From IMG/VR virus record IMGVR_UViG_2778261354_000005: a stretch of 7,640 bases of DNA. One strand, given 5' to 3'. The stretch comes from a virus. Lineage: Duplodnaviria > Heunggongvirae > Uroviricota > Caudoviricetes. Positions within the stretch are counted from its first letter, which is position 1; the number at the start of each line of letters is the position of its first letter. The position numbers and the translations under genes were made by a program. Under the pieces are notes generated by a model. That model was not told the origin of the DNA. It saw only the letters and a program-made list of their open reading frames with translations, and searched no databases. Positions 1 to 7,640 of the stretch are shown here, piece by piece.

Positions 1-163
1 CTCGTTAGCCCATGAATAACAATCAGAAAGTACCATAACAGACCCGAAGAAAATGAAATATAAGAGAAGATCAACGGGTGAGGAAAAAGTTCAAAAAATC
101 GCTGCCGGGGAGGAAGGAAACTACCGGATGGAAAGAGTCCCCCTAAAGCAGACTGACAGACAT

Positions 164-189
164 CACAAATCCCCGGGTGGGGATTTGTG
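164..189. repeat. Perfect inverted repeat / stem-loop: cacaaatcccc (164-174), loop gggt, ggggatttgtg (179-189)
   Basis: Seen directly: 11-bp perfect inverted repeat with a 4-nt spacer. No T-tract follows on either strand, so it is not a canonical intrinsic terminator. It lies about 110 bp past the stop of the minus-strand KilA-N gene. Confidence 0.5.
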
Positions 190-296
190 TATAAGAGACA
201 GGCATAAACAGGGGCATCAGCTCTGAACCGGGTCTGAACAATACGATCCCCATACGCGGGGCAATTTCAGGGGTCAGTAGTGCTCTCACGGTCACC

Positions 297-1112
297 TCAA
301 TGAACGGTATCGAGCAGCTTTAACAGCTCAGGGAATCGGGATTCGAAGAAATGCGGCTGCGTCTCGCGCGGATTTGCGGGACTGGTGATGTTCTTGCCGA
401 ACATGCAGCCTTTCGCTGTCAGCGACCAGAATTTTTTGATGTTGTTAATCGCGGTACGGCTGTATCGTTCGCGTTGTTCAACGATCCCCAGCTTCGCCAT
501 CTGGTGATATGCCTGATTAGCCGTCAGGCGGATACCATACTGCTTCAGCAGTGCACTCAGCGACAGCGTAGGGCGGCTTGAACCATCTGGCGCATCAGCA
601 GGTGCATCAATGGCATAGATCGGCATAAGTTCAGGAAGACCAGCTACCTTTGATAATTTCTGGTATGCACCAAGTTTCGAGGAGTTTGACAGATTTAGAG
701 TCTTTGCTGCTGATTCAAGCAGAATGACCCCGGATTTAATTTTGTCGGATGTGGTTTCTTCTGGTGATGAATTATGAAGCGCATCAAAAGTACGTATCAC
801 TTTTAAGCTGAATGCCGGGCTGATCCACATTGCATATGCATAGACCAGCTCTTTACAGACATACGTCCCACCATTGCGCCCCTGAATGGTGATGACAGGA
901 ATACTACGGGAATCTCCCGTAGTTTCTTCTTCCAATAATTCCACAAGAGCCTTCGTTTCAGGACGACGCATAAACTCGTGAACTTCCAGCGAACGGGAGG
1001 AGCGATTCTCACCAGCGGCAAGAAGAGCAGCTTTCTGAAGGTCGTTAAGACAGTAGTTAGATTCGAAGTACTGGCGCACAGAAACGCCATCAATTACAAG
1101 CAACTGATTCAT
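297..1112 (-). CDS. KilA-N / KilAC(ANT)-domain antirepressor-like protein (Roi/Ant-like)
   Basis: ORF 297..1124 in the track. The N-terminal half has the KilA-N-type signature (…GGTYVCKELVYAYAMWISPAFSLKV…) and the C-terminal half resembles the KilAC/ANT domain of phage antirepressors. Start placed at ATG 1110-1112 (MNQLLVIDG…), which has GGAG 6 nt upstream; the track's 1124 start is a GTG four codons earlier. Stop TGA at 297-299. Confidence 0.75.
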   Translation of the reverse strand: MNQLLVIDGVSVRQYFESNYCLNDLQKAALLAAGENRSSRSLEVHEFMRRPETKALVELLEEETTGDSRSIPVITIQGRNGGTYVCKELVYAYAMWISPAFSLKVIRTFDALHNSSPEETTSDKIKSGVILLESAAKTLNLSNSSKLGAYQKLSKVAGLPELMPIYAIDAPADAPDGSSRPTLSLSALLKQYGIRLTANQAYHQMAKLGIVEQRERYSRTAINNIKKFWSLTAKGCMFGKNITSPANPRETQPHFFESRFPELLKLLDTVH

Positions 1113-1211
1113 TGGTTTCTCCACAAATTTTTATCCACGAGCGGGACTGCACTCCCTTTTCGTTGATGCAGGATGAACTTACTGCGATTTTTAATAGTTA
1201 TCAAGGATACA

Positions 1212-1227
1212 CTGTTCATAAATACAG
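1212..1227. promoter_or_regulatory. LexA (SOS) box-like motif CTGT-N8-ACAG upstream of the KilA-N gene
   Basis: Seen: caCTGTtcataaatACAGta at 1210-1229. It matches the E. coli LexA box consensus taCTGT(at)4ACAGta at 16 of 20 positions, with both CTGT/ACAG arms intact and an AT-rich spacer. It lies about 100 bp upstream of the KilA-N start, just downstream of a candidate promoter. Confidence 0.5.
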
Positions 1228-1240
1228 TATCTTTAACGAG

Positions 1241-1269
1241 GTAATACCCAAATTTAGGGTGTTGCTCAA
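1241..1269 (-). promoter_or_regulatory. Candidate sigma70 promoter for the KilA-N gene
   Basis: On the minus strand: -35 TTGAGC (plus 1264-1269), 17-bp spacer, -10 TATTAC (plus 1241-1246). Each hexamer matches consensus at 4 of 6. Prediction by eye only. Confidence 0.3.
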
Positions 1270-1274
1270 TTCCG

Positions 1275-1670
1275 TTACCGAGTTGCTAATTTGCAACTCG
1301 CTTTTTCGTACTTACTGATAGTGATCTCGACCTTCCCCTCCGGGATAACCGGTCCCCACTCCACCAGCATTCTTTTCACCTGTCTGTCGTCTTCCCACAC
1401 ACCCGCGTGGGTCAGGGCGTCAAACAGCGCCTTGTTATAGTTGTCCAGATCGCGGATCCGGTTATCCGGAGGAAACAACACGATCTCCACTGAAGCAGGT
1501 GCCGACGTTGGTTTCGGCAGACGACGTAACTGCTCAACTATTGCTGCACACGCCGCGCTCTGGAATTTTCGCCCCGCCGCGCTTATCAGGCTCTTACCAG
1601 CAAACGCCCCTTTGTTGGGGTGTCGCCAGTACGTGTTCACGCTGGGCGGAAAAGGCAGTATTAGCTTCAT
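1275..1670 (-). CDS. rusA: RusA-family Holliday junction resolvase
   Basis: 131 aa. N-terminal LPFPPSVNTYWR and the acidic catalytic motifs RDLDNYNKALFDALTHAGVWEDDRQV are typical of RusA. The ATG at 1668-1670 overlaps the upstream gene's stop (ATGA). Stop TAA at 1275-1277. Confidence 0.85.
   Translation of the reverse strand: MKLILPFPPSVNTYWRHPNKGAFAGKSLISAAGRKFQSAACAAIVEQLRRLPKPTSAPASVEIVLFPPDNRIRDLDNYNKALFDALTHAGVWEDDRQVKRMLVEWGPVIPEGKVEITISKYEKASCKLATR
1279..1306 (+). terminator. Plus-strand-oriented intrinsic terminator-like hairpin inside the 3' end of rusA
   Basis: Seen: 8-bp perfect stem cgagttgc (1279-1286) / gcaactcg (1293-1300), loop taattt, then c + TTTTT (1302-1306) on the plus strand. 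On the minus strand the hairpin is followed by GTAACGGAATTG, with no U-tract, so it is oriented to stop plus-strand transcription. Confidence 0.4.
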
Positions 1671-1993
1671 ACTTTCAGGCCCCTCTCATGTAACCAGTGG
1701 GCTGCACGCAGCCTGGCGTTTGCCTCACCGGCAAGCAGGGCGCGGATAATCCCGACCGCCTCGCTGTCGTCGTCCTTCACCGCGGTATGAAGAGTGATAC
1801 CCCGGGCCACGCCACGCTTTATCGTGATGACACCTTTTTTCTCCAGTGCGCGAAGATGCTCCACCGCTGCATTCACCGAACGGTATCCCAGCATGGTTGC
1901 CACCTCCTGATTGGTTGGCGGGAAGCCACGTTCTTTCTGATAAGAAATCAGCATATCCAGCACCTGCTGCTGGCATTGAGTTAATGTCGTCAT
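1667..1993 (-). CDS. LexA N-terminal DNA-binding-domain protein lacking the S24 autocleavage domain
   Basis: 108 aa. It aligns by eye to the E. coli LexA winged-HTH domain, including the recognition-helix region RSVNAAVEHLRALEKKGVI (LexA: RSPNAAEEHLKALARKGVI). There is no Ala-Gly cleavage site or Ser/Lys catalytic domain after it. ATGA overlaps at both ends (1990-1993 and 1667-1670). Confidence 0.75.
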   Translation of the reverse strand: MTTLTQCQQQVLDMLISYQKERGFPPTNQEVATMLGYRSVNAAVEHLRALEKKGVITIKRGVARGITLHTAVKDDDSEAVGIIRALLAGEANARLRAAHWLHERGLKV

Positions 1994-2643
1994 GCCGCCA
2001 TCTCCCTGACCAGTTTTTCCGCCTGCTGGCGAACCTGCGCCAGAAACGCCTCACCACATGCCTCAAGTTCATCGCGCCCGATGTAGCTGATTGCCGCTCC
2101 CTTCCAGGTCTTGTCGAAAACAGCAATAGCACCAGCGAAGAAAGCACCTGTTGGCACCTGCTTTTCGTCTTTCGGGATAAACCAGGCTGGCAGTTCAAAA
2201 CCAATACGCCCGCGAATAAAAGCAATATGATCTGCATCTTCCGGCCACCACACTTCGCTGGTGGCCGCTTTGATCAGGAAAACATAGCGCCCGCCCTTAT
2301 CACGCATGGCACTGGCATGTTTCATGATGTAACGCATGCCGGTGATGTATTGCCCCTCATGCTGACTGGCGCGGCTGTATGGGGGATTACCAAAGGCAGC
2401 ACCTTTAAGCTCCGCAAGACGTTCTGACCAGTCATGCGCCAGCGCGTTGTCTTCCGCCGTGTAATACGCGGCACATTTGGCGTTATCACCGTCAGTGAAC
2501 AGATCCAGAACAAACGGACCAAACAAGGTGTTAATTCCCCAGAAAATGTTGTCCGGCGTGCGCCACTGATCGCCCACTTCCTTCAGTTCATGGGCTGGTT
2601 TGTTCCGCAGTTCTACCAGCGCCTGGCAATATTTATTACTCAT
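1990..2643 (-). CDS. Phage-type orphan DNA N6-adenine methyltransferase (Dam family)
   Basis: Has the phage Dam-family N-terminal motif QWRTPDNIFWGINTLFGPFVLDLFTDGDNAKCAAYYT and the catalytic GNPPYS motif. Start placed at ATG 2641-2643 (MSNKYCQ…), which has GGGGG upstream; the track's 2688 start is a GTG that would overlap the micro-ORF. No adjacent restriction endonuclease gene. Confidence 0.8.
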   Translation of the reverse strand: MSNKYCQALVELRNKPAHELKEVGDQWRTPDNIFWGINTLFGPFVLDLFTDGDNAKCAAYYTAEDNALAHDWSERLAELKGAAFGNPPYSRASQHEGQYITGMRYIMKHASAMRDKGGRYVFLIKAATSEVWWPEDADHIAFIRGRIGFELPAWFIPKDEKQVPTGAFFAGAIAVFDKTWKGAAISYIGRDELEACGEAFLAQVRQQAEKLVREMAA

Positions 2644-2735
2644 TAAGCCCCCACGTAAAAAGCATCCGCAATGTCTCCGGAAGTACACCCCGGATGGGCT
2701 TCAATGAATTTCTGAACTTCATTCAAAAGACTCAT
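2643..2735 (-). CDS. Candidate 30-aa micro-ORF (MSLLNEVQKFIEAHPGCTSGDIADAFYVGA)
   Basis: Hand-translated; it is below the track's size cut-off. ATG at 2733-2735 is preceded by GGGGGTGATC. It starts 2 nt after the TGA of the replication gene, and its TAA overlaps the Dam ATG (TAATG). Confidence 0.35.
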   Translation of the reverse strand: MSLLNEVQKFIEAHPGCTSGDIADAFYVGA

Positions 2736-2737
2736 GA

Positions 2738-3733
2738 TCACCCCCTGAATCCTTCCGGGATCTGGCTGTAGTCCACGTTGTCGTAACTGGCTTTGAAGTA
2801 CGGGTCCTCGCGTCTGGCTGCAGATACCGCAGGAACTTCCCAGGATTCTTCGAAATGACGATCCGGACCAAAGAACGTCGACGCCTGCTTCACGAACTGG
2901 GTACCGGTATTTCCAGAGACACGCACCCAGGCGGCATAGCGTTTCACACCGTCGAGCATGGTTTCGGGTGTCACACCTTCCCTGATTCGGGCTTTCCAGG
3001 CTTTAAAAGCGGCGGATTTTGAATTACCACCAGCACGTTTGGGATATTCCTGCCAGGCCTGTTCAAATTCCGGTGAATATTCCTGTCTGGCAGAACGCGC
3101 TGGTGCAGACGCGTCAGCGGATGCGCCAATAGTGTTTTTAGTCTCCGTTGTAATCTCTGTAGTAATCTCTGTAGTAATCTCTGTATTTGTATCAACATTC
3201 GGCGTATCCCCTGTTCCGTTATGACGTCGGGGGGTGTTCCGTTTTAACGTAATAGCTGTATCGCTGATTGCATTATTGCTGTTACTTTCTGGCGAAACAG
3301 AAGAAGGTGTGGTGATGGCCGCAATTGCCTGTGGGTTGATCCCGACAAACAAAATATTGCTGCATTTCACCCCATCGAGCATTTCCACCGTGCGTAAATC
3401 CAGAGTAATAAACCCTGCATCGCGCAGACGCTTCAGCGCATCTGCGGTTTCCCTTTTCCCGAAACCAAACTGCTCAGCAAACGCCTGGTAGCTTCTTTGC
3501 AGTTTGTCGCCCTGAAAACGCTTGCGATATCCCAGCAACGCTCCGGTGTGCTCATCCCTGACCTCTGTCGGGCGGTACCAGTAAACGATCTCTGAAAGCA
3601 GAGCGATAGCCGTCGCATCCGGACGCCCACTGGGTAGTCTAATATATTTCCACCAGGTCGCAGGTGTAACATTGCCGGAAATATTAATTTGACCAATAGC
3701 CATAACTTCCGGTGTGGGGGCGTAACGGCTCAT
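2738..3733 (-). CDS. Putative phage replication initiation protein (O-like / replisome organizer)
   Basis: 331 aa. Assigned by position (after the immunity module, before the nin-like genes) and domain layout: an N-terminal putative DNA-binding region, a low-complexity linker containing the TEIT repeat, and a C-terminal domain. ATG at 3733 is preceded by AAGGAGGT. The exact family is not identified. Confidence 0.55.
   Translation of the reverse strand: MSRYAPTPEVMAIGQINISGNVTPATWWKYIRLPSGRPDATAIALLSEIVYWYRPTEVRDEHTGALLGYRKRFQGDKLQRSYQAFAEQFGFGKRETADALKRLRDAGFITLDLRTVEMLDGVKCSNILFVGINPQAIAAITTPSSVSPESNSNNAISDTAITLKRNTPRRHNGTGDTPNVDTNTEITTEITTEITTETKNTIGASADASAPARSARQEYSPEFEQAWQEYPKRAGGNSKSAAFKAWKARIREGVTPETMLDGVKRYAAWVRVSGNTGTQFVKQASTFFGPDRHFEESWEVPAVSAARREDPYFKASYDNVDYSQIPEGFRG
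3139..3186. repeat. Tandem 12-bp direct repeats (taatctctgtag x3 plus a degenerate fourth copy) inside the replication gene; candidate iterons
   Basis: Seen: 3151-3162, 3163-3174 and 3175-3186 are identical or 11/12, with a degenerate copy at 3139-3150. They encode TEITTEITTEIT in the linker. A 9-mer tgttccgtt also recurs at 3212-3220 and 3235-3243. Confidence 0.6.
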
Positions 3734-4029
3734 ACAACCTCCTTCCGCAGCATGAGAATTGTGTAGCCACGCGCAGGTTGTAGTCTGGCTTTTGCATCAA
3801 TAGTAAGCGTTGCAATTTTTCGGATATGAAGATAACCAGCTCTTTCCAGTGCCAGGGTTTCCCTGAATATCGCTTGCTTAGAACAACAGCAGAAATCAGC
3901 AAGCACCTGATGATCAATAACTCTCTCGCCTTCACCGTCTGAAGAACCCGACATCAAAACACGCAACATAATCAGGCGCTGAATCGGGTTATCGAAAGCA
4001 CATCCGCACACAAACTGAAAACAGTTCAC
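3730..4029 (-). CDS. Hypothetical protein, 99 aa (possible DNA-binding)
   Basis: GTG start at 4027-4029 is preceded by GGGAGGTG. It is stop/start coupled on both sides (GTGA at 4026-4029; ATGA at 3730-3733). No family recognised. Confidence 0.55.
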   Translation of the reverse strand: MNCFQFVCGCAFDNPIQRLIMLRVLMSGSSDGEGERVIDHQVLADFCCCSKQAIFRETLALERAGYLHIRKIATLTIDAKARLQPARGYTILMLRKEVV

Positions 4030-4250
4030 GCCACACCTCCCAGACGCTTAAACATTTTTCCGGAGCAAAAGGCTATAAGCGGCATACTGACGCGGTAATT
4101 ACGGCCCAGCGGTTCACAAACCACCTTCTGACATTCACGGTCAACCAGGCTAACACGTAGAACATGCCCAGCAGGCGTGGTGTACCACTGACCCGGACGA
4201 GGACAACGGAAAGTATGATTGGTAAACCGTTTGAAAATATTCCGGATCAT
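4026..4250 (-). CDS. Hypothetical small protein, 74 aa, 4 Cys
   Basis: ATG at 4248-4250 is preceded by AAGGGGG. ATGA overlap with the upstream ORF stop. No family recognised. Confidence 0.5.
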   Translation of the reverse strand: MIRNIFKRFTNHTFRCPRPGQWYTTPAGHVLRVSLVDRECQKVVCEPLGRNYRVSMPLIAFCSGKMFKRLGGVA

Positions 4251-5407
4251 TTGCGCCCCCTTACCTCTGAAGGGTTCAGCGACAAATTTATGAGACAGGC
4301 CAGCGCCGAAGCATCATTAATATAGTCATATAAGCTAACAGCCAGCGGAGATTCGGCTTTTGCCAACATAGGATAAAGCTGCTGCAGCCAGACCTGATGA
4401 ATTGATGAAATGTAGGAACAGAGAACGCTGGCGTTATGTGCAACGTCGCTCGGTACAGCGGGCTTTGAAAGCTGTTTCTCCATCTGGTTAAAGGCATTTA
4501 TGTATGCCTCTTTGAACCGGGCAGCACGTTTACCCGTGAAACCCATAGCAAGAAACGCAAAACCGTCTCGTGTGATTTGATAGCAAGGGAGCTTGCGTGT
4601 ACCACCGTTCGGTTGATTTACCGAAATCGATGTCTCCGCAAAATTGCGGGCACAAAACTCTGGGGAACAATCCAGAGTGCGGATCTTTTTCAGCACATCG
4701 TCGTGACGCTTGGAGAAGAAGTTGGCAACAGCCAAAGAAGTGGTAACGGCCTGGCCGTTGTCAATGGTGATTTCAGGTTGAGTGAGGGCTGGGATCGTAG
4801 CCATGATGGCAGCCTCCGTTGACAGTGAAAAACTTCCACCACCGGAAACGCCAATTTCACTGGTGGTGAACTGGACGGGGTTGGCGTAACCGGCGTCAAC
4901 GGAGACCGGCGCACCTTTCGGTGCCCCCGCCCAGCCCACCATAATCTGGATGTGAGCAAATGCGGACGATAAAAAAGACGCTGGCGCGTCATACATCGCC
5001 GTTGACAATTTCAGGACGCCAATCCCGGCACCCGCTTTATAAGGTGCCTGAGCAGTGTAACGTCCCGGAATTGCAGAATCAATATGCTGGTGGTCCTTCA
5101 CACTCAACAAAATCACGCCTGAATTTCCACAAAGGACTAAAGCACTCATGCGGGTAGTCTTTGCGAAGATAGATAACGCGCTGTGTTTCTGGCTCCCAAC
5201 GAATAACATGGACATAAAGCCCTCTTCCGTCACGAAACCAGCGGTTAAGTTCCTGCACAACTCGCCCCCCACAGTCAGGTAAAGTTCTCTGTGGTTACTT
5301 ACAGCCAGGTGATTTGGTAATCTGCATTCATGCCGTAACAACAGGTGTTCAGCGACGCTGACCACCAGCTGTTGCGACAAACGGTTATTTGCCGTTAAAC
5401 TATTCAT
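4247..5407 (-). CDS. Rha-family phage regulatory protein; Rha domain in the C-terminal 185 aa, with an in-frame 201-codon N-terminal extension of unknown function
   Basis: Residues about 212-310 match the Rha pattern (VTTSLAVANFFSKRHDDVLKKIR…YQITRDGFAFLAMGFTGKRAARFKEAYINAFNQME). An internal ATG at 4802-4804 (MATIPALTQPEITIDNGQAVTTS…) has GGAGG 8 nt upstream and would give a canonical 185-aa Rha. The frame nevertheless stays open for 201 codons upstream, to an ATG at 5407 that overlaps the CII-like stop (ATGA). Confidence 0.6.
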   Translation of the reverse strand: MNSLTANNRLSQQLVVSVAEHLLLRHECRLPNHLAVSNHRELYLTVGGELCRNLTAGFVTEEGFMSMLFVGSQKHSALSIFAKTTRMSALVLCGNSGVILLSVKDHQHIDSAIPGRYTAQAPYKAGAGIGVLKLSTAMYDAPASFLSSAFAHIQIMVGWAGAPKGAPVSVDAGYANPVQFTTSEIGVSGGGSFSLSTEAAIMATIPALTQPEITIDNGQAVTTSLAVANFFSKRHDDVLKKIRTLDCSPEFCARNFAETSISVNQPNGGTRKLPCYQITRDGFAFLAMGFTGKRAARFKEAYINAFNQMEKQLSKPAVPSDVAHNASVLCSYISSIHQVWLQQLYPMLAKAESPLAVSLYDYINDASALACLINLSLNPSEVRGRK

Positions 5408-5961
5408 GCGTTAGTTTCTCCACAACCAGAAGCAATCGACGCCACGACGCCCGGAGCTGCACACTCGCGGGCGTTACTATTTTCTGGAGCGCAGAAGATT
5501 TTGTAGACCAGTGCTGCATGCTCCTGGAGCTTCGAAATTGAAAGATACAGTTCGTCGTTAATTGCTGTCTTCTCATGCGGTTCCACTACACCGTCTTCGA
5601 TTGCTGAACGAATCTGTTTTGAATAACTGCCGATCTGTTCAATGACTTCCAGTAAACGCTGGTTAATATCGGCATTGTCCACATCCTCGACGTCAGGAAG
5701 AGACACAAAGACGCCATTTGCAGACTGCGCCACAGCGTCAGCAATGAAGTGAGTGCCACCAGCACGTTGTAAAATCATTGCCCATCCCAGCGGGAAAATC
5801 TGATCGCCATCGGCACGAAGGCGGTTAAATAATGCGTTCTCTGTTACATCCAGCCACTCAGCAGCTTCAGCGTAACCCTCCGGCAACGCCGCGATAGTTT
5901 TTCTGACAGCTTTCACGTACCACTCAGGCTGTTTTTCCACTTTCCAGTTATGATTACCCAC
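5404..5961 (-). CDS. CII-like early regulatory protein (tentatively the larger phage-186 CII type)
   Basis: 185 aa. GTG start at 5959-5961 has AGGAGG 6 nt upstream and overlaps the cro-like 3' end by 8 nt. The call rests mainly on position directly after cro; family membership is not verified. Confidence 0.5.
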   Translation of the reverse strand: MGNHNWKVEKQPEWYVKAVRKTIAALPEGYAEAAEWLDVTENALFNRLRADGDQIFPLGWAMILQRAGGTHFIADAVAQSANGVFVSLPDVEDVDNADINQRLLEVIEQIGSYSKQIRSAIEDGVVEPHEKTAINDELYLSISKLQEHAALVYKIFCAPENSNARECAAPGVVASIASGCGETNA

Positions 5962-6214
5962 GGCTTACCTCCTGTTCCTGTGGTTTAAACCCATTCTGGT
6001 TTTGGCTAGATTGAAAACGTGCCGGATAAAGAATCTGCATTTCGCTGATTTCACCCTTAAAAAAATTGGCCAGACGTTCTGCAAGATCGATAGATGGAAT
6101 TTGTTCCAGTCTTTCAATACGACTCAGCGTCGCTGGATTGACCTGAACGCCAGCAGCAACATGCTGCAAAGTAAATCCGTGCGTCTTACGCACATTCCGT
6201 AATGGTGATTGCAT
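5954..6214 (-). CDS. cro: Cro-like HTH (XRE-family) regulator
   Basis: 86 aa with an HTH signature (GFTLQHVAAGVQVNPATLSRIE). Transcribed divergently from the repressor gene. ATG at 6212-6214 is preceded by GGAGG. Confidence 0.8.
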   Translation of the reverse strand: MQSPLRNVRKTHGFTLQHVAAGVQVNPATLSRIERLEQIPSIDLAERLANFFKGEISEMQILYPARFQSSQNQNGFKPQEQEVSRG

Positions 6215-6311
6215 ATTACCTCCACATATTGCGTGATGAGCATATTATTTCACGCAAATATTTTGCGCAAGTTGATTTGCTTAACGCGCAATAAAGAAAT
6301 GTAATAAACGC
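6215..6311. promoter_or_regulatory. Divergent operator/promoter region between the CI-like and cro-like genes (OR-like)
   Basis: Seen: repeated TTGCG / CGCAA half-sites, for example TTGCGTGATGAGCAT 6229-6243, the palindrome CGCAAATATTTTGCG 6253-6267 and TTGCTTAACGCGCAA 6277-6291, starting 24 bp apart. Predicted minus-strand promoter for cro: -35 TTGCGC (6265-6270), -10 TAATAT (6242-6247). Predicted plus-strand promoter for the repressor: -35 TTGCTT (6277-6282), -10 TGTAAT (6300-6305), which would start transcription at about the ATG. Confidence 0.45.
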
Positions 6312-7004
6312 ATGAACATAGGAAACCGAGTCAGACAACTTCGCCAGGCGAAGAACATGAAAATCGCCGATCTCGCTGAAGCAATAGGAGTGGATGCGGC
6401 GAATATCTCACGCCTGGAAACAGGTAAGCAGAAACAATTCACTGAACAAGCCCTGAGTAATATTGCCAGGAGCTTAGGTGTTGATATTGCTGATCTCTTT
6501 ACCTCAGACGTCAAAAGTAATACTGTATTTAAAAACAGTATTAGTGAGGATGTTGCGCAGGTGAAGGATGTATTCCGTATTGAAATGCTGGATGTCAGTG
6601 CCAGTGCGGGAAATGGCCTTATCCAGGGCGGTGATGTCATTGATGTGATTCATGCCATTGAATACAGAACTGATAATGCTGTATCGATGTTTGGCGGACG
6701 GCCAGCCAATCACATTAAAGTTATCAACGTTCGTGGGGACAGTATGTGTCCAACCATTGAGCCAGGAGATCTCATCTTCGTTGATGTCAGTATCAATCAG
6801 TTTGATGGAGATGGTATCTATGTATTTGGTTTTGATGATAAAATTTATGTCAAACGACTGCAAATGATACCTGACAAACTACTGGTGATTTCTGATAACC
6901 AGATTTACCGTGAATGGGGAATTACCAGCGAAAATGAACACCGGTTTATGGTCTTTGGAAAGGTCTTAATCAGCCAGTCACAAACCCTTAAGCGACACAA
7001 TTAA
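6312..7004 (+). CDS. cI: CI-like prophage repressor, HTH-XRE + S24 (LexA-like) peptidase domain
   Basis: 230 aa. N-terminal HTH (RVRQLRQAKNMKIADLAEAIGVDAANISRLETGK) and C-terminal S24 motifs (VRGDSMCPTIEPGDLIFVD with the catalytic Ser, and KIYVKRLQ with the Lys). Stop TAA at 7002-7004. Confidence 0.9.
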   Translation: MNIGNRVRQLRQAKNMKIADLAEAIGVDAANISRLETGKQKQFTEQALSNIARSLGVDIADLFTSDVKSNTVFKNSISEDVAQVKDVFRIEMLDVSASAGNGLIQGGDVIDVIHAIEYRTDNAVSMFGGRPANHIKVINVRGDSMCPTIEPGDLIFVDVSINQFDGDGIYVFGFDDKIYVKRLQMIPDKLLVISDNQIYREWGITSENEHRFMVFGKVLISQSQTLKRHN

Positions 7005-7024
7005 CCCTTACCTCCTCATCAATT

Positions 7025-7045
7025 AGCCACCCAAAGGTGGCTTTT
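7025..7045 (+). terminator. Intrinsic terminator for the repressor gene
   Basis: Seen: 7-bp stem agccacc (7025-7031) / ggtggct (7036-7042), loop caaa, then a T-run through 7045. It lies 21 bp after the repressor stop. Confidence 0.5.
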
Positions 7046-7059
7046 CATTACCCTTTAAA

Positions 7060-7112
7060 TTGCATATCTCGCAATAAAAACACTTGCATAATGCGCAACT
7101 TCATTTTATCTT
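7060..7112 (+). promoter_or_regulatory. Second operator-like repeat pair with a candidate outward promoter (OL/pL-like)
   Basis: Seen: TTGCATATCTCGCAA (7060-7074) and TTGCATAATGCGCAA (7084-7098), 12 of 15 identical and 24 bp apart, with the same TTGC…GCAA half-sites as the cI-cro intergenic region. Candidate plus-strand promoter: -35 TTGCAT (7084-7089), 17 bp, -10 TATCTT (7107-7112). Confidence 0.3.
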
Positions 7113-7523
7113 TCTTTCCAGACAAACAAACAAGGTACTAACAAAATTTGGTTGTAACACGGCGTATGGCACATGCGTCGTTAGCGGTCTGGGGACGTTA
7201 AAGGGGACAATCCACTCCTTGCTCGAGCAAACAAACCAGGTAGCCGGAATGTGCAAGTCAATGATGATGCTGATAAGACGCCTAACCAGCGTGGCGATTC
7301 GGTTTGACGCCTGGGAAGAGACCAGGGTGCAACGATGAGGGCATTTATGGAGCCGCGACAAAGTGTGGTGCTGTAACTGGCTAAGTGCTCTCAGCGTTGT
7401 GGTAATCCGCGAAATGGCGCGGCGGTAAGTATGGCGGGGTTACTCTTTCCCCGTTGAGGACACCGGATTGTCAGGTTGACCATACGCCTGAGTGACAACC
7501 CCACCACAACAGCCACTGCTTTG

Positions 7524-7569
7524 GCGGTACCAGTTTGTACCCTTGCTTCCGGCTGGTACCGCTCTTTTT
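7524..7569 (+). terminator. Long inverted repeat followed by a T-run (terminator-like, or a structured RNA or protein-binding site)
   Basis: Seen: 10-bp perfect arms gcggtaccag (7524-7533) / ctggtaccgc (7553-7562) with a 19-nt spacer, then tcttttt (7563-7569). The loop is long for a canonical terminator. Confidence 0.3.
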
Positions 7570-7640
7570 ACAAAACAGAGAAGAGCATCACCGGACGACG
7601 GGCTCATAACCCAATCCATCCGGGCGGCTGCCACCGCAGG

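What the first reader, a model, noticed from the sequence alone, without database searches (positions are those of the whole stretch)
1113..1274. LexA-box-like operator in front of the KilA-N/KilAC antirepressor-like gene
A CTGT-N8-ACAG motif with an AT-rich spacer (16 of 20 to the E. coli SOS-box consensus) sits just downstream of the best promoter candidate for the gene. SOS-controlled antirepressors are an established induction route in some temperate phages, such as 186 Tum and the Gifsy-type phages. This prophage also has an S24-domain repressor, suggesting two parallel SOS inputs plus a possible phage LexA mimic modulating one of them.
Basis: partly seen in the sequence, partly recalled or inferred. 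Interest (0 to 1): 0.6.

Follow-up and report, generated by a model that had tools for sequence, protein, structure and literature searches.

The report
LexA box beside KilA-N gene promoter
A real, evolutionarily conserved binding site for the bacterial DNA-damage repressor LexA sits directly upstream of the private promoter of a prophage KilA-N gene, so this gene is probably switched on by DNA damage; nothing shows that its product is an antirepressor.

Summary
The motif is real: CACTGTTCATAAATACAGTA at 1210-1229, 16/20 to consensus. Its heterology index is 7.26, the range of proven E. coli SOS boxes such as uvrA/ssb (6.98). About 5e-4 such sites are expected per window. It is invariant in all E. 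coli and Shigella variants examined. LexA-like palindromes recur about 104 nt upstream of KilA-N homologues in other enterobacterial genera (21% of 112 upstream regions against 0.6% of control windows).

The conserved sigma-70 promoter (-35 TTGATA 1204-1199, -10 TAAGTT 1181-1176) lies downstream of the box, so the box abuts the -35 and is centred near -50. LexA most likely represses by blocking the UP-element and -35 region. This step is inferred.

The "KilAC/antirepressor" label is unsupported: no ANT domain, no structural match. In intact relatives the transcription unit continues into DUF968 and antiterminator Q. Here ISEc13 cuts it.

A truncated LexA paralogue is encoded two genes upstream, as in phage GIL01. 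It could use the same site.

Separately, a stronger LexA box (HI 4.13) lies inside the cI coding sequence. It is conserved in all 14 distinct alleles examined, across seven genera. That is the more surprising observation.

The parts
1210..1229 (.). LexA (SOS) box. Read on the gene's (-) strand it is TACTGTATTTATGAACAGTG; core CTGT-N8-ACAG at 1212-1227.
   Evidence: HI 7.26 and chance about 5e-4 per window. Invariant in four E. coli/Shigella variants; the SfIV/AZ187 variant scores HI 4.93. TGT and CAG are the only invariant blocks in the upstream part of the alignment of six intergenic sequences from five genera. It is the only site with HI<=15 in the whole 45-kb phage PhiR49_1.
1199..1204 (-). 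-35 hexamer TTGATA of the KilA-N promoter (P2), 5 nt downstream of the box
   Evidence: Fourth-best promoter score in the window, 99.97th percentile, using my approximate position matrix. TTGAAA, TTGATA or TTGCAG at the same offset from the box in 7 of 11 lineages.
1176..1181 (-). -10 hexamer TAAGTT of P2, 17-nt spacer. Predicted start near 1169, which puts the box centre at about -50.5.
   Evidence: TAAGGT, TAATGT, TAGTGT, TATGGT or TAAAAT at the same offset (27-28 nt after the box) in 10 of 11 lineages, with unrelated spacer sequences. The start site is inferred, not mapped.
1113..1169 (-). Predicted 5' leader. It holds the conserved GGGAGTGCAGTCCC / TGCAGTC motif (1156-1143) and the Shine-Dalgarno GGAG (1122-1119).
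   Evidence: A TGCAGTC-type motif (TGCAGGC in a few lineages) and GTGGAG are conserved across genera. The RNA fold is no more stable than shuffled sequence, z = -0.07. Function unknown.
297..1112 (-). KilA-N domain gene (271 aa), the cargo of the promoter
   Evidence: Pfam PF04383, E 1.3e-15, residues 10-114. PHROG 129 'transcriptional regulator'. C-terminal half without a known domain.
1241..1269 (-).
   Evidence: 99.88th percentile. The -10 lacks the final T. Not conserved: in other genera this stretch is rusA coding sequence. Probably minor or inactive.
1275..1670 (-). rusA, the last gene of the upstream early operon. No terminator separates it from the box on this strand.
   Evidence: Pfam RusA. 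The only terminator-like hairpin here (1279-1300) has its T-run on the + strand.
1667..1993 (-). Truncated LexA paralogue (108 aa, LexA DNA-binding domain only). A possible second ligand of the box.
   Evidence: PF01726, E 2.9e-19. Aligns to E. coli LexA residues 2-70, E 6e-16, keeping the RS-NAA-EHL recognition helix. The lexD-rusA-box-KilA-N gene order recurs in many genera.
6521..6540 (.). Second, stronger LexA box (TACTGTATTTAAAAACAGTA) inside the cI coding sequence, in the codons of the HTH-S24 linker
   Evidence: HI 4.13, chance about 1e-5 per window. A box with HI 2.77-7.37 sits at the same codons in all 14 distinct alleles examined (50-100% aa identity, seven genera) and in 80 of 80 viral contigs.
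1..201 (.). End of an ISEc13 (IS4-like) element inserted in the DUF968 gene. It cuts the KilA-N-DUF968-Q unit in this copy.
   Evidence: Relatives align only from 202 onward. Positions 1-201 are 100% identical to ISEc13 copies.

Best explanation
The site is a functional LexA-family operator attached to a CI-independent sigma-70 promoter (P2) that drives the KilA-N gene. In intact relatives the same unit continues into the abutting DUF968 nuclease-like gene and the Q antiterminator gene.

In the lysogen, host LexA occupies the box. The box ends 5 nt upstream of the -35 hexamer and spans roughly -60 to -41, which is where the RNA polymerase alpha C-terminal domains and UP element act. LexA there keeps P2 off by blocking polymerase docking.

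DNA damage activates RecA, LexA cleaves itself, and P2 fires. With HI about 7 the operator is of moderate affinity, like uvrA/ssb, so it should be induced early and be somewhat leaky. During lytic growth the gene is also read through from the early operon, because no terminator precedes the box.

Shown: the site, its score, its conservation, and the conserved promoter hexamers. Inferred: LexA occupancy, repression from this position, the start site, and damage inducibility. The role of the KilA-N protein is unknown. It is a DNA-binding-type protein, and nothing identifies it as an antirepressor.
For: - HI 7.26 falls inside the range of validated E. coli boxes: recA 4.31, uvrA/ssb 6.98, lexA-2 8.32, uvrD 8.80, ruvAB 9.19.
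- It lies well below the roughly 13.6 upper edge of the low-HI cluster in PSOSP.
- Chance expectation is about 5e-4 per window.
- The box is invariant while its flanks vary in E. coli/Shigella variants.
- In six intergenic sequences from five genera, TGT and CAG are the only invariant blocks in the upstream part of the alignment.
- Among 112 distinct KilA-N upstream regions, 21% carry a site with HI<=13.6, against 0.58% of 2762 control windows from the same loci. At HI<=10 the figures are 9.8% against 0.11%. Positions cluster at -101 to -107.
- The -35 and -10 hexamers are conserved at a fixed offset after the box in 10 of 11 lineages.
- It is the only LexA-like site in the 45-kb phage PhiR49_1.
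- Precedent: the Gifsy prophages keep a LexA-controlled operon at the equivalent place, 1.3 kb downstream of the replication genes.
Against: - The box lies upstream of the -35. Most proven LexA operators overlap the -35, the -10 or the start site; the uvrA box, for example, overlaps its -35. Repression from about -50 is plausible but unproven here.
- Many orthologous sites in other genera have a non-canonical promoter-distal half (GTGGAT) and HI of 12-14. What is conserved may therefore not be strong LexA binding itself.
- No terminator insulates P2 from early-operon read-through, unlike in the Gifsy prophages.
- The promoter and start site are predictions. My promoter matrix uses frequencies recalled from memory.
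- No expression or binding data were found in 9 literature searches.
- CI here looks RecA-cleavable, so induction does not need a LexA-controlled helper.
Confidence: 0.55

Rival explanations
1. The operator mainly serves the phage's own truncated LexA (108 aa, no cleavage domain), made from the early operon two genes upstream. Bound at about -50.5, it would either activate P2, as the truncated LexA homologue gp6 activates the late promoter of phage GIL01, or re-repress P2 once host LexA is destroyed. Host LexA would then be a competitor or co-regulator. This is compatible with the best explanation as a second layer.
For: - LexA_DNA_bind-only protein whose recognition helix is like that of E. 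coli LexA.
- The lexD-rusA-box-KilA-N gene order holds in most lineages that carry the box, 10 of 12 in the -104 group.
- A box centre near -50 is an activator-like position.
- GIL01 gp6 is a truncated LexA that binds a palindrome at -43.5 and activates P3, which LexA represses.
Against: - lexD is equally present in relatives with no intergenic region and no box: Stx2a_1447, mEp460, L222-L231.
- Some box-bearing loci have no lexD within 2.5 kb (L213, L234, L039).
- I saw no co-variation between the lexD recognition helix and the half-site sequence.
- Whether the 108-aa protein dimerises is unknown.
- No lambdoid member has been studied.
Confidence: 0.2
2. The box is an operator just downstream of promoter P1 (TTGAGC/TATTAC) and controls an SOS-induced antirepressor that inactivates the CI-like repressor, in the manner of Tum or the Gifsy antirepressors.
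For: - P1 exists at the 99.88th percentile of my scan, with the box at about +5 to +24.
- LexA-controlled antirepressors are established: 186 Tum, N15 AntC, Gifsy GfoA/GftA.
Against: - P1 is not conserved and lacks the -7 T, whereas P2 is conserved.
- The protein has no ANT/KilAC domain and no detectable relation to known antirepressor families.
- CI has an intact S24 autocleavage apparatus.
- The homologous repressor FsoR of Fels-1 is cleaved on induction, and Fels-1 still induces in a lexA3 host.
- The window holds a more conventional antirepressor candidate: a Rha-family gene behind C4/IsrK RNAs.
Confidence: 0.1
3. LexA (or LexD) bound here acts as a roadblock to early-operon transcription coming through rusA. 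It would gate read-through into KilA-N-DUF968-Q, and so the timing of late genes, rather than control a local promoter.
For: - No terminator lies between rusA and the box on the coding strand.
- The box sits immediately upstream of the gene block that ends in Q.
Against: - A conserved promoter directly follows the box, which a pure roadblock would not need.
- LexA is not known as an efficient elongation block (my own knowledge).
- Relatives that lack the intergenic region express Q without it.
Confidence: 0.07
4. A chance palindrome or a decayed relic with no present function.
For: - AT-rich intergenic DNA.
- In this copy the downstream unit is already broken by ISEc13.
Against: - Chance expectation is about 1e-5 for the intergenic region.
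- The box is conserved across variants and genera and strongly enriched at a fixed position.
Confidence: 0.05

Closest known systems
Gifsy-1/-2/-3 LexA-controlled dinI-antirepressor-irsA operon (Lemire, Figueroa-Bossi & Bossi 2011, PMC3121763)
   Same: A LexA box inside a lambdoid-type prophage, downstream of the replication genes and ahead of the late regulator region. It gives a CI-independent SOS input.
   Different: In Gifsy a terminator precedes the box; none does here. The Gifsy cargo is dinI plus a small antirepressor; here it is a 271-aa KilA-N protein of unknown role. The Gifsy repressors are non-cleavable; CI here has an intact S24 domain.
Coliphage 186 p95-tum and phage N15 antC (LexA-repressed antirepressor genes; named in PMC3121763, details from my own knowledge)
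   Same: A single phage gene placed under direct host LexA control.
   Different: Those products are demonstrated antirepressors and are essential for SOS induction. No homology or function links the KilA-N protein to them.
Bacillus phage GIL01 promoter P3: repressed by LexA, activated by gp6, a truncated LexA homologue (Fornelos et al. 2018, PMC6182141)
   Same: A phage that carries both LexA boxes at a promoter upstream of late functions and its own LexA-DNA-binding-domain-only protein. The palindrome lies next to the -35.
   Different: GIL01 is a tectivirus of a Gram-positive host. gp6 recognises its own palindrome, distinct from the LexA boxes, at -43.5. Here a single canonical SOS box sits at about -50, and no activity of the paralogue is known.
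CTXphi PrstA, where LexA binds upstream of the core promoter (Kimsey & Waldor 2009; recalled from memory, paper not held in the library)
   Same: A LexA operator upstream of the -35 rather than over the -10 or start site. As I recall, repression works by interfering with alpha-CTD/UP-element contacts.
   Different: CTXphi is a filamentous phage, and LexA acts there together with the phage repressor RstR at the same promoter. The mechanism is recalled from memory and was not verified here.
E. coli uvrA/ssb SOS box (HI 6.98)
   Same: Nearly the same predicted affinity (HI 7.26), and a box placed at the -35 region rather than at the start site.
   Different: The uvrA box overlaps the -35. Here the 20-mer ends 5 nt before it.

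Membership tests
Enterobacterial LexA operator (SOS box) | CTGT-N8-ACAG palindrome with an AT-rich spacer | tested here: met
   Exact match at 1212-1227. 16 of 20 to the 20-mer consensus.
Enterobacterial LexA operator (SOS box) | Heterology index within the range of sites that bind LexA | tested here: met
   HI 7.26 (4.93 in the SfIV variant), using the matrix recovered exactly from PMC12527982 Table S1. Validated sites run from 2.4 to about 12.8.
Enterobacterial LexA operator (SOS box) | Placed where bound LexA interferes with RNA polymerase at a promoter | tested here: inconclusive
   The box ends 5 nt upstream of a conserved -35, with its centre near -50. It overlaps the UP/alpha-CTD region but not the -10 or start site.
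Enterobacterial LexA operator (SOS box) | Conserved in orthologous regulatory regions | tested here: met
   Invariant in E. coli/Shigella variants. Footprint across five genera. About 37-fold enrichment upstream of KilA-N homologues. Many of those sites are only half-canonical.
Enterobacterial LexA operator (SOS box) | LexA binding and damage-inducible, lexA-dependent expression | not testable with these tools
   No binding or expression data found.
LexA-controlled antirepressor module (Tum / AntC / GfoA type) | Product related to a known antirepressor family (ANT/KilAC, Tum, Gfo) | tested here: not met
   No PF03374 or any other Pfam hit in the C-terminal half at E<=10. No PDB sequence match and no fold match. 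Direct comparison with Tum or GfoA sequences was not run.
LexA-controlled antirepressor module (Tum / AntC / GfoA type) | Product binds and inactivates the prophage repressor | not testable with these tools
   Needs genetics or biochemistry.
LexA-controlled antirepressor module (Tum / AntC / GfoA type) | The prophage repressor itself is not RecA-cleavable, so the antirepressor is the SOS input | tested here: not met
   CI has an S24 domain with invariant Ala99-Gly100, Ser144 and Lys181. Its relative FsoR of Fels-1 is cleaved in vivo.
KilA-N domain proteins (PF04383) | Significant match to the KilA-N domain model | tested here: met
   E 1.3e-15, 57.6 bits against a cutoff of 23.8, residues 10-114.
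Truncated LexA homologues of phages (GIL01 gp6-like) | LexA winged-helix DNA-binding domain without the S24 cleavage/dimerisation domain | tested here: met
   108 aa. PF01726 over residues 1-65. Aligns to LexA residues 2-70. Below the full-length lexA cutoff in NCBIfam.
Truncated LexA homologues of phages (GIL01 gp6-like) | Binds a palindrome at a phage promoter and activates it | not testable with these tools
   Only the geometry and gene order are suggestive.

The most novel reading that the evidence does not exclude
The box is one node of a LexA-family circuit built into this group of lambdoid prophages.

- Host LexA holds a CI-independent middle promoter (KilA-N, then DUF968, then Q) silent in the lysogen.
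- After LexA is destroyed, the phage's own non-cleavable truncated LexA, made from the early operon two genes upstream, takes over the same operator at about -50. It would act as a gp6-like activator or as a replacement repressor.
- A separately conserved high-affinity LexA box inside the cI coding sequence adds a third, direct LexA input to the switch.

If so, late-gene commitment in these phages would be gated by LexA itself and not only by CI cleavage.
Probability: 0.2. Interest if true: 0.75.

Novelty: new member of a known kind. Interest (0 to 1): 0.45.

Why it matters
LexA-controlled prophage loci decide when, and in which cells, prophages wake up. They also let prophages in the same cell influence one another.

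This module puts a DNA-binding KilA-N protein under a second SOS input that bypasses CI. In intact relatives the same transcription unit runs on into the Q antiterminator, the master switch for lysis and virion genes. The module is found in 186 of 5426 complete E. coli genomes and in Shigella phage SfIV. The carriers include O157:H7, O104:H4 and O55:H7 strains.

If LexA really controls this promoter, low-level or transient SOS could produce KilA-N, and possibly Q, without full repressor collapse. That would affect spontaneous induction and heterogeneity between cells.

The truncated LexA paralogue and the LexA box conserved inside cI make this phage group a tractable system for asking how phages rewire the SOS network itself.

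Tried and rejected
1. Simple consensus promoter scan. It found nothing in the intergenic region at its 9-of-12 threshold. I replaced it with a weighted scan and cross-genus comparison.
2. A + strand small RNA running from the box to the terminator-like hairpin at 1279-1300. The + strand promoters are weak (best is TTATCA-19-TACAGT). The hairpin lies in lineage-specific rusA codons and is not conserved. Terminator-like hits are no more frequent than in shuffled sequence. Rejected for lack of support.
3. The leader hairpin as a stable RNA element. Fold z-score is -0.07, and Rfam finds no family there.
4. The third CTGT-N8-ACAG at 5289-5304. HI 16.6 puts it in the non-binding class.
5. The e14 prophage of K-12 as a model. 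It has no site with HI<=14, and YmfK is not a close homologue of this CI.
6. KilAC/ANT assignment. Pfam at E<=10, NCBIfam, PDB sequence search and AlphaFold plus Foldseek were all negative. PADLOC gives only a partial hit of the KilA-N domain to candidate system PDC-S22.
7. Strict co-occurrence of the truncated LexA gene with the box. It does not hold.
8. Literature. Nine searches found no paper that links LexA to this KilA-N gene, to SfIV or PhiR49_1 regulation, or to a LexA box inside cI. Kimsey & Waldor 2009 and Bunny et al. 2002 could not be retrieved.

Full report
CONTEXT

The window is the early-right region of an E. coli-type lambdoid prophage, 96-99% identical to many E. coli chromosomes. 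The genes, reading leftward on the - strand from the immunity region, are as follows:
- CI, an HTH + S24 repressor, 6312-7004 on the + strand
- a Cro-like gene, 5954-6214
- a CII/YmfL-like gene, 5404-5961
- a Rha-family gene
- replication genes
- a Dam-type methylase, 1990-2688
- a 108-aa LexA-DNA-binding-domain-only protein, 1667-1993
- RusA, 1275-1670
- a 150-bp gap
- the KilA-N gene, 297-1112

In intact relatives (SfIV, PhiR49_1) KilA-N is followed without gaps by a DUF968/HNH-like gene and the Q antiterminator. In this window an ISEc13 element has inserted 94 nt into DUF968; positions 1-201 belong to the IS.

Yes. CTGTTCATAAATACAG lies at 1212-1227. The 20-mer CACTGTTCATAAATACAGTA (1210-1229) matches the consensus at 16 of 20 positions. 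The pattern occurs three times in the window against 0.10 expected.

From them I solved for the additive matrix. The fit is exact (rmse 1e-5) and reproduces the published values for recA (4.31), sulA (4.65), umuDC (2.77) and uvrB (6.11).

The site scores HI 7.26. That places it beside uvrA/ssb (6.98) and yebG (7.04), and ahead of lexA-2 (8.32), uvrD (8.80) and ruvAB (9.19). Under the window's base composition, 5e-4 such sites are expected per window and about 1e-5 in the gap.

CONSERVATION

The gap, together with the first ~80 codons of KilA-N, is a mosaic module. Stx2a_1447 and mEp460 have the same rusA and the same KilA-N C-terminal part, but a different N-terminus that abuts rusA, with no gap and no box.

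The module occurs in SfIV, in PhiR49_1 and in 186 of 5426 complete E. coli genomes, always between rusA and KilA-N. In the four sequence variants I aligned the box is invariant. One variant changes the last base and improves the score to HI 4.93.

Across genera (Citrobacter, Kosakonia, Rahnella, Serratia) the gap has diverged. TGT and CAG of the box remain the only invariant blocks in its upstream part; nearer the gene, the ribosome-binding site and start codon are also conserved.

I also scanned 112 distinct upstream regions of KilA-N homologues drawn from genome and viral collections. For this scan I allowed a mismatch in the CTG/CAG core, with an assumed penalty of 3.2.
- 21% carry a site with HI<=13.6 between -200 and -30, against 0.58% of 2762 control windows from the same loci.
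- At HI<=10 the figures are 9.8% against 0.11%.
- The sites cluster at -101 to -107 from the start codon.

In the complete 45-kb phage PhiR49_1 this is the only site with HI<=15.

One caveat. Many of the cross-genus sites have a canonical promoter-proximal half but a GTGGAT distal half, with HI of 12-14. The deep conservation is therefore of a LexA-like element. Only some lineages, this one included, carry a full-strength box.

WHERE IS THE PROMOTER?

Lining up the lineages on the box shows a conserved layout: box, 4-5 nt, TTGAAA/TTGATA/TTGCAG, 17 nt of unrelated sequence, then TAAGGT/TAATGT/TAAGTT/TAGTGT/TATGGT/TAAAAT. The -10 is present in 10 of 11 lineages and the -35 in 7 of 11.

In the window this promoter is TTGATA (1204-1199) and TAAGTT (1181-1176). 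It is the fourth-best promoter score in the whole window by my weighted scan (the hexamer frequencies were recalled from memory). The predicted start is near 1169, which gives a 57-nt leader.

It lacks the final T of the -10, and in other genera the same stretch is rusA coding sequence.

The box therefore abuts the -35 from upstream, with its centre near -50.5. It does not lie downstream of the promoter.

MECHANISM

The best-supported reading is a LexA operator that controls P2 by occupying -60 to -41. That is the zone of UP-element and alpha-CTD contact, and the box's footprint would reach the edge of the -35. DNA damage would then switch on KilA-N independently of CI.

With HI about 7 the operator is of moderate affinity. 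In E. coli that goes with appreciable basal expression and early induction.

No terminator precedes the box on the coding strand. The gene is therefore also part of the early operon during lytic growth, which differs from the Gifsy arrangement.

The position is unusual for LexA. I recall a precedent in CTXphi PrstA (Kimsey & Waldor 2009) but could not retrieve the paper. Repression from this position is inference.

THE PARALOGUE

The 108-aa protein two genes upstream aligns with E. coli LexA residues 2-70 (E 6e-16) and keeps the recognition-helix residues. The gene order lexD-rusA-box-KilA-N recurs in many genera.

In Bacillus phage GIL01 a truncated LexA homologue, gp6, binds a palindrome at -43.5 and activates the late promoter that LexA represses. 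An analogous role here is attractive, given the activator-like position of the box and the Q gene downstream.

The evidence is weak, however. The paralogue is just as common in relatives without the box. No lambdoid member has been studied; Stx-phage surveys merely list it as a 'LexA family regulator'.

IS THE CARGO AN ANTIREPRESSOR?

I found no evidence for it.
- Only the N-terminal KilA-N domain is recognised.
- The C-terminal 157 aa give no Pfam hit even at E<=10, so there is no ANT/KilAC domain.
- There is no NCBIfam hit and no PDB sequence hit.
- Its homologues are all simply 'KilA-N domain-containing protein'.
- An AlphaFold model (pLDDT 77.6) has no Foldseek match below E=0.1. The weak hits are APSES/Mbp1 and winged-helix DNA-binding folds.
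- PHROGs calls the family a transcriptional regulator.

Three further points weigh against the antirepressor model. CI has an intact autocleavage apparatus. Its relative FsoR of Fels-1 is cleaved in vivo, and Fels-1 still induces in a lexA3 host. The window also contains a more conventional antirepressor-type module: Rfam finds a C4 antisense RNA (4859-4946, 81 bits) and IsrK (4971-5047, 62 bits) just upstream of the Rha-family coding region. That is the P1 immI / Gifsy-1 IsrK layout.

THE SECOND BOX

The strongest LexA site in the window is not the one reported. TACTGTATTTAAAAACAGTA (6521-6540, HI 4.13, chance about 1e-5) lies inside cI, in the codons of the linker between the HTH and S24 domains.

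A box with HI 2.77-7.37 occupies the same codons in every allele examined. These are 14 distinct alleles at 50-100% protein identity:
- E. coli O104, O157 and others
- Salmonella ST64B and Fels-1 FsoR
- Citrobacter amalonaticus
- C. rodentium phage phiNP
- Lonsdalea
- Buttiauxella
- Cronobacter phage ENT47670

The same holds in 80 of 80 viral contigs.

The linker is otherwise hypervariable. Within it, Val72 and Ser76 are invariant. The residue at position 75 varies only among Asn, His, Tyr, Thr(ACC) and Ser(TCC), exactly the codons that keep (A/C)CAG. This is a signature of selection on the DNA rather than on the protein.

P22-type C2 (42% identity) lacks the box, and so does the e14 prophage of K-12.

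A sense-strand TTTACC-17-TACTGT promoter-like arrangement is present in 13 of 13 alleles, but it overlaps conserved Leu-Phe-Thr codons. Antisense promoter candidates are strong in only two alleles.

I found no description of this box in the literature available to me. Its function is open. Candidates are an SOS-gated internal or antisense transcript, or a LexA brake on cI transcription.

The two boxes are independent modules: PhiR49_1 has only the KilA-N box, while mEp460 and Stx2a_WGPS2 have only the cI box.

VERDICT

The site is best filed as a new member of the known class of LexA-controlled prophage loci. Three corrections apply: the geometry (the box is upstream of a conserved promoter), the cargo (a KilA-N DNA-binding protein, not a recognisable antirepressor), and the context (an added truncated LexA paralogue and a second, intragenic LexA box).

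Noticed in passing
window 6521-6540 (inside cI, 6312-7004 +): Near-consensus LexA box TACTGTATTTAAAAACAGTA (HI 4.13) within the cI coding sequence, in the HTH-S24 linker. A box with HI 2.77-7.37 sits at the same codons in all 14 distinct alleles examined (50-100% aa identity). These include Salmonella ST64B and Fels-1 FsoR, Citrobacter, Lonsdalea, Buttiauxella and Cronobacter phage ENT47670. The amino-acid variation in the linker is restricted to codons that keep CTGT/(A/C)CAG. P22-type C2 and e14 YmfK lack the box. Function unknown; no description found in the literature.
   Followed up: partly
window 4859-5060 (- strand): Rfam finds a C4 antisense RNA (4859-4946, 81 bits) and IsrK (4971-5047, 62 bits), plus a weak c4 target site. 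All lie inside the 386-aa 'Ash + Rha' ORF (4247-5407). That ORF is therefore probably over-called: the real layout would be a P1 immI / Gifsy-1 IsrK-type RNA-controlled Rha-family (antirepressor-like) gene.
   Followed up: no
window 1-201: End of an IS4-like ISEc13 element inserted 94 nt into the DUF968 (YdfU-family, HNH-like) gene. It separates KilA-N from DUF968 and Q in this prophage copy. Relatives align only from position 202.
   Followed up: yes
window 1143-1156 (- strand), and the equivalent place in L007, L008, L051, L066, L071, L077 and others: A TGCAGTC-type motif within a short inverted repeat (GGGAGTGCAGTCCC) is conserved 30-45 nt upstream of the KilA-N start across genera (TGCAGGC in a few lineages), although the surrounding sequence differs. 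The RNA fold is no more stable than shuffled sequence (z = -0.07). Possibly a protein-binding site, for example for autoregulation.
   Followed up: partly
window 870-1298: Mosaic junctions. The N-terminal ~80 codons of KilA-N, the 150-bp gap and the last ~8 rusA codons form a module that replaces a gap-less rusA/KilA junction seen in Stx2a_1447, mEp460 and SfII-type phages. The right-hand boundary falls inside a hairpin (1279-1300) that looks like a terminator on the + strand only.
   Followed up: partly
window 1667-1993 (- strand) and many related loci: A LexA-DNA-binding-domain-only gene sits immediately upstream of rusA in lambdoid prophages of many enterobacterial genera (40-98% identity, recognition helix conserved). 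It is annotated as a 'LexA family regulator' in Stx phages and appears to be unstudied.
   Followed up: partly
window 5287-5306: A third exact CTGT-N8-ACAG match (CTCTGTGGTTACTTACAGCC) with a GC-richer spacer and poor flanks. HI 16.6 places it in the non-binding class, so it is probably a chance match.
   Followed up: yes

Follow-up and report, generated by a model that had tools for sequence, protein, structure and literature searches.

A prevalent gene of lambdoid prophages encodes a LexA-type DNA-binding domain without the self-cleavage domain, a candidate RecA-insensitive operator binder

The SOS response governs prophage induction, Shiga-toxin release, mutagenesis and antibiotic tolerance, and its logic needs a LexA repressor that can be destroyed. 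What, then, might a phage do with a LexA-type DNA-binding domain that lacks the part through which LexA is destroyed? The question is raised by a 108-aa protein encoded in a 7,640-nucleotide stretch of DNA from a member of the Caudoviricetes (IMG/VR record IMGVR_UViG_2778261354_000005), the whole of which was analysed and is referred to here as the window. A first-pass annotation, made from the letters of the window alone, had described this protein as a LexA winged helix-turn-helix (HTH) with neither a cleavage site nor a Ser/Lys peptidase domain, and had proposed that, if it binds LexA boxes, it would let the prophage hold SOS-box-controlled genes shut, or retime them, independently of host LexA.

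The window covers the early region of an E. coli prophage of the lambdoid type (Table 1); among phages it best matches ECOR phages, Stx2a/2c/2k phages, mEp460 and cdtI. Bases 1–201 are the end of an ISEc13 insertion. The cII-like gene is followed on the minus strand, in this order, by a 59-aa phrog_1343 open reading frame (ORF), an Ash/Rha-type gene and small ORFs. At the other end of the gene array, a 150-bp intergenic region separates RusA from the KilA-N gene, the start of which is likely the ATG at 1112, preceded by GGAG, rather than the GTG at 1124.

Table 1. Positions of genes, protein segments and LexA-box matches in the window
Feature	Position	Strand	Basis or remark
KilA-N domain (antirepressor-like) gene	297..1112	-	ORF, Pfam
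Strong LexA operator, TACTGTATTTATGAACAGTG on the minus strand	1210..1229		RusA/KilA-N intergenic region
RusA Holliday-junction resolvase gene	1275..1670	-	ORF, Pfam positions 1-123 of 124; downstream partner of the LexA-like gene
LexA-like gene, 108 aa, phrog_362	1667..1993	-	ORF with ATG start, Pfam, PDB phmmer
C-terminal tail, residues 71-108	1670..1783	-	AF2, alignments
LexA-type winged HTH, residues 1-70	1784..1993	-	Pfam, AF2, Foldseek
Recognition helix, residues 39-52, SVNAAVEHLRALEK	1838..1879	-	Keeps S39, N41, A42 and E45; E44 is V
Phage Dam-type N6-adenine methyltransferase gene	1990..2688	-	ORF, Pfam; upstream neighbour of the LexA-like gene
O-like replication gene	2738..3733	-	Upstream of Dam
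Weak CTGT-N8-ACAG match	5287..5306		Between the cII-like gene and the phrog_1343 ORF
cII-like gene	5404..5961	-	After the cro-like gene
cro-like gene	5954..6214	-	First of the rightward early operon
cI, HTH and Peptidase_S24	6312..7004	+	Profile match
Second strong LexA operator, TACTGTATTTAAAAACAGTA	6521..6540		Inside cI, linker codons about 70-76

Profile searching, which the first-pass annotation had suggested as a check on domain content, bears out its description of the protein. Pfam LexA_DNA_bind (PF01726) matches residues 1–65 over the complete model (positions 1–65 of 65; E=2.9e-19; 69 bits against a cutoff of 23.7), while Peptidase_S24 (PF00717) has no Pfam match in the 108 residues. 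The resemblance to LexA is not spurious: the best PDB relative found with phmmer is the N-terminal domain of E. coli LexA (1lea, E=6e-16), and a tblastn search with LexA residues 1–74 matched window positions 1993–1790 at 51.5% identity over 68 residues (E=2e-20). The AF2 model (mean pLDDT 84.8, about 90 within residues 1–70) places helices at residues 6–22, 28–35 and 40–52 and wing strands at 56–58 and 66–68, and superposes on DNA-bound LexA (3jso_B) with an rmsd of 0.8 Å over 68 columns at 50% identity (Foldseek). A frameshifted S24 domain following the gene was not found, as LexA residues 75–202 gave no tblastn match in any frame adjoining the LexA-like gene, which RusA abuts; these residues weakly match the S24 domain of cI at 6765–6911. 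The lack of an S24 peptidase and of a Ser/Lys dyad supports the prediction that the 108-aa protein is insensitive to RecA-stimulated self-cleavage, so that this part of the first-pass annotation follows from the domain content. Against the lexA equivalog model TIGR00498 the protein scores 70.7 bits, below the cutoff of 110.95, and aligns with model positions 1–91 only. Having no S24 domain and no conserved cleavage site and scoring below this cutoff, it is classified by these comparisons as lying outside LexA proper.

The LexA of Enterobacterales hosts uses CTGT-N8-ACAG, and the part of the phage protein expected to read such a site is well preserved. Its recognition helix (SVNAAVEHLRALEK) is identical to that of LexA (SPNAAEEHLKALAR) at 9 of 14 aligned positions, so that the earlier wording 'nearly identical' was a little generous. 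The LexA residues listed as contacting DNA are Ser39, Asn41, Ala42, Glu44 and Glu45 (PMC3091678), of which the phage protein retains four (S39, N41, A42 and E45). The wing residues R64-G65-I66 are invariant throughout the family and are shared with E. coli LexA. At position 44, 119 of 126 close homologues have Val, and distant short members of the family have Ala, Phe, Thr, Leu or Tyr, whereas Glu44 is kept in 12 of the 14 full-length LexAs returned by the same homologue search; in addition, LexA Arg28 is replaced by Asn. Judged from these residues, the reading head belongs to the gammaproteobacterial LexA type, apart from one change specific to the family, and because Glu44 is systematically replaced, operator specificity could be relaxed or may have shifted.

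Compared with E. coli LexA, which has an S24 domain, Ser119/Lys156, a conserved Ala-Gly site and Glu44, none of which the phage protein possesses, dimerisation of the latter must come from another element, and the predicted 35-aa helical hairpin at its C-terminus would be that element. The AF2 model shows a disordered linker (residues 71–75) followed by a hairpin of helices 74–88 and 93–103, and among HMMER relatives the tail pattern EA....R.L.A....AR.RA...L...G and the length of the tail are kept down to about 40% identity; no Pfam domain was matched by the tail. Since operator binding by the LexA N-terminal domain on its own is poor, we infer that the tail supplies dimerisation, making the C-terminal 35 or so residues a plausible candidate for a dimerisation element. 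The arrangement of a winged HTH with a C-terminal helical (dimerisation) part recalls repressors of the BlaI/MecI type, to which full-length Foldseek searches gave weak matches (2g9w and 1okr, E about 1e-2, rmsd 7–9 Å), an analogy only in that these repressors belong to a different family and use different operators. The matches do show such a domain layout to be a common one. In the HMMER alignment A88-G89 of the phage protein falls on the A84-G85 cleavage site of LexA (LLAGE versus VAAGE). The Ala-Gly pair is unconserved, reading A-N in family members P0037 and P0046 and being absent from distant members. A site cleavable in trans was considered and rejected on the grounds that the Gly lacks conservation and that a helix is predicted for this segment; LLAGE is probably a relic of a lexA ancestor.

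The family to which the protein belongs is already annotated and very common, and is functionally uncharacterised in the literature that we found. Residues 1–108 match phrog_362 ('transcriptional repressor') over the full model (positions 1–106 of 106; E=4.2e-59), and more than 3000 near-identical sequences in a clustered protein database carry the name 'LexA family transcriptional regulator'. Of 5426 complete E. coli genomes, 2233 (41%) contain the gene, as do 61 phage records, its carriers including Stx2a, Stx2c, Stx2k, SfII, SfIV, SfV and cdtI phages. All carriers with an identified organism are Enterobacterales, the most distant being phages of Edwardsiella, Hafnia and Proteus, and an exhaustive HMMER search recovered short relatives of 104–108 aa at 40–52% identity. 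A scan of genome contigs gave seven loci, the distant ones among which match the DNA-binding domain only and look like LexA genes or paralogues. Among alleles from the fetched loci 73 of 74 are intact, and pN/pS across the whole gene is 0.09, with 0.027 for the DNA-binding domain and 0.21 for the tail; the recognition helix shows zero amino-acid changes among 73 alleles. These values support a functional gene under purifying selection rather than a pseudogene. A literature search found no functional study of the enterobacterial family, only annotation, for example as pham 237 in Stx phages. The gene is apparently missing from the K-12 CPS-53 prophage, which may account for the lack of study.

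Gene order suggests when the protein is made. The stop codon of Dam overlaps the start codon of the LexA-like gene (ATGA), the stop codon of the latter overlaps the RusA start by 4 nt (ATGA), and a Shine-Dalgarno sequence (GGAG) lies 8 nt upstream of the LexA-like ATG; in its layout the gene reads as translationally coupled within a Dam/LexA-like/RusA stretch of the rightward early (PR-type) operon. RusA lies directly downstream in all 79 informative loci (80 viral contigs), Dam directly upstream in 58 of 80 loci, and a KilA-N homologue after RusA in 72 of 74. The order replication gene, LexA-like gene, RusA is also kept in relatives of 44–48% identity (L002 and L184–L188), where RusA is followed by a Rha/ANT or HNH gene and then by Q. 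A sigma-70 consensus scan detected no promoter before the LexA-like gene and none at the LexA boxes. By eye, TTGATA-17-TAAGTT on the minus strand can be seen just downstream of the box at 1210–1229, a weak match that we do not claim as a promoter. From gene order alone, the LexA-like protein should be made in lytic growth or early infection and not in the lysogen, and since the gene sits on a delayed-early lytic transcript, a role in the quiescent prophage is unlikely. The proposal that the prophage holds genes shut by means of this protein does not sit well with this position in an early lytic operon.

Exact CTGT-N8-ACAG occurs three times in the window against an expectation of 0.10, a count reached in 0 of 200 shuffles. 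The heterology index matrix used to score these matches was compiled from published E. coli operators, and its scores are approximate. The LexA box that the first-pass annotation had placed at 1210–1229, upstream of the KilA-N gene, exists and is a strong operator: it contains CTGTTCATAAATACAG at 1212–1227 and has a heterology index of 5.3 on the approximate matrix, which 0 of 200 shuffles reach. The site within cI scores 3.2 on the same approximate matrix, better than any of 200 shuffles, and both indices are, within that approximation, comparable to those of the sulA, recA and lexA operators. With an index of 14.8, within the shuffle range, the third match is probably not a functional operator. 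The intergenic box is more likely a host-LexA operator conferring SOS inducibility on a KilA-N promoter, and the phage protein may or may not bind it as well; because KilA-N can be reached by read-through from the early operon, repression at its box would be limited in cis. The cI-internal site is a candidate for binding by host LexA, the phage protein or both.

The distribution of these boxes does not favour the intergenic box as the 'obvious target' that it had been taken for. The box-bearing intergenic module occurs in only 17 of 81 gene-carrying loci and 5 of 61 gene-carrying phage records, and in the boxless carriers, which are the majority, KilA-N begins about 19 nt after RusA and has a different mosaic N-terminal domain. 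In the reverse direction, the LexA-like gene lies upstream in 88 of the 95 loci with the exact 1210–1229 box module, a co-occurrence due to linkage in that gene and box are 766 nt apart with RusA always between them; the gene is missing from six loci that have the box and RusA. In members of 44–48% identity no LexA box was found in the 10–16 kb around the gene, except one inside cI (L184). The cI-internal box is accompanied by the LexA-like gene in all nine loci with enough flank, plus L184, a count in which kinship is ignored, and one locus (L182) with a 51% identical CI and the box kept has no LexA-like gene within 11 kb. The e14 repressor YmfK of K-12, which was also checked, comes from another CI family, and no LexA box lies within its gene. 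Searching 90 carrier loci, with and without clustering, for all 256 four-base inverted repeats at spacings 6–10 revealed no alternative palindrome that stood out, although this is a weak test. When CTGT/ACAG was sought in the same 90 loci as inverted and everted repeats at spacings 0–24, again with and without clustering, CTGT-N8-ACAG proved specific in spacing (26 raw contexts versus 1–11 at other spacings), and its enrichment after clustering was only about 2-fold.

Several known systems resemble parts of this locus. Host lexA Ind- alleles provide a LexA DNA-binding activity that RecA* cannot remove, and the N-terminal fragment left by LexA cleavage binds weakly, has no dimerisation domain and is degraded. 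The phage protein is predicted to share RecA*-proof LexA binding with both, for which a dampened SOS response is predicted, and differs from the cleavage fragment in having a conserved tail of its own. The only characterised phage-encoded truncated LexA homologue is gp6 of the Bacillus thuringiensis tectivirus GIL01, which binds GaCACA..TGTGaC rather than the host LexA box and activates the late promoter (PMC6182141). Both are products of early phage genes that carry a LexA DNA-binding domain but no cleavage domain, and gp6 acts alongside host LexA control of GIL01. However, gp6 has 66 aa and no C-terminal extension, whereas the protein studied here has 108 aa and a tail; the gp6 recognition helix (SHKTAHRYLMQLE) differs from that of the phage protein; gp6 originates from a Gram-positive-type LexA, whereas the phage protein keeps host-type recognition residues; and the setting is a lambdoid nin region in which Q controls the late genes. 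BLASTP produced no alignment between the two at E<=100, and they are, as far as their sequences tell, independent truncations of different LexA lineages.

A second group of parallels concerns the box and KilA-N and not the 108-aa protein. LexA-controlled prophage antirepressors are known from Gifsy phages, 186 (Tum) and N15 (AntC) (PMC3121763), and these systems, together with the logic of P22 immI, share with the window a strong LexA operator before an antirepressor-like gene, here KilA-N, giving an SOS input separate from CI cleavage. In contrast to them, the window prophage also has a CI of the cleavable type, and the antirepressor role of KilA-N is putative. Other phage products damp or retime the host SOS response, namely Listeria AriS (PMC9043618), phage DinI-like proteins (PMC7556043) and GIL01 gp7. 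[quoted passage not shown]

We posit, tentatively and at somewhat short of an even chance, that the single most likely explanation is an uncleavable LexA-type binder that re-imposes repression, a model in which we infer the dimerisation, operator specificity, timing and physiological targets. The protein would be derived from a LexA of the gammaproteobacterial type, with the hairpin replacing the S24 dimerisation and self-cleavage domain, and would be expressed alongside Dam and RusA during lytic growth or right after infection. Dimerised through its hairpin, it would occupy LexA-type (CTG-containing) palindromic operators, from which RecA* could not remove a dimer without a protease domain, and repression of LexA-controlled promoters would thereby be re-imposed or prolonged while host LexA is being destroyed. 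Its targets would be host SOS genes and the LexA-controlled antirepressor or moron promoters of its own and co-resident prophages, possibly including, within the window, the 1210–1229 and 6521–6540 boxes. This explanation is favoured by precedents for SOS tuning by phages (GIL01 gp7 and gp6, Listeria AriS) and weakened by gp6 being an activator at a non-LexA site, by the lack of a constant phage-borne box and by the loss of Glu44.

The main rival, which we consider rather unlikely, is a shift in specificity such as that of gp6, whereby the protein would recognise a phage-specific operator and act as repressor or activator of a phage promoter, such as one in the nin/Q region. The precedent of gp6 itself, the systematic loss of Glu44 together with the change of Arg28 to Asn, the many carriers with no LexA box within 10–16 kb, and the frequency of proteins consisting only of a LexA DNA-binding domain in phages of many hosts (as found among phage structure predictions) are all consistent with it. 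Yet no other inverted repeat is prominent in the 90 carrier loci, very strong purifying selection has preserved four of the five contacts and the wing, and Q already controls lambdoid late genes. A protein made in the lysogen that keeps the KilA-N promoter with its LexA box at 1210–1229 shut, or delays it, during SOS is closest to the original proposal; it would account for the strong operator immediately downstream of the LexA-like/RusA pair and for the gene lying upstream in 88 of 95 loci with the box module. We regard it as improbable in that this co-occurrence is due to linkage, seen from the gene, the box is present in just 17 of 81 loci and in 5 of 61 phage records, and six loci have the box and RusA but no gene; moreover, the gene overlaps its neighbours and the consensus scan gave it no promoter, so that expression in a lysogen is not expected, and a LexA box would serve no purpose under an uncleavable repressor that never left it.

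The protein might instead not work mainly as a transcription factor, acting through contacts with host LexA, RecA or RNA polymerase, or as a DNA-targeting accessory of Dam and RusA. Its invariant adjacency to RusA (79 of 79 loci) with translational coupling and its family-specific tail with no Pfam match could be read in this way, but constraint is strongest in the DNA-binding domain and its recognition helix, the neighbours of a gene say little about its function in mosaic nin regions, and we know of no role for the LexA N-terminal domain in contacts with RecA or LexA, so that little credence is given to this alternative either. Least probable by far is a decaying fragment of a full-length LexA/CI-type repressor, for which one could cite the TIGR00498 match that stays below cutoff and covers model positions 1–91 only, and the HMMER alignment that reaches the LexA hinge and cleavage region, suggesting descent from a truncated lexA. 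Decay is refuted by the pN/pS of 0.09, the 73 of 74 intact alleles, a length of 104–108 aa and a tail pattern both conserved to about 40% identity, and presence in 41% of complete E. coli genomes; a frameshifted S24 remnant is refuted by the absence of S24 in any frame, the intact alleles and the abutting RusA.

The preferred reading, that of an uncleavable LexA-type binder, bears on how SOS-controlled events unfold after induction. It is possible, though we hold it doubtful, that once the phage is induced its RecA-proof LexA surrogate re-occupies SOS operators following cleavage of host LexA and shuts down both the host SOS response and the antirepressors of rival prophages, creating a second phase of SOS. 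If the protein has an operator of its own, it would be the second independent retooling of the LexA fold by phages, after GIL01 gp6. If, on the other hand, the surrogate reading is true, an undestroyable LexA reading head would be a simple means of overriding or retiming the SOS switch, also against competing prophages, and the conserved LexA operator inside cI would possibly be bound in phages of the window's immunity type. Prophage competition and the induction of Shiga-toxin phages would then be shaped by a second SOS phase imposed by the phage.

A predicted LexA operator lies within the cI gene, where it is contained in the linker codons N-T-V-F-K-N-S, and the CTGT-N8-ACAG motif occupies an identical codon position in all 44 loci whose CI protein is at least 90% identical. 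The same position is also occupied in two more divergent compared loci, L184 (CI 72% identical) and L182 (CI 51% identical), and among the compared CI loci the arms of the box are constant while the spacer varies non-synonymously. The LexA-like gene is present in every locus with the cI box and enough flanking sequence (9/9); L182 carries the box and lacks the gene. No promoter was evident adjoining the cI-internal box.

Like the cI box, a predicted LexA box downstream of Q in the compared locus L001 falls within coding sequence, overlapping codons 3-8 (N-T-V-K-I-N-S) of a DNA adenine methylase. It recurs in 22 loci, where its position relative to the LexA-like gene is roughly +3.9 to +5 kb.

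Features of the window and of compared locus L001
Feature	Coordinates	Strand	Remarks
ISEc13 terminus (IS4-family)	1-201		98.6% identity
12-bp tandem repeat, unit TCTCTGTAGTAA	3142-3185		3.7 copies, within O-like gene (2738-3733, -)
386-aa ORF	4247-5407	-	carries Rha-type part
59-aa ORF	5079-5258	-	phrog_1343 match end to end, E=2e-36
Candidate LexA operator TACTGTATTTAAAAACAGTA	6521-6540		perfect 20-bp sequence match, within cI (6312-7004, +)
Predicted LexA box TACTGTAAAAATAAACAGTG	L001 9920-9939		strong, recurrent; within late-region DNA adenine methylase gene

The 59-aa ORF overlaps, in a different frame, the N-terminal ~60 codons of the 386-aa ORF, the Rha-type part of which begins near residue 212 (MATIPALTQ...). 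The 386-aa ORF has probably been called too long at its N-terminus, and if it is shortened, the cII-like gene and the 59-aa ORF would be separated by 145 bp that contain a weak CTGT-N8-ACAG (5289-5304). Further along the early operon, the 12-bp repeats of the O-like gene encode TEITTEITTEIT and look like origin iterons within a replication initiator gene, a placement similar to that in lambda O, which has iterons inside the initiator gene.

All prophage matches to the window begin at base 202, next to an ISEc13 end formed by an IS50-like inverted repeat (...TGTGTATAAGAGACAG). The element is inserted ~95 bp past the stop codon of the KilA-N gene. It separates the early genes from the place where Q would be expected, so this prophage copy may be defective.

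In loci L184-L188, which carry more distant relatives of the LexA-like protein (44-48% identity), the gene following RusA encodes a Rha + ANT/KilAC protein. Down-regulation of the SOS response has been reported for the ANT/KilAC domain of Listeria AriS (PMC9043618), so two SOS-modulating functions, the LexA-like protein and ANT/KilAC, may lie next to each other in these phages. Other relatives retrieved by HMMER, including P0152, P0156, P0160, P0164 and P0151, contain two tandem LexA DNA-binding domains in about 140-230 aa and have no S24 domain. They are possibly single-chain pseudo-dimers, in which case tandem LexA domains would represent an alternative route to an uncleavable LexA-type binder.

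Follow-up and report, generated by a model that had tools for sequence, protein, structure and literature searches.

In phages lambda, P22 and SPP1 the replication origin lies inside the initiator gene as a set of iterons followed by an AT-rich region, and lambda, P22 gene 18 and SPP1 gene 38 share a single order of parts: sequence coding for the N-terminal DNA-binding domain, direct repeats at a spacing of ~20 to 24 bp, an AT-richer segment, and sequence coding for the C-terminal domain, with the repeats and the AT-richer segment in the interdomain linker. Lambda carries four iterons and then ACACAAAAGACACTATTACAAAAGAAAAAAG..., and P22 has an annotated rep_origin. The AT-rich tract of lambda is needed for unwinding, and the O protein binds its single-stranded DNA (PMC7466680). 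Plasmid winged-helix Rep proteins bind iterons and also bind, sequence specifically, one strand of the 13-mers of the DNA-unwinding element (DUE); altering these 13-mers abolishes origin activity (PMC4081077). A further short element, the DnaD recognition element (DRE), has been described at the Bacillus subtilis oriC as 5'-CTACTATTACTTCTACTA-3' (PMC10201434). Here we describe an Escherichia coli prophage segment in which, judging from its sequence and from its likeness to these systems, the origin very probably falls within positions 3137-3295, in the linker-coding part of the initiator gene.

The window (the whole stretch of 7,640 nucleotides analyzed here) is a segment of a lambdoid E. coli prophage with its early-right operon on the minus strand (Table 1). 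Its initiator gene is 99.9% identical to the counterpart in E. coli T309.Ta3. The first-pass annotation had called this gene a putative replication initiator, and the assignment holds: the product matches phrog_270, "replication initiation protein" (E=2e-77), and its homologues carry the NCBI label "replication protein." A second match, to phrog_1701, "DnaD-like helicase loader" (E=2e-37), covers the C-terminal half of the product. Searches of the initiator against Pfam and NCBIfam returned no family, and those against PDB sequences no match; neither domain is therefore a member of the lambda O Pfam family. The open reading frame (ORF) list of the window contains no helicase loader or helicase gene downstream of the initiator.

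Table 1. Features of the window in operon order, with the candidate and proposed origin elements within the initiator gene
Feature	Position	Strand	Basis or remark
cI-like repressor	6312-7004	+	
Cro-like	5954-6214	-	
CII-like	5404-5961	-	
Ash/Rha protein	4247-5407	-	
Two small ORFs	between Ash/Rha protein and initiator in operon order		
Replication initiator, 331 aa	2738-3733	-	ORF; phrog_270; NCBI homologue names
N-terminal winged-helix domain, aa 1-144, with "LSEIVYWYRP" helix	3302..3733	-	AF2 pLDDT 80-96
Disordered interdomain linker, aa 145-216	3086..3301	-	pLDDT ~30; proposed origin site
Weaker iteron-like copy CTGTTACTTT	3279..3288	-	8/10 to CTGTTCCGTT; two periods upstream of iteron 1
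Possible degenerate copy in 23-bp register, CTGTATCGCT	3256..3265	-	7/10; read from sequence; weak
Iteron candidate 1, plus strand gTGTTCCGTTTTAACGT	3234..3250	-	strong copy
Iteron candidate 2, plus strand cTGTTCCGTTATGACGT, sense ACGTCATAACGGAACAg	3211..3227	-	strong copy
Possible degenerate copy in 23-bp register, TTGTATCAAC	3188..3197	-	abuts 12-mer array; weak
12-mer array	3137..3186	-	core CAGAGAnTAC; proposed origin-opening element
12-mer units, sense ACAGAGATTACT	3173-3184 and 3161-3172	-	
12-mer unit, sense ACAGAGATTACA	3149-3160	-	
Degenerate 12-mer unit, sense ACGGAGACTAAA	3137-3148	-	
C-terminal helical domain, aa 217-302	2828..3085	-	AF2 pLDDT 85-94; phrog_1701, phrog_26426, phrog_3729
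Dam methylase, LexA-DBD protein, RusA	after initiator in operon order		

An AlphaFold2 model of the initiator, built with 32 homologues, has two confident domains separated by a stretch of low pLDDT; the repeats, at aa ~146-199 overall, therefore sit in a disordered linker. All indels among the 32 homologues fall within this same stretch, so the placement of the 12-mers in the linker-coding part of the gene, as first annotated, is borne out. Foldseek returned only weak matches for the N-domain, all of them to winged-helix proteins (TFE/TFIIE, MarR, CodY, and DnaD-N; E>=0.01), and homologues of the domain at 32-67% identity are found in Chloroflexi, Bacilli, Clostridia, and Enterobacteria. The C-terminal domain, presumed to be a module that recruits the helicase or its loader, also occurs behind other N-domains. 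The repeats thus lie in the linker between a DNA-binding N-domain and a C-domain, which is their position in in-gene origins.

The three to four head-to-tail 12-mers originally reported at 3139-3186 were recovered by two methods. Tandem Repeats Finder delimits 3142-3185 with period 12, 3.7 copies, 93% matches, and a score of 74, and a pattern search with TAATCTCTGTAG finds exact copies at 3151-3162 and 3163-3174, a copy with 1 mismatch at 3175-3186, and one with 3 mismatches at 3139-3150. The units are in frame in the initiator ORF and encode TN-TEIT-TEIT-TEIT-TETK (aa 182-199; the TEIT-TEIT-TEIT-TETK portion is aa 184-199). The best demonstration that the repeats exceed chance is the recurrence of the exact 23-mer elsewhere: when it was counted in GTDB contigs, with one genome per species, there were 34 occurrences in 596 Gb, against an estimated ~0.03 expected.

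The number of units is far less constant than their sequence. Complete E. coli genomes carry the 301-bp region in three lengths: the allele of 301 bp has three TEIT units, like the window, and those of 289 and 283 bp have two. Among 80 viral contigs chosen by N-domain identity only, we counted 2 exact units in 66, 3 in 11, 4 in one, 1 in one, and apparently 0 in one; the exact number is therefore not critical. Copy number across related prophages, a comparison that the first-pass annotation had suggested, accordingly varies freely, over a range of at least 1 to 4, among near-identical prophages.

This polymorphism of 1-4 units, the location in a disordered linker, and the decaying copies that flank the array are all what a plain in-frame tandem duplication would leave, that is, a slippage-prone, flexible TEIT linker with no role at the DNA level. 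That explanation, which the first-pass annotation had offered as its alternative, fails on the nucleotide-level record. Among 26 distinct arrays found by peptide pattern, the codon ACA was used in 53/53 cases (background, 0.39), GAG in 45/45 (0.32), ATT in 31/33 (0.47), and ACT in 50/53 (0.29). What variation the arrays contain falls at the amino-acid-changing positions 8 (I/N/T/S) and 4 (E/K), so that wobble bases are fixed where replacements are tolerated, the opposite of protein-level selection. In the neighboring N-domain, wobble identity at conserved residues is 38% (saturated), and the genes are therefore anciently diverged. The canonical codons are nevertheless retained both in genes with a GC content of 58-63% and at a locus where it is 22%.

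A further departure from a protein-level explanation is that the same DNA is read in other frames. In Thermoanaerobacter it follows the iterons and is read as DYYRDYYRDY. A second family of initiators ascertained by N-domain (71 proteins with 49 distinct arrays) has the motif in 71/71 proteins. In 13/49 arrays successive cores are separated by 11 and 10 nt (or by 11 and 11 nt), which puts copies of one DNA sequence into two or three reading frames. These re-spaced arrays read as TETT-QRLP-ETT or RDY-TETT-QRLP, with the core CAGAGAnTAC intact. The invariant core comprises C2-A7 and T9-C11, and positions 1, 8, and 12 vary; from one core to the next it is 10-12 nt, roughly a turn of the helix. 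Synonymous sites in the array are thus anything but free, and it is the DNA more than the peptide that has been kept. With the exact 23-mer present across phyla and the array present in genes of up to 63% GC, we consider a plain duplication scarcely credible. The fixed wobble and the frame-independent core point instead to conservation beyond composition and coding, which is what a requirement for the sequence itself, as in DUE repeats, would leave.

The motif is as broad in distribution as it is narrow in sequence. We sampled one set of initiators, family A, by N-domain only (52 unique proteins, 48-58% identical to the Bacillus infantis reference N-domain), and the array was present in 48/50 complete ORFs. 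A scan of IMG/VR with the codon-degenerate pattern ACNGARATHACNACNGARATHAC found 122 sites in ~58 different peptide contexts; 105 were exactly ACAGAGATTACTACAGAGATTAC and 10 were one synonymous change away (115/122 together). Phages that carry the motif infect Enterobacteria, Burkholderia, Acinetobacter, Bacillus, Staphylococcus, Clostridia, cyanobacteria, Chloroflexi, and Planctomycetes. Named phages that carry it include Bacillus BtCS33, phiCM3, phIS3501, and PM1, Staphylococcus phage 37, many Acinetobacter and Klebsiella phages, Erwinia PEp14, Burkholderia DC1, and Synechococcus Ssp-JY37, in every case inside a "replication initiation / O-like / DnaD-like" gene; many motif-bearing phage initiators have DnaD-like (PF07261) C-domains. 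The GTDB occurrences of the exact 23-mer, at loci spanning 22-55% GC, lie mid-gene in initiator-like ORFs in ~30 of 34 cases. Their hosts include Yersinia, Serratia, Xenorhabdus, Pantoea, Marinomonas, Legionellales, Bacillus, Lysinibacillus, Staphylococcus, Macrococcus, Clostridium (the 22% GC locus), Lachnospiraceae, Selenomonadaceae, Natroniella, Thermoanaerobacter, Thermosynechococcus, Ca. Amarolinea, and Brocadiaceae. Four exact matches outside initiators (a cyanobacterial DnaK tail, an archaeal surface protein, a giant-virus ORF, and a Bacillus intergenic site) were set aside as unrelated or unexplained.

Upstream of the 12-mers, in gene sense, lies a second set of repeats in a longer register. 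The short direct repeats 23 bp apart that had been noticed beside the array proved to be part of a longer match: TGTTCCGTTATGACGT (3212-3227) and TGTTCCGTTTTAACGT (3235-3250) are identical at 14/16 positions with starts 23 bp apart (0.21 such 16-mer matches expected by chance, 2 found). The weaker copy at 3279..3288 is the third member of a 10-mer family, at offset -104, and by alignment the weak copy at 3188..3197 may correspond to the last iteron, "...T(N/Y)," of the relatives. Relatives with the same N-domain have homologous "TLKRNTP"-coding repeats with a period of 22-23 bp. Relatives show 4-6 clear copies at 22-23 bp; the window has two strong copies, one 8/10 copy, and two weak ones. We compared 23 loci that represent several families of initiator, and almost every one has a repeat of its own family's type with a 22-23-bp period, in 3-6 copies, and these arrays end just 5' of the 12-mer array in gene sense. 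The TGTTCCGTT repeats are thus family-specific, recur at about two helical turns, and stand beside the proposed unwinding region, all of which is characteristic of iterons. We regard the TGTTCCGTT-type repeats in the 23-bp register at ~3188-3295 as the candidate specificity iterons.

The first-pass annotation had proposed that role for the 12-mers, as the duplex sites by which the initiator N-domain recognizes its own origin. Much about them would suit it: they repeat head to tail within the linker-coding part of an initiator gene and have other origin-like repeats beside them, they are limited to one initiator superfamily, and a core spacing of about one helical turn (10-12 bp) would fit head-to-tail duplex binding. 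The distribution of N-domains, however, argues otherwise. The same 12-mer DNA stands behind at least 8 N-domain families, each with different 22-23-bp repeats of its own. Stx2a phage Stx2_14040 has the C-domain of the window and a degenerate array, TENT-TEIT-SENT-TESK, and BLASTP between its N-domain and that of the window, the two tested, detected no similarity. In this Stx2a phage, GGTTTCCC-type palindromic repeats at 23-bp spacing lie directly upstream of the 12-mers in gene sense. E. coli RM11911 has a third N-domain, a lambda-O-like C-domain, and TEIT-TEIT-TENK, and ahead of its TEIT array stand six repeats of the CATTTTGACC type, 23 bp apart. A sequence that is identical behind dissimilar N-domains with repeats of their own cannot give origin specificity, and the co-variation with a cognate DNA-binding domain that is expected of iterons is not seen in the 12-mers. 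Moreover, lambda-type iterons are ~18 bp long at 20-24-bp spacing, which the TGTTCCGTT repeats match, and near-identical prophages differ in 12-mer copy number. The identification of the 12-mers as iterons was therefore not borne out, and we now think it very unlikely.

What the 12-mers do track is the wider class of initiator. Of the 146 motif-bearing ORFs, 145 encode an N-terminal helix ending in YW and a winged helix (the exception is a truncated ORF), and 38 non-redundant N-domains align on this architecture. A profile comparison of two of the N-domain families gave an hhalign E value of 8e-4 with a probability of only 24%. The N-domain families look like remote members of one superfamily, a kinship that is weak by profile comparison. 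The exact motif is absent from lambda O, P22 gp18, and SPP1 G38P. E. coli initiators with an HTH_36 (PF13730) N-domain do not differ in their C-domain or in the DnaC-like and DnaB-like genes that follow; the 12-mer array is absent from them, and GAACCAGTCA x3 stands in its place. The array thus follows the N-domain superfamily rather than the C-domain, the loader, or the host, which favors reading by a conserved part of the initiator over reading by a host factor. From these sequence comparisons we infer that it is such a part of the initiator that reads the 12-mers, and since the array is restricted to one initiator superfamily, the initiator itself may contact them.

The order of elements also resembles that of known in-gene origins. 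The array lies directly 3' of the iterons in the loci compared, which places an A+T-rich segment just downstream of the iterons in gene sense, and the lambda-like arrangement recognized in the first-pass annotation stands. The lowest-GC 40-bp window of the gene, 3160-3199, has 27.5% GC, and in a comparison of 80 contexts the excess of AT did not extend beyond the array and 20 nt on either side. In low-GC (64%-AT) hosts the array hardly exceeds the flanking sequence in AT content; ease of melting is therefore not a sufficient explanation, and we ruled out an AT-rich DUE defined by composition alone. Comparisons made by eye with DnaA boxes, IHF sites, boxA, sigma-70 hexamers, primase trinucleotides, and 16S rRNA yielded nothing convincing. 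The oriC 13-mers, compared in the same way, have ATCTCT in common with the motif and are likewise no convincing fit. Searches of the non-subscription literature found no description of TEITTEIT or the DNA motif and no experimental data on strand opening for motif-bearing phages.

The motif might be kept for a function in nucleic acid other than origin opening, either as an mRNA signal (for example, a pause in translation or transcription during which the nascent N-domain could bind the iterons in cis) or as a junction for module exchange (a conserved site at which N- and C-terminal modules are more readily swapped). Like an mRNA signal, the element invariably lies in sense orientation within a gene that is transcribed, yet the interval 2900-3500 gave only chance-level Rfam matches at a permissive threshold and no promoter in a sigma-70 scan. 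For a junction, mosaic relatives cease to be homologous precisely at the edge of the array (window position 3185), and one E. coli prophage has only the 32-nt array in common with the window. Breakpoints at any conserved island, however, would be a consequence of conservation and not its cause, and selection for evolvability would not fix wobble bases across phyla. The fixed abutment of the array to the iterons points to the origin instead, and we find both of these functions unlikely.

The explanation we prefer divides the work between the two sets of repeats. The N-terminal winged-helix domain would presumably bind the TGTTCCGTT-type iterons as duplex DNA, and the 12-mers (sense ACAGAGATTACT, 2-4 copies) would form a separate cis-acting element under nucleotide-level selection. 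The iteron-bound initiator would then open the duplex at the 12-mer array and hand the DNA to the helicase, with the 12-mers serving, like the 13-mers of oriC and RK2 oriV, as an unwinding element defined by its sequence that a conserved surface of the initiator would read, possibly as single-stranded DNA. For the claim that the window holds a lambda-style in-gene origin with iterons and a separate, sequence-specific 12-mer opening element, which draws on sequence and analogy together, we put the case for and against in even balance. A broader proposal can be made only tentatively: CAGAGAnTAC repeats may be a pan-bacterial origin element, read by a conserved surface of an unnamed "YW" winged-helix superfamily of phage initiators, that has not changed as the iterons, the specificity of the N-domain, the C-domains, and the hosts diverged around it.

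Temperate-phage DNA is otherwise mosaic and fast-evolving, and a motif of 10-12 nt with constant wobble from phages of E. coli to those of Staphylococcus, Clostridia, cyanobacteria, and Chloroflexi is unusual for it. A conserved array explains the precise recombination of these initiator genes at the array edge. If the array is an opening or loading element, it would provide a one-line sequence signature for locating origins in thousands of prophages. It would also offer a handle on how winged-helix initiators melt DNA, an open question even for lambda, and a common target or tool, for example as portable ori parts or for broad inhibition of prophage induction, including that of some Stx phages.

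Set against the systems described above, the two sets of repeats fall on different sides. The TGTTCCGTT-type repeats behave like the iterons of theta-replicating plasmids and phages in their 22-23-bp period and family specificity; the 12-mers differ from such iterons in showing no co-variation with the DNA-binding domain. At the place of the 12-mer array, lambda, P22, and SPP1 gene 38 have an AT-rich, internally repetitive segment; lambda and P22 carry short ACAAAAGACA-type repeats there, and lambda has TCAGAGAATTCT, which matches the 12-mer unit at 9/12 positions. The post-iteron segment of the window differs from the lambda type in being a defined motif of 10-12 nt that is constant across phyla and not a generic A+T tract. 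DnaA-trios and the DRE resemble the array as strand-specific single-stranded DNA elements beside duplex initiator sites, and the triplets of ATTACT and CTAC, together with one TnnT per unit, are common to the DRE and the 12-mer sense strand. Only 2/4 triplets per unit fit, however, and no DnaA boxes lie near the array. We treat this statistically weak resemblance as a weak lead. The 13-mers of oriC, RK2 oriV, and F ori2 are short tandem direct repeats of 12-13 nt beside initiator-binding sites, in which sequence matters and not composition only, and the 12-mers likewise are tandem direct repeats of this size flanking the candidate initiator sites. Those 13-mers are replicon-specific and non-coding, whereas the motif in the window is coding and common to phages of many phyla. 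If the proposed role is correct, the 12-mers would be a phage counterpart of the oriC 13-mers or the DnaA-trios.

When window 2738-3185 was set against the Stx2 phage Stx2_14040 (L001) and the related loci L002-L006, the 12-mer array was found to be the place where mosaic breakpoints fall. Comparison with relatives shows that similarity to the window ends at 3185 in many genes of Stx phages and of O157, O145 and O103 prophages; in the RM11911 prophage, the 32-nt array is the sole part held in common with the window. By sequence comparison, the initiator is a mosaic of three parts, namely the N-domain with the iterons, the array, and the C-domain with the tail.

The final ~25 codons of the gene match a CPS-53/yfdN-adjacent gene type that is common in E. 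coli. On its 3' side lie a 30-aa open reading frame (ORF) and then a Dam methylase (window 2643-2735 and 1990-2688, respectively), whereas in the close relatives L002-L004 genes for a helicase loader and a helicase come directly after the initiator gene. The window initiator thus looks like an "initiator-solo" module. Elsewhere in the window, Ash and Rha form one ORF but are separate, overlapping genes in L002 and L003, and a further tandem repeat lies within the cI-like repressor gene. The antisense ORF that spans the array is probably a by-product of its repeat.

Coordinates of features in the window and in the related locus L006
Feature	Location	Strand	Content
TGACTGGTTC x3 repeat	L006 2595-2650 (E. 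coli O121 RM8352)		HTH_36-type initiator
Fused Ash + Rha ORF, 386 aa	window 4247-5407	(-)	Ash domain aa 117-212; Rha domain aa 222-311
9-bp tandem repeat TGATGTCAT x3.3	window 6632-6661		within cI-like repressor gene; encodes GDVIDVIHAI
Antisense ORF spanning array	window 2958-3224	(+)	would code for hydrophobic VVISVVISVVIS stretch

Matches to the motif also occur outside initiator genes. The exact 23-mer is read in another frame, as RDY-type repeats, in a Nostocales DnaK C-terminus (L128) and an archaeal surface protein (L135), and in the same alternative frame in an ORF of a giant-virus MAG (L011); these copies are probably independent tandem repeats. On the chromosome of Bacillus sp. FJAT-29814 (L136 4040-4075), three CAGAGATTAC cores are spaced 11 and 12 nt start to start in an apparently non-coding region. 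This region has a GntR-like regulator on one side and an unrelated ORF on the other, and the stretch in view contains no phage genes.

One phage record among the loci, OR842880 ("Xanthomonas phage SU1," L404), carries a taxonomy line of Rockefellervirus and an initiator gene of 32% GC that is almost identical to Staphylococcus phage initiators; its Xanthomonas host label looks inconsistent.

Initiators that join an HTH_36 N-domain to a window-type C-domain (L006 and 29 proteins) carry a different short repeat at the post-iteron site, three copies of TGACTGGTTC at 13-17 bp spacing, which suggests that each initiator class has a "second repeat" of its own. The AT-rich regions of lambda (L161 520-575) and P22 (L323 2920-2965) both contain ACAAAAGACA-type short repeats, although their iterons differ, and that of lambda also contains AAAAGATTAT and TCAGAGAATTCT, which are similar to decayed copies of the 12-mer unit.

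Follow-up and report, generated by a model that had tools for sequence, protein, structure and literature searches.

A long open frame ahead of rha in an E. coli prophage overlies a DUF4222 gene and a probable P4-type RNA immunity cassette

Genes and frames between ymfL and rha

The window, the whole stretch of DNA that was analysed, comprises 7,640 nt of a tailed-phage genome record (IMGVR_UViG_2778261354_000005), and the features described below all lie on its minus strand. In the direction of transcription, the locus opens with ymfL (5404..5961), which encodes a CII-like protein of 185 aa (Phage_CP76, Pfam PF06892, E 7e-13). PGAP names it "protein YmfL" in near-identical E. coli loci, and its own frame shows pN/pS values of 0.15-0.45. 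It is followed by a long, eta-like through-frame of 386 codons (4247..5407, read from 5407 to 4247), which runs in phase into rha (4247..4804), whose short product of 185 aa starts at AUG 4804 and takes the place of P4 kil as cargo. The first ATG of the long frame (5407) has GGAG 10 nt upstream and overlaps the ymfL TGA (5406-5404) as ATGA, so the overlap with the CII-like stop that had been proposed from the sequence alone is real. The same sequence-only reading had placed a Rha start in the middle of the 386-codon ORF, and this start is confirmed on the minus strand: AUG 4804-4802 is preceded by GGAGG (4817-4813) with an 8-nt spacer. In the 185-aa product, the Phage_pRha domain (PF09669) is matched at residues 21-110 (E 2e-28). 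Across related loci, the Shine-Dalgarno sequence, the AUG and the residues MATIP are kept and are then followed by at least five unrelated cargo types; the string GAGGCUGCCAUCAUGGCUAC is conserved ahead of these unrelated cargo genes, and the studied prophage shows, at ~4780, a mosaic joint with SfV orf37.

The 603-nt extension ahead of the Rha start contains no stop in the frame of the long ORF (frame A), while the other two sense frames contain 12 and 10. The opposite strand carries 12, 7 and 6 stops per frame and only short unconserved ORFs, which ruled out a gene on that strand. An open frame of 603 nt was obtained in 0 of 20,000 shuffles (Poisson estimate ~1e-4). Moreover, frame A between 5413 and 4780 is stop-free in 53 of 53 distinct relatives (78-100% nucleotide identity), and their indels are multiples of 3 without exception. 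The absence of stops, the shuffles and the 53 stop-free relatives together establish that the openness is real and not due to chance, as had been suspected, and a stop codon separating the upstream frame from Rha, which had been suggested as something to look for in related prophages, occurs in none of the 53. Even with no selection on the long frame, part of this openness, over DUF4222 and the invariant RNA positions, would have been passed on. By its sequence, the ORF is a typical member of the PGAP "Rha family phage regulatory protein" group (382-387 aa) and of Pfam Phage_ASH, with hundreds of database entries at 85-96% identity; two relatives (L053 and L054) carry a differing sequence upstream of ~5386 and have no ATGA start.

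Codons 1-50 form a leader (5259..5407) that is homologous to the start of e14 ymfM and carries a weak purifying signal (pN/pS 0.15-0.65); codons 1-49 have no match in Pfam. The homology extends further, and codons 1-110 align with K-12 e14 ymfM, ATGA start included, with a net indel of 30 nt relative to e14 ymfL-ymfM that preserves the frame. An exhaustive HMMER search with residues 1-110 returned, beyond close relatives and fragments (at least ~77% identity), one weak match, P0264 (41%), and the remaining matches of that search are confined to residues ~100-215. In e14, ymfM (b1148, annotated as a cell division inhibitor) likewise begins at an ATGA after ymfL, its first and last parts are homologous, and it likewise overprints a DUF4222 ORF. 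Unlike the studied prophage, e14 has neither the RNA cassette nor rha, and its ymfM frame ends just past the DUF4222 region, 10 nt before a replication gene.

Codons 51-110 of the long frame overprint a DUF4222 gene of 59 aa (5079..5258, read from 5258 to 5079; Pfam PF13973, E 9e-14), whose frame is -1 with respect to the long ORF. Its GTG start has a G-rich, Shine-Dalgarno-like run 6 nt upstream, and its TGA sits within the -35 element of the candidate RNA promoter described below. DUF4222 is the frame under selection at these codons: pN/pS is 0.05-0.21 in its own frame versus 0.9-6.8 in the long frame, the corresponding values against e14 are 0.28 and 1.45, and diversity over the region is highest at the third codon position of the DUF4222 frame. 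PGAP annotates DUF4222 in one close relative (L002). The possibility that ribosomes shift by -1 at G GGG GGC (~5268), leaving the long frame for that of DUF4222, was considered and rejected, as the heptamer is not conserved in e14; there, DUF4222 is preceded by a canonical AAGGAG-N8-TTG, and the G-run in the studied prophage stands at Shine-Dalgarno distance from the GTG. The hidden second gene that had been suspected is real, in the form of DUF4222 in the -1 frame together with two RNA genes, but it is not where it was expected. A gene in another frame and an upstream frame not conserved as protein had both been named as findings that would speak against the extension; both were observed for part of the region, and even so conservation keeps the frame open.

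RNA genes beneath the "Ash" match

Codons ~109-201 span a conserved candidate promoter, an IsrK/seqA-like RNA with its terminator, a C4/CI antisense RNA, and a C4 target within which the Rha Shine-Dalgarno falls. The candidate sigma-70 promoter (5054..5082), equivalent to PLE, consists of a -35 element TTGATT (5082-5077), a 17-nt spacer and a -10 element TACACT (5059-5054), with +1 near 5047. It matches the consensus at 8 of 12 positions, which is below the promoter-scan threshold; in 72 distinct upstream contexts, P4 (TTGCCT-17-TATAGT) among them, its hexamers recur at a constant distance and the sequence of the spacer varies. The IsrK/P4 seqA-like RNA (4971..5047; Rfam RF01394, 62.2 bits against a gathering score of 50, E 8e-12) contains the target sites a1 (5022-5016) and b1 (5006-4999) and ends in an intrinsic terminator identified by terminator scan (4990-4971, GACGC-GCCA-GCGUC U6). 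The C4/P4 CI-type antisense RNA (4859..4946; Rfam RF01695, 81.4 bits against a gathering score of 45, E 2e-15) bears two specificity elements, b' in a hairpin loop (CUCCGUUGAC, 4904-4895) and a' (ACGCCAA, 4887-4881). Downstream of it, a leader equivalent to seqC (4813..4854) holds the second pair of C4 targets, a2 (UUGGCGU, 4854-4848) and b2 (GUCAACGGAG, 4823-4814). Because b2 contains the Shine-Dalgarno GGAGG of AUG 4804, with which it overlaps at 4817-4813, this AUG is the conserved point at which the cargo gene starts under antisense control, and the regulated product is the 185-aa Rha-type regulator.

In the studied prophage, a' is perfectly complementary to a1 and a2, as is b' to b1 and b2, and these pairings covary across 26-97 cassettes. 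For the upstream targets, a'-a1 is 97.8% paired and b'-b1 96.2%, with compensatory changes at 6 of 7 and 7 of 7 pairs, respectively; for the downstream targets, the values are 95.8% for b'-b2 (7 of 10 pairs compensatory) and 96.2% for a'-a2 (6 of 7). The structure of C4 itself is kept in the same manner, the outer stem being 99.8% paired (7 of 17 pairs compensatory) and hairpin 1 fully paired (100%, 4 of 5). Slid controls gave ~40% pairing, and the observed values were reached in 0 of 500 shuffles. About 47 a'/b' specificity combinations were found, each with perfect complementarity of 7-10 nt to its own targets. The 5' stem of C4 also contains an in-frame AUG at codon 156 of the long frame (4940..4942), the counterpart of the codon at which Gifsy-1 orf45 first starts, and the AUGG at this position is invariant in 26 cassettes. 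The IsrK and C4 pair underlies every "Ash" match obtained by tblastn in 19 other loci, which come from at least 10 genera; e14, scanned as the twentieth locus, lacks Ash and the RNAs alike.

These RNA genes account for the protein family assigned to the extension. The Pfam Phage_ASH match (PF10554) at residues 117-212 (E 4e-21) coincides exactly with the Rfam IsrK and C4 genes, and it is a translation of RNA genes, in effect of seqA-CI-seqC. Read in the long frame, the Ash region has a pN/pS of 0.68-0.93, barely under the out-of-frame controls, and its diversity is equal at the three codon positions, with no codon periodicity. AlphaFold assigned residues 1-211 a pLDDT below 50; the segment of the Ash match scored 23-34, and residues 104-213 scored 23-29 with no secondary structure, while the Rha domain reached 67-82 in the same run. 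The underlying alignment was shallow, with 29 sequences of which two were 73-80% identical and most 86-97%, and the low N-terminal confidence is therefore supportive rather than decisive, with the Rha domain serving as internal control. The homology search that had been proposed for the upstream residues did return the Phage_ASH match from residue 117 and the ymfM homology in residues 1-110, but the former lies over RNA genes; structure prediction of the N-terminal region, also proposed, yielded no fold. The earlier impression of ordinary protein across the 201 codons did not hold up, as they lack both amino-acid-level constraint and a predicted fold. The 201 upstream codons are a composite of leader, overprinted DUF4222 gene and RNA cassette, not a protein domain.

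The through-frame in related cassettes and known systems

In a frame-unbiased sample of cassettes, 16 of 18 clusters have no in-phase stop, at isrK-to-AUG distances of 243, 246, 282, 285, 288 or 327 nt. The remaining two (d = 242 and 265 nt) have no in-phase frame, so the frame is not indispensable. These out-of-phase cassettes are not of the Gifsy-1 AUGA-coupled type, because the search pattern ATGGCTAC leaves that type out; Gifsy-1 was compared directly. Over the 97 unique cassettes of both samples, the long frame contains 0.28 stops on average, versus 3.65 and 1.89 in the other frames, and in many contexts its first ATG overlaps the stop of an unrelated upstream gene as ATGA. Judging from this conservation and from the systems compared below, the long frame appears to be kept open and in phase on purpose.

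The nested long/short design with RNA immunity is already known from satellite phage P4, with which the order of elements is shared: upstream gene, ATGA, long ORF, internal promoter, seqA/IsrK RNA, CI/C4 RNA, target with Shine-Dalgarno, and an in-phase AUG with GAGGCUGCCAUCAUGGCUAC. The P4 eta gene (199 aa) overlaps the alpA-like ORF88 as ATGA and spans isrK and C4; Eta is a Phage_ASH match, as is the studied ORF, and P4 kil starts with EAAIMAT, as rha does. The two systems differ in cargo, which is the 65-aa Kil in P4 and the 185-aa Rha-type regulator here, and in the nature of the element, P4 being a satellite and the studied element a lambdoid prophage with a protein CI/Cro switch. In addition, the long frame of the prophage begins 106 codons further upstream than in P4, overprinting DUF4222, and the two RNAs are separated by 24 nt rather than ~107 nt. 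In P4, translation of the long eta/kil frame overrides RNA immunity (PMC10111431, summarising Forti 1999). The class of P4-type cassettes is characterized by C4-dependent premature (Rho-dependent) termination, relieved by long-frame translation, and by RNase P processing of C4.

The isrK-orf45-anrP locus of Gifsy-1 likewise belongs to a lambdoid prophage and combines IsrK, a C4-like RNA (STnc1160) and an antirepressor-like cargo of the Rha family, as here. The orf45 start, A107 from the isrK +1, matches AUG 4942 in position and frame. Translation of orf45 has been shown and is needed for the downstream antirepressor-like gene anrP, and its authors found the nucleotide sequence conserved and the amino-acid sequence not (Hershko-Shalev et al. 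2016, PMC4825925). Whereas the upstream frame of Gifsy-1 starts only within C4 and ends at an AUGA overlap with anrP (coupled, out of phase), that of the studied prophage is in phase with rha and reaches up to ymfL; the Gifsy-1 locus adjoins a Q-like antiterminator gene, whereas the cassette studied here is part of the early replication operon. Gifsy-1 orf45 is too short a sequence and has no match in Pfam. A third comparison is P1/P7 immI, in which a' and b' of C4 reportedly pair with a1/b1 and a2/b2, with b2 over the ribosome-binding site. The antirepressor controlled there is said to exist in nested in-frame forms, and specificity reportedly shifts by covariation of loop and target. P1 immI has icd, a small gene of its own, between C4 and ant (ant1/ant2), and P1 is not known to have a long ORF spanning c4. 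An icd-like gene between C4 and cargo is absent from the studied prophage, where b2 and the Shine-Dalgarno stand directly ahead of the rha AUG with no intervening ORF.

A proposed immunity switch and alternative readings

We consider it likely, with a probability of roughly 0.7, that an SfV/ST64B/mEp460-like E. coli prophage carries here, between ymfL and the replication genes of its early rightward operon, an RNA immunity cassette of the P4 type, and that the long frame of this cassette is deliberately kept open and in phase. In the lysogen, as conservation, P4 and Gifsy-1 suggest, the internal promoter alone would fire and C4 would be made; by pairing with a2 and b2, C4 would block Rha translation and favour termination before the replication genes. 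Upon induction, transcripts would come from the upstream promoter, and ribosomes ending ymfL may restart at the ATGA and read the long frame over DUF4222, the terminator and C4, which would stop the terminator and C4 structures from forming. Rha, in its long form, and the downstream genes would then be expressed regardless of C4. AUG 4942 would be a third in-frame start, corresponding to Gifsy-1 orf45. Among the three options offered by the sequence-only reading, the best supported is that one frame yields nested products, a long and a short one, considering the C4-targeted AUG 4804, the long frame kept open and the homologous layout of P4 eta/kil.

It is unlikely that the long ORF is a functionless annotation artefact, chosen by gene callers for its length and open because other constraints (G+C-rich stems, invariant RNA positions and the DUF4222 codons) fix much of it, in which case the products would be limited to DUF4222, the 185-aa Rha and the two RNAs. 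In its favour, amino-acid constraint is absent from the 201 codons, save weakly in codons 1-50, AlphaFold finds no fold, the Ash stretch occurs at very variable offsets within database proteins, two cassette clusters have no frame, and PGAP is inconsistent, calling 386 aa in L001 and, in L002 (96% identical), DUF4222 together with a protein of 300 aa. However, length variants of 3, 39, 42, 45 and 84 nt all keep phase, and even the hypervariable loops, targets and spacers are free of in-phase stops in 16 of 18 clusters, while the other frames average 1.9-3.6. The ATGA junction also recurs with unrelated upstream genes, and the homologous frame is translated experimentally in P4 (PMC10111431) and Gifsy-1 (PMC4825925).

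A genuine two-domain protein, in which a folded Ash with its own biochemical role would lie N-terminal to Rha and the RNA genes would merely overlap the coding sequence, is extremely improbable, and the novel fusion once envisaged is not supported. The strength of the Phage_ASH match, the thousands of database proteins of 382-387 aa with an Ash+Rha architecture, the exclusively in-frame indels and the handling of Rha and Ash as domains in the literature, for example in Stx-phage typing (PMC8951638), all agree with such a protein. They are outweighed by the near-neutral pN/pS and flat diversity of the Ash region, by conservation that covarying RNA stems and target sites explain fully, by the low pLDDT and lack of secondary structure at residues 104-213, by an intrinsic terminator and a candidate promoter inside the "domain", and by Gifsy-1, where nucleotides are conserved and amino acids are not (PMC4825925). 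Very unlikely as well is an evolutionary accident that fused an e14-type ymfM to rha through stop loss or recombination, with no regulatory meaning. The alignment of codons 1-110 with e14 ymfM, ATGA included, and the e14 frame stopping just past DUF4222 would fit such an event, and to that extent the suggestion of an accessory gene fused by loss of its stop codon stands. Against an accident, none of the 53 distinct relatives, which go down to 78% identity, has lost the open frame, DUF4222 is overprinted by the long frame in three different upstream arrangements, the in-phase design recurs with entirely different upstream genes, and ymfM shows no amino-acid constraint over the DUF4222 overlap.

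Returning to the RNA immunity cassette, we tentatively suggest a wider reading, which is possible rather than probable. Codons 1-110 and e14 ymfM are perhaps nonfunctional as protein and serve as the leader of an "immunity-bypass" frame, DUF4222 being the conserved product and possibly the true filamentation factor that has been credited to ymfM; override frames of this kind may be standard in the IsrK-C4 cassettes of lambdoid prophages and PICIs, whatever the cargo. K-12 ymfM is annotated as an SOS-inducible cell-division inhibitor, and the published ymfM clone comprises the entire ORF, with no frame-specific mutant. A concrete question is thereby raised, namely which frame of e14 ymfM causes filamentation.

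The hundreds of distinct database proteins of 382-387 aa that are present in hundreds of E. coli genomes under the names "Rha family", "peptidase" and "Ash/Rha" are read-through frames over two RNA genes, and studies in which Ash figures as a protein domain whose function is unknown (e.g. Stx-phage typing, PMC8951638) could turn to RNA immunity. The P4 eta/kil design would be common to lambdoid prophages, with varied cargo, and its large repertoire of loop-target specificities would constitute a second, RNA-based layer of immunity upstream of the replication genes.

A long open frame with two starts

The long ORF runs on the minus strand from ATG 5407 to a stop at 4247 (386 codons), and its ATG overlaps, as ATGA, the TGA of an upstream 185-aa gene whose Phage_CP76/CII-like product is named ymfL in near-identical E. 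coli chromosomes. An internal rha start (ATG 4804) lies in the same frame with GGAGG (4817-4813) 8 nt ahead, and the 185-aa product from this start carries a Phage_pRha domain at residues 21-110. The sequence-only reading had described this internal start, placed the first ATG on the CII-like stop and held the 201-codon extension to be open beyond chance, and it was right in each respect: over the 603 nt of the extension the long frame is free of stops, the two other sense frames contain 12 and 10, and 0 of 20,000 shuffles left it open (expectation about 1e-4). That reading had also suggested comparing related prophages for a stop codon; in the alignment used for the frame and substitution tests (53 distinct relatives, 78-100% identity), no relative interrupts the long frame and all indels are multiples of three.

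Prophages of many E. coli genomes match the window at 99.9% identity, with 533 records spanning at least 80% of the query, and phages SfV, ST64B, mEp460 and cdtI and several Stx phages are related to it. PGAP is uneven on near-identical sequences (the E. coli RefSeq loci L001 and L002, 96% identical), annotating a single "Rha family" protein of 386 aa in L001 but a 300-aa Rha form starting at ATG 5149 plus a DUF4222 protein in L002, and many database copies of the long product are named "peptidase". Two related loci, L053 and L054, have unrelated sequence upstream of window-equivalent ~5386 and therefore lack the ymfL ATGA start, their first in-frame ATG being codon 65; they are natural variants for asking whether the far-upstream start matters. 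Elsewhere in the window, a 108-aa ORF (1667-1993, minus) between RusA and Dam methylase has only the LexA DNA-binding domain (PF01726, E 3e-19) and no S24 peptidase portion; L001, near-identical in other respects, does not carry it.

RNA genes beneath the Ash match

In the long ORF, residues 117-212 match Pfam Phage_ASH, and exactly beneath this match, on the ORF strand, Rfam identifies an IsrK RNA (5047-4971; 62.2 bits, gathering score 50), its 3' end a predicted intrinsic terminator, and a C4 antisense RNA (4946-4859; 81.4 bits, gathering score 45). Among 20 loci scanned, tblastn matched Ash in 19, which come from Citrobacter, Edwardsiella, Erwinia, Pantoea, Plesiomonas and others, and each of these shows the same RNA pair beneath the match; both Ash and the RNAs are missing from the twentieth, K-12 e14. 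None of the records examined annotates the RNA genes. Phage_ASH (PF10554) is the translated seqA/IsrK-CI/C4-seqC RNA region and behaves like RNA, not like a protein domain, a reading that covers window 4772-5059, P4 Eta (L233 8330-8704) and 19 other Ash-matching loci. A candidate sigma-70-like promoter (5082-5054, minus; TTGATT-17-TACACT) lies equally far from the start of IsrK in each of 72 distinct contexts, with conserved hexamers and a variable spacer.

The C4 specificity elements have matching targets. In the window, the hairpin loop b' reads CUCCGUUGAC and is complementary to b2 (GUCAACGGAG), which overlaps the Rha Shine-Dalgarno (SD) sequence, and to b1 (GUCAACGG) within IsrK, while the single-stranded a' (ACGCCAA) following the loop is complementary to UUGGCGU, present directly 3' of C4 (a2) and in an IsrK hairpin loop (a1). 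In a 26-sequence alignment, pairing in the C4 outer stem stands at 99.8%, with two-sided changes at 7 of 17 pairs, and the intermolecular pairings reach 95.8% (b'-b2), 96.2% (a'-a2), 97.8% (a'-a1) and 96.2% (b'-b1), with 6-7 compensatory pairs each; slid controls gave about 40%, and 0 of 500 shuffles reached the observed values.

Conservation of the frame and the frame under selection

If the extension were RNA genes only, the in-phase frame should often be broken, which was not observed. In 19 of 21 diverse cassettes, the cargo-phase frame is stop-free from upstream of IsrK to the controlled AUG, at a distance that is an exact multiple of three. Protein-based ascertainment was avoided by gathering cassettes through the SD-AUG DNA string alone. 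This gave 73 unique cassettes, which form 18 clusters at 85% identity; 16 of the clusters keep phase without a stop (243, 246, 282, 285, 288 or 327 nt) and two are out of phase (242 and 265 nt). With the loci found earlier by tblastn included, the set comprises 97 unique cassettes, in which the three frames average 0.28, 3.65 and 1.89 stops. The in-phase open frame is conserved, and in many contexts its first ATG makes an ATGA overlap with the stops of unrelated upstream genes (86-516 codons).

The substitution pattern distinguishes three parts in the extension, with ymfL as positive control (pN/pS 0.15-0.45). Codons 1-50 give a weak signal (0.15-0.65). A 59-codon DUF4222 ORF (5258-5079, minus, Pfam E 9e-14) follows in another frame, its stop codon within the -35 of the sigma-70-like promoter; over 5258-5151, diversity is highest at its third position and pN/pS is 0.05-0.21 in its frame versus 0.9-6.8 in the long frame, so that the DUF4222 frame is the selected one. 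In the Ash part (5077-4805), the three codon positions vary equally, with pN/pS (0.68-0.93) near the out-of-frame controls. Structure prediction of the N-terminal region, also suggested by the sequence-only reading, returned no folded domain: AlphaFold2 (29-sequence alignment) gave pLDDT 23-34 over residues 1-211 and no secondary structure over residues 104-213, against 67-82 for the Rha domain in the same run.

Codons 1-110, at window 5079-5407, align with e14 ymfM, where the same ATGA follows ymfL and the first and last segments are similar; the middle cannot be aligned but differs by a net 30 nt in length, so the frame is preserved. K-12 ymfM (b1148, "cell division inhibitor"; L112 4323-4700) overprints, in the -1 frame, an unannotated DUF4222 ORF with a canonical AAGGAG-N8-TTG start and a stop overlapping the next gene's start. 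Comparison of e14 with the window gives pN/pS 0.28 for the DUF4222 frame against 1.45 for that of ymfM, and it is the DUF4222 frame on which selection acts. DUF4222 occurs in 78 of 156 distinct upstream contexts, and there are three different arrangements in which the long frame overprints it. In the ymfM filamentation study the entire ORF was cloned and no frame-specific mutant was used; the published pBAD-ymfM clone cannot separate the two frames.

Cargo genes and the regulatory design

The string GAGGCUGCCAUCAUGGCUAC (SD, AUG, Met-Ala-Thr) is kept 3' of C4 in every cassette, beyond which the sequences split into different cargo genes: Rha proteins of 177-215 aa, a short Rha of 120 aa, a 77-aa protein in SfV, Kil-like proteins of 64-65 aa and proteins of 148-153 aa of unknown function. 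This change of cargo accounts for the mosaic joint with SfV orf37 at ~4780. After rha, a 74-aa ORF (4026-4250, minus; no Pfam match) opens with an ATG that overlaps the stop of rha as ATGA, and its N-terminal codons (MIRNIFK.FTN) are those that start a long frame into a further cassette in another locus, L178.

The same arrangement is found in P4, where a 199-codon ORF (8767-8168) makes an ATGA overlap with the alpA-like ORF88, as the window ORF does with ymfL, holds isrK (8692-8615) and C4 (8507-8420), matches Phage_ASH at residues 22-146 and ends as the 65-aa Kil, whose start EAAIMAT is that of the window. As excerpted from PMC10111431, summarising Forti et al. 1999, Kil is a truncated Eta, full-length Eta is translated only from an upstream promoter, coupled to the alpA homologue, and its translation prevents termination. 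IsrK-C4 systems in lambdoid Salmonella prophages were already noted by Barquist et al. 2013. In Gifsy-1, IsrK (34316-34240) and C4 (34214-34131) lie upstream of the antirepressor-like anrP, and the experimentally translated orf45 begins at a conserved AUG in the C4 5' stem (A107), at the position and frame of window codon 156 (ATG 4942), and ends in an AUGA overlap with anrP; its authors (PMC4825925) found the nucleotide sequence conserved and the amino-acid sequence not.

With this anatomy, these RNA structures and pairings and a conserved controlled AUG, the window locus is one more case of a known regulatory design and not the new domain fusion considered by the sequence-only reading, of whose three options nested long and short isoforms are the best supported. 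By homology with P4 and Gifsy-1, a lysogen would make IsrK and C4 from the internal promoter, and C4 would cover the Rha SD and promote termination upstream of the replication genes. Once the early promoter is derepressed, ribosomes coupled from ymfL would read on in the long frame across both the terminator and C4, and this translation would bypass the RNA immunity.

Some prophages carry tandem IsrK-C4 cassettes with differing a'/b' specificities (loci L011 2636-3783, L128, L039, L149 and L211), where absent stops fuse the frames into ORFs of 243-397 aa; database proteins of 592-821 aa, a few of which contain several Ash stretches (P0001, P0077, P0125), may have arisen likewise. Among the 97 unique cassettes, a' (about 11 types) and b' (more than 25) assort independently into about 47 combinations, each matching its own targets, a pattern suggesting that prophages, PICIs and P4-like satellites exchange RNA immunity specificities as modules. 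In practice, the chief gains are a corrected annotation for Ash/Rha proteins and a doubt about ymfM that can be tested.

Follow-up and report, generated by a model that had tools for sequence, protein, structure and literature searches.

In phage lambda, the OR region consists of three 17-bp operators next to one another, with spacings of 24 and 23 bp, and OR2, which is centered at -42 of pRM, activates this promoter. The hexamer TAGATT of pRM lies 6 nt from the ATG of cI and the cI mRNA is leaderless. The operators of phages 434 and P22 are 14 bp (ACAA-N6-TTGT) and 18 bp long, respectively, with three tandem OR sites in each phage. In the lactococcal phage TP901-1, the operator OD is located inside the lytic-side gene and helps repression through a multi-site complex. 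The closest characterized homologue found for the repressor considered here is the CI of HK022 (X16093.1), with 44% identity over residues 19-228. The annotated HK022 operators are dyads of 15 bp in which a 5-bp center separates two 5-bp arms (TGAACTTATGGTTCA, TGAAC-N5-GTTCA). Searches of the literature on mEp460, on SfII operators and on leaderless prophage repressors found no characterization of the present switch, and the operators and promoters of the region were unannotated in the deposited records inspected.

The window, that is, the whole stretch of 7,640 nucleotides that was analyzed, comes from a prophage that is ~98% identical to phage mEp460 and is present in 1041 of 5426 complete E. 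coli genomes. A 97-bp intergenic control region (6215-6311) separates a CI-like repressor gene from a Cro-like gene. The repressor gene (6312-7004, plus strand) encodes 230 residues with an N-terminal 434-type helix-turn-helix (HTH) and a C-terminal S24 (LexA-like) peptidase domain; Pfam matches were to Peptidase_S24 (6.4e-19) and to HTH_3, HTH_26 and HTH_31 from residue 3-7, and the Ala-Gly, GDSM and KR motifs were visible in the translation. The best PDB match, a 434-repressor-derived domain (E = 2e-4), aligned with CI from residue 2, and the N-terminal 15 residues were kept across the relatives described below. The PDB sequence search was otherwise set aside, as it returned only generic XRE/434 and UmuD matches. 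An intrinsic terminator follows at 7025-7042 (plus strand); it is also annotated as a terminator in SfII, and the stem-loop and T-run are present in the relatives too. The cro-like gene (5954-6214, minus strand) encodes 86 residues matching HTH_3 (E = 3.8e-9), and its homologues in SfII, PhiR63_1 and Stx2a phages carry the Cro annotation. Its recognition helix, PATLSRIER, was kept in the relatives, as was CC..CC of its Shine-Dalgarno sequence, read as GGAGGT on the minus strand at 6218-6223. The downstream gene (5404-5961) encodes YmfL, a CII-like protein of the CP76 family, and cI, cro and cII are the annotated gene names in phages that are 92-99% identical.

The locus was compared with 14 relatives that have CI proteins 66-99% identical to that of the window and share the CI and Cro recognition helices. 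A further set of 80 IMG/VR loci, nearly all at least 99% identical, added little beyond the haplotype map. The pentamers TTGCG and CGCAA were strongly clustered, with five occurrences within 6229-6291 (63 bp), where 0.14 would be expected (Poisson P = 4e-7; about 5e-5 once corrected for window position). Symmetrized counts from the 14 relatives gave a 15-bp operator motif, TTGCG-N5-CGCAA, that occurs at four places in the window, as a perfect TTGC-N7-GCAA at 6277, 7060 and 7084 and, with a single position mismatched, at 6229. Across the complete mEp460 genome (44.5 kb), scores of at least 16 bits were reached at the four corresponding sites alone and the next best scored 12.7, although this ranking is partly circular because the four site classes that the matrix ranks at the top are those on which it was trained. 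The invariant columns of the alignment were exactly the dyad arms, the block TTGCGCAAGT, the TAAYAT positions, TGTAAT and the ATG, and substitutions in SfII fell in the N5-N7 centers of the dyads and spared the arms. Three other loci were tried and set aside: in the e14 ymfK-ymfT region, considered as a direct homologue, the layout is alike but the operators are GTAC-based and were no help in defining the motif, PhiR5_1 (CI 44% identical) has a different, unrelated dyad set, and the c2 region of ST160 has no TTGCG motif. A shared DNA specificity of CI and Cro is assumed here; the similarity of their recognition helices was judged by inspection only, because BLASTP gave no pairwise alignment of the CI HTH domain with Cro.

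Two of the four sites lie between cI and cro. The operator next to cro (6229-6243, TTGCGTGATGAGCAT, 16.4 bits) reaches from about -8 to +7 on the predicted cro promoter; all 14 relatives keep TTGC and GCAT, the center is variable (four substitutions in SfII) and the score ranges from 12.8 to 20.5 bits at an unchanged position. The operator next to cI (6277-6291, TTGCTTAACGCGCAA, 18.7 bits) occupies the predicted cI promoter from -35 to -21; TTGC and CGCAA never change, the center is again variable, and all relatives score between 14.3 and 20.1 bits. The two share the form TTGC-N7-GCA(A/T), and their spacing is constant in 14/14 relatives, with the cro-side site at -34, the cI-side site at +14 and TGTAAT at +37 from the alignment anchor. 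It was also observed that the cI-proximal operator scores at least as well as the cro-proximal one. An OR region with two full operators 48 bp apart, flanking predicted back-to-back promoters, is well supported by the comparison. The initial annotation had described three operator-like elements, starting at 6229, 6253 and 6277, and had proposed a motif comparison across homologous immunity regions. That comparison recovered the 6229 and 6277 sites as conserved dyads with variable centers, but not the 6253 site, which is not the same element. All three were placed correctly, with TTGCG at 6229-6233, CGCAA at 6253-6257 and, at 6277-6281, TTGCT rather than TTGCG; further pentamers, TTGCG at 6263 and CGCAA at 6266 and 6287, fall outside the 24-bp scheme.

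The other two sites are located just past the cI terminator. The OL-distal operator (7060-7074, TTGCATATCTCGCAA, 18.3 bits) is conserved with a variable center in the relatives, and the OL-proximal operator (7084-7098, TTGCATAATGCGCAA, 20.4 bits) overlaps the predicted early-left -35 hexamer, TTGCAT (7084-7089). The predicted -10 hexamer, TATCTT (7107-7112, plus strand), begins 17 bp after TTGCAT, and in 11 of 13 relatives TATCTT, TAATTT or TATCAT comes after the proximal dyad, behind a 17-bp spacer. The OL pair and the TTGCnn-17-TATCTT promoter were likewise kept past the cI terminator in 11 of 13 relatives. The OL-proximal site has the same geometry on the early-left promoter as the 6277-6291 operator has on the cI promoter. 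The two sites are spaced by 24 bp in the window and by 22-24 bp in the relatives. By motif, the closely spaced operator pair of this locus is in OL, downstream of cI, and not in OR.

The predicted -35 hexamers of OR are TTGCGC on the minus strand (6270 to 6265) for cro and TTGCTT on the plus strand (6277-6282) for cI. As had been proposed, they are back to back and only 6 bp apart, and both were found within invariant blocks. The predicted -10 hexamer of the pR-like cro promoter is TAATAT (6242-6247, minus strand), with a predicted start near 6235; TAAYAT was kept in every relative and was exactly 17 bp from the -35 in 14/14. The predicted -10 of the cI maintenance promoter, TGTAAT (6300-6305, plus strand), was invariant in the 14 relatives and kept a constant distance of 37 nt to the anchor. 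While the spacer sequences drift, neither the hexamers nor the spacings varied, which supports the earlier assignment of the region as a CI/Cro control region with divergent, back-to-back promoters. Both promoters were below the threshold of a consensus scanner, with 8/12 and 7/12 matches and 3/6 in each -35. The only promoter that the scanner reported, TCCACA-16-TATTAT on the plus strand at 6221-6248, was discarded, neither hexamer being conserved in the relatives.

The distance from TGTAAT to the cI ATG is 6 nt in 13 of the 14 relatives and 7 in one, and the intervening bases vary. There is no GG, GAG or AGG within the 20 nt preceding the ATG at 6312, and hence no Shine-Dalgarno sequence; cro, in contrast, has GGAGG. 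This is the lambda pRM-like geometry of the repressor promoter that had been predicted, and it held in silico. The cI mRNA would have its 5' end on the A of this start codon, or no more than 1 nt from it, and would consequently be leaderless. Two of the deposited records inspected place the cI start at an internal ATG.

Several features of a lambdoid switch were found at this locus, 1) a repressor with an HTH and a LexA-like S24 autocleavage domain is encoded divergently from a small Cro-type HTH protein, 2) intergenic dyad operators overlap both predicted divergent promoters and 3) a second cluster of operators with the same motif is located at the predicted early-left promoter. Judged from its sequence, the region is the CI/Cro immunity switch, of an ordinary kind, of a lambda-like E. 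coli prophage of the mEp460/SfII immunity type.

Given the gene identities, motif positions, conservation and spacings found, we consider it probable that CI recognizes TTGCG-N5-CGCAA at two OR operators 48 bp apart and at an OL pair, and that cI is expressed from a leaderless mRNA. We infer which protein binds each of the sites, which promoter each controls, where the transcripts start and how cI is translated. The CI-like repressor, and probably the Cro-like protein too, would bind the 15-bp dyad. Repressor bound at 6229-6243, over the -10 and start of the cro promoter, would turn off cro and the early-right genes. CI bound at 6277-6291, which covers the cI -35 and spacer, would turn off cI and so give negative autoregulation, and Cro bound at the same site would turn off cI and switch the phage to lysis. 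The cI promoter, TTGCTT-17 bp-TGTAAT, would produce the leaderless mRNA by starting on the A of the initiation codon (6312) or no more than 1 nt away. In the center, TTGCGCAAGT would serve as the -35 of the cro promoter and as one good operator half-site, the latter being part of a putative weak third operator (6256-6270) in several relatives, with a partner half that appears to have decayed in the window. At OL, the operators at 7060-7074 and 7084-7098 would cover the early-left promoter (TTGCAT, 17 bp, TATCTT). On the scores alone, a simple occupancy model would switch off cI before cro, which suggests that such a model is incomplete; what it lacks is probably cooperativity, a contribution from the intragenic site or from the half-site in the center, or looping between OL and OR.

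If the site at 6256-6270 were functional in the window, as a weak operator dependent on cooperativity, OR would have three unevenly spaced operators, the additional one lying 27 bp from the cro-side site and 21 bp, or two helical turns, from the cI-side site and covering the cro -35. The position scores 8.8-14.3 bits, in the standard polarity, in six relatives (Klebsiella phages, Flotzy/Buttiauxella, C. amalonaticus and Pseudescherichia), where it reads TAGCGAATTGCGCAA, TAGCAAATTGCGCAA, TTACGACTTGCGCAA (Flotzy and Buttiauxella), TTGTGATTTGCGCAA and GTGAGTATTGCGCAA. Its right half, CGCAA at 6266-6270, is the strong half and is inside the longest invariant block, and its geometry mirrors that of the cI-side and OL-proximal operators, which cover -35 to -21. 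However, the window sequence, AAATATTTTGCGCAA, scores -3.0 bits with a left half of AAATA and only the right half intact; across the window lineage and the remaining relatives the range is -8.0 to 3.6 bits, and the relatives in which the site is likewise weak include those from Salmonella, K. spallanzanii and Trabulsiella. The block itself (6263-6272, TTGCGCAAGT), with 10 successive invariant columns over the 14 relatives the longest such run of the region, holds the predicted cro -35 and two overlapping operator half-sites. The invariance of TTGCGCAA could be explained by its role as a -35 alone, perhaps together with an overlapping site at 6263-6277 that is good only in C. amalonaticus (13.0 bits). 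We therefore regard an unevenly spaced set of three operators as unlikely. The 15-mer at 6263-6277 was also tried as an OR2 centered at -42 of the cI promoter and was rejected, scoring -1.9 bits in the window. No operator was found in the window near -42 of the cI promoter (6270 if +1 is 6312), the position needed for positive autoregulation, nor were three operators of the same polarity at helical-repeat spacing found in OR, which has two full sites only.

A candidate for an additional operator was found within codons 8-12 of cro (6179-6193, GTGCGTCTTACGCAC). At 10.6 bits it is the weakest of the five dyads. Besides the start codon, its TGCG and CGCA are the sole invariant columns in the first 14 cro codons of the 14 relatives. 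The Flotzy version is a perfect dyad, TTGCGATTTTCGCAA, with 17.7 bits, and the Thr/Ala/Ser codon within the dyad is always xCG. Synonymous recoding reached the observed score with P = 0.005-0.10, depending on the lineage. The conserved dyad may add to repression. It could also belong to a dispersed OR, in which the two operators 48 bp apart, a cro-embedded operator maintained by selection a further 50 bp away, the invariant palindromic half-site pair TTGCGCAA on the cro -35 and the OL pair about 800 bp away would give stable repression through a higher-order or looped complex rather than by cooperativity between adjacent sites, and the outward-facing CGCAA-N5-TTGCG would have a role of its own in the E. 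coli lineage. We offer this arrangement only tentatively and doubt that it applies.

The initial annotation had taken the elements at 6229, 6253 and 6277 as a tandem triplet like lambda OR1-OR2-OR3. On such a model the sites would act by pairwise cooperativity, with the middle element repressing cro and stimulating cI. The 24-bp spacing is real and the middle element (6253-6267, CGCAAATATTTTGCG) is a perfect 6+6 palindrome, CGCAAA-TAT-TTTGCG, in the spacer of the cro promoter, where OR2 of HK022 sits, 24 bp from OR1. Moreover, among 20 close haplotypes the arms of the middle dyad were fixed and the center was changed in SfII, two Citrobacter relatives and L081. However, its half-sites face outward (CGCAA-N5-TTGCG), while the four strong sites read TTGCG-N5-CGCAA, so that the operator matrix gave it -35.8 bits compared with +16.4 at 6229 and +18.7 at 6277. 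The CGCAA half at 6253-6257 occurs only in the subgroup with at least 93% CI identity and is absent in all relatives with CI identity of 83% or less (Salmonella, Klebsiella, Flotzy, C. amalonaticus, Pseudescherichia, K. spallanzanii and Trabulsiella), despite the same recognition helices and other operators. The invariance of the arms (5-6 bases) within the close group was not significant, being expected by chance about 15% of the time (P about 0.15, with 6 of 19 local positions varying). The center of the middle element, at about -52 from the cI start, is also too far upstream for a lambda-type contact with sigma region 4. The triplet is not supported at its middle member, with its reversed polarity and limited conservation, and we consider it very unlikely; the middle dyad may have a lineage-specific function in the close E. 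coli/Shigella/Citrobacter group.

An 8-bp inverted repeat, TTGCGTGA-N13-TCACGCAA (6229-6257), with half-sites two helical turns apart, might instead be the site of another regulator such as YmfL, whose gene matches Pfam Phage_CP76; phage 186 CII, of the CP76 family, binds half-sites 20 bp apart center to center. This reading is highly improbable, for although the 8-nt arms are 100% complementary and two compensating changes in C. braakii (TTGCGTCA ... TGACGCAA) preserve a perfect 8-bp repeat, the repeat is broken beyond the TTGCG core in SfII and Citrobacter FP75, the more distant relatives all lack the right arm, the left arm needs no other explanation than as half of the conserved operator at 6229-6243, and the place to expect an establishment promoter is downstream of cro, as for HK022 pE, and not within OR.

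The probable arrangement remains two OR operators, an OL pair and a leaderless cI. The immunity type is carried by about one fifth of complete E. coli genomes and also occurs in the serotype-converting Shigella phage SfII and in several Stx2-converting phages, so the switch would contribute to the stability of the prophage and, in Stx phages, to the induction of the toxin. The defined motif TTGCG-N5-CGCAA, the predicted promoter map and the corrected cI start codon would together provide a basis for predicting homo- and heteroimmunity, for the design of reporter or induction assays and for the correction of annotations.

Among known switches, that of TP901-1 resembles the present one in that OD occupies a place similar to that of the candidate at 6179-6193, which is inside the first cro codons and past the lytic promoter. 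The repressor of TP901-1, unrelated in sequence to the window CI, is not S24-cleavable. The cryptic prophage e14 of E. coli K-12 (ymfK-ymfT-ymfL) has, like the window, an S24 repressor, a small divergent HTH protein and YmfL, dyad operators both in the intergenic region and right after the repressor terminator, and a -10-like TTTAAT 6 nt ahead of the repressor ATG. Its operators, however, are built on GTAC (TTGTACC...GGTACAA), and its repressor and Cro are of a different immunity type.

The window CI and Cro are both HTH_3 proteins, as in the 434/P22 systems, and the DNA-binding domain is of the XRE/434 type, as in 434; the window CI has 42% identity to the C2 repressor of ST160, a Salmonella phage of the P22 genus, Lederbergvirus. 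The operators of 434 and P22 also have conserved outer bases and a variable center, but differ from those of the window in length, sequence and number.

Lambda shares with the window the divergent repressor and cro genes, back-to-back promoters, operators over both, a second cluster at the early-left promoter and a repressor with a LexA-like S24 cleavage domain, and the predicted cI -10 is at the same distance from the ATG as in pRM. The window differs in that there is support for just two full 15-bp operators, at a spacing of 48 bp and neither placed for class II activation, and in that its HTH domain is of the 434/XRE five-helix type.

The operators of HK022 have the same 5-5-5 geometry, over 15 bp, as the window motif. 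In both phages cI and cro are divergent, one operator is just downstream of the pR -10 and two OL operators 24 bp apart directly follow cI, the HK022 pair overlapping pL. The half-sites are TGAAC in HK022 and TTGCG in the window, and the two would therefore be heteroimmune. In HK022, an OR2 of standard polarity is annotated within the pR spacer, at 24 bp from OR1, together with an OR3 that covers the start codon of cI; the spacer in the window is without a standard-polarity site, and its cI-side operator is on the -35 of the predicted cI promoter. HK022 uses Nun, while the phage group of the window has no annotated N or Nun. HK022 is the closest known system, and in concept the locus varies the lambda/HK022 theme once more without introducing a new principle.

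The window corresponds to a lambdoid prophage early region, and its genes were called by ORF listing and Pfam scans. A CI-like repressor of 230 aa, with an XRE/434-type HTH and an S24 peptidase domain, was encoded on the plus strand (6312-7004), divergent from an 86-aa Cro-like HTH protein on the minus strand (5954-6214). The minus-strand genes that followed cro encoded YmfL/CP76 'CII-like', Ash/Rha and O-like replication proteins, then Dam, a LexA-DNA-binding-domain protein, RusA and a KilA-N protein. The region 6215-6311 coincided exactly with the cro-cI intergenic region, and the initial reading of what kind of element it is was right. The segment 5950-7010 was carried by 1041 of the 5426 complete E. 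coli genomes. Its identity was 98.1% with phage mEp460, 92.6% with Shigella phage SfII and between 96.6% and 98.6% with several PhiR and Stx2-converting phages.

Several other features of the early region were observed. The LexA-like protein (1667-1993, minus strand, 108 aa) consisted of the LexA DNA-binding domain alone (Pfam E = 2.9e-19), without the S24 cleavage domain, and was kept in SfII and mEp460. A tandem repeat of a 12-bp unit (3142-3185, 3.7 copies) within the O-like replication gene (2738-3733) encoded TEITTEITTEITTE and, by analogy with lambda O, may represent origin iterons. Rfam matched a C4 antisense RNA (4859-4946, minus strand, 81.4 bits, E = 2.4e-15) and the Hfq-binding sRNA isrK (4971-5047, minus strand, 62.2 bits), both within the 5' third of a long ORF at 4247-5407. 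The Ash and Rha domains of this ORF began only at residue 117; the actual Ash/Rha gene probably does not span the whole ORF and has a P1-immI-like c4/isrK RNA control element ahead of it.

Conservation was read from an alignment of 14 sequences that included distant relatives (CI 66-93% identical) from Salmonella, Klebsiella, Citrobacter, Pseudescherichia, Trabulsiella and Buttiauxella, among them phages Flotzy and Eeyore. The distant relatives retained the CI recognition helix D[AGS]AN[IV]SR[LV]ETGKQK, and the Cro helix P/Q-A-T/N-LSR-I/V-ER was the same in the seven lineages inspected. The elements invariant in all 14 were 1) TGCG...CGCA within cro (6180-6183, 6189-6192), 2) TTGC...GCAT (6229-6232, 6240-6243), 3) TTA (6245-6247), 4) TTGCGCAAGT (6263-6272), 5) TTGC...CGCAA (6277-6280, 6287-6291) and 6) TGTAAT (6300-6305) with ATGA (6312-6315).

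The predicted cro promoter on the minus strand had a -35 TTGCGC (6270 to 6265), a 17-bp spacer and a -10 TAATAT (6247 to 6242), with a transcript start near 6235 followed by GGAGG (6223 to 6219) and the ATG at 6214. The predicted cI promoter on the plus strand consisted of TTGCTT (6277-6282), a 17-bp spacer and TGTAAT (6300-6305), and its +1 would be the A of the ATG at 6312. The back-to-back -35 hexamers, 6 bp apart, proposed initially were upheld; the hexamers were invariant or nearly so and the spacers had the same length in 14/14 relatives while varying in sequence. Both promoters were weak by consensus, with 8/12 and 7/12 matches, and a consensus promoter scanner missed them; its single hit was not conserved in relatives and was dropped.

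The suggestion that the cI mRNA is leaderless is probably right and is a well-founded prediction: the 6-nt distance from TGTAAT to the ATG was fixed in 13/14 sequences, with variable sequence, and no Shine-Dalgarno-like GG, GAG or AGG occurred in the 20 nt ahead of the ATG. The mEp460 and Stx2a_1447 records begin the repressor gene 45 nt downstream at an internal ATG (6357, 215 aa), and the SfII and RefSeq records have the 230-aa start. By sequence comparison, ATG 6312 is the true start, because alignments to the HTH profiles and to a 434-type domain start at residues 2-7 and conservation covers the N-terminal 15 residues; the 6357 start would delete helix 1 of the HTH. Gene callers were probably misled by the absent Shine-Dalgarno of a leaderless gene.

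The clustering of TTGCG/CGCAA is real. Five copies, TTGCG at 6229 and 6263 (plus) and CGCAA at 6253-6257, 6266-6270 and 6287-6291, lay within 63 bp, whereas the rest of the window predicts 0.14 (Poisson P = 4e-7; ~5e-5 once window placement is allowed for). The initially proposed 15-mers at 6229, 6253 and 6277 were unlike one another, and the 6277 element starts TTGCT rather than TTGCG. The 24-bp series takes three copies and leaves out the palindrome TTGCGCAA at 6263-6270. The cro-side TTGCGTGATGAGCAT (6229-6243) and the cI-side TTGCTTAACGCGCAA (6277-6291) had the common form TTGC...GCA(A/T), and in the middle 15-mer CGCAAATATTTTGCG (6253-6267) the pentamers point outwards. A search of the window for TTGC-N7-GCAA found perfect copies at 6277, 7060 and 7084 and one in coding sequence at 1720, with one mismatch at 6229. 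The substitutions between SfII and the window hit the operator centres (TGATGA to CGTTAT in the first site, AACG to ATCA in the second), leaving the arms intact. The symmetrised matrix from the intergenic and left operator (OL) sites was TTGCG-N5-CGCAA, and in the 44.5-kb mEp460 genome only the two right operator (OR) and two OL sites exceeded 16 bits (next best 12.7), a ranking that is partly circular as the matrix was trained on the same site classes. A weak operator-like 15-mer, ATGTAATAAACGCAT (6299-6313, 4.7 bits), overlapped both the start codon and the -10 of cI. The CGCATG part of this 15-mer was held in most, not all, relatives, and its placement recalls a site annotated over the cI start in HK022.

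A lambda-like 24-bp tandem triplet in OR was not supported. The middle site scored -35.8 bits, and its CGCAA half was confined to relatives with CI at least 93% identical (E. coli, Shigella, C. braakii and Citrobacter FP75), all others having unrelated sequence in its place. The motif comparison across homologous regions sustained the arms of 6229-6243 and 6277-6291 in all 14, but not the middle CGCAA. Among 20 close haplotypes the middle-dyad arms were unchanged and the centre differed in SfII, the two Citrobacter relatives and the collected locus L081; this invariance is not evidence, because 6/19 local positions were variable and 5-6 invariant bases are expected ~15% of the time. The distance from the first operator to TTGCGCAA was 19 bp in 14/14 relatives. 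Six relatives had a moderate standard-polarity site three bases rightward (equivalent of 6256-6270, 8.8-14.3 bits), its strong half being the invariant CGCAA at 6266-6270; the window 15-mer scored -3.0 bits. The window OR would therefore comprise two putative full operators and one conserved central half-site. A perfect 8-bp inverted repeat, TTGCGTGA ... TCACGCAA, was also noted at 6229-6236/6250-6257; it stays perfect in C. braakii via a double, compensating change (TTGCGTCA ... TGACGCAA) and is not kept in SfII and Citrobacter FP75.

The position after the cI terminator is the place for a lambdoid OL and early-left promoter. Directly after this terminator (7025-7042) lay 7060-7074 and 7084-7098, putative sites forming a genuine tandem operator pair whose spacing, 24 bp in the window, ranges from 22 to 24 bp among relatives. 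The OL-proximal site overlies -35 to -21 of the predicted early-left promoter (TTGCAT-17-TATCTT), as the cI-side site does on the cI promoter. The leader 3' of OL (7130-7200 and relatives) contained a segment that otherwise different immunity types have in common, e.g. GCGAACAGGCAGGACGCCCACGAAGTAGCC in e14, the Salmonella relatives and Flotzy; Rfam at the gathering threshold gave no match in 7130-7200.

A candidate extra dyad, GTGCGTCTTACGCAC (6179-6193, 10.6 bits), occupied cro codons 8-12. Apart from the start codon, only its TGCG and CGCA showed no variation within cro codons 1-14, and in Flotzy the dyad was perfect (TTGCGATTTTCGCAA, 17.7 bits). The fourth-codon residue was Thr, Ala or Ser across lineages, the codon always xCG. 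Random synonymous recoding attained the observed score with P 0.005-0.10 per lineage, the lineages not being independent, which is suggestive, not conclusive.

In the proposed mechanism, CI bound at the cro-side operator, which would lie over the cro promoter from ~-8 to +7, would block lytic transcription. The cI-side operator would lie over the cI promoter from -35 to -21, allowing negative autoregulation by CI and cI shut-off by Cro. Binding in the latter geometry is expected to be repressive because a lysogen has to keep the early-left promoter off; the cI-side site, having the same geometry as the OL-proximal site, would likewise mediate repression of cI. By matrix score, no operator in the window had its centre close to position -42 relative to the predicted cI start, so lambda-type positive autoregulation is not predicted. 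A weak point is that the cI-side site scored at least as well as the cro-side site, so a simple model would silence cI before cro. The mechanism therefore probably includes cooperative assistance to the cro-side site, with the central half-site, the intragenic dyad or OL as possible sources.

The region 6215-6311 is a real immunity control region whose parts form a coherent functional whole, and it belongs to a very common type of prophage. A literature search found no description of the operators or transcript starts of this immunity type, nor were these annotated in the phage records inspected; the switch is a previously uncharacterised example of the well-known CI/Cro immunity regions. It shares with lambda the common logic and a predicted leaderless layout like that of pRM, the repressor maintenance promoter, in which the -10 hexamer is followed by 6 nt and ATG, but lacks the 17-bp tripartite OR. 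In E. coli K-12, prophage e14 shares the gene order and layout, with GTAC-based operators: GTAC dyads, e.g. CTTGTACCTTAACGGTACAAG, occur between ymfK and ymfT and just after the ymfK terminator (5935-6024 and 5090-5260 of the e14 locus, L005), and TTTAAT 6 nt ahead of the ymfK ATG gives a possibly leaderless geometry with a different specificity. The closest characterised relative found was HK022 (CI 44% identical), whose GenBank record annotates 15-bp potential repressor sites, TGAACTTATGGTTCA, with the same 5-5-5 geometry. The first lies immediately past the pR -10, a second lies 24 bp from it within the pR spacer and a third covers the cI start, and an OL pair 24 bp apart follows cI. The operator geometry, first site and OL pair are common to both, whereas the window has another half-site sequence and no standard-polarity spacer site.
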